From contig CAVPSX010000012.1 in NCBI GenBank assembly GCA_963708515.1, positions 409,185-473,184 on the forward strand: DNA of 64,000 nt, written 5' to 3'. Position numbers and translations under genes: made by a program. The notes under the pieces were generated by a model, which saw only the letters and a list, made by a program, of their open reading frames with translations, was not told where the DNA came from and searched no databases. Every line of letters starts with the position of its first letter. Position 1 is the first letter of the stretch. The DNA is from an uncultured delta proteobacterium (GTDB lineage Bacteria; Desulfobacterota; Syntrophia; Syntrophales; Fen-1087). This document shows positions 1 through 64,000 of the stretch, in pieces.

Positions 1-11
1 CCATTCCCCTG

Positions 12-809
12 ATGCCGCAGCCTGTAAAAGTGGCTGTCGTCCTCGGCGCCGGCGCGGCCAGGGGATTTGCCCATGTGGGTGTATTAAAGATCCTTGAATC
101 CAGCAAGATTCCGATCCATATGGTGGTGGGCACCAGCGTAGGCAGCCTTGTCGGATGCCTTTATGCTTATGGCCATGACGGCTATACGCTGCAAAGCCTG
201 GCCCTTGCCCTGGAAAGGGATGATCTCGTTGATCTGACGTTTCCCGATAATGGTTTTGTCAAAGGGGAAAAACTTGAAAATTACATCAACCGGATGGTGC
301 GCGGTACGCCCATTGAAGCATTCCGGATCCCTTTCCATGCCGTAGCCACCGACATTCAAACAGGCGAAGAGACCGTCTTCGGCACAGGAAACGCAGGCAT
401 GGCTGTACGGGCAAGCTGTTCCGTTCCCGGCGTCTTCCAGCCGGCCAGAATCTCGGGGAAAACTTATGTGGACGGCGGCCTTGTCAATCCTGTCGCCGTG
501 GATGTCGCCCGGCGTTACGGCGCTGATGTGGTCATTGCAGTGGATGTCTCCGCGGGACGAAACATGACTGTCCCGCAGGGGACGATCGATACGATCCTCC
601 AGTCCGTGGACATCATGCAAGCAAGAATATCCCATCTGCAACTTCCCCAGGCGGACGTGGTGATCAAACCGGACGTAGGGCATATCGGCGCCAGTGATTT
701 TGCGAAGAAGCATGCGGCCATCATCGAAGGCGAAAAGGCCACGGCGGCGGCGATACCCGCCATTCAGGCCGTGCTCATGAAATTCCGACAGGCGGGCAGG
801 ATCCCCTGA
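12..809 (+). CDS. patatin-like phospholipase (RssA/NTE family)
   Basis: 265-aa ORF with a glycine-rich loop GAGAARG near the N-terminus, GTSVGS (GxSxG nucleophile elbow) and VDGGL (catalytic Asp). The frame stays open to the window edge, so the true start could lie upstream. Confidence 0.85.
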   Translation: MPQPVKVAVVLGAGAARGFAHVGVLKILESSKIPIHMVVGTSVGSLVGCLYAYGHDGYTLQSLALALERDDLVDLTFPDNGFVKGEKLENYINRMVRGTPIEAFRIPFHAVATDIQTGEETVFGTGNAGMAVRASCSVPGVFQPARISGKTYVDGGLVNPVAVDVARRYGADVVIAVDVSAGRNMTVPQGTIDTILQSVDIMQARISHLQLPQADVVIKPDVGHIGASDFAKKHAAIIEGEKATAAAIPAIQAVLMKFRQAGRIP

Positions 810-834
810 GCAGAGATCAATAAACACCGCCGAA

Positions 835-3018
835 TCAGCCCGTCAGCAGGTTGATTCTGGTCTTTGCCTCCTCGTTCAGGAAGGGCCATAAGCCGACTTT
901 TTTCAGCGTATCGGGGGTCGGAATTCCGGAGGCAGTCCAGCCCCGCTCGAGATAGTAAGCCTGGATCAACCGGCGCAACTGGTCTTTCCTGTGCCGCATC
1001 AGACATTCTCGCCTTTCCGTCGTATTCATCTTGTCAATCTCGGTCGGAGCTTTTCCCAGAACCTGACCGAGATCCTGATCATGATAGGCCTTTTCAGCCT
1101 CATAAAGATCATCGTCAATCGGTCCGATGGCGCGATCGGGAATCCAGTCATACTGCCCCACACTCTTATCGTAGAACAGGATATTCATGACCCGCTGCAG
1201 GTTGATGTCCCGGTCCGTCTGGGCGAAGATCTGCTCCCACGTCATGTTCGTTCCGAAAACGCCATTGTAAAAATCCGCATAGATTTCCTGAGAGGCGGGG
1301 TTGATATACTTATCCGAGTTCTTCGTATTCTCCGATTCGGGATTAAAAACGTCCACCCAGGGCAGCTTGCACAGACCGAGATTGTCATTTCCCAGGCGGA
1401 CGCGCGGATAGGTGATCAGGGCCTTTGCTTTGTCCGCAAGTGTGGGGAAAGCGCCCAGCAGGTCCACCTTGATCAGCCAGGCGGCGGCGTGATGCGCCCC
1501 GATATCGCTGGCGGCGGCATAGGAAGCCTGCATGGACAAGGAGCGATGCGTCCGGTAGAGCGAAAAGGGCAACCCCTTTGTTTGCATGGCGAATTGCAGG
1601 AGTTGAGCCCGGGGATCGGCCTGGCCGGTTCCTGTGATGTATTTTTCAGCAACCCAGTCGACCAGAGGCAGCATGCCTTTGCCCGCCGCTGTCGCCAGTT
1701 CCGTCTCCCCATAAGCAATCTGCTGAATAAAGCGCAAAGCCGTCTGCTCGGCCCCCCACGTCAGTTCCAGTCCGTCCGTATCTTCCTGCTTCAGATATCC
1801 CCGTTGGAAACATTCCATCAGAAAAGCCATGACCACGGCAGTGGTGATGGTATCGATGCCATAGTTGTCGCAATGCCAGTTGGCCTCCATAATAAATTCG
1901 GCATTCCAGATGCCCAGATTGGAGCCGAAACCCGCAGCGGTCTCATATTCCGGCCCATCCACCCACACCGTGCGGCCTTTGAATTCACCGGACGTCAGGG
2001 TCACCCAACCGCCCTTGGTGCAGCGCAGATTACAGCCCGGGAAGCATCCGTCCATCCCGCGATGTTCGAAGAGATGTTCCGCGTAGAATTTTCCGGTGAT
2101 CCTGTCAGCGCGCGGATCCGAACCTAACTGATAATTGTTCACGGGCAGGGACTTGTATTCCTGCTTATTCATGAAGGCGATCAGTCCGGCGCTGCCTTTG
2201 CGGTACATCTTAAGTGATTGCGGGTCCACATCCCGGATGACCTTGCCGAGCCTTGCCCCTGCTTTTTTCGCCTTGTCCCAGTCGTCGGCGCCGAAGGGAT
2301 TGTCGCCCCGCGGATAGCCCGCCAGCACGACAATCGCCCGGATTCTCTTATCCATCATGACGGTTCCAAGTCCCGTCCTGCCGGCCTGCTTTGTCCGATA
2401 GAGCCCTTTCGTTCCGTCCACCGGTTTGGTGGGATCGAAGTAATGGCTGTTGATACAGCCGTAGGTTGTATGCGCGGCGCCGATACCCGTTGTCAGAAAC
2501 ACGATGTCTTTCCGGTCGTAGCCCGCCTCGCTGAACTGGTCGATCAGGCGCTTCTCCAGATCAAAAACCTGGTCTGCTGCGGCTGACTCTGTCACGGTGA
2601 TTTCCTGCCGGAAGCTGTCGATGACGATCATGCAGCCCCTTTCAGACTTTCCCGTGATTTCGAGGGCGTCAAATCCGGCATACTTGAGATAAGCGCCGAA
2701 ATGGCCGCCGAAATTCGAGACGCCCGGAATGCCGGTCAGGGGAGACAGCGAAACGGCCATGCATTTGCTCGTTCCCGGAAATTGCGGGATGCCCGCCAGC
2801 GGGCCGGGCGAAAAGATCAGCGGATTTTCCGGATCATAAGGAGCCGTTTGGGCGCTAATTCTTTGGTGGAGGAGATAGAGCCCCAGGGCCCTCCCACCGA
2901 TAAAATAGTCCCGGATCTGCGGATCGAGCCCGGGCGTTTCAATATCGCCTGTATTCAGGTCTATGGTGATGATTTGATTGGCATAGCCATGCTTGAGTGC
3001 AGATTTTGTGAACGTCAT
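835..3018 (-). CDS. aor: aldehyde:ferredoxin oxidoreductase family protein (tungsten/molybdopterin type, long variant)
   Basis: N-terminus ITIDLNTGDIE...DYFIGGRALGLYLL and C-terminal ...YYLERGWTASGIPT are typical of the AOR family. ATG at 3018 is preceded by GGAAGGGG; the ORF track start at 3039 is a GTG 7 codons upstream. Confidence 0.85.
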   Translation of the reverse strand: MTFTKSALKHGYANQIITIDLNTGDIETPGLDPQIRDYFIGGRALGLYLLHQRISAQTAPYDPENPLIFSPGPLAGIPQFPGTSKCMAVSLSPLTGIPGVSNFGGHFGAYLKYAGFDALEITGKSERGCMIVIDSFRQEITVTESAAADQVFDLEKRLIDQFSEAGYDRKDIVFLTTGIGAAHTTYGCINSHYFDPTKPVDGTKGLYRTKQAGRTGLGTVMMDKRIRAIVVLAGYPRGDNPFGADDWDKAKKAGARLGKVIRDVDPQSLKMYRKGSAGLIAFMNKQEYKSLPVNNYQLGSDPRADRITGKFYAEHLFEHRGMDGCFPGCNLRCTKGGWVTLTSGEFKGRTVWVDGPEYETAAGFGSNLGIWNAEFIMEANWHCDNYGIDTITTAVVMAFLMECFQRGYLKQEDTDGLELTWGAEQTALRFIQQIAYGETELATAAGKGMLPLVDWVAEKYITGTGQADPRAQLLQFAMQTKGLPFSLYRTHRSLSMQASYAAASDIGAHHAAAWLIKVDLLGAFPTLADKAKALITYPRVRLGNDNLGLCKLPWVDVFNPESENTKNSDKYINPASQEIYADFYNGVFGTNMTWEQIFAQTDRDINLQRVMNILFYDKSVGQYDWIPDRAIGPIDDDLYEAEKAYHDQDLGQVLGKAPTEIDKMNTTERRECLMRHRKDQLRRLIQAYYLERGWTASGIPTPDTLKKVGLWPFLNEEAKTRINLLTG

Positions 3019-3160
3019 TTCCCCTTCCCTTCCCGTCACCGCTCCGACGATTGTGACCGTCGATCGCTTTTTCGCAATACTTGGTCCATTTCAAAGGCGC
3101 GGCAACATAGGACAAAGGGGATTTCTTGTCAATGGATATATCTTGCAATTAATACATCCC

Positions 3161-3340
3161 TCAAACGATCTCCTCAACCGGTTCCGGCTCGGCGATATCT
3201 GAGCCTGCGTTCGGAATGCCGGTTTTTAGATCGGCCTTCTGCTGCTTAGCCAGGATGCGCTTTGCAGTTTTTTCCATCTGTTTCTGCTGCCTTGCCTTTT
3301 CTTTAGCCTGTTTGCCGAAGTTGTACATGGACTTTCCCAT
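3161..3340 (-). CDS. small lysine-rich hypothetical protein
   Basis: About 60-codon ORF with AAGGAG 6 nt upstream of the second ATG. Highly basic/Lys-Gln rich, no recognisable domain. Confidence 0.4.
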   Translation of the reverse strand: MGKSMYNFGKQAKEKARQQKQMEKTAKRILAKQQKADLKTGIPNAGSDIAEPEPVEEIV

Positions 3341-3505
3341 TTTCATCTCCTTTTTCTATCTTTCTTTCGCACGTTACAGAGTGTGCAACATGCACCCGTT
3401 CACTTCCGGCCAGCTTTTTCCCCATAATGTCTATCCGGAGGAAAGAGCTGTTCTGTGGATTTCCGGCGTTGCATACGGCTGACTGACTTGCATAGCAGCC
3501 GGCGG

Positions 3506-5110
3506 TCAATTCATCCTGTTATTGTGCGTCCAGCGCCAGTTCAGGGTCTTGCCGTTCTGATGCGGCTTGATGTAACCTTTGTCGATGAACAAGCGGATGG
3601 TCCGGCGGATCAGGGCCGCATCCGTATCGGTGGTTGTTTCCAGACGCTGGCAGAGTTGTTCCGCCGCCGCCTCGAGGATCTTCCCCCGGTCTTCAAATGC
3701 ATGGTCGGAGAGGGGAATGCATCCGAGCGACTCGATAAGATCTTCCGATAGTAGACGATAGACAAAGCGCATCTTGAAATGCCCTGCCACCTGTAGATCT
3801 TCGGTGTGCGTGTTCGTCTTCTCGTGGTAGCCGCGAACCTGCTTTTCCCAGCATTCGTTGATCTCCCGTTCGAATTCGCCCACAAAGGCATTGATCTGCT
3901 CCGGAGAAAGCGCCGAGGTTCTGACAATGGCGCTGTTGGCGTCATAGCGGGACCAGTCATGCGTCAGAATTTCGAGGTCATAGCGGTCCACTTCTTCGCG
4001 GACGGTCGTGCCGGGGAAAGGCGCCAGAAAATGATAGCCGTAAAGGGAGCCCAGGCTGCCGGCAAACCGTTTGGTTTCTTCGAGGGTTTCCATGGATTCA
4101 CCGGGCAGACCGACGACGAAAGAGGTATGGGCGAGCATGCCCACGTCGTTGCAGAGCCGGACGGCCTGGCGGACCTGATCCAGCGTGATGTTCTTCCGGA
4201 TGCGCTTGAGCATTTCCGGATTGCCCGATTCGACGCCGAAGCTGACGCTGTCGCAACCCGTATCTTTCATGATCTGAAGGGTTTCCCTATCCACCGTATT
4301 GACCCGCGCAAAGGCGCTCCAGGTAAACGACAAGCCCCTTTTCCGGATCTCGCCGCAGACCTCCATGACCTTGGCCTTGTCGGAGGCAAACAGGTCGTCG
4401 GCGACGTTGATCCGGTTGATGCCGTAAGACAGGATCTGCTCGATCTCATCGACAATCCTTGCGGCGCTGCGTTTACGGACCTTCTTGCCCACCATGCGCC
4501 TGCCCTGGCAGAAAATGCAGGAATAGGGGCAGCCCCTGCTCGTAATGATGCTGACGGGATAACCGAGCGCCTGATAGCGCGACAAGGGCAGAAGATGACG
4601 GGCCGGCAGGGGCAGCGTGTCGAGGTCGTCGATGAATTCCCGCTGCGGGGTCGCGACCAATCGGTCGTTCTGACGAAAGGTTATTCCTTGAATCCCGGCC
4701 CATGCGTCCCGGTCTTTCAAACGCGGCGCGAGCTCGGCAATGGTCTGTTCGCCCTCCCCCCGGACGATGAGGTCGATTTCGGGGTAGGCCGTCAGGGTGT
4801 TTTCGGCGTCAAAAGAGACATGCGGACCGCCCATCATGGTAACGATGTCCGGATTGTGGCGCTTGGCCGTCCGGACAATGTCCGCCGCGCTGTAAAAGTT
4901 CAACGTCACCGACGTGGCGCCGACGGCGTCGGGCTGGAACGCGTCCAGCTCCGCCTTCAATTTTTCCGGCGTGTATCGGCTGACAATGTAATCCAGGATT
5001 TTCACTTCGGCGCCGGCTGCCGCGAAGGCCGCCGCCACGTAGGTAACGCCCAGCGGCGGGGCCGGTGCTTCTTCCAGCGGGTAAGGGGGTGCAATTACAG
5101 CCACTCGCAT
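3506..5110 (-). CDS. B12-binding-domain radical SAM protein
   Basis: N-terminal Rossmann-like cobalamin-binding region (MRVAVIAPPYP...GAEVKILDY) followed by the CxxxCxxC cluster motif SRGCPYSCIFCQG. Confidence 0.85.
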   Translation of the reverse strand: MRVAVIAPPYPLEEAPAPPLGVTYVAAAFAAAGAEVKILDYIVSRYTPEKLKAELDAFQPDAVGATSVTLNFYSAADIVRTAKRHNPDIVTMMGGPHVSFDAENTLTAYPEIDLIVRGEGEQTIAELAPRLKDRDAWAGIQGITFRQNDRLVATPQREFIDDLDTLPLPARHLLPLSRYQALGYPVSIITSRGCPYSCIFCQGRRMVGKKVRKRSAARIVDEIEQILSYGINRINVADDLFASDKAKVMEVCGEIRKRGLSFTWSAFARVNTVDRETLQIMKDTGCDSVSFGVESGNPEMLKRIRKNITLDQVRQAVRLCNDVGMLAHTSFVVGLPGESMETLEETKRFAGSLGSLYGYHFLAPFPGTTVREEVDRYDLEILTHDWSRYDANSAIVRTSALSPEQINAFVGEFEREINECWEKQVRGYHEKTNTHTEDLQVAGHFKMRFVYRLLSEDLIESLGCIPLSDHAFEDRGKILEAAAEQLCQRLETTTDTDAALIRRTIRLFIDKGYIKPHQNGKTLNWRWTHNNRMN

Positions 5111-5117
5111 GTTTTTT

Positions 5118-5840
5118 TCAATCTCCTCTAACCGGGCGGATCATGGACCGCAGCCAGCCCAGCCAGGTATTATTTTTCATTGCGTCCCGGTCGATCTCGG
5201 CAAACTGCGCGGCCAGCGCCTGCGGATCGGCCATCCAGTCGCCGCGCGTTTTTATGGGCCGCCCCGGATCGAGCTCTTTGACCACCGTCGCGGGATTTCC
5301 GACGGCGACGCAATTGGGTGGAATATCCCGGATCACGACGGCCCCGGCGCCGATAATGCTGTTTTCGCCGATGGTCACGCCCTTGGCGACGATGGCGCTG
5401 TCGCCGATCCAGGCATTCCGGCCGATGCGGACCGGCGCCGAGAGTCCCACGGAAAGGCTGCGGTCATAGACGCCGTGCCAGTCCGAATCCGTGACAAAGG
5501 CGCCCTGGGCCAGCATGACGTTGTCGCCGATGACGATCTCACTGCCGGCGCTGAGCCGGACCCCGGGGCAGACGAGACAATAATTTCCGATTTCGATGCG
5601 CCCCCCGCTTTCCAGCGTGGACCAGACGGTGAGCCGGACCCGCCTGTCCGGTGTCGCAATGATATGCGTGTACGAGCCGACCGCAATGGGCTCCCCGAAG
5701 ATCTCCACGAACCAGGGTTTCATGAAGTGGCATCCCTCCCCGATGGATTCCAGTTGCGGGCGCAAGAAATGGTTCGCGTACCATCTTTGAAATCCCAGGT
5801 CGAGGCGCTTGAGGATATAGGGGCGGTGATCTTTTCTCAT
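5118..5840 (-). CDS. hexapeptide-repeat (left-handed beta-helix) acyl/acetyltransferase
   Basis: Tandem [LIV]-G-x4 hexapeptides (IGRNAWIGDSAIVAKGVTIGENSIIGAGAVV...VGNPA). Confidence 0.8.
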   Translation of the reverse strand: MRKDHRPYILKRLDLGFQRWYANHFLRPQLESIGEGCHFMKPWFVEIFGEPIAVGSYTHIIATPDRRVRLTVWSTLESGGRIEIGNYCLVCPGVRLSAGSEIVIGDNVMLAQGAFVTDSDWHGVYDRSLSVGLSAPVRIGRNAWIGDSAIVAKGVTIGENSIIGAGAVVIRDIPPNCVAVGNPATVVKELDPGRPIKTRGDWMADPQALAAQFAEIDRDAMKNNTWLGWLRSMIRPVRGD

Positions 5841-5846
5841 GGAAGG

Positions 5847-6965
5847 CTACTTTACCGGAATCACCGGGGGCAAGCCAAGCGAGTCATTGACGACACGGCC
5901 TGAAAAGACAGGCCTGGCGGCGGCAATGAACTGAAATTTGTAGGCGTTCCAGGAATCATGATGGAACAGGCCGCTCGCCGGCGTCAGATCGTTCAGGGCG
6001 TCGTAGGCCAGCATGATCGCTGCTGTTGTCCAGGCGGTCTTTTCCTCCGGCCAGATCACCGTGTCAGGAAAGGTAACGCCCATCCAGTATGAACCATCGT
6101 CATATTTTTTATCGGCCAGCCAACCAAACACGATGCGGGCCTTTTCGAGTTCCCCGATCGCGGCCAGCGTCAGGACGAGCTCGGCTGTTTCCGCCATCGT
6201 CGCCCAGGGGCGGTCGGAGACGCAGCGCACCCCCCAGCCCGGCGCCACGAATTTTTCCCAGTATCGGTCAATCCGCCGGCGTGCATCCGGCCCGGTGACG
6301 GCGCCGCAGAGAATCGGGTAGTACCAGTCCATGGAAAAACGCGATTTGATCATGTTGAACAGATTCGGGCGATACCGGATGGCCTGTCCGAGTTTTTCCA
6401 ACGCCTCCTCCCAGTCGTGTCGATTGCGTCCGAGACGTGCGGCGATGGCAAGGGCGCATTTGATGCTCATGTAAACGGAACTGGAACCGGTCAAAAGGGC
6501 CATAGGGTCTACAACCCCCTCGCCGCTCCTGGCCCAGTGAATCTCCCCCGTCGGCGCCTGCATGCGAACCGCATAATCCACACCGGAGCGGACGGTGGGC
6601 CACATGCGCTTCAGAAACGCGAGGTCGTCGCTGACAAGGTAATGATGGAAGACGCCCACGGCGATATAGGAAGACATGTTGGTATCCATCGTTTTATCGA
6701 TAGGAAGGCCGTTGCGATAGGCGGCGTACCAGCTTCCGTTGGCGTGCTGGGTCTTGCGCATCCATTCGTATGCCCGCTCGGCCTCTTCCCGATAACCGGC
6801 GACAGACAACCCCATGGCGGACTCCACATGATCCCAGGGGTCGGTCTTCCCGCCGACGGACCAGGGTATCTCCCCGTTTGCTTTCTGGACGGAAACGATA
6901 AAATCCGCCATCTGTTCCATATCCACGCGGGTTTCAACGACCGCATTCGACACGTCCAGTTTCAT
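5847..6965 (-). CDS. alpha/alpha-toroid protein (prenyltransferase/squalene-oxidase-repeat-like)
   Basis: Repeated aromatic-rich W/Y helical-hairpin pattern (NGEIPW, NGSWY, DGSYW). ATG at 6965 has a GAAGGAAG RBS and sits 1 nt after the upstream stop. Function is uncertain. Confidence 0.5.
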   Translation of the reverse strand: MKLDVSNAVVETRVDMEQMADFIVSVQKANGEIPWSVGGKTDPWDHVESAMGLSVAGYREEAERAYEWMRKTQHANGSWYAAYRNGLPIDKTMDTNMSSYIAVGVFHHYLVSDDLAFLKRMWPTVRSGVDYAVRMQAPTGEIHWARSGEGVVDPMALLTGSSSVYMSIKCALAIAARLGRNRHDWEEALEKLGQAIRYRPNLFNMIKSRFSMDWYYPILCGAVTGPDARRRIDRYWEKFVAPGWGVRCVSDRPWATMAETAELVLTLAAIGELEKARIVFGWLADKKYDDGSYWMGVTFPDTVIWPEEKTAWTTAAIMLAYDALNDLTPASGLFHHDSWNAYKFQFIAAARPVFSGRVVNDSLGLPPVIPVK

Positions 6966-6966
6966 T

Positions 6967-7683
6967 TCAATCTGCTTCCTTCTTGAGGTAGAATACGATG
7001 CTCTTTGCAATGAAGGGGTTTAGCATCCGCTCCAGCGTCCGGATCAACGGCGGGCGCCTGATGATATCCCACTCCAGAAATTTCTTGTAAAGATTCACCG
7101 GCCGTGAGTGTTCATTTTTATGGCCGACCAGGCATTTCAACCACCAGTATGGCGCGTGGAGACCGTGCTTATAGCGGATCGTCCGGCAGGTCACGCCGGT
7201 GGCCTCCAGCAGCGCCTGCAGTTCCTTTCTCTTGTATATCCGGATATGACCGCCCGGCTCGTTGTGATAGGCCTCTGAGAGCGCCCAGCAGATCCGTTCG
7301 GGCAGATATCTCGGGACGCTCACCACCAGTTCGCCGCCCGGTTTCAGGACACGGACCAGTTCCCGGACGGCTTTACGGCTGTCTGGAATATGTTCGAGCA
7401 CCTCCGAGCAGACGACCGCATCGAAGGTGCCGTCTTTAAACGGCAGCCGGGCGACATCCGCCCGTGAAATCAGACAGCGCCCTTCCCCGCCGCCGTTCTG
7501 GCTATGTATCAGGTAAAGGGTCGTCGCTGTTTTGCAGAGGTCTTCCCAGTTCAGGTCGATGCCGACAACATCCACACCCTTGATCCGGAAGGCTTCGCAG
7601 ACATGACGCCCTGCGCCGCACCCCGCATCGAGCACGCGATCCCCCGCCTTGAGCCGCAAAGATTGAAAATCAACGGTGAGCAT
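6967..7683 (-). CDS. class I SAM-dependent methyltransferase (type 11)
   Basis: Motif I VLDAGCGAGRH and post-I/II acidic motifs (VVGIDL, FDAVVCSEVLEH). Confidence 0.85.
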   Translation of the reverse strand: MLTVDFQSLRLKAGDRVLDAGCGAGRHVCEAFRIKGVDVVGIDLNWEDLCKTATTLYLIHSQNGGGEGRCLISRADVARLPFKDGTFDAVVCSEVLEHIPDSRKAVRELVRVLKPGGELVVSVPRYLPERICWALSEAYHNEPGGHIRIYKRKELQALLEATGVTCRTIRYKHGLHAPYWWLKCLVGHKNEHSRPVNLYKKFLEWDIIRRPPLIRTLERMLNPFIAKSIVFYLKKEAD

Positions 7684-8941
7684 CGATGGCTTCCCGGTAA
7701 ACGTCCACCGTTTTCAGGGCGGCGTGCCGCCAGGTAAAAGCGTTTTCCACACGGCGCAGTCCGGCCTGCCCGAGTTCATGTCTTTTTTCCGGATGATCCA
7801 GCAGGTAAAGGATCGCCGCTTCGAGGGCGCCCGTATCGCCCGGCGGGACGATGACGCCGGCGTCGCCGACCACTTCCGGCAGAGCGCCGCCCGATGTGCT
7901 GATCACGGGCGTCCCGCAGGCCATGGCCTCGCCGGCGGGCATGCCGAATCCTTCGTACAGCGACGGAATCACCGCCAGGGTGGCCTCCGCGTAATAACGG
8001 GCAAAGTCCCTGTATGCAATGCGTCCGGTAAACCGCAGGGCGCCGTTGAAGCCCAGGTCCCGGGCAAGACGTTCGATCACGCCGTTTTTCTTGGGGGCGC
8101 CGATGACAGTCAGCCGGACATCGCGCTGCTTCCGGATGGAGGCGACCGCCTCAAGCAGGTAGCGCAGACCTTTCAGGGGGGTGTCGGCGCTGTTGGTGGC
8201 CAGCAATTGATTGTCCGCCCTTTTAATGTCGGGCAGCGGATAAAAGAAATCCGTGTTGATCCCGTTGGGAACCACGCGGAAACGATCTTCGGAGACGCCG
8301 AAATCCTTGCTGATGTCCCGTTTTGAACATTCAGACACGGTGATGATGCGCGCCAGACGTCGCGTCACGCGCTTCTGCATGCCCAGAAAAGAATACCAGC
8401 GTCTCACTTTGAGCCTCTTGAGCAAAGACGGCGCTGCGTCCAGTTCCGCATCCCGGTCCACCGTCACGGGATGATGAATCGTGGCCATTGCGGGATATCC
8501 GATCCGGGAGAGATCTGCAATGCCGTAAGCCAGACATTGGTTGTCATGAACAATATCATAGGCCGGTCTTGTCGTACGAAAATATTGGTTGACCCTCATC
8601 CCGAAGGTCAGCGGTTCCGGAAAACCGCCCAGGCACATGCTGAGAAATTCCAGTTGATTCACGGGCGAAGCAAGATCCCGCCAGCGGGCGGGCCTGAAGA
8701 GGTGATCCGGGTTGTACAGATCCAGCCCAGGCAGTTTATGCAGCCCTATATCCGCAGCCAGCTCGGGGTAAGGCGGACCGGAGACGACACTCACCTCATG
8801 TCCCAGGTCTCTTAACGCCCGGCTCAGATACTTGATATAAACGCCCTGCCCACCCGAGGTGGGATTGCCGCGATAGGTCAGCAGGCATATTTTCAACGCA
8901 CTTTGAGGCGATTTTTTCTTACCGTTAGCCTTGACGACCAT
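7670..8941 (-). CDS. glycosyltransferase family 4 (GT-B)
   Basis: N-terminal GGQGVYIKYLSRAL and C-terminal EGFGMPAGEAMACGTPVI (E-x7-E type). Start is uncertain (ATG 8941 or TTG 8965, neither with a clear RBS). Confidence 0.8.
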   Translation of the reverse strand: MVVKANGKKKSPQSALKICLLTYRGNPTSGGQGVYIKYLSRALRDLGHEVSVVSGPPYPELAADIGLHKLPGLDLYNPDHLFRPARWRDLASPVNQLEFLSMCLGGFPEPLTFGMRVNQYFRTTRPAYDIVHDNQCLAYGIADLSRIGYPAMATIHHPVTVDRDAELDAAPSLLKRLKVRRWYSFLGMQKRVTRRLARIITVSECSKRDISKDFGVSEDRFRVVPNGINTDFFYPLPDIKRADNQLLATNSADTPLKGLRYLLEAVASIRKQRDVRLTVIGAPKKNGVIERLARDLGFNGALRFTGRIAYRDFARYYAEATLAVIPSLYEGFGMPAGEAMACGTPVISTSGGALPEVVGDAGVIVPPGDTGALEAAILYLLDHPEKRHELGQAGLRRVENAFTWRHAALKTVDVYREAIDAHR

Positions 8942-8984
8942 TTTGACAAACTCGTAAAAAATCAAAAAATTAGCCTAAAATGAC

Positions 8985-9098
8985 GGCTTCATAAAAAGCT
9001 CCGCAGGCAAGGCGCTCAAATCCTGGGGAAAGGCGTACTCAGGCATACGCCGCAATGACAAAAGATGCGGCGCAATGCAGCATCCGGACTTTTTTTAC
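8985..9098 (-). repeat. family-2 palindromic intergenic element, copy Y
   Basis: The reverse complement aligns position-for-position with 63041-63148 (GTAAAAA..GTCC..ATGCTGC.TTGCGC..CATC....GTCATTGCGGCGTA.GC...AGTACGCCT...GCGCCTTGCCT..GG.GCTTT). It has terminal inverted repeats and an A-run/T-run. Confidence 0.85.
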
Positions 9099-9751
9099 GC
9101 AGGCGTCAATATCTTCCGGATCAACGTCTCCGAATTGCCGAACATCGCCTCAATTTCCAGCGCCGCGAGGCCGGCGCCCAGGGCAACCTTCCGGGCCATT
9201 TCCAGGGAAATGAAGTCTTGAGGGCTGTGGGCGTCCGTATTGAGAACGAGTGAGGCGCCGCACTGCCTCGCCAGCATGGCCACATGTCCGTTGCTCAGGC
9301 TGTGTCCCTTGCGGGCCGTAATCTCCAGGCAGATGCCTCTTTCAGCCGCAAGCCGGACTTCCTGTTCCGTGATCAGACCGGGATGCGCCAGGATGTCGAC
9401 CGACGCTGCGATGGCGGCGGCATTGGTCCCGCTCGCCACCGGCTCCACAATCGTTTCTCCATGCACAAGCACCAGTTTCGCCCCCAGTTCTCTGGCGGCC
9501 ACGGCCAGTCCGTTGATCAGCGCCGGCGGCACATGCGTGAGCTCGATTCCCGGGATAACTTGAATATCATAAGCTTTCGACAAGCTCTGACAAACCCCGG
9601 CCACGCGGGGGATAATAAAATCCAGATTTGACGCATCACCGTGATCGGTAATGGCAATGGCCCGATAACCGGCGTGCCTGGCGCGCCGGACCAGTTCCGA
9701 CGGGATCAGTTCACCGTCGCTGAAGAGGCAGTGGGTATGCAGATCAATCAC
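9095..9751 (-). CDS. PHP-domain metal-dependent phosphoesterase
   Basis: IDLHTHCLFSDG and AITDHGD motifs. GTG at 9751 is preceded by AAGGAGG at 7 nt; the ORF track start at 9784 is a TTG without an RBS. Confidence 0.8.
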   Translation of the reverse strand: MIDLHTHCLFSDGELIPSELVRRARHAGYRAIAITDHGDASNLDFIIPRVAGVCQSLSKAYDIQVIPGIELTHVPPALINGLAVAARELGAKLVLVHGETIVEPVASGTNAAAIAASVDILAHPGLITEQEVRLAAERGICLEITARKGHSLSNGHVAMLARQCGASLVLNTDAHSPQDFISLEMARKVALGAGLAALEIEAMFGNSETLIRKILTPA

Positions 9752-9968
9752 GGATAAGCCTCCTTGCAAAAATAATTGATTCAAAAATCAATCGCACCGG
9801 CGCAAGTATTAACAGATTTCTGACCAACGGTCAATAGGATATGATAGGATCATAAAATGATTGACACTCCATGAATTGTATGCAATTTTCCCTGCGCTGT
9901 AATGCCATGAAAATCGCACAGAGAGCCTTTGACTCTCTATGCATCAATACTTATAGCAGGAGGAAACC

Positions 9969-10685
9969 ATGTCCATTCTTGAGTGGAAAAAAGACCAGAC
10001 GGTAGCCGTGATTACAATGACCAACGGGGAGAACCGGCATAATCCCGCCTATACCGCGGCGATTCTCAATGCCTTTGATGAAATTGAAAAAGATGAGACC
10101 ATTTCATCGGTGGTCATCACTTCCAATGATTCGAAAAACTGGTCCCAGGGCATTGACCTGCAGTGGCTGCTGACGGTGTTTAATAACAAGGACTACCGGG
10201 CCATCAAGGACTTCATGTACGGCCTCAACGCCATCTTCAAGCGCATCCTGCTGTATCCCATGCCCGTGATCGCCGCCATCAACGGCCACGCTTTCGGGGA
10301 CGGCGCCATCATGGCCTGCGCCTGTGACTTCCGTTTCATGAAGTCTTCCAAGGGCTTTTTCTGCTTTCCCGAAATCGACATCAGCATCCCGTTCCTGCCG
10401 GGCATGATCTGCCTCGTGAAGAAGGCCTTCCCGTACTACAAGGTGGAAGAGGCGGTCTATATGGGCAAACGTTACGGCGCCAAAGAGCTCGAGGACCATC
10501 ACATCATTGTAAAAGCCTGCGAAGATGATGACGCGCTCATGCGCGAAGCCCTTGCCTATGCCCGGCTCTTCACAAAAAAGAGACCCATTTTCGGCGAAAT
10601 GAAGCGGCGCTACCACAAGCACATCCTCGAAGCCATGGACAAGGAAGACCCCGAGTACATCGAACCGCTGAAGCTGATGATGTAG
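9969..10685 (+). CDS. enoyl-CoA hydratase/isomerase (crotonase) family protein
   Basis: Crotonase fold pattern (VITSND...GIDL, PVIAAINGHAFGDGAIMACACDFRF). AGGAGG RBS. Confidence 0.85.
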   Translation: MSILEWKKDQTVAVITMTNGENRHNPAYTAAILNAFDEIEKDETISSVVITSNDSKNWSQGIDLQWLLTVFNNKDYRAIKDFMYGLNAIFKRILLYPMPVIAAINGHAFGDGAIMACACDFRFMKSSKGFFCFPEIDISIPFLPGMICLVKKAFPYYKVEEAVYMGKRYGAKELEDHHIIVKACEDDDALMREALAYARLFTKKRPIFGEMKRRYHKHILEAMDKEDPEYIEPLKLMM

Positions 10686-10803
10686 GTAGGAAATCAGGGA
10701 CAACACCCCTATTTTTACCACCGGATAATCGCGGCGCCTTCCCTGATTTTCCCGAGGGCATGGTGAATTCACCGGTATTTTTGTCTTCTCTGTTAGGGAA
10801 TCG

Positions 10804-12288
10804 ATGATCAAAGCAAACAGGGACATTCTGCTCTTAATCGCCCTCTTCAGCCTTATCCGGCTGGCGGTGTCCCCCTCTTTCGGCCTCGGCGTCGATGAGG
10901 CCCATTACTTTCTCTACGCCAAATACCTGGACCTCAGTTACGTCGACCACCCGCCGCTGGTCGGCTGGTTTCATGCACCGATCTACTATCTTTTCGGGAC
11001 AAGCGAATTCCTGGTCCGCCTTCCGGCTATTATTCTTTTCGCGCTGACCACTTACCTGCTTTATCAATTCACCGCGGCCCTGTCCGGCTCCAGACAGATT
11101 GCCCTCCTGGCCGCGCTGGCTGTGAACAGCTCCTTTCTGTTCAATGCCCTGAGTTTCATGCTGTTGCCCGATTCCTTCCTGTATCCGCTCATGCTGCTCT
11201 TGATCTTTACGATCAAGAAGATGGAGGAATCCCCGCAATTGAAATATTTTGTCTGTCTCGGTGTGCTCCTGGGATTATCCGGACTGGCCAAATATACCGC
11301 TATTCTTTTTATACCGCCGCTTGCGGCCTATTTCATCATCAAGCGGCGCTATGACCTGCTTGTTTCAAAACAGATGCTCCTGGCGGCGATCATCGCCCTG
11401 ATGCTGGTTTCACCGGTGTTGTACTGGAACCTGCAAAACGATTTTGTCAGCTTCCGCTATCAGACCGGTCATGTCATGGGTTCCGCATCCATCGGTGTGA
11501 AGGCCTTTTTTACATCGCTGGCGGCTCAGTTCGGCAGTTACAGCCCCTTTCTGTTTCTGATCGCTTTTTATGGTTTCTTCAAAAGTTTCCGGGATAAAAA
11601 CGACTGGATCCGGCTTGCGCTTCTTTTCGGAGGCGCCATTCTGATCTTTTTCCTGTACACCTCCCTGCGCGAGACCGCCCTGCCCCACTGGAACAGCCCC
11701 TTCTACCTGTTGTTTATTCCGATCGGCGTGTATTATCTCAGCGGACCTATGCGCAGCGAAGAACCTCGCCCGCAGGTCGCTGTTACCAACACTTTTCGCA
11801 AAAAAAAGATTTTTCTGAATTTCTCCATCTGTTTCAGTCTGATTGTCACGCTGTTGTTATACGCCGAACTGGGAGGAAAATTCTTTCGTTTCCCCGATTA
11901 CCAATCTCCCTTCCGGGATATTTACGGATATGACGCCATGGCCGCGGAGGCGAACAGCATTCTCAACAGAAATCATAGCGCGAAGCAGGCCCTGGCCGTC
12001 ACCAACTGGACGGTCGGCAGTCGCATGACTTACTATGCCTTGCCTTACAAAATGGAGGTATTTGTGATCGACAAGCGTCAGGATCAGTTTGATTTCTGGC
12101 AGAAACAGTCGCCGGCGGGTTACGATCTGCTGTTTGTCAACACGCGCTTCGACCGCGAAGACATCGAAAAGACCTACCGCTGTGATGTCGTTCAGCCCGT
12201 TAAAAACATGGACATTCTGCTCAACGGCGGGAAAGTCAACAGCGTCGATTTTGTCTGGTGCAGAAATTTCCGAGGGGACAGATCATGA
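10804..12288 (+). CDS. ArnT/PMT-like GT-C glycosyltransferase (family 39/83)
   Basis: About 12 predicted TM segments. N-terminal loop GLGVDEAHYFLYAKYLDLSYVDHPP is typical of 4-amino-4-deoxy-L-arabinose/mannosyl transferases. Confidence 0.8.
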   Translation: MIKANRDILLLIALFSLIRLAVSPSFGLGVDEAHYFLYAKYLDLSYVDHPPLVGWFHAPIYYLFGTSEFLVRLPAIILFALTTYLLYQFTAALSGSRQIALLAALAVNSSFLFNALSFMLLPDSFLYPLMLLLIFTIKKMEESPQLKYFVCLGVLLGLSGLAKYTAILFIPPLAAYFIIKRRYDLLVSKQMLLAAIIALMLVSPVLYWNLQNDFVSFRYQTGHVMGSASIGVKAFFTSLAAQFGSYSPFLFLIAFYGFFKSFRDKNDWIRLALLFGGAILIFFLYTSLRETALPHWNSPFYLLFIPIGVYYLSGPMRSEEPRPQVAVTNTFRKKKIFLNFSICFSLIVTLLLYAELGGKFFRFPDYQSPFRDIYGYDAMAAEANSILNRNHSAKQALAVTNWTVGSRMTYYALPYKMEVFVIDKRQDQFDFWQKQSPAGYDLLFVNTRFDREDIEKTYRCDVVQPVKNMDILLNGGKVNSVDFVWCRNFRGDRS

Positions 12289-12941
12289 CGCGCTGCAATC
12301 GTCGTATTGTCGTCGGTTCCGTCCTGCTGATGGTGTCGATGACGATCAGCTATGTCCTGCTCGACCGGCCGTTGAGCCTTTTCTGTCAGGGCCTGAACCC
12401 AGCGGTCATTGAAGTTTTCCAATGGATTACGGAGCTGGGAAAGTCTATCGGGTATCTTGTCGGTTTTGCGGCGCTGTCTGTCTTTTTTAAATTTTTCCGG
12501 CGGCGGCACCTTGCCGCCAGCCGCGCCCTTTTTCTGTTCGCCGCCGTCGCCCTGTCGGGACTGGCCACGGATTTGATCAAACCCCTGGTGGGACGCCTCC
12601 GGCCCAAGCTGCTGTTTGAAGACAATCTCTACAGCTTCGATCCTTTCCGGATCGGCTATGAATACAATTCGTTCCCATCCGGCCATGCCACCACGGTTTT
12701 CGCCCTGGCGGCTGCGCTGACGCTCTTTTTCCCGCGCTGGCGGCTGCCGCTCGCGGGCTTTGCCGTTGTTGTGGGTTTGAGCCGGATCATCGTCGGTGCG
12801 CATTATCTGAGCGATGTCATGGCGGGCGCTTATGTGGGCATCATGACGGTTTTTCTCCTGGTTCTGCTTTGCCGCCGTCGCGGGTGGATGGATTTCCCGG
12901 GGGATTCGGATGTGGAAAGTGCCTGTCTGAAACAGGCTTGA
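12285..12941 (+). CDS. PAP2-family lipid phosphatase
   Basis: Tripartite motif KPLVGRLRP / PSGH / SRIIVGAHYLSD. The ATG overlaps the upstream stop (ATGA). Confidence 0.85.
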   Translation: MTRCNRRIVVGSVLLMVSMTISYVLLDRPLSLFCQGLNPAVIEVFQWITELGKSIGYLVGFAALSVFFKFFRRRHLAASRALFLFAAVALSGLATDLIKPLVGRLRPKLLFEDNLYSFDPFRIGYEYNSFPSGHATTVFALAAALTLFFPRWRLPLAGFAVVVGLSRIIVGAHYLSDVMAGAYVGIMTVFLLVLLCRRRGWMDFPGDSDVESACLKQA

Positions 12942-13002
12942 CAGGCGTCCCCTGTGAATCCCGCATCTCGTTCGAAGTATCCGGAACACAACAGAGTTGA
13001 TG

Positions 13003-13488
13003 TCAACGATTATCATATCTCAAATATGTGCCGATGTCCGGCGTGATGACTACAACCGTGTAGTCGTCTTTCATCATAAGAGATGTGGTAGCTGCGAGGA
13101 TGGAATACCAGACTCCGATCTGCTTACCTTTATCATCGAATACTGCGAATCCATGTAGAGCCAATCGTATGTCAACAGACCTTACCTTGTTCTGCATGTC
13201 TATGACAAGTTCACGGAGTTTCTGGGGTGTCATATCGACCTGCTTCCACAGGTCGGACTCAAGTATATAGGCTTTATCCAATCCCATAATCGCATTGGGA
13301 TGGACGTCTGATCCACTGATATAATAATTGTAACTGGGGTTGACTTGATATGATTCAAAAGTTTTTGACGCATGCCTGTCGAGTGATATTTTACCGTAAT
13401 TTTTAGTGAGGGAACTTTTACACGCCACTGATGATAATACTATCAAAGTGCATATGATATAAAAGGCTGGTCTCCAGTGCTTTTTCAT
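13003..13488 (-). CDS. hypothetical lipoprotein
   Basis: Signal peptide with lipobox (LIVLSSVAC), AAGGAG RBS, and a gene visibly AT-richer than its neighbours. No domain recognised. Confidence 0.55.
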   Translation of the reverse strand: MKKHWRPAFYIICTLIVLSSVACKSSLTKNYGKISLDRHASKTFESYQVNPSYNYYISGSDVHPNAIMGLDKAYILESDLWKQVDMTPQKLRELVIDMQNKVRSVDIRLALHGFAVFDDKGKQIGVWYSILAATTSLMMKDDYTVVVITPDIGTYLRYDNR

Positions 13489-13557
13489 TTCTCTCTCTCC
13501 TTTCAAAAACATTTATTTCTCTAATCAGAACTCCCTTCCGGAATTTAAAAGTATGAA

Positions 13558-14472
13558 TCACCCCTTCTGGTGCTTGATAAATGTTCCATTGCGATACTCC
13601 TCGAAGGCGATCTCCAGTTCTTGTTGCGTGTTCATGACGACCGGACCGTACCACGCGACTGGTTCACCGACGGGTTTTCCGGAGATGAGGAGAAACCGGA
13701 CAGGTTCATCCTCGGTAAACACGACGATCTGTCCTCCCTCATCGAACAGAATAAGCGTCTCGTTTGCAGCAAAGGGATTTCTTTCGAAGTCGAGGTAGTT
13801 AATGCCTTCGACCTCGTATGCATAGGGGTTTTTCTCTCGGCAGAATCTTGCCTTACCTTCAATAATATATGCGAAGACGGTGTGCCATGATTTGGTTGAA
13901 TGAATAAACTCTGTTTTTGCAGGGACCCTTATATCAAGATATTCCGGATCGGTGACAATGTCCCGGACAGGGCCCTGTTCCCCATCAACTTCGCCGCAAA
14001 TGATCCGGATCGTTACGCCGTTGCCCCGAGAGATTAACGGGATCTCATTGCTTTTCACTTCGCGATAGCGAGGGTGCATCATCTTATGGGAGGCCGGGAG
14101 ATTGGCCCACAACTGGAATCCCCCCATGCGTCCTGTCTTGTCTCCCTTGGGCATCTCCTGATGGATGATGCCGCTGCCGGCTGTCATCCACTGTACATCC
14201 CCGGATCCGATCACGCCTTTGTTTTTCATGCTGTCCCCGTGCTCAACACTTCCATGAAGAACATACGTGATGGTCTCGATTCCGCGATGCGGATGCCAGG
14301 GGAAACCCTTGATGTAATGCCGGGGATCGTTTGAACGAAAATCATCGAGCAGGAGAAAAGGGTCGAATAGTGGCGCCTGGTCGTTGCTGAAAGCCCGTTT
14401 CAGATGTACTCCGGCGCCTTCAATGGTGGGTCTGCTCTTGATGACCTTACGGATGTTCCTGATCTTTTCCAT
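13558..14472 (-). CDS. pirin family protein
   Basis: Bicupin with the metal motif WHPHRGIETITYVL...HGD and the length typical of pirins. Confidence 0.9.
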   Translation of the reverse strand: MEKIRNIRKVIKSRPTIEGAGVHLKRAFSNDQAPLFDPFLLLDDFRSNDPRHYIKGFPWHPHRGIETITYVLHGSVEHGDSMKNKGVIGSGDVQWMTAGSGIIHQEMPKGDKTGRMGGFQLWANLPASHKMMHPRYREVKSNEIPLISRGNGVTIRIICGEVDGEQGPVRDIVTDPEYLDIRVPAKTEFIHSTKSWHTVFAYIIEGKARFCREKNPYAYEVEGINYLDFERNPFAANETLILFDEGGQIVVFTEDEPVRFLLISGKPVGEPVAWYGPVVMNTQQELEIAFEEYRNGTFIKHQKG

Positions 14473-14575
14473 TTTGGTTCCCCTTGATTCCTTTCCCAGC
14501 CATGTCCTTTCTGGGGCAACCAGTTGTCATGTTTCGTTCCTCTTTGATTCGTGATAAATAATATCTTATGAACCT

Positions 14576-15520
14576 TTAGAAATCCCTCAGCCGTTGAACG
14601 GCTTGGTAATACTGTGAGACGATCTCGCGGACGACATCGCCGGCGGGTTTGATCTCTTTCAGCGCGCCCACGGCCTGACCGATCTGGATTTCGCCGTCCT
14701 TCAGGTCGCCGTCAAACATGCCGAGCTTTGTCCGCTGTTCGCCGACGAGATGCAGCAGTTCTTCCTCTGAGGCCCCTCTCGCTTCCGCCGCAAGAATCGT
14801 TTTGGCCCAGTTGTTGACGATCACGCGGGCCGGGATGAGCTTGCGCAGAATGAGAAACGTATCGGTCGGCGATGCGTTCAACATGGACCGTTTGAAATTG
14901 TCATGGGCGCTGGACTCCACGGTGGCAGCAAAGCGCGTTCCGATCTGAACCCCTTCCGCGCCCAGCGACAGCGCCGCCGCCATGCCGCGTCCGTCGTAGA
15001 TGCCGCCGGCCGCAATCACAGGAATCTTCACGGCATCGACGGCCTGGGGGACGAGCACCATGGTCGTCAGCTCTTCGCGGCCATTATGACCGCCGGCTTC
15101 GAAACCTTCCACGACCACGGCGTCAACGCCCGCCTCCTCGCACTTCACGGCCAGCATTGGCGAGGCGGTCACGTGCACAACGGTCATGCCTGCATCCTTG
15201 AAACGGCCGGTGAATTTCTTCGGGCTGCCGCCGGAGGTGAAAACGATCCGGATCCTCTCCTCCTGGACGACTGTGGCCATCTCATCGGCAAATTTGAAGA
15301 AAATGGGAAAATTGACACCCCAGGGTTTATCGGGGCAGGCTGCCTTCGCCTTCCGGATATGCTCGCGCAACAACTCCGGCGTCATGGAACCGGCGCCGAT
15401 GAGCCCCAGCGCCCCGGCCTTTGCCGCCGCTACAGCCAACTTCCAACCGCTGACCCAGACCATGCCGGCCTGGATGATCGGATAGTCGATATTGAACAGT
15501 TTGGTAATTCTCGTTTTCAT
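14576..15520 (-). CDS. FMN-dependent NAD(P)H oxidoreductase (nitronate monooxygenase/FabK-like)
   Basis: NIDYPIIQAGMVWVSG N-terminal motif and the GAGS/AAGGI pattern. ATG at 15520 avoids overlap with the upstream gene. Confidence 0.85.
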   Translation of the reverse strand: MKTRITKLFNIDYPIIQAGMVWVSGWKLAVAAAKAGALGLIGAGSMTPELLREHIRKAKAACPDKPWGVNFPIFFKFADEMATVVQEERIRIVFTSGGSPKKFTGRFKDAGMTVVHVTASPMLAVKCEEAGVDAVVVEGFEAGGHNGREELTTMVLVPQAVDAVKIPVIAAGGIYDGRGMAAALSLGAEGVQIGTRFAATVESSAHDNFKRSMLNASPTDTFLILRKLIPARVIVNNWAKTILAAEARGASEEELLHLVGEQRTKLGMFDGDLKDGEIQIGQAVGALKEIKPAGDVVREIVSQYYQAVQRLRDF

Positions 15521-15524
15521 GGCA

Positions 15525-16976
15525 TCAACCCTTGATCCCGGCAAGCTTTTTCGCCAGTTGCTTTTTGTGTTCGAGATTGCCCTGGCGGGAGATCATGATG
15601 CGTTGCGCCTGCGGGGAGCCGGCGCCGTGCATCGATTCGGTGCGGTATCCGACCGCCGCAGTTCCGAGTGTGATGTTTTCGATCAGGCGCAGAATGCGAC
15701 AACGATCCTCCGTCGGCGCCGATGCAACGCCCCGCAGATATTTTTCCACCCATTTGCCGATCTCCGGGTGGCGCAGATCCTTTTCCGAGGGCATCGTAAC
15801 GAGTATTCCCCCGGCAATATCCTCGGCAAGCCGCGCAATTTCATAGGGAAAACGCGTCACATTCTGTTTGCAGACATTGGCCAGCAGCAGATCGATGAGG
15901 TAATTCCCCGAGGCTGTCGGGCGCCCCTGCGACGAGCAGGCAATCCCGCAGGCGTAAAGCGTCTCGTTGAGGTGCATCATCTCAATGAGTTTGTCCTTGA
16001 TGTGGGACGCCTTGGCTGCGCCGTTGTAATCGGCCGCCAGCGCCGCTGCGCCGATGAGCACATCGCCAACGCCGACTTTGCAGCCGCCGTAGCTCTGACG
16101 GTGATACCCGGCGAAGCGTTCCACGAGTGCGCCACTGAATTCGGCTTCGCCGCACATGAACACATTCTCCCAGGGCACGAACAGATTGTCGAAAATCATC
16201 AGGGCCTCATGGCCGCCGAAATTTTTGTTGCCCACGTCGATCTCGCCGCCTTCGAGTTTCCGCGTATCGCAGGACTGGCGGCCGTAGATATAAAAGACGC
16301 CCTTGGCATCAGCCGGCGCCGCGAAGCAAAGGGCGTAATCGCTATCCTCTTTGGTCATCGTGATCGTCGGCATGACGAGAATCCAGTGGGAATTGATCGC
16401 CCCTGTCTGATGGGCCTTGGCGCCGCGAACGACAATGCCGTCCTTCTTTTTCTCCACCACGCGTGTGTAGAGGTCCGGATCGGCCTGTTTGGCGGGCGAC
16501 AGATAGCGGTCGCCTTTCGGATCGGTCATGGCGCCGTCCACCGTGAGGTCATCCTCCTGCATCATGAGCAGAAACTTCGTAAACCGCTCATAATAGTGCG
16601 TCCCGAGTTTCTGATCCATTTCAAAGGTCACACTGTCCACGGCATTGATCGCATCCATCCCGACGCATCGCTGAAAGCAGGCGCCCGTTTTCTGTCCCAT
16701 GAGCCGTTGCATCTTGACTTTCCGGATCAGGTCTTCCGTACTCCGGTGGAGGTGGCAGAACCGGTTTATTTTTTGCCCGGTCAGGTGGGATGTCGCCGTC
16801 ATGAGGTTCTCGTGCTCGATGTTCTGCGCCAGCGCATAGGTCATCTTGACCGAATTCATGGAGGGTCTGATGATGGGATGGTCCACGGGATTTTCCACCC
16901 GCTCGCCCAGCAGGTAGACCTGAAGTTTCAGCTTGCGGAGACTTTCTTCATATTGTCCGGGTGTTTTCAACGGCAT
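15525..16976 (-). CDS. abfD: 4-hydroxybutyryl-CoA dehydratase/vinylacetyl-CoA isomerase family
   Basis: N-terminus TPGQYEESLRKLKLQVYLLGERVENPVDHPIIRPSMNSVKMTYALAQ closely follows the AbfD/HpaB-family N-terminus. 483 aa. Confidence 0.85.
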   Translation of the reverse strand: MPLKTPGQYEESLRKLKLQVYLLGERVENPVDHPIIRPSMNSVKMTYALAQNIEHENLMTATSHLTGQKINRFCHLHRSTEDLIRKVKMQRLMGQKTGACFQRCVGMDAINAVDSVTFEMDQKLGTHYYERFTKFLLMMQEDDLTVDGAMTDPKGDRYLSPAKQADPDLYTRVVEKKKDGIVVRGAKAHQTGAINSHWILVMPTITMTKEDSDYALCFAAPADAKGVFYIYGRQSCDTRKLEGGEIDVGNKNFGGHEALMIFDNLFVPWENVFMCGEAEFSGALVERFAGYHRQSYGGCKVGVGDVLIGAAALAADYNGAAKASHIKDKLIEMMHLNETLYACGIACSSQGRPTASGNYLIDLLLANVCKQNVTRFPYEIARLAEDIAGGILVTMPSEKDLRHPEIGKWVEKYLRGVASAPTEDRCRILRLIENITLGTAAVGYRTESMHGAGSPQAQRIMISRQGNLEHKKQLAKKLAGIKG

Positions 16977-17076
16977 GATCGTATTTCTCCTTCAACTTAC
17001 AATATCACTGTCTCTGTTCAGGGGTTGCTTGCAAAGCTCACCTGATTACAACCACTCACAACTCCCTCTATTGGCC

Positions 17077-18090
17077 TTACGTGATGCGGATGTGGCTTTG
17101 CGGCCGGATTTCCTCCAGAATCAGAGCGCCGGCCGGGCACTTAATGACGCAGTTGCCGCAGCCGTAGCATTTCTCCGGATCGATCAGGGCAACGCCGTTC
17201 ATCGCGATGGCATGGAACTGACAGCGATCTTCACAGATGCCGCAGCCCGTGCAGAGATCCGCGTCCAGCTTGACCCGGAAACGCGACGGCGCATAGGATG
17301 CCGCATACCCCGCCTGGTTGATCATAAACAGTCCCGTGCAACAGCATGCACAGCAGTTGCACATGAACATGTCCTTTTTCCAGTTGTTGCGGATCAGATG
17401 GACCAGTCCCGCATCCTCTGCTTCACCGAGACGCTTCAATGCCTCCTCGTTCGTCAGACGCTCCCCCAGGCCGCGGTCGAGAATCGCCGCACCGAACTGG
17501 CCGATCTGCATACACATGGCTGTGGGCGGCGCCGGACAATTCTTGCCTTTGCCCACCTTGCGAGCCTGCATCCGGCAGGGACAGGGAATCGCCGTAATCA
17601 GCTCCGCGTCCTTGAACATTTTTCGTGCGGAGTCGATATCCAGGACCTGCCCCCTGGATTCGACGCTTCGCTCGATGGGAATGACGCGCATCATGGGAGG
17701 CGGATTCAGGGCTTTCAACAACGAAACCAGCGCGGGCATTTCTTCATGAATCAACTTGTCCCAGAGCACGAAAAGCTCCAGCGGGGCGTCGGGATCCATG
17801 ATGGAGGAATCTCTCAGTTCGATCATGGCGGGAAAAAGCCTGTAATGATCAGGCTTCGCCAAGATTCCGTTAATGGCGCCCCGCTCTTTCAACTTCTCCA
17901 CCAAGTCCCGGACCCTCTCCGGCGGCAATCCTGTCCGGTCCGACAGCTCCTGCAGAGATCCCGGCAGGGCCTGAACCAGCCGGATGCTTTCGTCGTCGTC
18001 AAACAGAATGGAAAATACGCCCCCCAGGGTTTCGGACTCCGGAAACCCGAGCCGCATGGCGTAAGGCTTGAGTTCTTCACGAATCGGCAT
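17077..18090 (-). CDS. iron-sulfur protein with C-terminal 2x[4Fe-4S] ferredoxin domain
   Basis: CTGCGICEDRC and CYGCGNCVIKCP motifs plus a Cys-rich CNCCACCC segment. The N-terminal region looks like a winged helix. Confidence 0.7.
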   Translation of the reverse strand: MPIREELKPYAMRLGFPESETLGGVFSILFDDDESIRLVQALPGSLQELSDRTGLPPERVRDLVEKLKERGAINGILAKPDHYRLFPAMIELRDSSIMDPDAPLELFVLWDKLIHEEMPALVSLLKALNPPPMMRVIPIERSVESRGQVLDIDSARKMFKDAELITAIPCPCRMQARKVGKGKNCPAPPTAMCMQIGQFGAAILDRGLGERLTNEEALKRLGEAEDAGLVHLIRNNWKKDMFMCNCCACCCTGLFMINQAGYAASYAPSRFRVKLDADLCTGCGICEDRCQFHAIAMNGVALIDPEKCYGCGNCVIKCPAGALILEEIRPQSHIRIT

Positions 18091-18156
18091 TTATTTCATG
18101 TCCTTTCGGCGTTTCATTTTACATTGAGTATGATACCTTGCACCCCATCAAAGTCA

Positions 18157-18184
18157 AGTGCTATCATTTGAGTGCTATCATTTG
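18157..18184. repeat. perfect 14-bp tandem duplication AGTGCTATCATTTG x2
   Basis: Read directly from the sequence. It lies in the divergent intergenic region between the Fe-S gene and the Tim44-like gene. Confidence 0.9.
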
Positions 18185-18200
18185 AGTAACGAAAAACAAG

Positions 18201-18229
18201 TTGACAATGGCACGGCCTGTCAATACAAT
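18201..18229 (+). promoter_or_regulatory. sigma-70-type promoter TTGACA-N17-TACAAT
   Basis: Exact -35 (18201-18206) and near-consensus -10 (18224-18229), about 30 nt upstream of the Tim44-like start. The -35 is part of the inverted repeat TTGACA-N11-TGTCAA. Confidence 0.6.
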
Positions 18230-18260
18230 AACATGCAAAATACAAAACCAGGGAGGACAT

Positions 18261-19230
18261 ATGTTTTCAAGCAAGTGCATCAAATACGGGCTGATGTTTT
18301 TCAGCCTGTTCTTCTTTCTGACCTACGTCCTGGAACTTGACGCCTATGCCCGGGCGGGCGGAGGCCGGTCTTCCGGCAGCCGCGGATCGCGGTCCTACTC
18401 GGCCCCCAAGTCTCCATCCGCCACGCCGGCCAGTCCATCCAAACAGGTGGCGCCGGCGCCTTCCGCACCGATTATGCAGCCGCAGGGCGGCGGTTTCATG
18501 CGGAGCCTGGCCGGTGGTCTCGTTGGAGGCATGATCGGCGGGATGCTGTTCCGGAGCCTGGGATTCGGAGGCGGTGAAGGCGGCATGGGGGGCAGTGGGA
18601 TCGGTCTGTTCGAAATCGCCCTGATCGCCCTGCTTCTTTACGGGATATGGTGGTACATTAAAAAAAGGCGGCGGGAAGCGGAAGCGCCGGCAGGCGCCGC
18701 CTATTACCGGGACGCGTCGGCGGGGTCCCAACAAGGGCCCGCCTATGTACCGTCTTATGGACAGCAGGCGCAGGGATCGGACATTGACACCGGACTCGGC
18801 CACATCCGGCAGATGGATCCTGCGTTTGACGAACAAAGATTCAAGGATCAGTGTATGGACAATTTCTTCACGGTGCAGGGGGCCTGGGCAAATCGCGACC
18901 TGTCTACCATCCGCAACCTGCTGACAGACGAGATGTACGGCATCCTCCAGGGCGACGCTGACGAACTCAAAAAGAAGAAACGGATCAACCGTCTTGAGAA
19001 CATCGCCGTGAGGAGCGTTGAGCCGATCCGAGGCCTGGCAGGAAGGGGGCAATGATTTCATCACGGTTCGTTTCTACGCGAACCTGCTGGATTACACGAT
19101 TGACGAGACGTCCGGCGAAGTGGTTTCAGGCAGCAAGACCGGCTCTGTCAAATTCGAGGAGTTCTGGACATTTACACGCCCGGTGGGTAACAACCCCTGG
19201 CAGCTTTCGGCCATCAACCAGGCGTCGTAA
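18261..19230 (+). pseudogene. Tim44-like domain membrane protein, interrupted by a +1 frameshift near 19027
   Basis: Signal/TM region and a Gly-rich segment, then a Tim44-like domain. It begins in frame 0 (...RINRLENIAVRSVEP) and continues without a gap in frame +1 (..EAWQEGGNDFITVRFYANLLDY...WQLSAINQAS). Confidence 0.75.
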
Positions 19231-19251
19231 GAATTTTTTATCCCGAAATTT

Positions 19252-19282
19252 CATTCCTCCCTCCGTCACGGGGGGAGGAATG
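19252..19282. terminator. hairpin between convergent genes (possible bidirectional terminator)
   Basis: CATTCCTCCC-N11-GGGAGGAATG, a 10-bp perfect stem. The flanking T/A tracts are weak. Confidence 0.5.
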
Positions 19283-19293
19283 TTTCAGCCTTT

Positions 19294-20469
19294 CTATATG
19301 ATGCCGCGGGCGGCCAGATCGTCAATGGCGGCCTCGGCATAGCCCATCTCGCGCAGGACCTCGCGCGTGTGTTCTCCGAAAGACGGAGGATGCGTCCGCC
19401 AGCCGGGTTGATCATTAGAGAATTTGAGCGGAAAGCCCTGCTGGCCGATTTCGCCGTCCACGGGGTGATGCGACCTGAACCAGGCCCCCCGCTGCCGGAT
19501 ATGGGGGTCCTGCAGGGCTTCTTCGAGGGTGTTGACCGGTGTGACGCAGGTCTCAAATTCCGCCAGCAGATCCATCCATTCCTGCCTCGCCTTTTGCCGC
19601 ATGATCTGCTTCACCTCGTCGATCAGCGTTTCCTGTTGCTGGCCCGTCGCGAACTGGTCGGGAATGAAATCCTCCCGCCCGATGGCGCGGCAGAAACCCT
19701 GCCAGAATTTCTCCTCCAGACATCCGAGCGCCAGGTATTTCCCGTCGCCCGTTTGATAGACATGATAAAAGGCATAGCCGCCGCCTACGAAAGTTTCGCC
19801 GCGTTTCGGCAGAATACCCGTCGTCAGATAGGTGGACATGACCAGCCCCAGAAAGGGGGTCAGGCCGTCCAGAAGCGCCGCATCGATATAGTCCCCGCGG
19901 CCTGTACGTTCGCGCCCGAGCAGTGCCGCCAGAATGCCGATCAGGGCGTTCAGGCCGCCGCCTGCGCCTGCGACCTGGACGCCGGGGCTCACGGGCGGAC
20001 CGTTCTTTTCACCCAGCAGGTCGAGGATCCCCGAAAGCCCGAGCAGGTTGATATCGTGAGAGGGACGGTCCCGGTAAGGTCCGTCCTGGCCGAAGCCGGT
20101 CAACGAACAGTGGATGAGCCGCGGATGTATCTCCTTCAACACGTCATAAGCCAGGCCGATGCGTTCCATACCTCCGGGACGAAAGGAATCGATCAAAACA
20201 TCGGCTTTTGGAAGCATCTCCAAAAAGATATCGCGGCCTGCCGGATCCTGCAGGTCCAGGGTCATGGCCCGCTTGTTGCGGTTGACGATATGGAAATAGC
20301 TGCCCAGTGTTTTCACCAGGGGGGGCATTTTGCGGAATCCATCTCCCCCCCGTGGATTTTCGAACTTCAGGACATCGGCGCCGAGGTCTGCCAGCATCTG
20401 GCTGCAGAGCGATCCCGGCAACAGCGATGACAGGTCGTACACCCGGAGGCCGTCTAAAGGCAAAGTCAT
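19294..20469 (-). CDS. family III CoA-transferase (CaiB/BaiF type)
   Basis: LDGLRVYDLSSLLPGSLCSQMLADLGADVLKFE N-terminus. ATG at 20469 has an AAAGGAG RBS. The 148-codon upstream extension in the ORF track overlaps the divergent gene and is rejected. Confidence 0.85.
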   Translation of the reverse strand: MTLPLDGLRVYDLSSLLPGSLCSQMLADLGADVLKFENPRGGDGFRKMPPLVKTLGSYFHIVNRNKRAMTLDLQDPAGRDIFLEMLPKADVLIDSFRPGGMERIGLAYDVLKEIHPRLIHCSLTGFGQDGPYRDRPSHDINLLGLSGILDLLGEKNGPPVSPGVQVAGAGGGLNALIGILAALLGRERTGRGDYIDAALLDGLTPFLGLVMSTYLTTGILPKRGETFVGGGYAFYHVYQTGDGKYLALGCLEEKFWQGFCRAIGREDFIPDQFATGQQQETLIDEVKQIMRQKARQEWMDLLAEFETCVTPVNTLEEALQDPHIRQRGAWFRSHHPVDGEIGQQGFPLKFSNDQPGWRTHPPSFGEHTREVLREMGYAEAAIDDLAARGII

Positions 20470-20572
20470 CGTTGGGTCTCCTTTCATGCCGCGCAACCTT
20501 GCCATTGTTCGCCGGTTGCTGCAAGCGGAAAAATAATAAAGTCGTTGCCGAATAAGAGATATTTGCATAACC

Positions 20573-20592
20573 GGTGAAAAATGGTTCGCAAG
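20573..20592 (+). repeat. family-1 element, left-end remnant
   Basis: GGTGAAAAATGGTTCGCAAG matches the left terminus of the full copies. Similarity is lost after this point. Confidence 0.5.
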
Positions 20593-20718
20593 AGGCATGG
20601 CGCGCAGCGTGATATGGACTTGAGGAGAGTTGTTTTGCGTGATATAGGGGGCATCGTTTCTGATAAGCCAAGCTTGACGACAAAAGATAGGCCTGGTTTT
20701 AGAAAAGGAGCTCGAACG

Positions 20719-21931
20719 ATGGCGAAAATCACGCTTAAGCCATGTCCGAAAGTTTATATTCTGGAAACCCATCGCTCCAGGGCACCGGCTGATACATTGC
20801 GTTTCATCGAAGGCATGAAAGCAACACTGGGAATGAAATCCTTCCGGGATGCGACGTCCATCGATCGCATCGGCCTTCCCGTCTTTACCTGTTATCGCAT
20901 CCGGCCGGATCAATCAAAGACCTGGCATACAGGCAAGGGATTCACGGCCGTTCAGGCGCAGGTCTCGCTGACCATGGAGGCCATTGAGCGGTACTGTTCA
21001 GAATTCAGAGATGAGTACCGCGGCCGCCTGGTGCTTGACAGTTATAAAAATCTGAAGAAAAAGGGCCTCGCCGTGCTTGACCCGCACACGCTGATCCTGC
21101 CCCAGTTCAGTCAATATACGCCCGCTGATGTCTTTCACTGGGTCGGCGGGTATGACCTGATCGGCAGGGAGGAGATCATGACGCCCGCCTGCGCTGTCTA
21201 TCACCCCTTCCATCTGGACGACAAACCGTTGATCAATACCCACACGGACGGGATCGCCTCCGGAAATACGATGGAGGAGGCCGTCTTTCACGCGCTCATG
21301 GAGGTCATCGAAAGGGACGCCTGGAGCATCGCCAAATTTTCCGGCGACGCCTGCGACGCCATTGCCATTGAAGATCGCCCGGAAAATCAGTTCTTGCTGG
21401 ACATTGTCGACAAATTCAACCGGGCCAATATTGAAATCGTAGCCAAGGATATTACCTCGGACATCGGAATCCCCGTCATTGCGGCTTTTTCCCAGGATCT
21501 GGAACAGGAAAGCATGATTCCCATCGACGGTTTCGGCGCGCACCTGGATCCCAAGGTGGCCATGGCCCGCGCCCTGACGGAAATCGGCAGCGACACGCGC
21601 CCTGTTCATTCAGAAGTACGGATTCGATGGGCTCCGGGAAGACCTTCCGGCCTATTACTTCATGGACAACATGGAGGAAGACTTCCGTTTCTGCGCCCAG
21701 GCGGAAAAAGCCCTTGCAGATATGGAAGTCGGTTATTATGACGATCTGCTGAAAGACCTCGAAAAGTCGGCCGGCATCCTGCAATCCCGCAGCTATGAAC
21801 GGCTGATTGTGGTCGATCTGACGCGGCCCGATGTCGGCCTTCCCACCGTGCGCGTCATCGTGCCGGGCATGGAGGCCTTCTGTTTTGATAAAACCAGAAA
21901 GGGACCACGGTTGTTTCGCAGCCGGGACTGA
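20719..21931 (+). pseudogene. YcaO-domain protein (archaeal/short type), interrupted by a +1 frameshift at ~21586
   Basis: DRIGLPVF, TGKGFTAVQAQVSLTMEAIERY and a C-terminal ...DVGLPTVRVIVPGME. The frame changes between ...RALTEI and AATRALFIQKYGFDG.... AAAGGAG RBS before ATG 20719. Confidence 0.8.
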
Positions 21932-21989
21932 CGATTTTAGGCAATTATCCGACTTTGTTTAGATGCCGTTAGGACTGAAGGGAACCATC

Positions 21990-22364
21990 ATGCTGCCGGA
22001 AAATGAAGTCAGACAACGGGCGGAATATTGCTATCTGGTGTTTCTGCAATTGAGCCGCCTGCGGGACAACATTTTAGTTACGCCTGACCGTTACCTGGAT
22101 TACCTGGGACGTTCAACCCTTCGGCTGGCCGAAGATGAGTTTATCCGGTCCATCGTCGAGGAAGAACTCAAAATGGGCGGTCATGACGGCGGCCTCGGGT
22201 ATCTGATCGCACTTTTTGAAGGATTCGCTCACGCCTATGGTGAAGTCTTGCAGATTCCGCTGGAAGAAATCAGGGACGGCATCGCACCCGACTTCAGGGA
22301 AAAGCTGGCCGCTGAAATGGATAAAAAATTAAGAAAATCAAAGACAAAGCATATTCGATCATGA
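21990..22364 (+). CDS. hypothetical protein (helical, basic C-terminus)
   Basis: ORF of about 124 aa directly downstream of YcaO. No recognisable motif. Confidence 0.5.
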   Translation: MLPENEVRQRAEYCYLVFLQLSRLRDNILVTPDRYLDYLGRSTLRLAEDEFIRSIVEEELKMGGHDGGLGYLIALFEGFAHAYGEVLQIPLEEIRDGIAPDFREKLAAEMDKKLRKSKTKHIRS

Positions 22365-22398
22365 GATTGAGAGAGCCTTGTATTTTTTTTATTTTTTC

Positions 22399-22427
22399 TT
22401 GACAGGGCGGGCGGGATTAACTATAGA
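22399..22427 (+). promoter_or_regulatory. sigma-70-type promoter TTGACA-N17-TATAGA with upstream T/A-rich tract
   Basis: Exact -35, a 17-nt spacer and a TATAGAAT -10 region. It is preceded by tattttttttattttttc (UP-like). Confidence 0.6.
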
Positions 22428-22514
22428 ATTATCCGGCTTATCGTAGCACGGCAACAGATTGTTTTTCGGAATTCAAAGCCTATATCCCGAACCAGCGACA
22501 AATGGTTTGATAGG

Positions 22515-22540
22515 GGGCGGCAATGTCCGCCCGTTTACTT
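22515..22540 (+). terminator. candidate short hairpin/attenuator ~85-100 nt downstream of the promoter
   Basis: GGGCGG-caatgt-CCGCCC followed by GTTTACTTTA. The U-tract is interrupted, so this is weak. Confidence 0.3.
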
Positions 22541-22869
22541 TAATCTGATCAATCTCACGAAAGCGGTCGTTACTGGCCCTGATTCAATTGCAGGCATGAT
22601 GCGACGGAATTCATTTCTCACGAAAACAGCGACCTCCGGACCGTCCTTTTTATCTCCCGGGCCCAATCGTTTTTTCATCGGACAAAAGCAAGCCGGTGGT
22701 ACCCCTGCCTGCAGAGAGAAGGCTTTGATCCTGTCATAGACCCATGAACAGTAACTTGATCATTCGCAAGGACACGATATTCAAATAAAGGAAAGGGGGT
22801 GACACATTCACAGCTCGGATTGTTTCCTTGTTACTTTAAGGGGTAATAAAATTATCAAAGGAGGGAATT

Positions 22870-23925
22870 ATGCCAAGAATTCGTTCAAAGGCTAAAAAAG
22901 CCGAAATCTTGACCCTGGAAGGTGCGGTCAAGAAATACATGCATGACGGGATCCAGGTTGCCTTCAGCGGGTTTACCGGGTTCAACAGGAACCCCTTCGC
23001 CTTTGCCTGGGAGACGGCGCGCCAGGGGATCAAGAACCTTCACGTCGTGGACCGTCACGGCAGCCAGTGCACGTGGCTGCTGAACGCCGTCAGCGCCATC
23101 AAGATCTATGAAACGGACTGGATGGGCTGGGGCGAAATGGCAGGCAAGATCGATATCAACCTGGAGAGGAATTACAAGGGCGGGAAAATGATCCTCGAGG
23201 ATTATTCCCATGGCGCCATGGCCATGCGGTTCCTGGCCGGCGCGATCGGCGCACCCTTCATTCCCTACAATGCACCGCTGGGATCGGATCTTTACAATCC
23301 CGAATACGACGCTCTGGGAAAGGCCGGCATGAGAGACGGCAAGAATCCCAGAATCCCCAAGAAAAAATTCATCCAGATCGAAGAGCCTTTCTGGGGCGAC
23401 GGCCAGACGGTGATGCTGCCCGCTGCGCGGCCTGAACTGGCCGTCATCCACGTCGCCCAGGCCGGTGACAAGGGAACCGCCAAATGGCGGGGCGTCGGCA
23501 CCATTGACAAGGAAATTTCCTTTGCCTGTGACAAAGTGGTCATCCTCGCCGAAGAAATCGTGCCCGAAGCAGAAATGAGGAAGTACCCCGAAAACAACCA
23601 GATCCCCTATTTCACCGTGGATGCCATCGTCGAATGTCCCTGGGGCGCCTTCCCGAGTTCCGTTCCCTATTACTATGACTACGATGCACCCTTCATGAGG
23701 GGCATGGACGCCGCTTCCCGTAACCCCGACGAGCTGAAGAAATGGCTTGACGAATGGGTCTTTGGTCCGAAGAGCTGGGAAGAATTTGTGATTAAACTCG
23801 GTGCCAAGAAACTCTTGGATCTGCGGGCGGACAGTGTCACCGGGTACAGCACCCGGATCATGAGAGGCAAGAAACCGGCGCCTAGGATGAAGATGCCCTT
23901 ATCCGTGGTAAGAAGCGGTTATTAA
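22870..23925 (+). CDS. family I CoA-transferase subunit A (glutaconate CoA-transferase GctA-like)
   Basis: LTLEGAVKKYMHDGIQVAFSGFTGF...ARQGIKNLHVV parallels the GctA N-terminus. AAAGGAGGG RBS. Confidence 0.8.
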   Translation: MPRIRSKAKKAEILTLEGAVKKYMHDGIQVAFSGFTGFNRNPFAFAWETARQGIKNLHVVDRHGSQCTWLLNAVSAIKIYETDWMGWGEMAGKIDINLERNYKGGKMILEDYSHGAMAMRFLAGAIGAPFIPYNAPLGSDLYNPEYDALGKAGMRDGKNPRIPKKKFIQIEEPFWGDGQTVMLPAARPELAVIHVAQAGDKGTAKWRGVGTIDKEISFACDKVVILAEEIVPEAEMRKYPENNQIPYFTVDAIVECPWGAFPSSVPYYYDYDAPFMRGMDAASRNPDELKKWLDEWVFGPKSWEEFVIKLGAKKLLDLRADSVTGYSTRIMRGKKPAPRMKMPLSVVRSGY

Positions 23926-23944
23926 TGAAAGGGGGGAAAAGAAT

Positions 23945-24850
23945 ATGGCTAAAACAATAGATGAATTGATAGAATTGATCGACAGGATTCCTCATGAACC
24001 GGCCAAGGTCGGTGAATTCATCCTGCCGGAGCTGATGGCCATTGCGATCGCCCATGAGGTCCGCAATGACGACATCGTCTTCGCCGGGACAGGCCTTCCC
24101 ATGGTGGGAATTATGACGGCGAATTTTACGAATGCGCCCAATGCGACGCTGATTTACGAATCCGGAATCTGCGACGGCAAGACCATGCACGTTCCCATGT
24201 CGGTCTGCGATCAGCGGGCCGCGAACATGAGCTCCACGCTGGGCGGCCTCGTGGACACCTTCGGGTATTACCTCCAGCAGGGATTTGTGACGCTGGGGTT
24301 CCTCGGCGGCGCGGCCATTGACAAATACGGCGGCGTCAACGTGACTTCGATCGGCGACTACTTCAAGCCGTCTCACCGCTTCACGGGATCCGGCGGAAAC
24401 TCCGACATCGGGACCATGGCACATCGGACGGCCTTTATCATTCTTCAGGAAAAAAGAAGATTCCTCGAAAGAAATGAATATACCACAACGCCGGGCTGGT
24501 GGTGCTGGGACTTCAAAGACGGCAAGAAGGAATGGAAGCCCAAAAAGGAAGTCTGGAAGGGCACGGCCTACGCCAACAGCGGGCCGGTCGGCGTCGTCAC
24601 CAATATGGGCGTCTACCGCTTCGACGAAAACGGGGTGATCTACCTGGAAACGCATCACCCGGGTGTAACCATCGAACAGGTCAAGGAGAACTGCGGCTTC
24701 GATCTGAACGTATCCAAGGTCAAGGGCGAAACGCCGCGGCCTACGTATCAGGAACTTTTCGTGCTGCGGGAATTCGTGGATCCGGAATTGATCTTCCTGC
24801 CCGCGAAGACGGACTATCCTGCGGCCATCCAGGCGATTATCGACAAATAA
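23945..24850 (+). CDS. family I CoA-transferase subunit B (GctB-like)
   Basis: Adjacent partner of subunit A, with LIYESG and SGGNSD motifs of the beta subunit type. Confidence 0.8.
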   Translation: MAKTIDELIELIDRIPHEPAKVGEFILPELMAIAIAHEVRNDDIVFAGTGLPMVGIMTANFTNAPNATLIYESGICDGKTMHVPMSVCDQRAANMSSTLGGLVDTFGYYLQQGFVTLGFLGGAAIDKYGGVNVTSIGDYFKPSHRFTGSGGNSDIGTMAHRTAFIILQEKRRFLERNEYTTTPGWWCWDFKDGKKEWKPKKEVWKGTAYANSGPVGVVTNMGVYRFDENGVIYLETHHPGVTIEQVKENCGFDLNVSKVKGETPRPTYQELFVLREFVDPELIFLPAKTDYPAAIQAIIDK

Positions 24851-24862
24851 CCATGCAACACA

Positions 24863-24898
24863 GCGAAAGAGAGGAATGCAACCGTTCCTCTCTTTCGC
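24863..24898 (+). terminator. 14-bp perfect hairpin between the CoA-transferase and acyl-CoA dehydrogenase genes
   Basis: GCGAAAGAGAGGAA-N8-TTCCTCTCTTTCGC followed by GATTTCTT. It could be a partial terminator or a processing/stability site. Confidence 0.45.
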
Positions 24899-25020
24899 GA
24901 TTTCTTGGCTGCTGATGCCCGGAGTGAATCCAGGGATTCACCCCGGACGTGAGCAGCTAAATGGCTTTGGGATCGTTTTTTTCCGGGGCCACGATTCTAT
25001 AAAAAAGAGGGAGAGAAGAC

Positions 25021-26178
25021 ATGAATTTAGACTTAACGGAAGACCAAAAAATGATTCAGGACACGGCAAGAAACTTTGCCAAAAGCGAACTCGAGCCCGT
25101 CGCCGCAAAAATGGATGAGCACGAAGACCGTCCCACCTTCCTGAAAAACCTCAAGAAACTGGCGGAGCTGGGTCTGATGGGCATCAATGTCAAGGGCGAG
25201 TACGGCGGTTCGGAAGCGGGCGTTGTCGCTTTCAGTATCGCCGTGACGGAAATCGCCCGCGCCTGCGCTTCTACGGCAGTTACCATGTCGGTGAACAACA
25301 TGGTCTGCGAAGTCATCCAGGCCATCGGTTCGGAAGAGCAGAAACTGGCCTATATTTCTAAGATATGTTCCGGCGAGTACTATGCCGGCGGCTTCGGATT
25401 AACGGAAACGACGGCCGGTTCCGACCCTGCGGGGATGCGCTGCACGGCGGTTCTGGACGGCAATGAATGGGTTTTGAACGGCAACAAAATGTTCATCACG
25501 AGCGCGGAATATGCGGGCGTGTTTGTCGTCTGGGCCGTGACGGACAAGGCCGCCAGGAAGGGCAAGGGCATCACGACGTTTCTGGTCGAGAACGGCCTCA
25601 AGGGATTTACCGTGGGCCGCGCAGAACACAAGATGGGACAGCACGCGTCGGTCACCAACGAGTTGATTTTTGAAGACTGCCGCATTCCTAAAAACGCGAT
25701 GATGGGCAAGCCCAACGACGGCTTCCGCATCGCCGCGGGCGAACTGGCCGGCGGACGTATCGGGATCGGATCGCTGGGCCTGGGCTGCGGCCTGGCGGCA
25801 ATGGATTACGCCACGAGATATGCCAAGGAAAGAAAGCAGTTTGACCAACCCCTTTCGAACTTCCAGGCCATCCAGTGGATGATCGCCGAATCCTACACCG
25901 AGCTGGAAGCCGCCCGGTTGCTGCTCATGAATGCTGCGTACAACAAGGAACAGGGCCGCTATTTTGCCAAGCAGGCCTCCATGGCTAAGTATTTTGCGAC
26001 GGAAGCCGCCGAGCACGCCTGCTACAACGCGATTCAAATACTGGGCGGCTACGGTTACACAAAGGAATTCCCGGTGGAGCGCTACGCCCGGGACGTGCGC
26101 ATCACCTCGATCTATGAGGGTACAAACCAGATTCAAAGGCTGATCATCGCCCGGGATATTCTGAGTGCCCTGGGATAA
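25021..26178 (+). CDS. acyl-CoA dehydrogenase (short/medium-chain type)
   Basis: 385 aa, N-terminus LTEDQKMIQDTARNFAKSELEPVA and C-terminal YEGTNQIQRLIIAR, which contains the catalytic Glu region. Confidence 0.9.
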   Translation: MNLDLTEDQKMIQDTARNFAKSELEPVAAKMDEHEDRPTFLKNLKKLAELGLMGINVKGEYGGSEAGVVAFSIAVTEIARACASTAVTMSVNNMVCEVIQAIGSEEQKLAYISKICSGEYYAGGFGLTETTAGSDPAGMRCTAVLDGNEWVLNGNKMFITSAEYAGVFVVWAVTDKAARKGKGITTFLVENGLKGFTVGRAEHKMGQHASVTNELIFEDCRIPKNAMMGKPNDGFRIAAGELAGGRIGIGSLGLGCGLAAMDYATRYAKERKQFDQPLSNFQAIQWMIAESYTELEAARLLLMNAAYNKEQGRYFAKQASMAKYFATEAAEHACYNAIQILGGYGYTKEFPVERYARDVRITSIYEGTNQIQRLIIARDILSALG

Positions 26179-26216
26179 CCTTTTCTTGCTTCTGCCTGCT
26201 CCGTTTCTCTAAAAAG

Positions 26217-26249
26217 CCCCTTCCTCCGTCCGGAGGCAAGGGGTTTTTT
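26217..26249 (+). terminator. rho-independent terminator
   Basis: CCCCTTCCTCCG-TC-CGGAGGCAAGGGG followed by TTTTTT, with an A-run upstream (bidirectional potential). Confidence 0.8.
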
Positions 26250-26306
26250 ATCGTATTGATGCAAACTGCTGCATGAACAGGAGCACGCCTTCCGGAACAC
26301 ATATCA

Positions 26307-26657
26307 TCACGGCATGGCGTAGCGGAAGCATCCCGTACTCTCATAAACCGGGGTAACGTCTCCCAGATGCGTGAAGGTTGTCATGGATGTCTTCGGTCGG
26401 TGGCTGACATCAGGTCTTTTTGGGCTGATTTTATACAGGTCATACCCGCCCGTGAAATAGTAATGGTCAATATCCGCCTTGCTGATATCCATCAAATGGC
26501 GCACATGATCCAGCCCTGCTTCCTTTTCTTCGAAAAATACGTCCAGATTGTCCCGCCACTGATCGGGCGCAATCTCCGGAATGGCGACAAAGCTTCTGTC
26601 GATGTCCTGCGTTTTTTTATTCGACTTCATCTTCCTGACAGGCTGCCTCATTTTCAT
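26307..26657 (-). CDS. hypothetical protein
   Basis: 116-aa ORF with an AAGGAGG RBS 6 nt upstream. No domain recognised. Confidence 0.5.
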   Translation of the reverse strand: MKMRQPVRKMKSNKKTQDIDRSFVAIPEIAPDQWRDNLDVFFEEKEAGLDHVRHLMDISKADIDHYYFTGGYDLYKISPKRPDVSHRPKTSMTTFTHLGDVTPVYESTGCFRYAMP

Positions 26658-27013
26658 GAAATTCCTCCTTTTCCATCATACTTTCAGAAATTATTCTTTT
26701 ACGATTGCGGCATTCTTTCTTCATGACGTCAGGCCTGCCTCAAATGTCCTATCCTGAAGATTCTGTCAGAAACTGAAACGGGCCCGCCGCCATGCCGCTT
26801 GCATGACAGTCGGAAGATGGCCGCCTTGTTGAAGTAATCCTTCATGAACAGTGCCACAGTCGGGAGAAAAAAGACGATTTATGCTATGTTTCTGTATTCG
26901 TTCAGATATTTTTATTCACTGGCAAGGATGGATGCAATGAGGAAGGGTGATTTACTAGGGAAATGGCTGCGTAATGGCCTTCACGATGCGTAAGCCATTA
27001 CACAGCTTAGAAG

Positions 27014-28387
27014 TCAGTCAGATTTGCGCAGCTTATACTTCATCATCTTCAACTGCAGACCCTTGCGGCTCAACCCCAACTGCTGGGCCGCGCGTGTCAC
27101 ATTATGGCCGCATTCCTCCAGTGTGGCAAGAATCATACTCTTTTCAATATCTTCCATATGTGTCTTGACAAAATCCTTGAAGGGTTTTTGTGCCGCGCCG
27201 GACGGGAGGGATAGACCTGACTCCACAGCTGTTTTCAATTCGGAAGGCAGGTCGGCAAACGCGATGGTTTCGCTGCGGGCCATCAGAACGACCCGCTCCA
27301 CGAGATTCTCAAGTTCACGGATATTGCCCGGCCATTCATACTGGATAAAAAGATTTCTGACCCGGTCATCCATGCCCTTCACCGCCCGGTCCAGCTTTTT
27401 GTTGAATTTTTCAATGAAATAATCCGTCAGCGCCGGGATATCTTCCCTGCGTTCCCTGAGCGGCGGTAAATGTGCGGGAATGACATTGAGGCGATAGAAA
27501 AGGTCTTCCCGAAAGCGGCCGTCCCGGACATCCTGGAGGAGATTCCGGTTCGTCGCCGTTACGAGGCGGACATCGACCTTGATCGTCTGCAGCCCGCCCA
27601 CGCGCTCGAACTGCTGCTCCTGAATCACGCGCAGCAGCTTGACCTGCATGTCCTTTGGGAGTTCGCCGACTTCGTCCAGAAACAGGGTCCCCTTTTGAGC
27701 CAGTTCGAATCGTCCCTGTTTTTTTGCGACGGCCCCTGTAAAGGCGCCCTTTTCATAGCCGAATAACTCGCTTTCCATGAGATTTTCCGGAATGGCTGCA
27801 CAATTGATCTTGATGAAAGGGTTGTTTCTGCGCGGGCTGTTGCGATGGATCGCGTGGGCGATGAGCTCCTTGCCGGTACCCGTCTCGCCTGTAATCAGAA
27901 CCGTGGTTGTGGTGGGGGCAACACGCTTGATGGTTTCGAAGATATCCGCCATGCGGGGGCCGGCGCCGATGATACCATAACGGTCAATGTCTTCAGGGTC
28001 GAGCAGCGCTTCGTCTTCATTGAGCCGGCGTGTCCTGATGGCCTTCTCGATGACATTTTTCAGATCTTCCTGTTCAAAGGGCTTTGAGATGTAATCAAAA
28101 GCTCCCTTTTTCAAGGCGTCCACGGCAGTTGCTACGGTTCCATGGGCCGTAATGATAATGACCGGTACAGATGGATACTCCCGGATCATACGGTCCAGAA
28201 GCCCCAGACCGTCCAGGTTCGGCATTTTCAGATCCGTCACGACGACGTCGACGGGACCGGTCTTCAGTATTTTCATCGCTTCCAGGCCGTCGGAGGCTGC
28301 CGCAACCTCATAGCCCTCCTTTTTCAGCATGGCCTGCAGGACGAGCCGCATATTCAGTTCGTCGTCAACGATCAGAATGATATTCAA
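27014..28387 (-). CDS. sigma-54-dependent response regulator (NtrC family)
   Basis: Receiver domain (ILIVDDE...VVVTDLKMP), AAA+ domain with GETGTGKE and the GAFTGA loop (EKGAFTGAV), and a C-terminal Fis-type HTH. Likely TTG start at 28387 after GGAGGGGAG. Confidence 0.9.
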   Translation of the reverse strand: MNIILIVDDELNMRLVLQAMLKKEGYEVAAASDGLEAMKILKTGPVDVVVTDLKMPNLDGLGLLDRMIREYPSVPVIIITAHGTVATAVDALKKGAFDYISKPFEQEDLKNVIEKAIRTRRLNEDEALLDPEDIDRYGIIGAGPRMADIFETIKRVAPTTTTVLITGETGTGKELIAHAIHRNSPRRNNPFIKINCAAIPENLMESELFGYEKGAFTGAVAKKQGRFELAQKGTLFLDEVGELPKDMQVKLLRVIQEQQFERVGGLQTIKVDVRLVTATNRNLLQDVRDGRFREDLFYRLNVIPAHLPPLRERREDIPALTDYFIEKFNKKLDRAVKGMDDRVRNLFIQYEWPGNIRELENLVERVVLMARSETIAFADLPSELKTAVESGLSLPSGAAQKPFKDFVKTHMEDIEKSMILATLEECGHNVTRAAQQLGLSRKGLQLKMMKYKLRKSD

Positions 28388-28495
28388 CGGGGTCTCCCCT
28401 CCCCTTCCTCTGCACGCAACCAAATCTTCAAAAATGGCTGGGCTTCATTTTGGCGTGAATCGTACCGGAAAAGTCCCTTTCCTGCAAGACCATCT

Positions 28496-28685
28496 GAGGG
28501 CTTTGCCTGACCGCTGAAAAATGGTTCGCAAGCAACGAATGAAAGATTTTTCGTTGATGGGGACACGACTCCGTCAAGCCCCCTCCCCATGACTCATTTA
28601 TTGATTTCAAGCATGTTTATGCCTTAACATATTTCAAGCGAAATAGATTGTGAGCCGCGGGCGTTGTCCATTTTTCCAAGGTCTC
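28496..28685 (+). repeat. family-1 palindromic intergenic element, copy A
   Basis: Shares the left arm CTGAAAAATGGTTCGCAAG..GAATGAAAGATTTTTCG, the centre TTTATTGATTTCAA and the right arm GCGAAA.AGATTGTGAGCCGCGGGCG..CCATTTTTCCAAGGTCTC with copies B-D. It has an extra internal GC hairpin (ATGGGGA...CTCCCCAT). Confidence 0.85.
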
Positions 28686-28694
28686 CATCTGTCT

Positions 28695-30248
28695 TTATTC
28701 ATGGGCTACATCCAGACGGATATAGAAAATGCTCCCCTGGCCGGGGATGGATTTCACGCGCAGCCGCCCCCCGTGGCTCTTGACAATGCGCTGGCAGATG
28801 GGCAGTCCCAGACCCACGCCTCTTTCTTTCGTGGTAAAAAAAGGTTTAAAAATATTCTTAATGTCTTCCCGCTTGATGCCCTTTCCCGTATCCCGGATGG
28901 AGAGGCCCACCGCGGCACCGGCGTCTCCGGCAATCCGCGATGTCCGAAATGTCAGGGTCCCGCCTTCGGGCATGCCTTCCATCGCATTATAGGCGAGGTT
29001 TAGGATAACCTGCACCATCTGTTCCGCGTCTATATTGACCGGGGGCAGATCCGGATGGAGATCCTGTTCAATGGCCATGTTTTCAGGGAGACTGCTGGCC
29101 CGGATGATCGATATCGTTTTTTCAACCAGAGGGTTGAGCCATTGAGTTTTTCGATTCAGCTGATAGGGCTTCGCATAGTTCAGAAATTGTGAAACCACGC
29201 TGTTCAGGCGATCGACCTCCTCGATGATGACATCAAGAAGTCTCTGGTGTTCCTCATCTTTTTCTTCGGAGCGCAGAACCTGCGCCGCGCCTTTCATGGA
29301 ACCCAGGGGGTTGCGGATTTCATGAGCCAGGACAGGCGCCATCTCCTCCAGCAGCCGGCTTTTTTCCCGCTCCAACCTCTCATCCAGCGCGTACAGGGAC
29401 GTAAAGACATCGGGGCTGTCCGGGTAGATCATGGTCAGGATTTTTTTCAGAATCTGCCGGAAGGGCTCGATGGAAATGACGATGATAAAGGAAGCCACCA
29501 GAATATGACTGAAGGGCGCCGCGGCCTTTCCAAACAGCCCCGTGAAGATCGTGAAGATGATCGCCGCAAAGCAGGTCATGATGAAAACAACCATGGCGCG
29601 GGCCATGATGTCGTGGAGCGCCGTCAATTGCGGGGTGGTGATAGTCATGAGGATCAGGTAAATCAGGGCTGCCAGGATAATGTCTGCGTGCAGGGAAAAT
29701 CCATAAGCCACCCCGGCCAGACGCTCCAGCCCCATGAGCAAAGCCGTGATGGCGAAGGCAATGGCCAGGTAGCGCATCCGTTTTTTTTCGGCGCCTGCGG
29801 CCTTCGCCTTCAGGTAGACGATCAAGGCCAGATAGCAGATCACGAACAGGATCGCGACATAGGCCCTCAAGAGCAGGGGAAGATTGGGCTGGACGCCGCC
29901 AAGGGGGAATCCCGTATGGAAGACGACATAAGAAACGACGGCCATGGCAATACTGATAACAGATGCAAGCGCGATATGGCGTTCGGATAAAAAAGTCTGC
30001 TGATTGAGCAGGGTACGCGTAAAGGCGATGGCAAGCGGCGGGAGGGCCAGCAGGCCCAAGGTTTCCGCCATTTTCAGAAAATCATGCAGGAGAAGACCGC
30101 CAAAGAAATTCGCCCCTTTACAGACAAACAGCGCCAGACAGAGCCAGGCAAAACTCAGATGCGCCGGCGTCTTGTTTTTGCTGATCATTAATGAAACGGC
30201 GATGGTCAGACTGACCGCCGCCAGGGTCAATGATTCCATGATTTGCAT
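28695..30248 (-). CDS. sensor histidine kinase with multi-TM N-terminal domain
   Basis: About 7 hydrophobic segments, then the H-box LAHEIRNPLGS and N/G1/G2 boxes (NLAYNAMEG, DTGKGI, GVGLGL). Confidence 0.85.
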   Translation of the reverse strand: MQIMESLTLAAVSLTIAVSLMISKNKTPAHLSFAWLCLALFVCKGANFFGGLLLHDFLKMAETLGLLALPPLAIAFTRTLLNQQTFLSERHIALASVISIAMAVVSYVVFHTGFPLGGVQPNLPLLLRAYVAILFVICYLALIVYLKAKAAGAEKKRMRYLAIAFAITALLMGLERLAGVAYGFSLHADIILAALIYLILMTITTPQLTALHDIMARAMVVFIMTCFAAIIFTIFTGLFGKAAAPFSHILVASFIIVISIEPFRQILKKILTMIYPDSPDVFTSLYALDERLEREKSRLLEEMAPVLAHEIRNPLGSMKGAAQVLRSEEKDEEHQRLLDVIIEEVDRLNSVVSQFLNYAKPYQLNRKTQWLNPLVEKTISIIRASSLPENMAIEQDLHPDLPPVNIDAEQMVQVILNLAYNAMEGMPEGGTLTFRTSRIAGDAGAAVGLSIRDTGKGIKREDIKNIFKPFFTTKERGVGLGLPICQRIVKSHGGRLRVKSIPGQGSIFYIRLDVAHE

Positions 30249-30253
30249 GAATT

Positions 30254-30282
30254 AAAAAGCCCGGGCCGGGCCCGGGCTTTTT
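30254..30282. terminator. bidirectional rho-independent terminator
   Basis: AAAAA-GCCCGGGC-CGG-GCCCGGGC-TTTTT. Confidence 0.75.
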
Positions 30283-30300
30283 GTCGAAAGGTTGAATGAT

Positions 30301-31812
30301 TTACTTTGCGGACTGATAACCCTGATCCCAATCGAAGCCCCACAGCTCGCCACCCATGGGCAGCTTGTATTTCCTGCGCTCGTCGTAGGAGGGGTATCTC
30401 CTCGGGCCCGTCGGCCCCATGGAGACGGGGAATTTGGGCGCCAGCAGACCGTTTTCGCGCGCCTCTTTCTCGAGCCACTCCCGGTCATCGGGATGGGCGA
30501 TGGAAATCAGCGCCGAGGCCCTTTCGTAACCGGAAAGTCCTCTCAGGTTGACGATACCGAACTCGGTGCAGACATAATTGGCCAGCTGGGCCGGCACGTC
30601 CACGCTTGATCCTTCAGGCAGGAACGGAACGATTCTCGATGTGCCGTGTTTGCTGCGAGCAGTCATGGAGGCCACGCCGCGGCCGCCCTTGGACTGGGCG
30701 CAGAAGGTCACGAACTGGAAATAACCGCCGGTGCTGGAAATCGGGCGCTTCTCATAGAAACCGGAGCACTGCTGGCCCAGAAGGTCCACAGCCACGCAGT
30801 TGTCGATGGCGATCATGTTGTCGATTCTTCTCAGGATATCGAAGTTGTTCGTATAGCTGATATCGTAAACGGCCATGGACTGGTTGCGATGAATCGTGTT
30901 GTAGTACCATTCCACATCGACGGGGAAGGCAAACGTATAAACGCTCTTGCCCTGGTCGAGGCTCTTGAACTTGTTGGTCACCTGGCCGGATTCGATCAGC
31001 TTGATCAGACCGGCATTGAGCATTTCCGTATGGATACCGAGGTCCTTGAACCCCGCATCCGCCATGGCGGCCACACAGGCCGACGGCAGCGACCCGATGC
31101 CGAGCTGGATGATGTCCCGGTCCCTCATGATCGTCATGACGTGCTTGGCGATCTCCTGTTCGACGGGCTTGGCCTGAATGGCCTTCTCGTTGATCTGGGG
31201 CCACTTGTACTTCTCGCAGTCTACCTCAACCCAGTAGTCGATGTCGTCGATGTGGAAGGTGTTGAAACGGCCGCCTTCCGCCCAGGGATAATCCGACCGG
31301 GCTTCGAAGACGATCTTCTTGGCCGTCTGGCTAAAAAGTTTGCAGTTGTTCGTCCCGTAGGACGTATTGAAGAAACCGTGCTCATCGGGCGGCGTGACGG
31401 CGTTGAACCACCAGTCCAGGCCGCGCTTCTCCCTCACAGCGTTGACGAAGCGATAGTGGTGGGCATTGATGCCGTAGGCCCATCCCCACTGCGCCCAGTC
31501 CGAGACATTATTGGTGTCTCTGGCCTTGCGTTGCCAGGGGAAGAAGAAAAACTCATGAACGCAGTGATATTCCTGCAGGGGGTCGATCTGTTGCAGTTCC
31601 GGATGGGGATAAAACATCGCATACATCCAGAATTCAATGTCCTTGAGCTGGCCCGGACCGGGGCCCAATCTCTTTGCGACGGCCTCGGTGCAAACGGTCG
31701 AGTCGCCGCCGACGCTGCCGTGGTTGATCCAGTCGCCCGATTTTACCATATCGGCGATCTGCTCAGCGGTTCTCTTTTTGTCTCTAATTTTTTGCTGAAT
31801 GGGTGTTGTCAT
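30301..31812 (-). CDS. acetyl-CoA hydrolase/transferase family protein (4-hydroxybutyrate/succinyl-CoA:acetate CoA-transferase-like)
   Basis: 503 aa. N-terminal AEQIADMVKSGDWINHG and overall length fit the family. Confidence 0.8.
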   Translation of the reverse strand: MTTPIQQKIRDKKRTAEQIADMVKSGDWINHGSVGGDSTVCTEAVAKRLGPGPGQLKDIEFWMYAMFYPHPELQQIDPLQEYHCVHEFFFFPWQRKARDTNNVSDWAQWGWAYGINAHHYRFVNAVREKRGLDWWFNAVTPPDEHGFFNTSYGTNNCKLFSQTAKKIVFEARSDYPWAEGGRFNTFHIDDIDYWVEVDCEKYKWPQINEKAIQAKPVEQEIAKHVMTIMRDRDIIQLGIGSLPSACVAAMADAGFKDLGIHTEMLNAGLIKLIESGQVTNKFKSLDQGKSVYTFAFPVDVEWYYNTIHRNQSMAVYDISYTNNFDILRRIDNMIAIDNCVAVDLLGQQCSGFYEKRPISSTGGYFQFVTFCAQSKGGRGVASMTARSKHGTSRIVPFLPEGSSVDVPAQLANYVCTEFGIVNLRGLSGYERASALISIAHPDDREWLEKEARENGLLAPKFPVSMGPTGPRRYPSYDERRKYKLPMGGELWGFDWDQGYQSAK

Positions 31813-31980
31813 TCTTAGCCCTCCTAAAAGATTAAAAATGCTTGAAGCGTTTGAAGATGTTCAAGAAGCCCGGCTTTGGGGAACCCAAACCGGGATAAAA
31901 CAACCTAACAACTGACTGCGCGTTTTACCCCCCTTTCCTCTATTTATTTGAATTTGCTTTATTTTTACGATCAAGCCACC

Positions 31981-32029
31981 CTTGACAACGTAGCAGGTTT
32001 TTCTAATATGTCTGAACCTCGTTGTCAAG
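31981..32029. promoter_or_regulatory. 10-bp inverted repeat carrying face-to-face sigma-70-like promoters
   Basis: CTTGACAACG (31981-31990) and CGTTGTCAAG (32020-32029). The + strand reads TTGACA-N16-TAATAT and the - strand reads TTGACA-N17-TAGAAA, with overlapping -10 boxes. Confidence 0.5.
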
Positions 32030-32098
32030 AAAAATATGACAATCCGGCTCCCTTCCCAACGCTGTCCCGGTGATGATCTGAAGCAATTGTGAAATCAG

Positions 32099-32494
32099 CT
32101 ACCTGCCCAAACATTCAGAGGCGCCTCTGCCGCGTCCATCCGTATCTTCCCGCGTAACGACACCCCCCTCAAAGGTCAAAACATAAATAAAATCATCCTT
32201 GCCGCAATTGTAGGTCCATTTTTCGACACCCCTTGCGACCGATTGTTTTTTGTCAGAGGCGTACCGGCTATCTGGTGCCGTTCGTTTATCACCTTTGGCG
32301 TGCGTGCTCTTTTTAACGCTTCCTTTTTCCTGAAATGTCGGCTTTCCGCATTTGATGAGCACCTTGGACTTGCTGTCGCCGACCCCTACCATTTCATCGC
32401 CGCACCGGAAAGCCTGCGCCCCGGAGGCAAAAAGAAGACAAAAGACGGAGGCGGTAACCAGGACGATGCAATTCGTTTTCACCCGCTTTTTCAT
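32099..32494 (-). CDS. secreted DUF2845-like small protein
   Basis: Internal ATG at 32494 with a GGGAAGGAG RBS 6 nt upstream, the signal peptide MKKRVKTNCIVLVTASVFCLLFASGAQA and a CG..G.....V...CG pattern. Confidence 0.6.
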   Translation of the reverse strand: MKKRVKTNCIVLVTASVFCLLFASGAQAFRCGDEMVGVGDSKSKVLIKCGKPTFQEKGSVKKSTHAKGDKRTAPDSRYASDKKQSVARGVEKWTYNCGKDDFIYVLTFEGGVVTREDTDGRGRGASECLGR

Positions 32495-32860
32495 AGGAGA
32501 CTCCTTCCCGATTCTTATTTCATGAGCCGTCGAATTCCGGTAGGATTTGAATTGTGAACATATTTCAGAAGACCCCGGCTGATAATTGCGGCAAATCTGC
32601 GGTCTTGTCTCATAGATTGTGCAGCGGCAATGATCTCCTTCCCATTCAAGAAACGGGCAGCCGTGCAGGTAATGTCCATCCTCTGTCGAAACAAGGTGAT
32701 CCCCCATCCAGACGGCGTGTTCCCGCTCAATCATGGCCAGGATATCCTGTCGTCCTTCGTCACGCCAGCGCTGCTGATCCTCCGACGCGGCATAGGCGAT
32801 AAAATCGGCCAGGCAGCATTTGCCGCAGCGCCGACAGGTATATTCAGTTTCGTTCTCCAT
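32495..32860 (-). CDS. YkgJ-family Cys-cluster protein (CxxCxxCC), no stop codon before the next gene
   Basis: CRRCGKCC...GCPFL...CTIYETRPQICRNY motifs. The frame runs directly into the downstream gene. Confidence 0.6.
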
Positions 32861-32918
32861 TGCGTCCCGACGTGATGACTTCGAAAAAAACAGGAACATA
32901 ATGTACGAGCAGCACGCA

Positions 32919-33887
32919 TCATCCGGCGGCTGTCGCGTCTCGTCCTTTGATCAGAATCAGATGTTCGTATTGATAGAGATCCTCGATAAAATGGCGGATG
33001 ATCTCATGTTCGTCAGAGTGGCTTGACTTTGCCGCCATGATATACTTGAGTTTATCCGTAAAATCAAATGCAAGAAAATCGGCAAATGGACCACGGATAG
33101 TCCGGTATTGAAAAGACCGGGCGATCTTTTCGAGGTCGGTAAAGCGGACGGTGTATTCATCATGGCCTCTGAGCCGGATACGTTGAGGCTTTCCCCTCGG
33201 CCTCAGTCGCACAAGCTTCCGCCAGGCTTCCGGCGCAACGGCTTCGCAACTGTGTTCGCCCATAAAAATAAAGGGAACGCCGGCGAGGCAGAGCTTCTCC
33301 AGAACGCAAAGAGCGCCGATATTGACATTCACCGGCCCTTCTTCGGGCGCCCTGATGGCATATCGCTGAAAGAGGCTTCGGGCCTGCTCTAAAAGCGGAT
33401 CCGTAACTTGCCGCGATGACGCAAAGACATCCGGCGGGACGCCTACCAGTGTGGGCAGGTCGCCCATATTCTCATTGAGAACGGCCAGGTCGAAGGATTG
33501 CAGTTCGCGGATATGCACGTCCATGATATCGGCCTGGATAAAACGGGCGTTCAGTAGACTCAGGGTTTGGCGTTGTCGCTGCAGCAGATAAGGCGAAATA
33601 TCAAGCATGGTGGCCTGCATGGAATTGTTTCTACTGAGAAAATCCCGCATCAGATAACCGTATCCCCCGCCGATTTCGATGATCTTTCGCAGCGAATGCA
33701 TGGGAATGAAGCGGTCGAGATAATCATAAAGCAAGCGGCCGTAGGAGCCATTGCGTTTGAGAACGCGGCGGCAGGGACTGTCCTCGGGATCGAGCGCGTT
33801 GGATACGGTCAGTTCCCACCCCAGCGTATCGAGTTTGTGGATGTGATAATCCGTCGTGTCGTTGACTTCGTAATTCATCACCATCAC
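32919..33887 (-). CDS. putative class I SAM-dependent methyltransferase
   Basis: Motif I-like KIIEIGGGYGYLMRDFL and a following acidic MLDISP. The rest is unassigned. Confidence 0.6.
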   Translation of the reverse strand: MMVMNYEVNDTTDYHIHKLDTLGWELTVSNALDPEDSPCRRVLKRNGSYGRLLYDYLDRFIPMHSLRKIIEIGGGYGYLMRDFLSRNNSMQATMLDISPYLLQRQRQTLSLLNARFIQADIMDVHIRELQSFDLAVLNENMGDLPTLVGVPPDVFASSRQVTDPLLEQARSLFQRYAIRAPEEGPVNVNIGALCVLEKLCLAGVPFIFMGEHSCEAVAPEAWRKLVRLRPRGKPQRIRLRGHDEYTVRFTDLEKIARSFQYRTIRGPFADFLAFDFTDKLKYIMAAKSSHSDEHEIIRHFIEDLYQYEHLILIKGRDATAAG

Positions 33888-33912
33888 AATCGATGCTCAG
33901 CCGGATTATTCA

Positions 33913-34066
33913 AGATCTTGGAAAAATGGTTCGCAAGCGGTGAATGAAAGATTTTTCGCAGTTCCATTAATTTGACTAATTTATTGATTTCGGACATTTT
34001 TTAAGCAACATCTTATTTCATGCGAAAAAGATTTTGAACCGCGGCGAAGCCATTTTTCAAAGATCT
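33913..34066 (+). repeat. family-1 palindromic intergenic element, copy B (best-preserved)
   Basis: Terminal inverted repeat AGATCTTGGAAAAATGG / CCATTTTTCAAAGATCT. The arms GGTTCGCAAGCGGTGAATGAAAGATTTTTCGC and GCGAAAAAGATTTTGAACCGCGGCGAAGCC are imperfectly complementary. Confidence 0.9.
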
Positions 34067-34069
34067 CTT

Positions 34070-35236
34070 TCACACGGCTCTCAATGCATCCACGATCTTC
34101 ATGCGGGATGCCCGCAGAGCCGGCAGCGCTCCTCCCAAAAGCCCCATGATCAGTGAAAACCCCAAGGCCTGCCAGACAATATCAAACGTCAGCGTAAAAC
34201 TAAATGCCAGCTCGGAAAAGGTCTGGAAGTTCATGGTGGAAACCGTAAAGAGCTGCATAAAGGTAGCGAAAAACAGGCCCGCGCAACCGCCGAAAAAGCC
34301 CAGCAGCAGGGACTCCATGAGGAAGGCCAGCAGGATGCTGCGCCGCTGAAATCCCAGCGCCCGCAGCGTCCCGATCTCGCCCGTGCGGTTGGATACGGCA
34401 GCATACATGGTGATCATGGCACCGATGATGGCCCCCAGAGAAAAAATCACGGTCAGTGAAAGACCCATGATGCGCAGAAAGGTCGCCATCATTTCCGACT
34501 GGTCCCGGTAATAGCGGGTCTCACGCTTGGCTTCCACCGTGAGTCGCGGATCCGTTTCGAGGCGGGATTTGACCGCAGGAAACTTTTGCGTATTACTTAA
34601 GCGAAAAATCACGGACGAATAGACCGGCCGCCTGAACGCCTGCATCATCTGGTCAACGTCTCCCCATATCTCCGAATTGAAACCGGTATTGCCGGCATCA
34701 AATATGCCGACAATGCGCCACTCCCGCATCCCGAAACGCAGCGTCTCTCCAAGACCGCCCCCCTTAAACCGTTGCGCGATACTGAGCCCTGCCATGATTT
34801 CCGCCGATCCCATCCGGGGAAAGCGACCCTCGATGAGCCGGATCTGCGGACGCAGGGAAACAGACGCCGGGGCCATCCCGCGGATCACGACATTGGCCGG
34901 CTTGTCCCGGTCGCGTTTCGGCAGGCTGATCAGAACGACGACTTCCTTGGCGACGAGTTTGTCGCCTGACGAACCGGCGGCAATTTCCCGCTCCGTTTCA
35001 ATGATCGACGCCTGCTGCCTGTCCAGACCGCTCTGAACTTCCGACACCGACCCTTTGCGGATGACCACGACATTGTCCGGCGATCCCGTTTCGACCAGAG
35101 TCTGCCGGAGTCCCGCGGCCAGCATCAGGATGGCGGCAAAGACAAAGACGACCAGCGCCATGCCACCGGCCGTCAGAATCGTGGTCAGCCGCCGGGCCCA
35201 GAGGTTTCTGAAACTGTATGCAAAGGGAATGGCCAT
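34070..35236 (-). CDS. ABC transporter permease (FtsX/MacB-type)
   Basis: N-terminal TM segment, large periplasmic domain and a C-terminal 3-TM FtsX domain ending ...RASRMKIVDALRAV. Confidence 0.85.
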   Translation of the reverse strand: MAIPFAYSFRNLWARRLTTILTAGGMALVVFVFAAILMLAAGLRQTLVETGSPDNVVVIRKGSVSEVQSGLDRQQASIIETEREIAAGSSGDKLVAKEVVVLISLPKRDRDKPANVVIRGMAPASVSLRPQIRLIEGRFPRMGSAEIMAGLSIAQRFKGGGLGETLRFGMREWRIVGIFDAGNTGFNSEIWGDVDQMMQAFRRPVYSSVIFRLSNTQKFPAVKSRLETDPRLTVEAKRETRYYRDQSEMMATFLRIMGLSLTVIFSLGAIIGAMITMYAAVSNRTGEIGTLRALGFQRRSILLAFLMESLLLGFFGGCAGLFFATFMQLFTVSTMNFQTFSELAFSFTLTFDIVWQALGFSLIMGLLGGALPALRASRMKIVDALRAV

Positions 35237-36394
35237 TCAGCCGATCCTCCTCAAACCATCGGCAATCCGGATGCGGACGGCGCGCCGCGTAGGAACCAGG
35301 GCGGCAATAGCCCCGACCAGCAGCGCCACCGCGACATCAAGATAAACCGTTTTCATTTCCACATTGAAGATCGGGAAAAAATTACTCAGCTCGCGGCCGA
35401 AAAGCGCCGCCGCCGGATAGGTCAGAATGATTCCCAGAATCCCGCCGGCCAGTGTGATGACGAGCGACTCCCCGAGAATCAGGGCCAGGATATGCCAGCC
35501 GCCGAAACCCATGGTTTTCAGGATGGCATACTCTCCGATCCGCTCCCGGGTGGTCATGGCCATGGTATTGGCGACAACGGCCATAATGATGATAATGACC
35601 ACAAAGGACACGAGCTGGATGGCCATGACAATCGCCTCCGTCATGGAGATAAAGCTCATCTGGAAGGCCTTTTCTGTTTCCGTCAGCGTTTCCGCCAGAG
35701 AGTTTTTAAAGGCCGCGTCGACGGCCATGGATACTTGCGCCGCAAGATCCGGCCGTGTGACGTCGATCATATAGAAACCCACCTGGTTGGCCCAGGAGGC
35801 CATTTTGTCTTTGATTTTTTCATTGAGATAATCCCAGTGGAAAAGAAACTGGCTTTCGTCAACCGTCTTGTCCCGGCCCCGGTAAACGCCGCGCAGAACA
35901 AAATCCCAGTCCCCGGGAAAAATGAGCCCCTTGAGCGTCACGGTATCGCCTATCTTCCATTTGAATCTCTCAACGAGTTTCCGGCCGGCCACAAAACCCT
36001 TGCGATCTTTGAGAAAGGCCTTGAGTTCATCGTCGCGGACGATAAATTCGGGATAGACCTGCATGAAACTCTGCGCATCCACGGCCAGATTGGGAAAGAA
36101 GTTCTTCTCATCCTTGTAAACGCCGCCGAACCAGGTCCCGTAAGAAACCGTCCTGACCCCCTCGACCTGACGGATCTTGTCCTTATATGAAATCGGCAGC
36201 GGAAAGATGAGCGAGATGGCATTGCGGGTGACCAGGCGGGAGGCGGAGGATGCTTCGACGCCGGCGTACCAGGCCGAGACAATCGTGCGCAGCAGTCCAA
36301 AGGCCAGGATGGCAATGGTGATTCCGAGAATCGTCAGCGCTGCCCGCAGTTTATGGCGGAAAGCATTCCTAAAGAGAAGTTTGAGAATGAGCAT
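35237..36394 (-). CDS. ABC transporter permease (FtsX/MacB-type)
   Basis: Same architecture as the neighbour, with the C-terminus ...PTRRAVRIRIADGLRRIG. Confidence 0.85.
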   Translation of the reverse strand: MLILKLLFRNAFRHKLRAALTILGITIAILAFGLLRTIVSAWYAGVEASSASRLVTRNAISLIFPLPISYKDKIRQVEGVRTVSYGTWFGGVYKDEKNFFPNLAVDAQSFMQVYPEFIVRDDELKAFLKDRKGFVAGRKLVERFKWKIGDTVTLKGLIFPGDWDFVLRGVYRGRDKTVDESQFLFHWDYLNEKIKDKMASWANQVGFYMIDVTRPDLAAQVSMAVDAAFKNSLAETLTETEKAFQMSFISMTEAIVMAIQLVSFVVIIIIMAVVANTMAMTTRERIGEYAILKTMGFGGWHILALILGESLVITLAGGILGIILTYPAAALFGRELSNFFPIFNVEMKTVYLDVAVALLVGAIAALVPTRRAVRIRIADGLRRIG

Positions 36395-37073
36395 GATTCA
36401 GGAACCCCTTCTCCAGATATCTGATGCGTTGCGCCTTTTGAGCGGCGCGCGGATCATGGGTCACCATGATGATCGTCATGCCGGATTCCCGGTTCAGGCG
36501 GTTCATCAGCTCCAGCACCTCTTCGGCGGATGTCCGGTCCAGATCGCCCGTCGGTTCATCAGCCACGAGAATGGTCGGATCCGTGACCACCGCCCGGGCG
36601 ATGGCGACGCGCTGCTGCTCGCCGCCGGAAAGCTGGCCGGGATAATGGTCCATGCGGTCGGCCAGATTGACCAGGCGCAGCGCCATTTCCACATGCTCCC
36701 GCCGCTCCCCGGCGCCCATGCGCGTCAGATTCAGCGGCAGCTCCACGTTTTCAAAAGCCGTCAGAACGGGGATCAGATTGTAAAACTGAAAAATGAAACC
36801 CACATGCGTCGCCCGCCAGTGTGCCAGCTCCGTTTCAGACAACTCCGTGACTTCTATGCCGCCCACGCGGATGGAACCCGTGTCCACTTTGTCAATTCCC
36901 GCAATCAGGTTCAGCAGGGTGCTCTTTCCCGACCCAGACGGGCCCATCAGCGCCACAAATTCGCCGCGCTGAATGTCAAACGTGATATTTTCGAGGACGG
37001 GAACGACATGATCTCCACGACGGTAAGACTTTTTCAGTTCTCTGATTTCGACAATCGGTTGTTCGCTATCCAT
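36369..37073 (-). CDS. ABC transporter ATP-binding protein (MacB/LolD type)
   Basis: Walker [10 protein letters not shown], signature [14 protein letters not shown] and Walker [13 protein letters not shown]. Start moved to the ATG at 37073, downstream of the adaptor gene stop. Confidence 0.9.
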
Positions 37074-37104
37074 CCGGGGCCCTTTAAAAACGACTCCTTC
37101 ACCC

Positions 37105-38331
37105 TTACTTTTCTGCGATTTTGATTTTTGCGCCGTCCTTGAGCCGGTTCGGCTTGAGCACCACCTTGTCACCCGCCTTTGCGCCGTCCAGGATTTCAAT
37201 CATATCGCCGAAAGATTCCCCGGTGCGGACAGCGGTCTCCCGCACGCGATCATCCTGAACCAGAAACAGGGCCTGCTTTTCACCCCGGCTGATCAGGGCA
37301 GAACGATGGACGGCGGTGCGCGCCTGTTCTTCCCCGCTTTTCACGGTTCGGGAGAGAAAGGCCACCTTGGCGCTCATTTCGGGCAGAATCCGGGGATCCG
37401 GTTCGAGAAAACGAACCTTGACCATGACGCTGGCCTTACTGCGGTCCGCCGTGGGCACGATCATATGGATCACACCCGCGAAACGGCTGTCGGGAAGCGC
37501 ATCCAGTTGGATTTCACAGGGCTGACCGGCCTTTATCAGACCCAGATTGGACTCGGACACATCGGCTTCAACCTGCAGGGAGTTCATGTCGGCAATGGTC
37601 ACTACGGCCGCCTTGGCATTGGTCGCCGCGCCCACAGGGGTCACAATATCGCCGATATCGGCGTTTTTCGTCAATACCACGGCGTCGAAGGGCGCCCTGA
37701 TCAGGGAATAATCAAGGGCCACGGTCGCGCCCTGGATGGCAGCCACGCTGACACTGACGGCTGCCTCCGCCGCGGCGACGGCCGCCTGCGCGCGTTTATG
37801 GCGGGCCTCGGCGTTGTCATATTCCGATTTTGAAATAATCTGCCGTTCCAGCAGGCGTTTGTTCCGGTCATAGGTCAAGGCGGCGACATTCATCTCCGCT
37901 CTGGCCTCTTCGAGATTGGCCTCGGCTACTTTGCGCTGGGCCAGGGCCTGGTCACGCGATGCTATAGTGTCTTCATTTTCAAGCCGGGCAATAATCTGGC
38001 CCGCTTTGACCCGGCTGCCTTCCTCCACCAACAGGGAGACCAGACGCCCCGTGATCTTCGAGGCCACGGCCGCCTTGCGCTGGGCCACCACATAACCGCT
38101 GGCGTTGAGCAGGGTAAAGGTCTGCGAGGGATAGATCCGGGAGACCGTCACCACCTGCACGGCTTGGGACGGTTGCAGGATGCCCTGAAAATACAGAAAA
38201 ACCGTTGCAATGACGAGAATGACCAGCGCCCCGCCCCAGTATAACCTTTTTCCCCGCCGCGCTTGCGGCAGCGCTTTGGCGGAACGGTCAATCTTCAATT
38301 TTGACAAGTCTTCACCGGTCATGAATTCCAT
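37105..38331 (-). CDS. efflux periplasmic adaptor (HlyD/MFP family)
   Basis: N-terminal TM anchor, coiled-coil region (AEANLEEARAE...AQAAVAAAEAA) and beta-barrel/lipoyl segments. Confidence 0.85.
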   Translation of the reverse strand: MEFMTGEDLSKLKIDRSAKALPQARRGKRLYWGGALVILVIATVFLYFQGILQPSQAVQVVTVSRIYPSQTFTLLNASGYVVAQRKAAVASKITGRLVSLLVEEGSRVKAGQIIARLENEDTIASRDQALAQRKVAEANLEEARAEMNVAALTYDRNKRLLERQIISKSEYDNAEARHKRAQAAVAAAEAAVSVSVAAIQGATVALDYSLIRAPFDAVVLTKNADIGDIVTPVGAATNAKAAVVTIADMNSLQVEADVSESNLGLIKAGQPCEIQLDALPDSRFAGVIHMIVPTADRSKASVMVKVRFLEPDPRILPEMSAKVAFLSRTVKSGEEQARTAVHRSALISRGEKQALFLVQDDRVRETAVRTGESFGDMIEILDGAKAGDKVVLKPNRLKDGAKIKIAEK

Positions 38332-38725
38332 CGCTTTTTGATAGGTTGATCAACACCCGTGAAAAAAGGCTTCGTCCAAGCCTCAACCATGTTGAATGGC
38401 ATACCGTTAACGTCGCCTTTGGAAAGGTAGAAAATATTTGCATCGCCGCTTGCGAGCGCTTTTCTTCGGTTATGCAAAACCGTCAATGATCATGGCGCGG
38501 ATTCTCGACGATTACACGTGATTTGTCAAACAAATATCAAAGGCGTCTTTGACAGGCGTATTGCCATACACTCCCGCCCAGAGGATAAGCAATTTACTCT
38601 CATAAATATCAAATTATAGCTGCCTTCACTCCCGCAACAAAACATGCATGTATTTTTAACCAAATACACATTTTTCAAAGGGTATTCGGCAAACAAATAT
38701 ATTGACAAAACAGAAAGATTGTTTC

Positions 38726-38881
38726 ATGCGGATAAGCCATAAGGAGGGTTTCTTAGCGATAACCGTCTTGTCGCTGCTTCTTCCCCTACTGACATCCATA
38801 TTGATTGGAATCTTCTTTGGCCTTTATCCGGCATATGTAGCAGCAAAGATGGATCCGATCGTCGCACTCAGAAATGAGTAA
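38726..38881 (+). pseudogene. relic of an FtsX/MacB-type permease gene (last TM segment and C-terminus only)
   Basis: Translates to ...FLAITVLSLLLPLLTSILIGIFFGLYPAYVAAKMDPIVALRNE*, the conserved C-terminal signature of FtsX-domain permeases. No upstream part of the gene is present. Confidence 0.6.
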
Positions 38882-39031
38882 AATATTACTCAGACAAAAC
38901 AGCTTTTGATGGACCCCTGCCGGACGAGGTACTCCGTAAATTTGGAGCATGAGCATATTGACCGCGTACAGCAGGATAATTCCATATAGCCGGGTTTTCA
39001 AGTTCCGAATAATTTTCTGTAATAATTTTCT

Positions 39032-39060
39032 TGACAAGTCCGCCTCCATCCATTATAGAT
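39032..39060 (+). promoter_or_regulatory. sigma-70-type promoter TTGACA-N17-TATAGA
   Basis: Exact -35 and a TATAGAT -10, about 90 nt upstream of the EF-G paralogue. Same architecture as the promoter at 22399. Confidence 0.6.
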
Positions 39061-39148
39061 TAGACGTATTTTGAAATACCTGTTTGCGGCAACGCTCCCC
39101 CATCTGGTATAATCCGAATGGGGATTTTTCTTTTTAAGGAAAGGTGCG

Positions 39149-41236
39149 ATGAAAAGCGACATTCAAAAAGTCAGGAACATCGGGATCAGCGCCCACATCG
39201 ATTCAGGCAAGACGACGCTGACCGAGAGGATTCTGTTCTACACCAAGCGCATCCACGCCATTCACGAAGTCAAGGGCAAGGACGGCGTCGGCGCAACCAT
39301 GGACTCCATGGAGCTCGAAAAAGAACGCGGCATCACGATTGCCTCGGCGGCGACGTTTTGCGAATGGAAGGGGCACGAAATCAACATTATCGACACTCCC
39401 GGCCACGTGGATTTCACGATCGAGGTGGAGAGGTCTCTGCGCGTGCTGGACGGCGCCATCCTGGTGCTCTGCGCCGTCGGCGGTGTTCAGTCCCAGTCGA
39501 TTACGGTCGATCAGCAGATGAAACGGTACAATGTCCCGTGTATTGCCTTTATCAACAAATGCGACCGCAGCGGGGCCGACCCTTTCCGCGTCATCGGCCA
39601 GCTTCGGTCCAAGCTGGGACACAACGCCGTGGCCCTGCAGATTCCCCTCGGTCTGGAAATGGATCTGCAGGGAATCGTGGATCTGATCTCCATGAAGGCC
39701 TTCTACTTTGACGGCGACAACGGCGAAATCATCCGCATTGAAGCAATTCCTGAAAATTTCATTGATCTGGCCAGGACGAAGCGCGAAGAATTGATCGACG
39801 CCGCCTCCATGTTTTCCGACGAACTGACCGAGGCGATCCTCGAAGAGCGGGAGATCACCGAGAACCTGATTCTCGATGCCGTCCGCAAAGGAACGCTCAA
39901 ACGACTACTGACGCCCGTTCTCGTAGGATCTGCCTACAAGAACAAGGGCATACAGCCCCTGCTCGACGGCGTCAACCGTCTGCTCCCCTGCCCTGCCGAC
40001 GTTCAGAACGAGGCCCTGGACATGGACAACAACGAGGCGCCGGTCATTCTGGCCACAGATCCTTCCAAACCGATTGTGGCGCTGGCCTTCAAACTGGAAG
40101 ACGGCCTCTACGGACAGCTCACGTATATCCGTGTCTATCAGGGAAACATGGCCCGGGGGGCCACGATCATCAACGCCCGGAGCGGGAAGAAGATCAAGGT
40201 CGGTCGCGTCGTGCGCATGCATGCCGAGCAGATGGAAGAAATCGAGGCCATCCCGGCGGGCTACATCGGCGCTCTTTTCGGCGTCGAATGCGCCTCCGGC
40301 GATACCTTTGTTTCGCCCGGGATCAATCTGACGATGACCTCCATGTTCGTGCCGAATCCCGTCATCTCGCTCGCCATTGCACCGAAAGACAACAAGGCCC
40401 AGATCAATATGTCCAAGGCGCTGGGCCGCTTCACCAAGGAAGACCCCACCTTCCGGGCGCATGTGGATCATGAAACCGGCGAAACAATCATCGAAGGCAT
40501 GGGTGAACTCCACCTGGAGGTCTACGTCGAACGCATGAAACGGGAATACGCCGCCGAGGTTTCCACGGGCGCCCCGCGCGTCGCGTACCGGGAAACCATC
40601 ACCCAGCGGGCGGATTTCAACTACACCCACAAGAAGCAGACCGGCGGCGCCGGACAGTACGGTCGCGTGGCCGGATATCTGGAGCCGGTCGCGGACGCTG
40701 ATTTTGTTTTTGAAAACGACGTCAGGGGCGGCAACATCCCCACCCAGTACATCGCCGCCGTCGAAAAGGGTTTCCGGCAGTGCCTCGCCAAGGGACCCAA
40801 GATGGAATTCCCCGTGACGGGGGTCAAGGTCGTCATCAACGACGGCGCCTCCCATGCCGTGGACTCATCCGACATGGCCTTCCAGGCCGCCGCGCGCGGC
40901 GCCTTCAAGGAAGGGTATCTGCGGGCCAGGCCCATCATTCACGAACCCATCATGAAGGTGGTCGTGGAAACCCCGACGGAATTTCAGGGAGCGGTCATGG
41001 GCCTTCTGAATCAGCGCCGCGGCATGATCGTCGGCGCCCAGGACGATGGCCCCATGTGCGTCATTGAGGCGCAGGCCCCGCTGGCGGAAATGTTTGGATT
41101 TTCAACAGTCCTGAGATCCTCCAGCCAGGGAAAGGCGCAATTTACAATGGAATTCGCACTTTACCGGCAGGTTCCGCAGTCCATCGCGGAAACAATTGCC
41201 GAAGACACGGCCCGGCGCAAGAAGAACGCGGCATAA
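39149..41236 (+). CDS. fusA: elongation factor G paralogue (stand-alone, not in an str operon)
   Basis: G1 [10 protein letters not shown]3 DTPGH and G4 NKCD, domains II-V, 695 aa. No rpsL/rpsG/tuf neighbours. Confidence 0.9.
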
Positions 41237-41323
41237 AATAATCCCGGTGGACAAGACAAATCGATGCGCCCCTTATCGCTGCGAAAAGATACCGCAACCA
41301 TCATCAACTTTAAAGACAGGAAT

Positions 41324-42031
41324 ATGACGATGTTCAAGAATGATTTGATCGTTCGCAATCCACTCAGGAAGATGGGGTCCGAAACCGACGACGTGATTCC
41401 TGAAGGGGGCTTCGGCGCCGTTCTCGCCCATGCCGGCGTCGGTAAGACGGCATTGCTCGTGCAGCTGGCCCTCAATGCCATGCTGAGAGAAAGGAATGTC
41501 CTTCACATCAGCCTCAATGATCCCGTCGGCAAGGTCAGCCTCTGGTATCAGGAGCTTTTCCAACATCTGGCGAAGGAAACCCAGGTGCGGCAGATACAGC
41601 AACTCTGGGAGACCATCCTGCCTCATCGGTTTATCCTGACCTTTAAGGCGGAGGGCTTCAGCGTCCCGAGGCTTGAGGAACGCTTGACGGACCTGCTGGC
41701 GCAGGACATCTTTCATCCGCAGATGATGATCATGGACGGGCTGCGTTTTGATGAATCGGGACGCCAGCCGCTCTGCGATCTGAAAGCGCTGTCGGCCCGG
41801 CACCGAATGCGAGTCTGGTTTACCGTCAACACCCATCGCCATGAACAGCCTGGTCCGGACGGCTTGCCGGTGCAACTGCTCCATGTGGCAGACCTTTTCG
41901 ACATCGTCCTCGAGCTTCAGCCCAAAGGCTCGGAAATTCACATTCTGCCTCTGAAAGGATCGCCGCCCGCCGCTGACGGCCTGCCCCTGCTGTTGGATCC
42001 ATCGACCATGCTGATCAACGACAACGGCTGA
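41324..42031 (+). CDS. P-loop protein (RecA/KaiC-like fold suspected)
   Basis: Walker A-like AHAGVGKT and Walker B-like MMIMDG. Otherwise unassigned, and the start is uncertain (41324 or 41330). Confidence 0.5.
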   Translation: MTMFKNDLIVRNPLRKMGSETDDVIPEGGFGAVLAHAGVGKTALLVQLALNAMLRERNVLHISLNDPVGKVSLWYQELFQHLAKETQVRQIQQLWETILPHRFILTFKAEGFSVPRLEERLTDLLAQDIFHPQMMIMDGLRFDESGRQPLCDLKALSARHRMRVWFTVNTHRHEQPGPDGLPVQLLHVADLFDIVLELQPKGSEIHILPLKGSPPAADGLPLLLDPSTMLINDNG

Positions 42032-42124
42032 CGTTCAGGGTTCAGAAACGGCCATTGTTTTATCCGGGAAATGTGGTATAAATTGCTTCAAAGCGAATTC
42101 ACCCTGCCGGAGAGGAACAATGCC

Positions 42125-43147
42125 ATGAGGGACCTTCCCGTTCCCGTCCTGTTGCTGTACAATCTGGATCCGGCCTGGTCAGACGGAGATCGGGGCATTG
42201 CCGTCCAGGAAGCCAACCGGCTTGCATCAAGCCTCGGCGAGCTGGGCCATCCGGTAACCTCCATCGCCGTTCGCAACGCCGATCTGGCCGCCTGTCTCAG
42301 GAGTTATGATCCCCGTGAATGGATTGCTTTCAACTGGTGTGAAGAGCTGCCGGGTATGCCGCACAGCGACGCGCGTGTAGCGGAAATTCTTGAATCAGCG
42401 GGATTTACCTACACCGGGTCGACGCCGGAGGTGCTTCGGCTGAGCTGGGACAAGGCCGGAATGAAAAAGCTTCTAAACAAGCAGGATCTGCCCACGCCGC
42501 GCTGGCGCATATACGCTGATGCCGATCCCGGAGACTGGCGCTGGTTCCCCGCCATGGTGAAACCGGCGCAGGAGCATTGCAGCATCGGGGTAACGACCGA
42601 TGCGGTTGTCCGGGACGCCGGCGAGTTGCGAACCCGCATTGCCTGCATCCTTGACGCGTTCAGGCAGCCTGCCCTTGTGGAGGATTTTATCGACGGCCGG
42701 GAATTTCATGTTTCCCTGTGGGGCAACGAAGAGGTGCGGATGCTGCCGGTGGCGGAAATGGATTTCAGCCGTTTCGACGATGTGCGGGACCGTTTATGCA
42801 CCTATGAGTCCAAGCATCATCCGGGATCGCGGCATTATGAAGGAATTCAAACGTTGCTACCGGCTCCGTTGACGGCAGCGGAACATGATCTCCTGTACCG
42901 CACGGCGCAGTCGGCCTATCGGGCCTATCGCTGCCGTGACTTCGCGCGGCTGGATATCCGCCTGCGGGACGGGGTCTTTTACATCCTGGACATCAATCCC
43001 AATCCCGACATCAGTTCCGATGCCAGCTTGGCCTGCGCGGCGGAGGCCGCCGGTTTTTCCTTCGGCGCCATGGGCAGCCATTTGATCGGCCTGGCGGCTG
43101 TCCGTCACCCCATATTCGGACGTCGATTCAGCGCCGCCTCCGACTGA
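42125..43147 (+). CDS. ATP-grasp ligase (D-Ala-D-Ala ligase/RimK-like)
   Basis: Typical ATP-grasp succession (KLLNKQDLPTPRW, MVKPAQEHCSIGV, EDFIDGREFHV, ARLDIRL...ILDINPNP). Start at the ATG after GGAGAGG. Confidence 0.75.
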   Translation: MRDLPVPVLLLYNLDPAWSDGDRGIAVQEANRLASSLGELGHPVTSIAVRNADLAACLRSYDPREWIAFNWCEELPGMPHSDARVAEILESAGFTYTGSTPEVLRLSWDKAGMKKLLNKQDLPTPRWRIYADADPGDWRWFPAMVKPAQEHCSIGVTTDAVVRDAGELRTRIACILDAFRQPALVEDFIDGREFHVSLWGNEEVRMLPVAEMDFSRFDDVRDRLCTYESKHHPGSRHYEGIQTLLPAPLTAAEHDLLYRTAQSAYRAYRCRDFARLDIRLRDGVFYILDINPNPDISSDASLACAAEAAGFSFGAMGSHLIGLAAVRHPIFGRRFSAASD

Positions 43148-43242
43148 ACAGGGGGGCAGCCCGTGCAAAAAAATATTGACAACTTTCCCCGATTTATTCA
43201 TTGTAACGGCAAAACCAAACGCCATGAGAAGGAGATCAGATT

Positions 43243-43407
43243 ATGCCCACTTACGACTATCAGTGCCAGGACTGCAAACGGAAATTCTCCGTGACGCACC
43301 GCATCTCCGACCACGACAAGGCGAAGGTCGTTTGTCCGAAGTGCAAAAGCCGGAAGGTCAAACAGCAAATTTCTCTATTTATCACGAAAACCAGCCGCAA
43401 AAGTTAA
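43243..43407 (+). CDS. FmdB-family zinc-ribbon protein
   Basis: 54-aa ORF, too short for the ORF track: MPTYDYQCQDC...VVCPKCKS (CxxC-N21-CxxC) with an AGGAG RBS. Confidence 0.8.
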   Translation: MPTYDYQCQDCKRKFSVTHRISDHDKAKVVCPKCKSRKVKQQISLFITKTSRKS

Positions 43408-43413
43408 CGATTT

Positions 43414-43547
43414 GGTAAAAAAGTCAGAGACCTCTCTTCGCATTGCGCCTCAGCCGAATGTCGCTGCGGTGTATACAAAGTGATGTTCACCCGGTCCATG
43501 CGCACTTCCTAAAAGAGAGACTCCTGCTTTTTTGACGGAAGTCCATC
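43414..43547 (+). repeat. family-2 palindromic intergenic element, copy Z (divergent)
   Basis: Starts GTAAAAAAGTC. The core GCATTGCGCCTCAGCCGAATGTCGCTGCGGTGTATACAAAGT aligns with copies X and Y. Ends are inverted (AAAAAAGTCAGAGACCTCTCTT / AAGAGAGACTCCTGCTTTTTT). Confidence 0.65.
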
Positions 43548-43830
43548 CTTTCAATCAGGATTCATTGATTTTCTTTCCAGAATATTAAGACATAAATACC
43601 CCGTTCTGCAAGGGGTCAGGACCAACGGATACGGGGAAGCTAATGCGCAGCGGTTTAGTTCTTCAATGCGTAATGATCATATCTATGGCAACCCCAACAC
43701 CTCCTCACCGCAAGTTTCGGTTCAGCATTTTACCGCCAAATTAACTTTGACACACAAGATCATCTTGACTTACGCTCGGGCAGTCAATAAGCAAAGATAA
43801 AATTGATAAAAAATGATGAGGGTAAATATC

Positions 43831-44946
43831 ATGAGGAAACTACTTTTGTTAAGCATGGTGCTTTTCGCAATTTTTATTACTGCGTGCAGCAACAGCAGCG
43901 ACAATTTGCATGATCAAAGAATAAGAATTGCCTTCCATGATGTCCCCTATCAGACCGAAAAATATCTGCGTATCGGCTACACGCTGGAGACATGGGAATA
44001 TGAAAAAGACGGTCTGGAGCTGCAGCAGATAAAGGTTCTGGATGCAGACACCAAAGAAGAGCTGTTTATCATCGATAAAAATAACATGCCGAAAATATAC
44101 AAGAATCCTCTGACTTCAAGCCCCTATTTTGTCTTTGACATCCTGACAGACTATTACCTTTCGATACAACTTCCCATTCCCCTGGGGACAACACCGCCAA
44201 GAAACGTGTCCCATCGCTTTATCTTGAAAAATACTGCCGACAATAGCGAATTGGCCATAGAAGGGGCAGTGTTCTCGCCACGCACAAACGAAGCGCCGCT
44301 TGTGATTGCCTCGCCGCTTAAAGGAGAGAACCTCTATTACTTGAACCAGTCAACCATGGGTTATCATTTTTATGTATTAATGTTTATGAACGGCAAAATC
44401 TTCAAGCCTGAGCGCTATGCAATCGACACGTCTGAGATAAAGAGTGATTTAACCACGTACTTGAAGGGAGATCCCAAAGTGAACACTTCCTATTTCAATT
44501 ACGGGAGGACCTTGTACGCCGTTGCCGATGGGAAGGTGGTGCATATTCAGGACGGTCGGCCGGAAAAATCCGGAGATGCAAAGGATGTCACCTTAAAATC
44601 GGCGGATGAATATGCCGGAAACTACCTGGTGCTGGATATCGGGGGCGGGCGGTATGCCTATTATTGTCACTGTATTCCGAACTCTTTTTTGGTAAGAGTG
44701 GGCGACGGGGTGAAGGAAGGCGACCCGATCGCACAGTTGGGCAATTCAGGCAATTCTACAGGACCGCATCTCCACTTCCATATAGCTGACGGGCCGGAGA
44801 TTTGGACATCCAACGGTCTTCCCTTTGTGCTGAAGAAATATACAAAGACAGGTATATTTATCGAACCGGGCCCTGGTACTCTCATGCCTCATGAACCTTT
44901 TACCAACGCCATGATGGAAAATACAACCGTGTTCAATGTGGAATAA
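43831..44946 (+). CDS. M23-family metallopeptidase lipoprotein
   Basis: Lipobox LFAIFITAC and C-terminal GNSGNSTGPHLHFHI (HxH motif). The gene is visibly AT-richer than the window average. Confidence 0.85.
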   Translation: MRKLLLLSMVLFAIFITACSNSSDNLHDQRIRIAFHDVPYQTEKYLRIGYTLETWEYEKDGLELQQIKVLDADTKEELFIIDKNNMPKIYKNPLTSSPYFVFDILTDYYLSIQLPIPLGTTPPRNVSHRFILKNTADNSELAIEGAVFSPRTNEAPLVIASPLKGENLYYLNQSTMGYHFYVLMFMNGKIFKPERYAIDTSEIKSDLTTYLKGDPKVNTSYFNYGRTLYAVADGKVVHIQDGRPEKSGDAKDVTLKSADEYAGNYLVLDIGGGRYAYYCHCIPNSFLVRVGDGVKEGDPIAQLGNSGNSTGPHLHFHIADGPEIWTSNGLPFVLKKYTKTGIFIEPGPGTLMPHEPFTNAMMENTTVFNVE

Positions 44947-45163
44947 AAAAATCTATAGGGACATCCTCAACGGATTCATCTGTGGACAAGGTTAAGGAGG
45001 GTAGCATGAGTCTAAAGCGGTATATGTAAGATTCAGTGAACATTTCGACCCGTAATACTTAGTGTTAGTCATGCCACAATGTTATCGACTTGTCGGTGTG
45101 GTCAGTCAAGACTCAATTCACCAGATTATTAAATCAAAAAGTATGCATAAACCGGATGAGCCA

Positions 45164-46388
45164 TTAAAGTGAATCCAGGAAGCGGTCCAGAATCCTGGTC
45201 ATCTCGTCGTATCGGGGATTGTAGGTGAGCCGGCGCAGCGTGTAGCGGCTCAGATTCTGCGATGTGAGTTCGCCCTGCCAGAGATGCGGATCATGCAGGC
45301 AGGACATCCGCTTTTCGTGGTCGGCCTGGTAATGCAGGCAGTATTTATACCCCCCGTTTTTGCCATAATGGGGATCATCAGGCGGCACGAGCAGCGAGAT
45401 GTGGGCATAATCGAGAACCCGATCTTCTGGAAGGAAACTCTTCTGAAATAGAATTCTGGCATCGGTGTCCTTGCGGCTTTTCGAATCCTCCTTACCGTAA
45501 AGCAGCAGCAAGCTTTTGGGCGATGTCGCGTAAGCCTTGAAGACATCGACAATTTTATCCGTGTCAACCGAGATGTCATCTGCGCTGACAGCGGTAAAGA
45601 CCGGCATGGAGAGGCGTCTGCCCGATGCAATAGCGGCATCGATTTCACGGGTCAGCCGGTAAACCTGGACGCCTCCGTTTATCGCAAAGCTTTCATATTT
45701 GGCATAATCCTTGTCATCCCCTTTGCTTCCAAGCCAATCCGTAAAAACATTCATGAACCCGGCCATGGCAGCCCACGGACTTCTGATGCCCACGGCTGGA
45801 GCAAACAGGATCAGTCCGTGAACATCCTTATTTTTCAAGGCTTCGCGGATGCAGAGGGCGCCACCCGTAGAGAATCCGCCCAGATAGAGTTTCTCCACCT
45901 GAGGCCTCAGTCGCAACACCATATTCCGTCGCACGGATCCACTCCTGATAGCCGACGCTCAGAAGGTCGCCGGGGACGGTGCCGTGGCCCGGCAACAGAA
46001 TCGATCGAACCAGAAAGCCCCGCTGCTGAAGGCTCCGGGCAATCGGTTGCATGAAATAGGGAGAGTCCGACAGGCCATGGATCAGCAGGATTCCTTTTTC
46101 ATGGCGGCCCTCCCGATTCCGGGGGAATCGGCTTTCATCGGGTATCAACTCAAAAGGCCGATTGGCATCCAGAACGATTTTCCGGTTGGCTTCATGGATA
46201 TCCACACGGGCTTTTTCAATCATATGTTCGGATTGCCGGATATATTCATCGAAAGTCACATCCCGGCCGAAGGTGAACCGGCTGTTGAGTCCCGATTCCT
46301 GGAGACGCGGAGGTAGTGTCGCGCAACCGGCCAGCACAACCGTCAGAATAAAAAAGAGTAAATGCTGCTTGAGTCTTTTAAGGCGCAT
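45164..46388 (-). pseudogene. alpha/beta-hydrolase lipoprotein, interrupted by a frameshift near 45910-45930
   Basis: The upstream ORF has the lipobox (VVLAGC), HGLSDSP and LLPGHG. The downstream ORF in another frame continues with the nucleophile elbow LYLGGFSTGG. The junction reads ...WIRATEYGV / LRLRPQVEKLY. Confidence 0.7.
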
Positions 46389-46421
46389 CAGAACCCCTGT
46401 TCAGCGATGGTTATAGGTTTC

Positions 46422-46588
46422 GAGAGCTTTGCATGACCGCTGATAAATGGTTCGCACGCGGCGAATCAAAGATTTTTCGACTTTCCAGGAATAAGACTAA
46501 TTCACCGATTTCAACAGGATTTAGACCTTATCCTAATTTCTTGCGAAAAAGATTTTGAGCCGCGGTGAAGCCATTGATCAGCAATCTC
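46422..46588 (+). repeat. family-1 palindromic intergenic element, copy C
   Basis: GAGAGCTTTGCATGACCGCTGATAAATGGTTCGCACGCGGCGAATCAAAGATTTTTCG ... GACTAATTCACCGATTTCAA ... GCGAAAAAGATTTTGAGCCGCGGTGAAGCCATTGATCAGCAATCTC. Confidence 0.85.
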
Positions 46589-46692
46589 ATTTTATGATAC
46601 CCAAAGCCGCAGATATAATCAACGATTGGTTTTTGAAGGTGCGTATGCTATGAATCACAAGGATTATTTCATGTATCAATATGGAATGAGTC

Positions 46693-49600
46693 ATGGCCGT
46701 TTTTAAACGCTATGCCGGAAACCGGTTGGGGCTTCTTGCCGACCGCCTGGCTGAATGCATCCGGACCCCTCTCTCCTCCCCCTGGCGCCGGAAATCATCA
46801 TTGTACAGAGCAAGGGGATGGAGCGCTGGCTGTCCATGGAACTGGCTCGCCGCCACGGCATCTGCGCCAATATACGCCTTCCCTTTCCTAACGCCTTTCT
46901 GGACGAATTGTTCAGGACCATGCTGCCAGAATACCGGGAGGCACCGGCCTATGATCCGGAAATTATGGCATGGCGGATCATGGACGCGTTGCCCGCCTGC
47001 CTTACGGATCCGGTATTTGCGCACCTCCGGCGTTACCTGCAGGACGACGCCGGCGGACTCAAGGTTTATCAGCTAGCTTACCGCGTGGCCGATCTCTTCG
47101 ATCAGTATCTGGTGTTCCGCCCGGACATGGTACTGGACTGGGAGGCGGGCAAAAGCGGGTACGGCGAGGATGCCTGGCAGGCCAAACTCTGGCGGAAGCT
47201 GCGGCAGAATGACAAAAGCCATCACCCCGCCGGCCTCCGGCGCATGCTGCTTGAGCAGATTCGGCGCTCCCTGCCGACGTCCGGACCTCTGCCGGAACGC
47301 ATTTCCATTTTCGGAATCTCCTGGCTTCCGCCCTTCCATCTTGAGATTTTCCATGCGTTGTCCGGCCGGCTGGATGTCAACCTCTTTGCCCTGAATCCCT
47401 GCCGTGAATTCTGGACGGACATCCGGTCCGAACGGGAAGTGGGCAGGGCCGTTGAAAAAAGCAGAGTATCCAGCGGGATAAAAACCCTGTCTGCAACCGA
47501 CCTCCATCTCGAAGGGGGCAACAGCCTCCTGGCTTCGTTGGGAACACAGGGCCGCGACTTCTTCAAATGGCTCACGGACCTGACCGGAGAGGAATATGAC
47601 GTTTTTATTGATCCCGGCGAGGCCACTCTCCTGCAGGCGATTCAGTCAGACATTCTGCATCTGCGGGAAAGGGGCCGGGGCGAACAGGCGAAAACCTGCA
47701 TCGATTCTCTGGACCAATCGATGCGTATCCATTCCTGTCACAGTCCCATGCGGGAGGTGGAGACGCTGCACGATCAGATTCTGGCCCTGTTCGATGACGA
47801 TCCGGACCTACTCCCCCGGGACATCCTGGTCATGGCGCCGGACATGGACACTTATGCCCCCCTGATTCATGCTGTTTTTGACGCCACTTCGGCGCCGTCT
47901 CAGGATCATGCCGCCCTCCCCCGGATTCCCTTTACCATCGCCGACCGGAGCCTCAGGGAAGACAGCCCCATCATGGATGCCTTTCTGGACCTTCTGGAAT
48001 TATCGGGCAGCCGTTTCGAAGTTTCATCGGTCCTCGCCCTGCTCGAAGCGCCGCCGGTCAAGAGAAGATTCGGCCTGTCGGAAGAGGATATGGAGCGGAT
48101 TCGGCGCTGGGTCAGCGACGTCCGCATCCGATGGGGCATTGACGGGGCATCCCTTCGACAGGCAGGATTGCCGGACTTTCCGGATAACACCTGGATGGCC
48201 GGTCTTGAAAGGCTTTTCCTGGGTTATGCCCTGCCCGGACGGGACGAGCAGCTGTTCAACGGTATTCTGCCCTACGATGCAATCGAAGGCCTGGAGGCTC
48301 AGACACTGGGCCGCCTGGTTGAATATCTCAATGGTCTCTTTGCATGTGTGAAGGTTCTGGATCAATCCAGAACGCCCGGCGATTGGGCGGCGGTCCTGTT
48401 GACGCTTCTGGCACAGTTTATTGAGGGCGATGAGGAGACCCAAAGGGACGTGCAGGCGGTCCGTCAGAGCCTCCTGCGTCTAACCTGGCTGGGCGAGCGT
48501 TCCGGCTTTGACGCCCCGGTGACCATCAGCGTCATCAAGTCCTTTCTCAGGCAGCACTTCGAACAGCAAGGCTTCGGCGCCGGATATATCAGCGGCGGCG
48601 TCACCTGTTGCGCCATGCTACCCATGCGCAGCATTCCTTTCAAGGTGATCTGCCTGCTCGGAATGAACCATGACGACTATCCTCGCCCTTCCCGAACGCC
48701 GAGCTTTGATCTGATGGCGAAAGCCCCCCGGCCGGGAGATCGTTCGCGGCGCCATGACGACCGTTACCTCTTCCTGGAATCCCTGCTTTCGGCAAGACAG
48801 AAACTGATCATCAGTTATGTCGGCCAGAGCATTGCGGACAGCAGCTCCCTGCCTCCTTCCGTCGTGGTCTCGGAACTGCTGGATACCATTGAAAAGGGGT
48901 TTACATCGCCGGACGGCGCCATCAGGAACCTGCTGACGACGAACCATCGCCTGCAGGCCTTTCATCCGGCTTATTTTTCAGGACAATCAAATCTTTTCAG
49001 TTATTCAGAAGAAAACAGCCATGCCGCCCGGCGACTGCGGGCGCGTTTCGACGCCAGGCCGACATTTTTTGCCGGCGCTCTTCCTGATCCCGGCAAGGAC
49101 TGGAGAAATATTGAAGTCATCGATCTGGTTAATTTTTTCCGAAACCCTTGTCGTTTTCTGCTGGAAAGACGCCTGGGGACGACGCTTGTGGAGGATGCGG
49201 ATATGCCTGTTGACCAGGAGGCATTCGACATCACCGGGCTGGAAAGATACGACCTTGAGCAACGTCTTGTGGAAAAGGCGCTCGCCGGGCAGCATCCGGA
49301 GGCGCTCTTCCCGATATTTCGCGCCTCCGGCCGGCTTCCTCATGGAAACGTGGGCGCCATCTGTTATAATAACCTGATTCGGGGAGTGGAAAATTTTACA
49401 GCCGGAATCAAACCCTTTCTGACGGGCGAAGCGCTGGAGCCTGTCGATGTCCGTCTGGATATCGCCGGTTTTCAGTTGCATGGCCGTATTGAGAACCGGC
49501 GCCCCGGCGGCCTGTTTCACTATCGCTATGCTGAACTCAAAGCCGGGGATCACCTGCGGCTCTGGGTGCATCACCTGATTCTGAATCATATGCAGCCGGA

Positions 49601-49982
49601 CGGGCAGGACTCCTTCGGGAGCCTCCTGATCGGCCGTGATCAGGGGTGGGCGTATCTACCCGTCACAAATGCCGCAGCCGTTCTGCAGCAGCTATTAACA
49701 CTGTATTGGAAGGGATTGTCTGTGCCGCTCAAGTTCTTTCCGGACGCTTCATGGACATACGCGGAGCAGAGGCTTGAAAACGGAAAGACAATAACCGAGG
49801 CCTTGCGTATGGCACGGCCGCTCTGGACGGGCTCCGACTACAGACGCGGCGAATCGAAAGATCGTTACTACCGACGCTGTTTCGGGGAACAGGATCCCCT
49901 CGACGAGGAATTCGAGCAACTGTCGGTGCTGGTTTATGAACCGTTGATGAAACACAGAACGAGTGCTTTGCATGGCCGCTGA
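46693..49982 (+). pseudogene. recC: exodeoxyribonuclease V gamma subunit (RecC), N-terminus displaced by a frameshift in a C5 run (46778-46782)
   Basis: MAVFKRYAGNRLGLLADRLAECIRTPLSSP (frame 1) followed by LAPEIIIVQSKGMERWLSMELARRHGICANIRLPFP (frame 0) reconstitutes the canonical RecC N-terminus. One extra C would restore the frame. Confidence 0.85.
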
Positions 49983-49985
49983 AAA

Positions 49986-52900
49986 ATGACTCCCTTTGAT
50001 CTTCTAAAGAGCCCGTTGCAGGGCACCCATCTCATCGAGGCCGGCGCCGGCACGGGAAAAACCTATGCCATCGCCGGTCTCTACATCCGCCTCATCCTCG
50101 AAAGGGCAATTCCGGTGAGGGAGATTCTTGTGGTCACTTTCACCCTGGCGGCCACGGCCGAGCTGAAAGACCGCATCCGCCGCAAGCTCCGGGACACCCT
50201 CGATGCATTTTTGCAGGAGGACAGCAAAGATGCTTTTCTACAGGCGCTCATCCGTACCTTCCCGCATCCCGCTCTGCGAAAAGAGGCCTGCGAGCGCCTT
50301 CGCGCCGCTCTCCGGGATTTCGATGAAGCCGCCATCTTCACCATTCACGGCTTTTGCCGGCGTATGCTCCACGAACATGCCTTTGAAAGCGGAGCCCTTT
50401 TTGACACCGAACTTGTGCCGGATCAGCGCCGGTTGAAAGAAGAAATTGTCCGGGATTTCTGGCGGACGCATTTCTACGGGACCCTGCCCGAACTCATCGG
50501 ATATGCCATGAGTCAGGGCTTCACGCCCGCTTCATTGGTCAGGCAGGTGGAGAATATCGCCTTGAATCCCGATATCCGTGTCCTGCCCGAAGGCGAACCT
50601 ACTTCCATCGACATCATCCGGAAGTCCCTCGCTGCTTTCTACGCGATGGTTGCGGAATTGCAGGCCATCTGGACGTCGGTACGGGAAGAGGTCCGTCAAA
50701 AGCTTCAGGATCCGGCCCTCAAAGCCAATATTTACGGCCCGAAGACGGCAAACCGTCTCGTAGACGCCATGGATGAGTGGCTGGCCGCGAGAGAATTCCA
50801 GCCCTTCATGGATTTTGAGAAAATGACCCCTGAGAGGATCGCAAAAGCCGTCCGGAAAAACACAAACCCTCCGGAACATCCGGTATTCGCGATCTGCCAA
50901 GCGCTTCTGGAGAAAGCCGACGATCTGCGCCGGGAGCTGGATCAATATTTGCTTTTTTTAAAAACCGCTCTCATCAGGATGCTCAGGACTGAACTGCCTG
51001 CCCGCAAGCAGAAACAGAACATTCTGTTTTATGACGACCTGCTCGTCAGGTTGAGAGACGCGCTCGAAAAAGAGGGAGGCGGCGCACTCGCAACCGTGAT
51101 TGGCAATCAATTCAAAGCCGCCCTGATCGACGAATTCCAAGATACCGATCCAATTCAGTATGCTATTTTTCATACCGTTTTCGGCGGGGAAGACCACACC
51201 CTTTTTCTGATCGGCGATCCCAAACAGGCCATTTACAGCTTCCGCGGCGCCGATATTTTTGCCTATATGCAGGCGGCAGGCGACGTCGGGACGGGCCATA
51301 CCCTCGATCGGAACTGGCGGTCGGAACCGGGCCTCATTGAGGCTGTCAATGCCCTGTTTTCCAGGCCCGGCAACCCCTTCGTGTACGGGGATATTTCCTT
51401 TCGTCCTGCAGAAGCCGCCCCGATGGTCGGGCGCAAGATTCTAACTATCGACGGGAAACAGCCTTCCCCCCTGGAATGGTGGTTCATCCCGGCCGTCTTG
51501 TTCACGCAATCAGACAAACCCCTGCCAAAAGAGACAGCCCGGCGATTCATCGCCGACGCCGTAGCGGCGGAAATATCGCATCTCATTCGCCTGGGGCGCG
51601 AGCATCGCGCCATGATCGGACAAAGTCCGCTTGATGAGAGCGATATGGCCGTGCTGGTGCGCACGAATCGGGAAGCCGGGCTGATCCAGCGGGCCTTGCA
51701 GAACCTCCGGATTCCCAGCGTCCTTACCAGCGAGGAAAACGTCTTCGATTCCCATGAAGCAGGCGAACTCCTGCAGGTATTGCAGGGAATTGCATGGCCC
51801 GCCCGTGAAAATCTCGTACGCGGCGCTCTGGCGACGGACATGCTGGGCGCGGGCCCAGGCGCCCTTGATCAATGGCTGCACGACGACGACGGCTGGTCGG
51901 CCCGTCTGGAAACATTCAGACAGGATCACGAATTATGGAAAACACGGGGCTTCATGCGGATGTTCCGGACCCTGACCCTCAGAGAGGGCGTGCGGAGCCG
52001 TCTGCTGTCCTTTCCGGACGGCGAACGCCGCCTGACAAACCTTCTGCATCTAACAGAGATCCTCCATGAGGAATCCCAATCCCGGAACCTGGACAATGAC
52101 CGGCTGTTGCAGTGGCTGGCGGAGCAACTGTCCGGCAAGGGGCGGGAAGACCGGGACGAGCACCTCCTGCGCCTGGAAAGCGACTCCCGCGCGGTGAAGA
52201 TCCTGACCATCCACAAGAGCAAGGGACTCGAGTACCCGGTTGTCTTCTGTCCATTTGCCTGGGGATCGTCGCGCATTGCCAGAGGACCTTTTTATTTTCA
52301 TGATGAAAGCCGCAATCGGGAGTTGACGCTCGAACTCGGGCCTGCGAACCAGAGCGCGCACAAGCTCTCAGCGGAAAGGGAACGGCTGGCCGAAAACTGC
52401 CGTCTTCTCTATGTGGCGCTGACGCGGGCGAAACACCGCTGTTATTTCCTGTGGGGACACATCAATGAAACGGGCAGTTCCGCACCGGCCTATCTCTTCC
52501 ACGGGGCGAAAGCGGATATCCATCCAGACTGCGGGGAAGGTACCGTTGACGTCCTGGAAAAACACGTGGGAGCAATGTCGGATCAGGACATGCACAGCGA
52601 TTTGGAGCGTATCACGGCAGACAGCGGCGGAACGATCCGGTTGCGGGAGCTTCCCAAAACGCCGGGCATCCCCGTGCCGCCGCGCGTGGACGCTTTCGAA
52701 GTAATCGCCTGCCGGACATTCAAGGGACGTATTGATCCATCCTGGAAAGTGGCCAGCTATTCGCTGCTTGTTTCCAGCCCCTCCACACTGATGGACCTGC
52801 CGGACCGGGATGCGGCTTTGTCTCCGGCGCCATCATATTCACCCAACCTTCATACCCCTTCTCCTGCCTTCCCCGGGCGGGAGGACAGGACGGAAGGGGA

Positions 52901-53657
52901 AGCCGACAGAAGCATTTTCAGCTTCCCCGGCGGCACCCGGACCGGTATCCTGATCCACGATATCCTTGAACAGTTTGATTTTACCGAGCGCAATCCCGAT
53001 GTGATCAGCCGTCTGATTTCCGAAAAGCTTCCTGTTCACGGTTTTGACGGGCACTGGGAAGGGACATTGACCAGGATGCTGCAAAACGTGGCCGCCTGCC
53101 CCCTTCCGCTGCCGGCAGCATCGGAAACAGGTTGCACCCCGACCTTTACACTCTCTCAGATCTCGAAACAGGCCAGGCTCAATGAGCTGGAGTTCTATTT
53201 CCCGCTGCGTATGATTTCCCGTCAGAAGCTCGGCGACATCCTCGGCGGGGATGGGTTGAAAGAAACGGGTCTGGAACGCCTGAACTTTAATCCGGTTCGT
53301 GGTTTCATGCACGGCTTCATCGATCTGGTTTTTGAACATGAAGGGCGGTTTTATCTGGCGGACTGGAAATCCAATATTCTGGGTTACGACATTGCGGACT
53401 ACGCGGGCGCCTCATTAAGGAAGGCCATGGAAACGCATTTCTATATCCTGCAGAGCCGTCTGTATGCCGTTGCACTCCACCAGTATCTCGCGCTGCGACT
53501 GCCGGATTATGCGTACGATACTCATTTCGGCGGCGTTTATTATCTTTTTGTCCGGGGGATGGATCCGGCCTGCGGGTTTGAGTATGGCGTCCATGTCGAG
53601 CGGCCGGAACGGAGTTTTATAGAAAGGCTCAGCCGGTTGCTGATTGCACAGACATGA
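49986..53657 (+). CDS. recB: exodeoxyribonuclease V beta subunit (RecB; UvrD-type helicase plus PD-(D/E)xK nuclease)
   Basis: Walker A EAGAGTGKTY, helicase motifs (IDEFQDTD, IGDPKQAIYSFRGA, TIHKSKGLEYP) and the C-terminal nuclease GFIDLVF...LADWKSN. Confidence 0.9.
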   Translation: MTPFDLLKSPLQGTHLIEAGAGTGKTYAIAGLYIRLILERAIPVREILVVTFTLAATAELKDRIRRKLRDTLDAFLQEDSKDAFLQALIRTFPHPALRKEACERLRAALRDFDEAAIFTIHGFCRRMLHEHAFESGALFDTELVPDQRRLKEEIVRDFWRTHFYGTLPELIGYAMSQGFTPASLVRQVENIALNPDIRVLPEGEPTSIDIIRKSLAAFYAMVAELQAIWTSVREEVRQKLQDPALKANIYGPKTANRLVDAMDEWLAAREFQPFMDFEKMTPERIAKAVRKNTNPPEHPVFAICQALLEKADDLRRELDQYLLFLKTALIRMLRTELPARKQKQNILFYDDLLVRLRDALEKEGGGALATVIGNQFKAALIDEFQDTDPIQYAIFHTVFGGEDHTLFLIGDPKQAIYSFRGADIFAYMQAAGDVGTGHTLDRNWRSEPGLIEAVNALFSRPGNPFVYGDISFRPAEAAPMVGRKILTIDGKQPSPLEWWFIPAVLFTQSDKPLPKETARRFIADAVAAEISHLIRLGREHRAMIGQSPLDESDMAVLVRTNREAGLIQRALQNLRIPSVLTSEENVFDSHEAGELLQVLQGIAWPARENLVRGALATDMLGAGPGALDQWLHDDDGWSARLETFRQDHELWKTRGFMRMFRTLTLREGVRSRLLSFPDGERRLTNLLHLTEILHEESQSRNLDNDRLLQWLAEQLSGKGREDRDEHLLRLESDSRAVKILTIHKSKGLEYPVVFCPFAWGSSRIARGPFYFHDESRNRELTLELGPANQSAHKLSAERERLAENCRLLYVALTRAKHRCYFLWGHINETGSSAPAYLFHGAKADIHPDCGEGTVDVLEKHVGAMSDQDMHSDLERITADSGGTIRLRELPKTPGIPVPPRVDAFEVIACRTFKGRIDPSWKVASYSLLVSSPSTLMDLPDRDAALSPAPSYSPNLHTPSPAFPGREDRTEGEADRSIFSFPGGTRTGILIHDILEQFDFTERNPDVISRLISEKLPVHGFDGHWEGTLTRMLQNVAACPLPLPAASETGCTPTFTLSQISKQARLNELEFYFPLRMISRQKLGDILGGDGLKETGLERLNFNPVRGFMHGFIDLVFEHEGRFYLADWKSNILGYDIADYAGASLRKAMETHFYILQSRLYAVALHQYLALRLPDYAYDTHFGGVYYLFVRGMDPACGFEYGVHVERPERSFIERLSRLLIAQT

Positions 53658-53671
53658 GGCAAGGGAAACGG

Positions 53672-56500
53672 TTATCGCATCCAGCGATTACCGCCGGCCG
53701 CTTTCGCCCGATACATGGCAAAATCGGCTTTTTGAACAAGGGTGTCCCGGTCGGGACCGTCATCAGGAAAAACGGCGGTGCCGACGCTGGCCCTTATAGA
53801 AAGCTCCCGGCCGGAAACGGCAAAGGGCTGCTGAAAGGCCTGAAGGATTTTCTGTCCGAGCGGTTCCAGATCTTCAATCTGCCTCATCCCCGGCAGCAGC
53901 AGCAATAACTCGTCACCGCCGAACCGGGCCAGCGTATCGCCGTCGCGCATCTGTGAGGCGAGACGATCCGCGACACCGCGCAGCAACTGGTCGCCCATGC
54001 CGTGACCGAAACGATCATTGATCTCCTTGAATTTGTCCAGATCCAGCAGCATCAAGGCAAATTGCTCACGACTGCGTCTTGCAAGGGCCAGGACCTGGGA
54101 GAAGCGGTCATAAAAAAGCAAGCGGTTCGGCAGGCCCGTCAGGGGGTCGTGATAGGCCATATGCTGGATGGCTTCCTCGGACTTGCGCCGCTCTGTGATA
54201 TCATGTAGTATTCCGCGGAAGCCTTTTGGCCGCCCGGCAGCATCCCGGATAAGAGAAACGGACACCTCCAGATGCTGCTCTTTCCCGTCCGGCCGGACGG
54301 CCCGCCAGGAAATCCCGCGCAAAGGTGTCCCGGTCAGATAAACCTGATGAAAGAAACCGAAGATCATCGCGGCATCCTCATCTGCGGCATAAACCGCAAA
54401 ATTCTTGCCTTCTATTTCGCTGTACGGGATGTTCAAGATCCGCAGGGCCGCATCATTGACAAACGTGATGGTCCCTTTGATATCCACCTCATAGTAGCCG
54501 TCACCGATGTTTTCGATAATGGTCCGGTATCGCTCTTCGCTGAGCTTCAGATTCTGTTGCGCCTGTTTGCGCTGCGTGATGTCTTCATGCGTTCCTTCAT
54601 AATAGAGAACATTTCCATCGCCGTCGCGGACAGCCCTCGCGTTGACGGACACCCAGAAGGTGCTGCCGTCGGCGCAGAAGGCCTCATGTTCAAAATTCTC
54701 CACATATCCCTGCTCGGCCATGATGCGCTTGAAGGCATCCCACTCCGCCAGTCGCACATAATGCTGGCTTGCGATATCCTTGATACCTGAAATCATTTCT
54801 TCCGGTGACGCGTAACCGCACATGCGCGCCAGCGCGGGGTTGACGCTGATGAAACGCCTTTCGGGGGAACTCTGAAACATGCCGATGACGTTGTTGTCGA
54901 AAATCGCCCGATACTTTTCTTCGCTATCCATCAGCGCCCGTTCCACCTGCTTACGCGCGCTGATATCCCGGATGGACTCGATGGCCCCGATGATGTTTCC
55001 CGACTCATCAGACATAGGGCTTGCCTTGATCCACAGAAACACGTCCTGCCCGGGGACAAGGTGTTTGGAGACAGACTCTGCAATAATGCTGTCCTTGTCT
55101 CTGGACAGAAACGGATACATTTTTTCAATTTCGGCATCCGGTCTAATCGCGAGATCGATCAGGATGGGTCTGCGCACCCCGTAAAACGGACAGGCATATT
55201 CGTAACCGCCCCTCCCCAGCATGTTCTCTTTATTAGTCCCTGTCATCGCTTCCATGGCTTGATTCCAGGCGATCACCCGGCCCTCCAGGTCAACGGCAAA
55301 GGTCGCATCCGGCAGGAAGTTGATGATATCGGATAGACGCCGATTGGCCTCTCTGGACGCTTCCTCGGCGCGCTTGCGTTCTGTGATGTCGCGGCCGATG
55401 CCAAACCGGCCGGTGATGTTCTCCTCGTCATCCCGCATCGTTGTGGTCACAAATTCGACGGGGATACGTTTGCCATCCTTGTGCAACAGCAGGGTTTCAT
55501 AGGCCGGGACATCCTGGCCTTTCATACCTTTTTTAAAATGCGAAGAAACGTCAGCAAAAGACTCAGGTGCAACGGCGAAGGTAAAGGGGTTCCCCGCAAG
55601 TTCCTGCGGCTCATATCCCAGCATCTCCTCAAAACTTGAATTGGCATAGCTAAAACGGCCTTTCGCATCCACAACAAAGACAAGGTCTTTGGTTGTTTCG
55701 ATCAACGTACGGAACCGCTCTTCGCTCTCCTGGAGCGCCTTTTCGATCCGTTTGCGAATGCTGATGTCGCGGACAACCGCATGAATGAGTTGTTTTCCCG
55801 GAAGTTCCAGACGACTGAGGCTGACCTCGGCGTCAAACGACGTTCCGTCATAGCGGCAATGGCGCCATTCAAAGAATTGCGGTTTCCCCATTAGCGCGCC
55901 ATTTATCTTTTCGATGGCCTTTTGTATGGAGTCTCTGCCGTCCGGTTGCAGCGGCGTCGAAAATCGCGCCGGCGTCTGGCCGATGATCTCCAACCTGCTG
56001 CATTGAAACATCTCGAGCGTTTTCGGATTACAATCGATAAAGTGATAATCATCTATGAGGAAAATCGCATCCTGGGCGCCTTCGAACAGAATCCGGAAGT
56101 GTTCCTGACGATCATGCAGCGCCTCCTCGATCTGTTTTCTTTCCGTGACATCCATGGAATTTCCGAGAATAGCAGCCTTCCCCTCCCAAGTGAAGGGCAC
56201 AATTGTCTCCATGATCCAGTGTATCCGGCCGTCCTTCGCCAGGACGCGAAACTCGCTGGGCGAGTTTTTCTTGCCCTGCAGCATCGCGCGGGCGTTTTCC
56301 CGGGCATTTTCCCTGTCTTCGGGATGAATGATGTCGGCCGGCGGCCGGCCCACCAGTTCGTCCGGCGTATAACCCGCATAGGACGCGGCATTCCGGTTGA
56401 TATAACGGAACTGACCGTCCTGGACGACATAGATTCCGGCAAATGACTGCTCTGTCATGAGTCGGTAGAGTTCCTTCTGTTTATCTATGGGCTTGCCCAT
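53672..56500 (-). CDS. multi-PAS-domain diguanylate cyclase (GGDEF)
   Basis: Six or so PAS/PAC repeats (recurrent ...ITERK..EEAL... linkers) and a C-terminal GGDEF domain (RFGGDELLLL). Confidence 0.9.
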   Translation of the reverse strand: MGKPIDKQKELYRLMTEQSFAGIYVVQDGQFRYINRNAASYAGYTPDELVGRPPADIIHPEDRENARENARAMLQGKKNSPSEFRVLAKDGRIHWIMETIVPFTWEGKAAILGNSMDVTERKQIEEALHDRQEHFRILFEGAQDAIFLIDDYHFIDCNPKTLEMFQCSRLEIIGQTPARFSTPLQPDGRDSIQKAIEKINGALMGKPQFFEWRHCRYDGTSFDAEVSLSRLELPGKQLIHAVVRDISIRKRIEKALQESEERFRTLIETTKDLVFVVDAKGRFSYANSSFEEMLGYEPQELAGNPFTFAVAPESFADVSSHFKKGMKGQDVPAYETLLLHKDGKRIPVEFVTTTMRDDEENITGRFGIGRDITERKRAEEASREANRRLSDIINFLPDATFAVDLEGRVIAWNQAMEAMTGTNKENMLGRGGYEYACPFYGVRRPILIDLAIRPDAEIEKMYPFLSRDKDSIIAESVSKHLVPGQDVFLWIKASPMSDESGNIIGAIESIRDISARKQVERALMDSEEKYRAIFDNNVIGMFQSSPERRFISVNPALARMCGYASPEEMISGIKDIASQHYVRLAEWDAFKRIMAEQGYVENFEHEAFCADGSTFWVSVNARAVRDGDGNVLYYEGTHEDITQRKQAQQNLKLSEERYRTIIENIGDGYYEVDIKGTITFVNDAALRILNIPYSEIEGKNFAVYAADEDAAMIFGFFHQVYLTGTPLRGISWRAVRPDGKEQHLEVSVSLIRDAAGRPKGFRGILHDITERRKSEEAIQHMAYHDPLTGLPNRLLFYDRFSQVLALARRSREQFALMLLDLDKFKEINDRFGHGMGDQLLRGVADRLASQMRDGDTLARFGGDELLLLLPGMRQIEDLEPLGQKILQAFQQPFAVSGRELSIRASVGTAVFPDDGPDRDTLVQKADFAMYRAKAAGGNRWMR

Positions 56501-56562
56501 CGCGGAAATCTCCTGATCTATCCTGCCCTGAAAAGAATCTCGCCCCGGCCCGTCAGTTTAAA

Positions 56563-56718
56563 GAGACCTCTGAACAATGGGCCACGCCGGCAATTAAATA
56601 ATTTTTCGCTGAGCCGAATATCACACCTCAATCATGACGGATTTCAAACTTTCAAGTTTATCTCTGAAGAGGTAAAATACTTGATTTGCCGCTTACGTAC
56701 CATTTTTCAGCGGGTCTG
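56563..56718 (+). repeat. family-1 palindromic intergenic element, copy D (degenerate)
   Basis: GAGACCTCTGAACAATGGGCCACGCCGGCAATTAAATAATTTTTCG ... GACGGATTTCAAAC ... TTGATTTGCCGCTTACGTACCATTTTTCAGCGGGTCTG aligns with copies A-C. Confidence 0.7.
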
Positions 56719-56958
56719 TTGATCTTGGAGTTACTGTATATATCTGGCCCATTTTTTTAGCGGCGTCAAGCTTTTTCAAGGCGTCCCTTCGCCCGCCTTG
56801 CCGGTTTTGGGCTTTCTTCCTTGCCCCCTGTTTTATATTGTATTTTTCTTTAATCTCTGCAAGATTCTCCCAGAACCTGATGCAACTCCTGCCGGAACCG
56901 CTTCGGTCGCTTGGGATGCAGGCTAAATTATGATCACGAAAGGGACTGGACCAACCGC

Positions 56959-59334
56959 ATGGCTAAATTGACCCTCAGGGAATGGCTGGCACGGATGGAA
57001 AGCAACGGACGTTTCATGGAGAATGTCCGGGCCGTCAAACGCCTGCCGGCTGCGCAGGGCCGCTTTGCCGATTTTCCGGATTGGGTTCATCCCCGCCTGA
57101 GTCAGGTACTCGATAAAAGGGGGATCCGGAAGCTTTACAGCCATCAGGTCGAAGCGATTGACCTGGTCCGGCAGGGCCGCAATGTGGTTCTGGTGACGCC
57201 CACTGCCAGCGGCAAGACCCTCTGTTACAACCTGCCGGTACTCCAGCAGATCCTGGTGGAGCCGGAAACGCGCGCCCTATACCTATTTCCGACGAAAGCC
57301 CTGGCCCAGGACCAGATGCATGAGATCCACTCCCTGATCGGTGAACTCGGCGCCGATATCAAGACCTATACCTACGACGGCGACACACCCGACGACGCCC
57401 GCCAGGCGATCCGCAAACAGGGCCATGTGGTCGTCACCAATCCCGATATGCTGCACGCAGGGATTCTGCCCCATCACACGAAGTGGCAGAAACTCTTCAC
57501 AAACCTGAAATACGTGGTGATTGACGAACTGCACGTTTACCGGGGCGTCTTCGGCTCCCATCTGACCAACGTCATGCGCCGGCTTATGCGGGTCTGCCAA
57601 TTCTACGGCGCCCAGCCGGTGTTTATCTGCTGCTCGGCCACCGTGGCCAACCCGCAGGAACACGCGCAGCGCCTGCTGGAAAGGCCGATGGAACTGATCG
57701 CCACGAGCGGCGCCCCTGCCGCCGCCAAGACCTTTATGCTTTTCAATCCGCCGATCGTGAACCGGGAACTGGGAATCCGTCAGTCCGCCCTGACCCCGGC
57801 CCGTAAACTCGCCACAGACCTGATTGCCAACGCAATTCAGACGATCGTTTTCACCACCAGCCGCCTGAATGTGGAAGTTCTGACAAAATATCTGAAGGAT
57901 CAATTCACGCGTGGAAAACCGCTGGATACGAAGTTCGTCACGGGATACCGGGGCGGCTACCTCCCGCATCTGCGCCGACAGATCGAGGCGGGGTTGCGCA
58001 ACCGGGACGTGATGGGCGTGGTCAGTACCAACGCCCTGGAACTGGGCATCGATATCGGCGATCTGGAAGCCTGCATCATGGTCGGCTACCCCGGCACCAT
58101 CGCCAGCACCTGGCAGCAGGCGGGCCGCGCCGGACGGCGCATGGGGCAGAGCTTCGCGATCCTGATCGCCCGCAGCGGCCCTATGGATCAGTTTATCGTC
58201 GAGCATCCGGATTATTTCTTCTCCCGGTCGCCGGAGCACTGCCGCGTCAATCCGGACAACCTGCTGATCCTGCTGCACCATCTGAAAAGCGCCGCCTTCG
58301 AACTCCCTTTCGAGAAGGGCGAACATTTCGGGAGAGAAAATATCGAAGAGCTGCTTGATTATCTTGCAGAGAAGGGCGTTTTGCACCGCGTGGCCGACCG
58401 GTGGCACTGGGCTGCGGAAAGCTATCCCGCCGACGAGATCAGCCTGCGCAGCGTCAATCCCGAAAATGTCGTTGTTGTCGATACGTCCGAGACCGGGCAG
58501 CACAAGGTGATCGCGGAGGTGGACTGGGACGGCGCCTTTACTACGGTGCATACCGATGCGATCTATATGGTCGAATCCCAGCAATACCATGTGGATCAAC
58601 TGGATTTGGAGCGGAAGAAGGCCTATGTGCGGAAGGTGGATGTGGATTATTACACCGATGCCATGACCTATACCCATGTCCGGGTGATTGACGGTTTTGA
58701 CCAAAAAAAACAACGTGATACGATCGTGGAGCATGGCGAAGTGCAGGTCGTCCGGAAGGTGGTGGGCTACAAGAAAATCAAGTTTTATACCCTCGAAAAT
58801 CTGGGCTTCGGGGATGTCAACCTTCCCGAGAAGGATATGCACACCACGAGCTACTGGTTCACCATCCCAAAGGACCTCCTGACGCAACTGTCATACTCCC
58901 AGGCGGAAATCATCGATGGATTGGCCGGTCTGGGCTACAGTCTCCATCACCTGGCCGCCATGCTGCTCATGGCCGATCTGCATGATCTCGACCGCGCCAT
59001 CGGCGATAAAAGCGGCGAGTGGTTCGTCCGCCACGGCCCGAAGGCAAGGATCATCACGGCATCACCTGCCGGCGCGAACGACCCGTCGGCAGGCCAGACG
59101 CTGACGATGGTGGACGCCTTTGATCCGACCCTGTTTATTTTTGATGCTTATCCGGGCGGGATCGGTTTTTCGGAACTTCTGTATCAGGAACATGCTCGCC
59201 TGCTCTCTTCGGCGCAGCAGCTCATCGGCCATTGTTCCTGCACGCACGGCTGTCCGACCTGCGTCGGGCCCACACTGGAGGTCGGCCTGTCGGCCAAAGA
59301 GGTGGCTCTGTCCATCATTGCATTGATCCTATGA
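56959..59334 (+). CDS. DEAD/DEAH-box helicase with C-terminal DUF1998 zinc module (MrfA/YprA-like)
   Basis: Motif I TPTASGKT, motif II VIDELH, a helicase C domain and the C-terminal Cys cluster CSCTHGCPTCV. Confidence 0.85.
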   Translation: MAKLTLREWLARMESNGRFMENVRAVKRLPAAQGRFADFPDWVHPRLSQVLDKRGIRKLYSHQVEAIDLVRQGRNVVLVTPTASGKTLCYNLPVLQQILVEPETRALYLFPTKALAQDQMHEIHSLIGELGADIKTYTYDGDTPDDARQAIRKQGHVVVTNPDMLHAGILPHHTKWQKLFTNLKYVVIDELHVYRGVFGSHLTNVMRRLMRVCQFYGAQPVFICCSATVANPQEHAQRLLERPMELIATSGAPAAAKTFMLFNPPIVNRELGIRQSALTPARKLATDLIANAIQTIVFTTSRLNVEVLTKYLKDQFTRGKPLDTKFVTGYRGGYLPHLRRQIEAGLRNRDVMGVVSTNALELGIDIGDLEACIMVGYPGTIASTWQQAGRAGRRMGQSFAILIARSGPMDQFIVEHPDYFFSRSPEHCRVNPDNLLILLHHLKSAAFELPFEKGEHFGRENIEELLDYLAEKGVLHRVADRWHWAAESYPADEISLRSVNPENVVVVDTSETGQHKVIAEVDWDGAFTTVHTDAIYMVESQQYHVDQLDLERKKAYVRKVDVDYYTDAMTYTHVRVIDGFDQKKQRDTIVEHGEVQVVRKVVGYKKIKFYTLENLGFGDVNLPEKDMHTTSYWFTIPKDLLTQLSYSQAEIIDGLAGLGYSLHHLAAMLLMADLHDLDRAIGDKSGEWFVRHGPKARIITASPAGANDPSAGQTLTMVDAFDPTLFIFDAYPGGIGFSELLYQEHARLLSSAQQLIGHCSCTHGCPTCVGPTLEVGLSAKEVALSIIALIL

Positions 59335-60644
59335 GCGTCATCAAACGTCTGCAACGACTCACCGGCGAATCGACCCGGCAAACGGAAAAACCGGACCGCA
59401 GCGAAGAAATCGCTGCGCTGCGCAAACGCATCGATGCGGTCATGGCACGCCGGCAAGAAGTCAGAGCATCCGCACTCAGCCAATCAGGCCGCCTGTCCCC
59501 CAGCCTGACAGACGTCATTCCAGGGGAAGTCTGTGCCAATAGCGCCGGCGTCTGTTTCATTCAGGAGAGTCCGGTCGATGCAAGCGCCTGGCACGGTCAT
59601 CGCCGTATCAGAGACTTTGCCGGAGTGAGCATGGAGGCCGCCTCCTTTCTGGCCAATAACGCCTCGCTGGCCGGATATCGGCTCGAAGAAGGCCTGTTTC
59701 TGGACACAGAGACCACCGGGCTGGCCGGCGGCACGGGTACGATGGCTTTTCTGATCGGACTGGGATGGTTCGATCGGGAACGTTTCATCGTCCGACAGAT
59801 CTTCGCGCGCGATTTTACGGAGGAACGGGCCGCCCTGATCCACCTTGCTCAGATCGCCGGCGACAGGCGTTTCCTGGTCAGTTTCAACGGGAAGACCTTC
59901 GACGTGGGACTGCTGTCCACACGCTATATCATGAACCGCCTGCCCTGCCCCCTCACGGATCTGCCCCATCTGGATCTGCTCTATCCTGCCCGGCGTCTCA
60001 TCGCGCACCGTCTCGAAAACTGTCGTCTGTCAACCATTGAAGCACAGATTCTCGGCCTGATCCGCCGCAATGACGTGCCGGGAGCCGACATCCCTCAGCG
60101 ATATTTCGACTGGCTGCGTGGGGGAGACGCCCGCCTGCTACAGGATGTCTTCACACATAACCGCCTCGACATTATCTCCCTGGCTGCCCTGATGGGCCAT
60201 CTGGCAGCGTTGACGCAATGCCGCCAGGAAACCGCCCATGCCGATGCGCACGATCTTCTGGCTGTTGCCCGGCTATACGCCGAGCGGCAACGAACCGGCC
60301 AGGCGCAACACCTGCTCTCATCACTCGTACAATCGCGCGAACCCGACCTCCGCAAGGCTTCACGGAAAATGCTTTCTCTGCTCTGCAAACGCACCGGCCG
60401 CTGGCACGACGCGGTCGATATGTGGCAAGAGATGATTCGGGATGATCCCGACGATCGGTTTGCCCTGATCGAATTGGCCAAGTGGTATGAACACCGGGCA
60501 CAGGATCACGCAGCGGCTCTGATACTTGTCGGACGCGTTCTCCGGCAGGAGGGCGGATGCATCACCGCAGTGGAAAGGGAGGCATTGATGCATCGTCGGC
60601 AACGCCTGCAGCGGCGACAGGCAGACAAAAATCCGGATAAATGA
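59331..60644 (+). CDS. RNase-H-fold exonuclease with C-terminal TPR-like region (MrfB/YprB-like)
   Basis: LFLDTETTGL (DEDD exo motif I), FNGKTFD and the THNRLD region. The start overlaps the helicase stop (ATGA). Confidence 0.75.
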   Translation: MSVIKRLQRLTGESTRQTEKPDRSEEIAALRKRIDAVMARRQEVRASALSQSGRLSPSLTDVIPGEVCANSAGVCFIQESPVDASAWHGHRRIRDFAGVSMEAASFLANNASLAGYRLEEGLFLDTETTGLAGGTGTMAFLIGLGWFDRERFIVRQIFARDFTEERAALIHLAQIAGDRRFLVSFNGKTFDVGLLSTRYIMNRLPCPLTDLPHLDLLYPARRLIAHRLENCRLSTIEAQILGLIRRNDVPGADIPQRYFDWLRGGDARLLQDVFTHNRLDIISLAALMGHLAALTQCRQETAHADAHDLLAVARLYAERQRTGQAQHLLSSLVQSREPDLRKASRKMLSLLCKRTGRWHDAVDMWQEMIRDDPDDRFALIELAKWYEHRAQDHAAALILVGRVLRQEGGCITAVEREALMHRRQRLQRRQADKNPDK

Positions 60645-60678
60645 TGGACATTCGGACTTTTTTATACAGCCGTTATGA

Positions 60679-60706
60679 TTGACAAAAAGAGAATCGTTGC
60701 TATATT
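60679..60706 (+). promoter_or_regulatory. sigma-70-type promoter TTGACA-N16-TATATT
   Basis: Exact -35 and a good -10, about 40 nt upstream of the TTG start at 60748. Confidence 0.55.
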
Positions 60707-60747
60707 AGCGAAAATAATTTTTTCACGATCTGCAAGGAGAATGCCCA

Positions 60748-61032
60748 TTGACGAATATTTATAAATGTAAAAAGCGGGGAGGGCTCGTTGAAGAGGTCTG
60801 CGAAGATTCAACCTGCGAATGGCGTCTAAAAAAAGAAGGATTTCTGAACTGTACCTGGGTGGCCTGTAACTTCGGCCCTTTCACGCTCGAAGAGGTGGGT
60901 GAGATGATGGGGGTAACCCGGGAAAGAATCCGGCAGATCGAAGCGAAGGCCCTGAAGAAATTGCAGCACAAGAAAAGAAGGGATCAACTGCGGGACTTCG
61001 CGTCACCCGACAATGACTGGGATGTGATCTGA
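60748..61032 (+). CDS. small Cys-rich protein with a sigma-70 region-4-like HTH
   Basis: [28 protein letters not shown] is a region-4.2-type HTH. The N-terminal half has 5 Cys. TTG start after AAGGAGA. Confidence 0.65.
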
Positions 61033-61034
61033 CG

Positions 61035-61808
61035 CTATTTCTGCCCGCGTTTCTTCATCTGTTCGATAAAAATAAATTCATTCATGTGCGCTTTGCGTTC
61101 AGGCTTTGAAAAAAGCAGGCTGGATATGGCGAGTTCCATGTCCAGCGCCGAGCCTGGATCGAGTTGAGGCGTCATGAAGGATATTTTCTTAACGGCCTCG
61201 ACGGCATTCGCCGACCGCCTGGACAATTCTTCCGCCATGATCATCGCCTCTTTCATAAATGTTTCCGGCGGAGCGACTTTGTTCACCAGGCCGATCCGGA
61301 GGGCTTCCTTCGCTCCCAACGGCTCGCCAAGCATGGTGATTTCCTTCGCCTTGGCCAACCCGACAATCTGCCGCAAAGGATTGAAAAGCGGGTTCAACCC
61401 GAATTTCAGCTCCGGGTGTCCGAAAATAGCCGATTCTGAGGCAATAATCAGGTCGCAGACGATCGCAAGATTAAAACCGCCGCCCAGGGCGATGCCCCCT
61501 ACCGCCGCAATGACGGGTTTCCGGCAGGTATAGATGCGCTTCAGGTAACCGACTATGGATTTAAAGAAATCGTCCGTGTCACGGTCCGGCATGGCGGCCA
61601 TTTCCTTGATATCTATCCCTGCCGAAAAGACATAATCGCCTCCCGTAAGAATAATGGCCCTGACGTCCGTAGCTTCTTCAAGCCTGATAAAGCAGTCCTC
61701 AAGTTCATCACGCATGGCCCGGGACAGGGCGTTCATTTCGTTGGGACGGTTCAGGGTGACAATGGCGTAGCCTGTTTTCTTCTCAAGCAAAATGGTCTTT
61801 GTATTCAT
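61035..61808 (-). CDS. enoyl-CoA hydratase (crotonase)
   Basis: ILTGGDYVFSAGIDIKE and PVIAAVGGIALGGGFNLAIVCDLIIA motifs. Confidence 0.9.
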   Translation of the reverse strand: MNTKTILLEKKTGYAIVTLNRPNEMNALSRAMRDELEDCFIRLEEATDVRAIILTGGDYVFSAGIDIKEMAAMPDRDTDDFFKSIVGYLKRIYTCRKPVIAAVGGIALGGGFNLAIVCDLIIASESAIFGHPELKFGLNPLFNPLRQIVGLAKAKEITMLGEPLGAKEALRIGLVNKVAPPETFMKEAMIMAEELSRRSANAVEAVKKISFMTPQLDPGSALDMELAISSLLFSKPERKAHMNEFIFIEQMKKRGQK

Positions 61809-62089
61809 TCCGGTGCATTTATCCTTTTCTTAATATCCTTCCCCACCCTGAAGAAAGGCGAACGCCGCGTCTCAACATGAATCGAGGCGCCGCTTCTGGG
61901 ATTTCTCGCCTTACGGGCATGATGGCGCCGAACGGTAAAGCTGCCGAATCCGCGCACATCGATCCGCTCATCCTTCTTCAGCGCCTCCGTCATGGCTGCA
62001 AAGATAATGTTCACCGCAAGAGCCACATCTTTTGACGGAAAATCCTTCACTCGGCGTTGCACCATCCGAATCAGATCTTTTTTCGTCAT
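61805..62089 (-). CDS. ihfB: integration host factor beta subunit / HU-family DNA-binding protein
   Basis: MTKKDLI..., a GFGSFTVRRHHARKARNPRSG arm, 94 aa, and the conserved rpsA-proximal position. Confidence 0.85.
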   Translation of the reverse strand: MTKKDLIRMVQRRVKDFPSKDVALAVNIIFAAMTEALKKDERIDVRGFGSFTVRRHHARKARNPRSGASIHVETRRSPFFRVGKDIKKRINAPE

Positions 62090-62111
62090 GACTCTTCCTG
62101 TTTCCGACGGC

Positions 62112-62999
62112 TCACCGTTGATAGAGGTAATTCAATCCCTCCTGGCGGCTTTCGCTTTTCTGCATTTCCACCACCAGTGTTGTGACCGCCTGATGGAGGA
62201 TCAGTTCCCAGAAAGTCGATTTCATTTTTGCGGGATAGACAACATCGGGCTCACCTTTGATGCCCGCAAGGGTCCCGGCGAGACGGACGGCATAACTCAG
62301 ATCGCCAAGCTCATCCACGAGACCCAGCTTCTTTGCCTGTCTCCCCGTAAACAGACGGCCATCGGCAATCTTTCGTAAATCGTCTTTGGAAATCCTCCTG
62401 TCCTTTGCCACGACATCCAGGAACTGGTCATAGGTGTCATCCACCAGAGATTGGATCAGCGCCTTTTCGTCCTCGGTCATGGGCCGCGTCGGCGATCCGA
62501 TGTCCTTGAAGCGGCCGCTTTTGACAACGGACGATTTCAGACCAATTTTTTTCAGCAGCTCTTCCACGTTGGCAAAATGCATGATGGCCGAAATGCTGCC
62601 GGTCACCGTGCCCGGACTGGCCACGATCCGATCCGCCGCACAGGCGATCAGATAACCGCCGGATGCCGCGATCGCCCCCATCGAAGCAACCACCTTCTTG
62701 TTCTTTTTCACACCCAGGATGGCGTCGTGAATTTCCTGGGCGGGCGTGACCCCGCCTCCCGGCGAATCGATACGGACAACGACTGCCTTGACGCTGTTGT
62801 CCTTGCCAAAGGCATCGAGCTGTCGGGTAATCTCCCGGGAATTCCGAATGATCCCTTCAACTGTCACGACCCCGACATGTTCGCCCCATACCAGGCTGCG
62901 CTTCCCGAAAAGGCCTCCCCCCATTGCTATCAACAGCAAAAAGATGAGGCCGACCAGCAGAAGCAGACAGAGTCCAAGAATGATCGGGTGTTTTCTCAT
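62112..62999 (-). CDS. sppA: signal peptide peptidase SppA (36K type, S49)
   Basis: N-terminal TM segment, IDSPGG, AASGGYLIACAAD and a GSIS serine region. Confidence 0.9.
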   Translation of the reverse strand: MRKHPIILGLCLLLLVGLIFLLLIAMGGGLFGKRSLVWGEHVGVVTVEGIIRNSREITRQLDAFGKDNSVKAVVVRIDSPGGGVTPAQEIHDAILGVKKNKKVVASMGAIAASGGYLIACAADRIVASPGTVTGSISAIMHFANVEELLKKIGLKSSVVKSGRFKDIGSPTRPMTEDEKALIQSLVDDTYDQFLDVVAKDRRISKDDLRKIADGRLFTGRQAKKLGLVDELGDLSYAVRLAGTLAGIKGEPDVVYPAKMKSTFWELILHQAVTTLVVEMQKSESRQEGLNYLYQR

Positions 63000-63040
63000 G
63001 ATAGAATGTTAATCCAAACGGGATTAACTCTGACGACTTC

Positions 63041-63190
63041 GTAAAAAGTCCATATGCTGCGTTGCGCTTCATCCATCGTCATTGCGGCGTACGCAAAAGT
63101 ACGCCTCATTCCTCATGATTCGCGCGCCTTGCCTCTGGCGCTTTGTTACGCAGCCGTCCCAGATTCAAGACTTTGCTGTTTTTTCGCAGC
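63041..63190 (+). repeat. family-2 palindromic intergenic element, copy X
   Basis: Aligns with the reverse complement of 8985-9098. Contains an internal perfect hairpin GGCGTAC-GCAAAA-GTACGCC, the outer pairing GCTGCGT/ACGCAGC and a partially duplicated 3' end followed by TTTTTT. Confidence 0.85.
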
Positions 63191-63192
63191 CG

Positions 63193-64000
63193 TTAACTTT
63201 TGATATCAATTTTTATATCGGCCAGCGCCAGGCCAAGGTTCGACCCCACGTTCTCACGGTTATTAAGATAGGAAACAGCAGGCGGCGCCTCATGCGGGGA
63301 CGGAGCTTCCAGCTCTTTGATGCTCAACCGGATCTTTCTGTTTTTAAGATCCACATTCTTGACCAAAGCCGAAACCAGGTCCCCCACCGCGAACAGATCC
63401 GAAGAGGCCTTGACGCGCTTCTGGCTGATCTCGGAAATGTGGACCAACCCCTCAATCCCTTCTTCCAGCTCGATGAAAATTCCAAAATCAGTTAAATTTG
63501 TGACTTTCCCGCTGACGACGGTTCCAACGGCATATTTCTGGTCCAGCCCATCCCATGGATTTTTCTCAATCTGCTTGACGCCGAGAGAAAACTTCTCGCT
63601 TGCCACATCGATATTTAATACCATGGCTTCGATTTCCTGGCCCTTTTTGAACAGTTCCGAGGGATGCTTGACGCGGTGTCTCCAGGAAATATCGGACATG
63701 TGGATCAACCCGTCAATCCCATCCTCTACGCCGACAAAGATGCCGAAATTGGTAATATTCCGAATGACCCCCTTGATAATCGTCCCTTCGGGATACTTGT
63801 TTTTAAGGGTTTCCCAAGGGTTCAGTGTGGTTTGTTTGAGTCCCAGCGAGATACGCTTAGAAGCCGCATTGACCTCTAATACCATCACGTTAACCCGGTC
63901 GTCGACATTCAGCACCTTGGAGGGATGTCTCATCTCGCGCGTCCAGAACATCTCGGAGATATGGATCAAACCTTCCACGCCCGATTCAAGTTCCACAAAT
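63193..64000 (-). CDS. rpsA: 30S ribosomal protein S1 (C-terminal part; gene continues beyond the window)
   Basis: Three tandem S1 domains (G.V.....FG.F..L..G..GL.H.SE pattern). The ORF is open to the window edge. Confidence 0.9.
   Translation of the reverse strand, partial: FVELESGVEGLIHISEMFWTREMRHPSKVLNVDDRVNVMVLEVNAASKRISLGLKQTTLNPWETLKNKYPEGTIIKGVIRNITNFGIFVGVEDGIDGLIHMSDISWRHRVKHPSELFKKGQEIEAMVLNIDVASEKFSLGVKQIEKNPWDGLDQKYAVGTVVSGKVTNLTDFGIFIELEEGIEGLVHISEISQKRVKASSDLFAVGDLVSALVKNVDLKNRKIRLSIKELEAPSPHEAPPAVSYLNNRENVGSNLGLALADIKIDIKS

Follow-up and report, generated by a model that had tools for sequence, protein, structure and literature searches.

The palindromic repeat described here, found in a 64,000-nucleotide stretch of DNA from an uncultured delta proteobacterium (the whole stretch is termed the window), very probably belongs to a family of MITE-type non-autonomous transposons that insert at gene ends in sulfate-reducing and syntrophic bacteria. 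The elements are short and non-coding, carry terminal inverted repeats and copy-specific target duplications, occur as dispersed copies and are missing from orthologous sites in relatives; of these MITE features, copy 1 lacks the target duplication. The combination of terminal inverted repeats, a 5-6-bp duplication, multiple copies and empty sites marks the family as a MITE rather than a REP. The preliminary description had spoken, among other readings, of a dispersed REP/MITE-like element, and this half of it is strongly supported in its MITE form.

Two copies in the window share the same sequence, as had been noted before. Copy 1 on the minus strand (8980-9109) aligns with copy 2 on the plus strand (63030-63160) over 130 nt with 78% identity (blastn, E 4.7e-24), and the halves of both copies were recovered by a repeat finder as the inverted-repeat pairs I1 and I4 (81%). 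At that level, neither nhmmer nor a covariance model with filters off found anything beyond these two copies in the 64-kb window. The full element of copy 1 spans positions 8945-9108 of the minus strand (164 nt) and consists of the repeat U1, a palindromic core, U2, a spacer and U3. It sits between a PHP-family hydrolase gene and a GT4 glycosyltransferase gene, and scores 111 bits against the family HMM and 101.7 bits (E 4e-23) against the family covariance model. Copy 2 spans positions 63032-63194 of the plus strand (163 nt); it lies in the rpsA-sppA spacer, runs antisense to both genes and has scores of 130.5 bits and 133.8 bits (E 4e-31), respectively. It is nearer to copies of other genomes (89%) than to copy 1.

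The third site, at 43405-43543 on the plus strand, begins at the TAA stop of a gene for a 54-aa zinc-ribbon (FmdB-like) protein. It has inverted ends of its own, with no recognisable U3 and no duplication. It gave no blastn match to copies 1 and 2, no match to an HMM built from these two, and only 9.7 bits (E 3.8) with the family covariance model. Its left half matches positions 4-74 of an HMM built from 96 copies of other genomes (nhmmer, E 2e-4), its local alignment to the consensus reaches a score of 51, about 7 sd above that of shuffles (20.9 ± 4.1), and it has in common with the family the junction ...AAAAGT/TAACG at the stop codon. Copy 3 is thus a degenerate or distant relative of marginal membership, and of the three copies claimed earlier two stand firmly. 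A candidate fourth copy at 2171-2277 (18 bits with the covariance model) lies inside a 734-aa ORF and is a chance match. The earlier statement that the copies are intergenic and lie at gene ends is true of all three sites, whose neighbours were identified by Pfam (PHP, GT4, Zn_ribbon_8, Peptidase_S49 and S1).

The anatomy of the element was derived from 100 copies lined up with their flanks. The left end is the terminal repeat U1, (T)GACGGCTTCGTAAAAAGTC, which begins 10-11 nt before the GTAAAAA that had been taken as the start of the element; the true start is (T)GACG. U1 is followed by an imperfect palindromic core of ~95 nt, at whose apex we found the previously reported hairpin GGCGTAC-loop-GTACGCC, and then by an inverted copy of the repeat, U2 (GCTTTTTACGAAGCCGTC), which pairs with U1 over the full length of both. 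A second inverted copy, U3 (GACTTTTTACGAGGTCGTC), follows 3-23 nt beyond U2 in 69 of the 100 copies. The element therefore does not end at the complementary arm, as first described, and runs about 40 nt further to this third terminal repeat; the T-run reported after the arm is present, with only about 4 T and no adjoining G+C-rich stem. The family thus has terminal inverted repeats of 19-20 bp, (T)GACGGCTTCGTAAAAAGTC on the left and GACTTTTTACGAGGTCGTC on the right; the consensus of U1 and the reverse complement of U3 (GACGACCTCGTAAAAAGTC) are identical at 17 of 19 positions, and the motif of the ends can be written GACGRCYTCGTAAAAAG. The window copies measure 163-164 nt and those of other genomes 165-200 nt; the G+C content of the element is ~55%. 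Longer variants have extra modules within the core (as in L021 and L013), including a 25-nt hairpin.

In copy 1, U1 (TGACGCCTGCGTAAAAAAAG) lies at 9089-9108, the internal inverted repeat U2 that pairs with it (GCTTTTTATGAAGCCGTC) at 8982-8999 and the outer right terminal repeat U3 (GATTTTTTACGAGTTTGTC) at 8945-8963, all on the minus strand. In copy 2, U2 (GCTTTGTTACGCAGCCGTC) lies at 63140-63158 and a degenerate U3 (CTGTTTTTTCGCAGCCGTT) at 63176-63194, both on the plus strand. The element is non-coding: an open frame, MLRCASSFVIAAYAKVRLIPQDSRALPAELFTKPS, runs through many copies, but it has 1-nt indels in the apex loop and an in-frame stop in copy 1, and is not conserved as coding sequence.

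The same ends also occur on elements with unrelated interiors, namely one of ~135 nt (L044 4925-5060) and one of ~90 nt (L017 937-1030), as is expected if one transposase mobilises several MITE families. Several other arrangements of the ends were observed. At L013 495-530 a bare U-U hairpin lacks the core, and at L130 2249-2470 a 40-nt unit of U2 and spacer is duplicated in tandem, giving four copies of the terminal repeat in total. At L028 2430-2490 a perfect 44-nt palindrome (GACTTTTTACGAGGTCGTC-AACTTT-GACGACCTCGTAAAAAGTC) is found, made of a right end and a solo left end with the hexamer AACTTT between them, and at L046 289-308 another left end stands alone with AAAGTT before it. The insertions of copy 2, copy 3 and L130 are flanked by this hexamer too, as AAAGTT or as AACTTT on the other strand.

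A record of insertion is preserved at the rpsA-sppA junction. Relatives of the window's SppA were drawn from metagenomes, and the four closest with an informative junction (L163, L129, L131 and L132; SppA identities of 96, 90, 86 and 80% among the four) have an element-free rpsA-sppA spacer of 25 nt that contains a single AAAGTT and reads ...ATCAAAAGTTAATCC... These empty sites set both boundaries of copy 2. In the reverse complement of L163 the empty allele has the single ...GGATTAACTTTTGA..., whereas the filled allele of the window has AACTCT (63026-63031) and AACTTT (63195-63200) around the element on the plus strand, that is, AAAGTT and AGAGTT in the direction of rpsA. A different sub-family member occupies the same hexamer in L130 (SppA 88%), in the opposite orientation and with a perfect AAAGTT duplication, so that the two flanking hexamers match at six of six positions there and at five of six in copy 2. 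Since empty alleles lie in between, it is more parsimonious to assume that the element inserted twice independently than that a single insertion was followed by an inversion and several precise losses. The rpsA stop codon of the window (63193-63195, minus strand) consists of one duplicated base and the last two bases of the element; rebuilt from the duplicated T and element bases, it reads TAA in the window and TGA in L130. The comparison of orthologous loci proposed in the preliminary description therefore gave presence in the window and L130, and absence in the four other relatives.

The PHP-glycosyltransferase junction is likewise polymorphic: L209 lacks an element there, whereas the window, L210 and L211 all carry one. 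The boundaries of copy 1 were set from the family anatomy together with the empty allele of L209 against the filled alleles of L210 and L211. Between the two junctions, L209 has 30 nt that are absent from the filled alleles, and copy 1 has no clean duplication (GATATT versus AAAATG). About 30 nt of the empty allele have thus been replaced by copy 1, which is not a simple insertion. The insertion of copy 1 is older than that of copy 2, and its right junction, GTTTGTC/AAAATGG, is also found in L210. At the left end, U1 encodes the last four codons of the PHP protein (L-T-P-A) and its TAA stop (9095-9097), which lies inside the GTAAAAA of the element, exactly as had been pointed out. Most PHP relatives end in ...ILNQQGY, whereas the proteins of the window, P0005 and P0008 end in ...ILTPA or ...ILTPS, a translated U1. 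At the right end, U3 stops 3 nt short of an ATG (8941-8939) of the glycosyltransferase gene. In this region (8939-8965) the ORF list starts the gene at a TTG at 8965, within the element; the empty allele of L209 indicates that the ATG is the true start and that the extension MIFYEFVK is an artefact of the insertion.

A target duplication is found across the family. Among the 61 copies whose U3 is recognisable, 37 repeat the 5 nt of the left flank right after U3; this repeat has a fixed register, with its end exactly 11 nt past ...ACGAG, and 5 is its commonest length. By a looser test it is present in 47 of 100 copies, compared to 8% for mismatched pairs of left and right flanks. Its bases also vary together: where the first base of the repeat is T in place of the usual A, the right copy has T too (4 of 4), and where the T of TGACGG is replaced, the right flank shows the same base in four of seven cases. 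Because positions 0 and +1 co-vary between the junctions, the duplication is most likely 6 bp (ANNNNT), and the reconstructed target logo, TC[ANNNNT]GA, is a loose palindrome. About 40% of the copies with a U3 have no exact duplication.

The earlier reservation that no further copies might exist in other parts of the genome is clearly contradicted. A degenerate core pattern that includes an exact 20-nt core was scanned over one genome per species and matched at least 118 stretches; nhmmer on 8-kb blocks around the matches listed gave about 150 non-overlapping copies, about 100 of them full-length, an ascertainment that is biased toward young and conserved members. Among the matches listed, the MAGs with copies number more than 40 and belong to Syntrophales, Smithellaceae and Desulfobacterales, nearly all being labelled Syntrophus, Smithella, Smithellaceae, Syntrophaceae, Syntrophales, Desulfobacterales, Desulfobacteraceae or 'Deltaproteobacteria'. 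The richest MAG has at least 11 loci among these matches, and the window has two, possibly three, copies in 64 kb. The mean identity of copies is 90% within a genome and 81% between genomes, which indicates that the family was amplified within genomes. No blastn match was found in plasmid and phage collections.

Gene context was assessed with crude longest-ORF gene calls around about 140 copies. Copies between co-directional genes lie in the sense (31 copies) or antisense (24 copies) orientation; 23 lie between convergent and 12 between divergent genes, and a further 29 near block edges fall outside these classes. Another 20 copies were called inside an ORF, almost all of them through upstream extension of a neighbouring ORF along the one open frame of the element. 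As the element carries a TGA at position 1 and a TAA at position 12, two of the three incoming frames stop at once. The spacers before insertion, as preserved in relatives, measure 25 nt at the copy 2 site and 16 nt at the copy 1 site, and both sites look like operon-internal junctions.

These features suggest how the elements might move. A transposase encoded elsewhere would bind the repeated ends, cut a loosely palindromic TC[ANNNNT]GA with a 5-6-bp stagger and leave a duplicated ANNNNT hexamer upon repair. We infer a DDE-type transposase acting in trans, to which the repeated subterminal sites, the 5-6-bp stagger and the palindromic target are a fit. The targets are A+T-rich sites at gene ends, where an insertion at the stop codon, or a few codons before it, exchanges one stop for another (TGA at +1, TAA at +12) and is hence tolerated; the rebuilt rpsA stop at copy 2 and the change of the PHP C-terminus from NQQGY to TPA at copy 1 are examples. 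The transcript of an operon that has received a copy would include it whichever way round it lies, and the copy should then form a long, imperfect hairpin of ~60 bp, which may alter mRNA processing, stability or translational coupling without being a dedicated terminator. By analogy with ERIC or Correia elements, the family may thus affect its host at the RNA level.

A search for an autonomous partner in the window and in ~1.2 Mb of fetched DNA found no gene enclosed by paired U ends or by other long inverted repeats. A search for U(+)...U(-) pairs 400-7800 bp apart returned only L018 1125-2588, from a Desulfobulbus MAG, which was rejected as a parent and has no duplication. Here a left-half and a right-half partial copy flank a 277-aa gene on the opposite strand, and the locus could be a composite or two truncated neighbouring copies. 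Relaxed U pairs combined with matching hexamers gave two chance matches, and generic inverted 11-mers combined with a duplication gave chance matches only.

Both strands of the consensus fold into a single long, imperfect hairpin, with -63.7 kcal/mol in the sense and -66.6 kcal/mol in the antisense direction; copy 1 folds with -43.5 (z -2.2) and copy 2 with -44.1 kcal/mol (z -4.0). The preliminary description had recommended testing the family for covariation, and across 82 copies compensatory change has indeed preserved the pairing: substitutions on both sides are seen in 23 pairs, compared to 10.8 ± 1.7 in shuffles. The compensatory cells number 135 versus 33.4 ± 4.6 in shuffles, a value reached in 0 of 500 shuffles, with slid controls at no more than 36; sub-family structure inflates these counts, although the excess is nonetheless large. 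Whole internal helices may differ as well: in a Desulfobacterales sub-family TTTCGTTGTC...GACACGAAA replaces ATCCT...AGGAT at the same position. Palindromy over the whole length together with covariation is more than a transposase that binds only the ends would need, and counts against the MITE reading.

One alternative is an exapted mobile element, derived from a MITE, whose core hairpin is selected at the level of the host or the family, for instance because it binds a protein or acts as a regulatory RNA module. We consider it unlikely. Besides the exchanged helices, it draws on the core itself, whose segments outside the search pattern agree with the consensus at 93% across orders, compared to 90% for the terminal repeats, and on the orthologous pair L071/L077, which has 0 substitutions in 66 nt of the centre while the terminal repeats decay (arms 4/25 and 5/32) and the flanks differ by about 10%. 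However, such constraint is seen in this one orthologous pair only. The pair of copy 1 and L210 is without it, with an element identity of 81-87% against 86% in the flanking coding DNA. The core conservation is also inflated by ascertainment through the core pattern, and the same picture would result if copies had undergone gene conversion or had recently spread horizontally; gene conversion or ascertainment bias would explain the extra conservation equally well.

A bolder proposal combines this idea with the transposon. The family and the small elements that share its ends would be moved by a novel, highly site-selective lineage of Thermodesulfobacteriota transposases that returns to the same stop-codon hexamer in either orientation, with the central hairpin as a selected, host-co-opted module for protein binding or RNA processing at operon junctions such as rpsA-sppA. 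We offer it tentatively and hold it to be improbable.

The other half of the preliminary description, that the element looks like a long bidirectional terminator or a structured RNA that stabilises mRNA, fares worse. Such an RNA, kept at gene ends for a need of the host, would be consistent with the strong folding of the consensus on both strands (-64 and -67 kcal/mol) and of copy 2, with the compensatory changes, with the position of copies beside stop codons and with the unchanged central 66 nt of L071/L077. We nevertheless regard it as distinctly improbable, and a dedicated terminator is not supported by the data. A terminator scan found 0 sites at copy 1 and, at copy 2, two weak 5-bp stems only, on the non-coding strand antisense to rpsA and sppA; an intrinsic terminator, with a G+C-rich stem-loop and an immediate U-tract oriented with the upstream gene, was not seen at either copy. 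Elements occur in both orientations inside tight operons, with near-equal numbers between co-directional genes, and close relatives lack the element at the same junctions, with operon-type spacers of 16-25 nt. Copy 1 and its ortholog in L210 have diverged as fast as the flanking coding DNA. A strand-specific RNA is also not favoured by the mismatch counts (88 G-T against 97 A-C, one fixed pair set aside), which show no strand asymmetry and hence do not separate an RNA, a single-stranded DNA or a symmetric protein-binding-site role of the hairpin. Rfam 15 gave 0 matches at gathering thresholds over the window, and with E up to 10 noise only (13-16 bits versus thresholds of 39-113); the match to a known Rfam family that would have refuted the preliminary description was thus not found.

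A REP/BIME-type element, moved by a RAYT (an IS200/IS605-like tyrosine transposase) or another single-strand, hairpin-dependent system instead of a DDE enzyme, has in our view only a slight chance of being correct. It would suit the palindromy and covariation over the whole length, the mosaic make-up from a short unit that recurs with alternating orientation (U1, U2 and U3) and the bare U-U hairpins such as that of L013. Yet the unit has about 165 nt rather than 20-40 nt, the symmetry of the palindromic target is that expected of a staggered double-strand cut, and an unsystematic look at gene content revealed no RAYT-like gene beside any copy. Moreover, the site-specific 5-6-bp duplication is unlike REP and IS200/IS605 insertions, which to our knowledge have no target duplication. 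Insertion by a tyrosine recombinase at attP/attB-like sites was rejected as the main model because the target, which does resemble the joined ends, has an 'overlap' that varies by site and is duplicated. An integron attC site was dismissed by inspection, as the copies lie 34-54 kb apart and not in arrays, and the ends are TGACGG...CGTCA rather than RYYYAAC...GTTRRRY.

As a MITE, the family is new and of a well-known kind. It shares with the Correia/NEMIS (Neisseria), RUP (Streptococcus pneumoniae) and Nezha (cyanobacteria) elements a size of 100-250 bp, the lack of coding capacity, terminal inverted repeats, a short target duplication, many intergenic copies that are present or absent between relatives, and a long hairpin of the whole element when transcribed (features of bacterial MITEs reviewed in PMC3184786). 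It differs from them in its unrelated sequence, its Thermodesulfobacteriota hosts, the 5-6-bp ANNNNT duplication, the extra internal copy of the right end and the lack of a known cognate insertion sequence. In the searched literature we found a single described 'deltaproteobacterial' MITE, the Chunjie element of Geobacter uraniireducens Rf4, which is also the nearest one described from this branch of the tree. It is 178-235 bp long and A+T-rich, with 21-bp terminal inverted repeats and 9-bp direct repeats, is mostly intergenic, leaves intact an operon into which it has inserted and folds into very stable hairpins (PMC3184786, PMC10969869). By this description the present family stands apart, with a 5-6-bp instead of a 9-bp duplication and about 55% G+C instead of an A+T-rich sequence; Geobacter genomes are absent from the at least 118 matches listed. 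The 'multicopy nucleotide sequences' of Geobacter (Aklujkar et al.) are palindromic and non-randomly placed in many intergenic regions (PMC2996986), and thus alike in palindromy and multicopy intergenic siting; the U and core motifs do not occur in the supplementary alignments of that paper (the Geobacter bemidjiensis repeat supplements). In the searched literature at large, these motifs were not found, the motif strings appearing only in unrelated primer lists, and no paper linking MITEs to Syntrophus was found.

ERIC/IRU elements are imperfect palindromes of about 127 bp that occupy transcribed intergenic regions, in either orientation, in fairly distant genera of Enterobacteriaceae, and work as RNA hairpins inside operon transcripts. 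Compared to this description, the present family belongs to another taxon, has clear terminal repeats past the palindrome and shows demonstrable recent insertions. ERIC/IRU has also been listed as a MITE (PMC3184786).

The finding opens or closes no long-standing question; the points of interest are the breadth of the family across Thermodesulfobacteriota, the recurrent insertion at one stop-codon hexamer and the missing transposase. It places a hairpin of ~60 bp in conserved operon junctions of poorly studied syntrophic anaerobes. For annotation, the elements bring spurious N-terminal extensions and rewritten C-termini, as in the element-encoded LTPA end of PHP and the rpsA stop made from element bases. 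They break short-read assemblies of Syntrophales and Desulfobacterales MAGs, which accounts for several Logan contigs with the window's sppA that stop ~106 nt upstream of sppA, inside copy 2. Recently mobile and variable between lineages, the insertions are usable strain markers. The copies are also recombination substrates, with one duplication boundary lying inside a copy. In MAG UML_B.mb.18, the loci L044 5850-6254 (reverse strand) and L027 3500-3985 have 100-nt left flanks that are 99% identical and share the first ~75 nt of the element, then diverge inside it and continue into unrelated right flanks. From the sequence, this looks like a breakpoint of duplication or rearrangement arising from recombination between two copies.

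The window also holds a second, unrelated family of palindromic repeats ('family 1', ...TTTGCATGACCGCTGAAAAATGGTTCGCAAGCGGCGAATGAAAGATTTTTCG...CGAAAAAGATTTTGAGCCGCGGCGAAGCCATTTTTC), with at least eight copies: 20556-20597, 22477-22517, 28496-28660, 33901-34070, 46422-46591 and 49961-50001 on the plus strand, and 38420-38463 and 56674-56718 on the minus strand. Full copies are ~170 nt long and form a long hairpin (-50 kcal/mol for 33901-34075). A perfect 25-nt hairpin, GGGGACACGACTCTGTCATGTCCCC, is nested both in a family-1 copy of the window (28559-28583) and in longer variants of the MITE family, and was located at L210 1745-1769, at L020 7373-7397 and 6034-6058, and in L026, L059, L062, L084, L090 and L115. 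Judging from its occurrence in these unrelated repeat families, it may be a still smaller mobile module common to them.

Follow-up and report, generated by a model that had tools for sequence, protein, structure and literature searches.

The repeat that recurs in the intergenic DNA of the window, that is, of the whole stretch of 64 kb analysed here, is very probably a MITE, belonging to a family of non-coding and non-autonomous DNA transposons that resides in the intergenic DNA of Syntrophus-like bacteria. The original prediction had wavered between a MITE- or REP-like family and a structured RNA, and the comparison of related sequences speaks for a MITE: the repeat has terminal inverted repeats, a 5-bp target-site duplication and a precise empty site, its copies are dispersed and fall into subfamilies, and a recent burst of copies is apparent. 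The element is of an ordinary kind, but no published description of this family was found: its end sequences, searched as text strings in the literature, were unmatched, and no paper on Syntrophus MITEs was found.

Architecture of the element and its target-site duplication

Copies from outside the window were collected with an exact 22-nt left-arm pattern. Among the 77 full copies, 60 have a length of 166–167 nt (range 160–206 nt), copies bearing an internal GC hairpin module measure 183–190 nt, and full copies are bounded by long imperfect terminal inverted repeats (GAGAGCTTTGCATAACCGSTGAAAAATGGTTCGC... / ...GCGAAGCCATTTTTCAAAGGTCTC), the right arm being, as had been predicted, an imperfect reverse complement of the left arm. 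Across copies, the ends of the MITE family read GAGAGCTTTG.../...CAAAGGTCTC. The left end is composed of GAGAGCTTTG-CATAACCGSTG-AAAAATGGTTCGC; the right end reads likewise but lacks the 11-nt CATAACCGSTG block. The end repeats amount to about 40–60 nt and the short form of the end to about 38 nt. The two inverted ends flank an AT-rich, subfamily-specific centre. Copy sequences contain short and variable ORFs only and no transposase ORF, in agreement with the earlier view that the element is probably non-coding. Decay forms of the family include solo ends, arm-to-arm mini-elements and internal deletions, and such a decay series is typical of MITEs. The same terminal 16 nt are also present in other small elements.

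An exact 5-bp duplication flanks 29 of the 77 full copies, and four or five of the five flanking positions are identical in 47 of the 77. When the right flank was shifted by 1–3 nt, exact matches were obtained in 0–2 of the 77 copies, and controls with duplications of other lengths also gave 0–2 of 77. Mean flank identity is 70% at a length of 5 as compared with 24–32% at lengths of 3, 4, 6, 7 and 8, and the duplications have a GC content of 32% versus 55% for the genome. In the mechanism that we infer, a transposase encoded elsewhere presumably binds both ends of the element, staggered cuts of 5 bp would be made in AT-rich intergenic DNA, the element would be inserted, and repair of the staggered cuts would generate the 5-bp duplication.

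Copies and remnants within the window

An nhmmer profile built from the 77 copies outside the window detects five copies and two remnants in its 64 kb (Table 1). Copies A, B and C share the left arm, centre and right arm originally described for them, with profile E values of 1e-35 to 5e-39. The 22-nt left-arm pattern occurs three times exactly and once with 3 mismatches, where shuffles lead one to expect 0.01, and the centre motif occurs four times versus 0.04 expected.

Table 1. Features of the repeat family and of the kinase-regulator junction in the window
Feature	Position	Strand	Evidence
Left-end remnant, 41 nt, upstream of YcaO-like gene	20556..20596	+	nhmmer E = 4e-9
Sigma-54-dependent response regulator gene	27014..28423	-	Pfam Response_reg, Sigma54_activat, HTH_8
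Promoter-like motif TTGCAG-N17-TACGAT, regulator gene	28459..28487	-	Conserved hexamers
Left target-site duplication CATCT of copy A	28491..28495	.	Same pentamer on both sides; once in empty-site relatives
Copy A, complete, 190 nt, hairpin-bearing subfamily	28496..28685	+	nhmmer model 1-167, E = 1.5e-35
GC-rich hairpin module in copy A (GGGGACACGACTCCGTCAAGCCCCC)	28559..28583	+	Fits GGGGACAYGAC..GTCRTGTCCCC
Right target-site duplication CATCT of copy A	28686..28690	.	Pentamer identity
Histidine kinase gene	28695..30248	-	Pfam HisKA, HATPase_c
Copy B, near-complete	33912..34067	+	nhmmer model 17-167, E = 2e-36
Fifth copy, right-truncated	38378..38484	-	nhmmer model 5-108, E = 7.7e-15
Copy C, complete, right terminus decayed	46422..46588	+	nhmmer model 1-160, E = 5e-39
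Left-terminus-like remnant, 29 nt	49961..49989	+	24-nt pattern, 1 mismatch, 0.00 expected; nhmmer E = 0.0014
Copy D, diverged, left terminus decayed	56563..~56725	-	nhmmer model 12-167, E = 1.4e-18

Of the four full copies originally listed, copies A, B and C stood as described, and the right-truncated fifth copy had been overlooked. Every full copy in the window lies between ORFs, which bears out the intergenic placement ascribed to them. The statement that all four centres have the same plus polarity was wrong, as copy D is on the minus strand and gave no plus-strand match; its left-arm pattern is also matched on the minus strand only, and inverted repeats were detected there as well. The argument from common polarity fails because copy D was misread. 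A left-end remnant of 20 nt had been reported at 20573-20592, and the remnant does exist but is about twice as long (Table 1); it is orthologous to a full copy in a related sequence (L053:4857-5022), relative to which the window lacks 153 nt. A 386-aa ORF that starts at the ATG of this remnant (20581) was considered as a possible transposase and rejected, as it corresponds to the YcaO-family gene (Pfam). The second remnant spans the recC/recB junction, so that this stub now supplies the last recC codons with the recC stop as well as the ATG with which recB starts.

The outermost inverted ends, as proposed, are the true termini in the case of copy A, where they are bracketed by the pentamer CATCT. 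The GC hairpin of copy A was also recovered, but it is not peculiar to this copy: it marks a subfamily in other genomes and was found inside MITE-family copies at the five loci checked individually for it (L001, L087, L091, L095, L101), and the orthologue of copy A at L103 is without it. The terminal repeat at the left of copy B is of the short form (AAGATCTTGGAAAAATGG), and copy C sits in a divergent region upstream of recC. Around copies B, C and D no target-site duplication could be recognised by eye, and the mobility of these three is inferred from family membership because their duplications are no longer visible. The window copies other than copy A are older, being diverged, truncated or shrunk to terminal stubs.

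Copy A at the kinase-regulator junction

A search of relatives for flanking duplications and empty sites yielded both for copy A, namely the 5-bp duplication and a precise empty site. The site is filled in the window's own genome (L102) and in L103, whose regulator protein is 95% identical, and it is precisely empty in L104-L107 (regulator proteins 91–94% identical), L111 and L112. The empty-site relatives read straight through with a single copy of the pentamer, the filled site being ...GACAGATG[element]AGATGGTCTTGCAGG and the empty site ...GACAGACGGTCTTGCACG. With the insertion, an ancestral spacer of about 112 nt became 195 nt longer. A second near-empty site was found on comparing the copy at L051 with L076. 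From these alignments copy A reads as a recent insertion.

Copy A, as one such insertion, lies 4 nt past the stop codon of the kinase gene and 3 nt upstream of a promoter-like motif of the regulator gene. Among orthologues with regulator proteins 78–94% identical, both hexamers of this motif are kept and the spacer is variable; the motif scores below the threshold of a simple promoter scan and is a putative promoter of the regulator gene. The true start of the regulator is probably the TTG at 28387, as matches to orthologues begin at query residues 9-16. The location of the promoter-like motif just downstream of copy A suggests that the site tolerates insertion. A promoter scan of copies A, B and C indicated no strong promoter inside them and one weak inward-facing match in copy B. 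A transcriptional effect of copy A, if any, would be secondary, and a read-through transcript would bear a long hairpin. Copy A is most simply read as an insertion that the site tolerates, not as a regulatory part built into it, and a purpose-built regulatory RNA need not be invoked at the kinase-regulator junction because the long spacer is accounted for by a recent insertion.

Distribution and subfamilies

The repeat is not restricted to the window, but dispersed over Syntrophales-type MAGs: among the matches listed, the family is present in more than 101 stretches of 8 kb from 12 such MAGs. In the matched stretches and the window together (about 0.77 Mb), at least 155 full or partial copies were counted. 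The centres of the copies differ by genome, defining lineage-specific subfamilies. In the MAG CAZNDG01, 19 pairs of copies located at different loci are at least 97% identical, and most of the near-identical copies listed for it have exact duplications; at least seven copies in this MAG are 97–99% identical. Such near-identical copies within one MAG suggest that transposition may be active or recently active. Insertions kept at orthologous sites across species-level genomes were also found (L002/L056/L091, L045/L074, L059/L080 and L068/L079). No viral contig was matched by any of three element patterns, and a blastn comparison of the consensus with 72,556 plasmids returned chance matches only.

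Search for a mobilising partner

As noted originally, no transposase is nearby: none of the 50 window ORFs scanned contained a transposase domain (Pfam). Pairs of long- or short-form ends lying 0.6-5 kb apart were evaluated as candidates for an autonomous element and rejected, since they represent separate MITEs with unmatched duplications; in 1.25 Mb of related DNA no matching duplications were found around such pairs. A generic screen for inverted repeats bounded by duplications gave nothing credible, and a self-BLAST of all loci revealed orthologous regions between genomes only and no long within-genome repeats. The ORFs of L014 were also discarded as transposase candidates, as they looked glycosyltransferase-like by sequence and none looked transposase-like, and the ORFs on the inner side of 15 solo ends were judged from their N-terminal sequences to be of housekeeping type.

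To our knowledge, ends that start with GAG in combination with a 5-bp duplication match no standard IS family in the ISfinder family tables. There is a modest chance that the MITE family and the small elements with the same ends (GAGA(G/C)CTTTGCATAAC) are served by a transposase that belongs to none of the catalogued IS families or, alternatively, that the host has domesticated a subset of copies, placed beside promoters as at the kinase-regulator junction, as terminator, insulator or IHF-binding modules that act in either orientation. Such a transposase is conceivable because GAG ends, repeats of about 40–60 nt and a 5-bp duplication fit no family known to us.

Alternative explanations

A structured non-coding or cis-regulatory RNA, with the arms acting as a functional stem and copy A processing, attenuating or stabilising the kinase-regulator transcript, had been contemplated in the original prediction and is now very improbable. 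Folded singly, copies A and B do give a long hairpin that exceeds shuffled controls (z = -2.9 and -4.8, respectively), but these z-scores are not discriminating because any inverted repeat folds well when single-stranded. In the 72 aligned copies the arm helices are paired in 87–96% of cells and the central helices in only 53–62%; the left-arm conservation in this alignment is partly an ascertainment effect, because the copies were fetched with the exact 22-nt left-arm pattern. RNAalifold gave a weak consensus fold for the 72 copies (-11.5 kcal/mol; covariation term -0.17), and imposing full pairing of the arms gave 81.2% paired cells as against 80.5% with shuffled partners, so that covariation is close to nil and the pairing of the arms reflects sequence conservation. 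Column pair 59/132 switches from U-A to C-G in 15 sequences, but this is the sole compensatory change, it marks a subfamily and it may reflect a single event. A simple scan also detected in the left arm a small hairpin followed by a T-run, terminator-like on both strands. However, a search of the whole window against Rfam gave no match at the gathering score and, for copy A at E <= 10, a noise match only (E = 6.4); orientation relative to tandem neighbour genes is random (28 copies in the same and 27 in the opposite direction, besides 19 between divergent and 19 between convergent genes), and close relatives function without copy A. The copies are intergenic, palindromic and numerous, but to read them as REP/BIME palindromes that a RAYT (Y1) transposase has spread, or as binding sites of a regulator, is still less credible. 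REPs are 20–40 nt long, lack target-site duplications and are usually clustered, whereas the unit described here has about 167 nt, a 5-bp duplication, precise empty sites and mostly solitary copies, the target-site duplication in particular contradicting the RAYT-type reading that had been entertained; binding-site families do not make duplications either, nor do they appear or vanish as exact blocks of 172 nt or 195 nt. An interpretation of the arms as sigma-54 promoter or enhancer sites was dropped, as the spacing, inspected by eye, did not fit.

Two further readings concern the origin and the later use of the element. A 5-bp duplication in AT-rich targets together with long end repeats is a hallmark of the Tn3 family, and the repeat has both, its end repeats being unusually long and the short form of the end measuring about 38 nt, which is consistent with a Tn3-family derivative (TIME) mobilised by a Tn3-type TnpA. 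End repeats of this family typically start with GGGG and contain an inner TAAG, but the ends described here start with GAGAG or GAGAC and show no visible TAAG. Neither a Tn3-type transposase nor a resolvase was seen in the window or in the related sequences examined, and the plasmids, where Tn3-family ends abound, had given chance matches only, making this derivation rather unlikely. Some copies of the MITE, copy A among them, might serve the host as bidirectional terminators or insulators, RNase III or mRNA-stability sites, or architectural elements bound by IHF next to promoters, but such co-option is rather unlikely, too. At the base of the arms an A-tract, a stem and a T-tract follow one another, and terminator-like matches were obtained on both strands, although the hairpin is short and the T-run begins 3-4 nt past the stem. 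In 17 of 72 copies an exact IHF consensus (WATCAANNNNTTR) is found at one and the same central position, compared with 0.6 expected from shuffles, a count that does not represent independent events because the copies with this motif are related by descent, and a gene of the HU/IHF family is located within the window. The insertions that species-level genomes share at orthologous sites would fit such a role, but sharing is also expected under neutral inheritance, and no gene arrangement or orientation is enriched among the copies. Comparable roles have been documented for Correia and other MITEs (PMC10969869).

Significance and relation to known elements

Knowledge of the Syntrophales, key players in the syntrophic degradation of fatty acids and aromatic compounds, comes mostly from MAGs. 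At a density of about one repeat per 10–13 kb, as in the window, the MITE will break short-read assemblies and confuse binning, and its conserved ATG opens spurious short ORFs that carry a risk of misannotation. Presence or absence of individual copies can serve as a marker for strain typing and lineage dating, and the near-identical copies in one MAG suggest a live or recently live transposition system.

Among known systems, TIMEs resemble the Syntrophales MITE in their 5-bp duplication, preference for AT-rich targets, end repeats of about 38 nt or more and absence of coding capacity, and they differ from it in having GGGG ends instead of GAGAG/GAGAC and in their Tn3-type transposase, for which no counterpart was found here. 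Correia elements duplicate the dinucleotide TA and have end repeats of 26 bp, whereas the Syntrophales MITE has a duplication of 5 bp without fixed sequence and end repeats of about 40–60 nt, and the sequences are unrelated. Correia elements have proven promoter, IHF and RNase III functions, whereas such roles are putative in the Syntrophales MITE. Otherwise Correia elements (nemis, Neisseria) are similar in size (about 100–200 bp), in their terminal inverted repeats and in their hundreds of intergenic copies, some subtypes have a central IHF site, their transcripts form long hairpins and, as here, no autonomous partner has been identified (PMC10969869). SPRITE, RUP and BOX from Streptococcus pneumoniae and ERIC from enterobacteria are likewise small, modular and nested intergenic palindromes (PMC10969869), but differ from the Syntrophales MITE in hosts, sequences and duplication signatures; SPRITE has terminator-like hairpins, a function at which only a simple scan hints in the Syntrophales MITE.

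By description, the repeat also resembles Chunjie, a MITE found in Geobacter uraniireducens Rf4 by Chen et al. (2008) and outlined in a review (PMC10969869). According to this summary, Chunjie belongs to a related anaerobic lineage formerly placed in the Deltaproteobacteria, measures about 180–235 bp, has conserved terminal repeats and direct repeats, and is present in dozens of full and many partial intergenic copies, in all of which it resembles the Syntrophales MITE (PMC10969869). The summary also describes one Chunjie copy that lies in an operon and leaves the operon intact, a situation comparable to that of copy A between kinase and regulator (PMC10969869), with the difference that copy A is located upstream of what appears to be the downstream gene's own promoter.

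Copies of the element in the window

When the intervals of the four proposed copies were read, a shared left arm, centre and right arm were seen in copies A, B and C, copy D being more diverged, and a repeat finder applied to the window retrieved the same families (D1-D3, D5 and D16; inverted pairs I2 and I4). The 22-nt left-arm pattern AAATGGTTCGCAMGCRRYGAAT has three exact matches in the window and a fourth with three mismatches (0.01 expected from window shuffles), and the centre motif has four matches (0.04 expected). The window was also searched with an nhmmer profile made from 77 copies of other genomes. With arms and centres recovered by reading, repeat finder, pattern counts and profile, the repeat observation of the original prediction is largely right; copies A-D and the remnant at 20.5 kb were all found again, but a fifth copy and a 29-nt remnant had been omitted, and because the census puts copy D on the minus strand, the single polarity claimed for every copy is wrong in the case of D. 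The fifth copy, whose centre resembles the CCAGAGA..GTTAACGG subfamily, is found in the long stretch of intergenic DNA that separates an HlyD-like gene from fusA. The remnant at 20.5 kb is the orthologue, minus 153 nt, of a full copy in L053, a Syntrophaceae MAG contig that is 87-90% identical to the window across 6 kb, a match that puts the window's source in the Syntrophales-type group of the family's other hosts (L001-L101 are stretches from related MAGs fetched with the left-arm pattern; L102-L113 are regulator-gene loci).

Features of the window (profile E-values from the nhmmer census)
Feature	Position	Strand	Remark
Copy A	28496-28685	+	E = 1.5e-35; entire model covered
Copy B	33917-34067	+	E = 2e-36
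Copy C	46422-46581	+	E = 5e-39
Copy D	56563-56717	-	E = 1.4e-18; orientation opposite to A-C
Fifth copy, right-truncated	38378-38484	-	E = 8e-15; absent from the original prediction
Left-end remnant	20556-20596	+	E = 4e-9
Left-end remnant, 29 nt	49961-49989	+	E = 1e-3
Duplication CATCT of copy A	28491-28495 and 28686-28690
GC hairpin of copy A	28559-28583	+	module GGGGACAYGAC..GTCRTGTCCCC
IHF consensus of copy B	33974-33991	-	AATCAATAAATTA
Kinase gene	28695-30248	-	Pfam HisKA/HATPase_c
Regulator gene	27014-28423	-	Pfam Response_reg/Sigma54_activat/HTH_8
Promoter-like motif of regulator gene	28459-28487	-	conservation across orthologues
HU/IHF-family gene	61805-62089
Second repeat, first copy	8980-9107	+	~125 nt
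Second repeat, second copy	63030-63150	-	~80% identical to the first, inverted
YcaO-family gene	20581-21931		appears split
YcaO ORF	20581-21741		Pfam profile positions 1-231 of 325 only
Second YcaO ORF	21662-21931		other frame

Several further features of the window were noted. The 29-nt stub (GAGTGCTTTGCATGGCCGCTGAAAAATGA), a left terminus, encodes the last eight codons and the TGA of recC and also supplies the recB ATG 3 nt later. The present form of this junction may thus go back to an old insertion. The second, unrelated repeat has inverted ends of its own (GACGGCTTCATAAAAAG... / ...CTTTTTTTACGCAGGCGTC) and probably represents another MITE-like family. The apparent split in the YcaO-family gene may reflect a frameshift, decay to a pseudogene or an error in sequencing.

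Target-site duplication and probable recent transposition

The decisive feature of the family is a 5-bp target-site duplication. The pentamers flanking both termini are identical in 29 of the 77 copies, and 47 of the 77 have at least four of the five bases in common; mean flank identity is 70% at length 5 as against 24-32% at lengths 3, 4, 6, 7 and 8. When the right flank was slid by 1-3 bases, exact matches among the 77 copies dropped to 0-2. The duplicated pentamers have no fixed sequence and contain 32% GC against a background of 55%. In the Syntrophus MAG CAZNDG01, 19 pairs of copies at different loci are at least 97% identical (maximum 99.4%), and at least seven copies, at L019, L021, L035, L055, L070, L081 and L090, are 97-99.4% identical. 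As most of those near-identical copies that were tabulated for their flanks have exact 5-bp duplications, a recent burst of transposition in this genome is indicated.

Regulator orthologues were retrieved from metagenomes and their loci were profiled for the element. The site of copy A is filled in the window's own genome (L102, regulator 100% identical) and in L103 (95%), where the same position holds a copy of 166 nt, whereas it is empty in L104 and L105 (94% and 93%), in L106 and L107 (both 91%), in L111 (80%) and in L112 (78%); among loci at 86%, L108 retains a remnant at the site and L109 a remnant elsewhere in the same spacer. Filled sites read ...GACAGATG[element]AGATGGTCTTGCAGG and empty sites ...GACAGACGGTCTTGCACG, with the pentamer present only once. 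In a comparison of genome loci, L076 was near-empty at the site of the L051 copy, and several other copies were common to orthologous sites of species-level genomes, so that the family is both old and recently active.

Copy A and the kinase-regulator junction

In the longest regulator ORF, the first residues matched by orthologues are 9-16, and a ribosome-binding site, GGAGGGGAG, precedes a TTG at 28387; the real kinase-regulator spacer is therefore predicted to be ~307 nt, 195 nt of which are the element plus one copy of its duplication. The spacers of all orthologues keep CTTGCA(G/C)-N17-TA(C/G)(G/C)AT with variable bases between, and TTGCA(G/C)-N17-TA(C/G)(G/C)AT is conserved upstream of the regulator gene in L104-L113, down to 78% protein identity. 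We infer that this motif, which scored slightly under threshold in a simple promoter scan, is a sigma-70-type promoter of the regulator gene; its conservation suggests that transcription of the gene does not depend strictly on that of the kinase gene. Copy A lies 4 nt past the kinase stop codon and 3 nt ahead of the -35-like hexamer, and there it interrupts neither gene nor the core promoter-like motif. Since it is absent from relatives at 91-94% identity, it does not appear to be an integral regulatory part, although it may affect transcriptional read-through.

Architecture and distribution of the family

When one genome per species was scanned for the left-arm pattern, more than 101 stretches were obtained, from at least 12 MAGs among the matches listed; these carry the labels Syntrophus, Syntrophaceae, Syntrophales or 'delta proteobacterium', except for one assigned to Acidobacteriota, perhaps through an error in binning. 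The unit is 166-167 nt long in 60 of the 77 aligned copies and is laid out as GAGAGCTTTGCATAACCGSTGAAAAATGGTTCGCAAGCGGCGAATCAAA...[variable centre]...GCGAAAAAGATTTTGAGCCGCGGCGAAGCCATTTTTCAAAGGTCTC. In reverse complement, the right end repeats the left end except for the 11-nt block CATAACCGSTG, which it lacks. A few copies (L041, L023, L026) have the long-form end at the right terminus or at both termini, and at least four centre types, in part genome-specific, were distinguished. Because outside copies were collected by an exact pattern, alignment columns 24-45 are invariant by ascertainment, a caveat for the RNA tests described below. Solo left ends were seen in L014, L018, L022, L028, L045, L047, L054 and L069, and many independent truncations share one stop at model position ~60-63, the boundary of arm and centre, as would be consistent with palindrome-centred deletion. 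Mini-elements of ~55-90 nt, in which the centre is deleted and the left arm fused to the right end, also occur (L017:7440-7510, L038:33-119, L058:797-880 and L109:2884-2934).

The GC hairpin module of copy A was also found, on either side of the centre, inside family copies in L001, L087, L091, L095 and L101. Its presence differs between the orthologous copies A and L103:1767-1932 and between L091:1144-1327 and L056:3501-3667, and as 15-18 nt are exchanged for the ~35-nt module at the same boundaries in both independent pairs, gain by conversion between copies or by a nested mini-insertion is suggested. A short hairpin of the left arm, TGGTTCGC-AAGCG-GCGAATCA, is flanked by an A-run and a T-run, and a simple scan scored it as terminator-like on both strands. 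On the minus strand, an exact IHF consensus occupies one constant central position in 17 of 72 copies (copy B and 16 others of alignment A1, the alignment of family copies; all but one with a copy-B-type centre) against 0.6 expected, a count that is a lead and not a test, as the copies are related by descent. The window also has an HU/IHF-family gene.

Mobile element or structured RNA

Inverted ends, the 5-bp duplication, empty sites and many dispersed copies bear out the MITE alternative of the original prediction, and the family has every structural feature of a prokaryotic MITE apart from an identified partner. The other alternative, a structured non-coding RNA, draws on the good folding of single copies as single strands (z = -2.9 and -4.8), but such folding is expected of any inverted repeat. 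The RNAalifold consensus of 72 copies is weak (-11.5 kcal/mol, covariation term -0.17), and with full arm pairing imposed 81.2% of cells are paired, against 80.5% with partners shuffled among sequences. Compensatory change is confined to column pair 59/132, which switches from U-A to C-G in 15 sequences and marks a subfamily, and the central helices have just 53-62% of cells paired. Orientation relative to flanking genes is random (between tandem genes, 28 copies point the same way as the genes and 27 the opposite way; 19 copies lie between divergent genes and 19 between convergent ones), and no Rfam family matched, so that a structured RNA is not supported.

A mobilising enzyme was sought for this MITE-like family. 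No transposase domain was detected in 50 window ORFs, no end pairs 0.6-5 kb apart with matching duplication in 1.25 Mb of related DNA, no long within-genome repeat among related loci and, judging by N-terminal sequences, no transposase-like ORF beside 15 solo ends. No candidate came from a generic search for duplications flanking inverted repeats, and the element patterns were absent from viral contigs and, save chance matches, from plasmids. Other small elements with different interiors (L047:2790-2925; L014:4842-4860 and 6489-6530) share the terminal 16 nt, GAGA(G/C)CTTTGCATAAC, which argues that an enzyme recognising these ends exists or recently existed in these lineages. One such element is nested against a truncated family copy. 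Duplications of 5 bp occur in Tn3, the IS2 group, IS1380, IS1634, ISH3 and a few others in IS family tables; none of these is known to have ends that typically start with GAG, and therefore no family is assigned.

Our literature search found no description of the family. The element probably works like the Correia elements but differs from them in sequence and in its 5-bp duplication, that of Correia being TA. The Chunjie element of Geobacter likewise has a comparable way of working and probably a different sequence, and it also sits within an operon (review PMC10969869).
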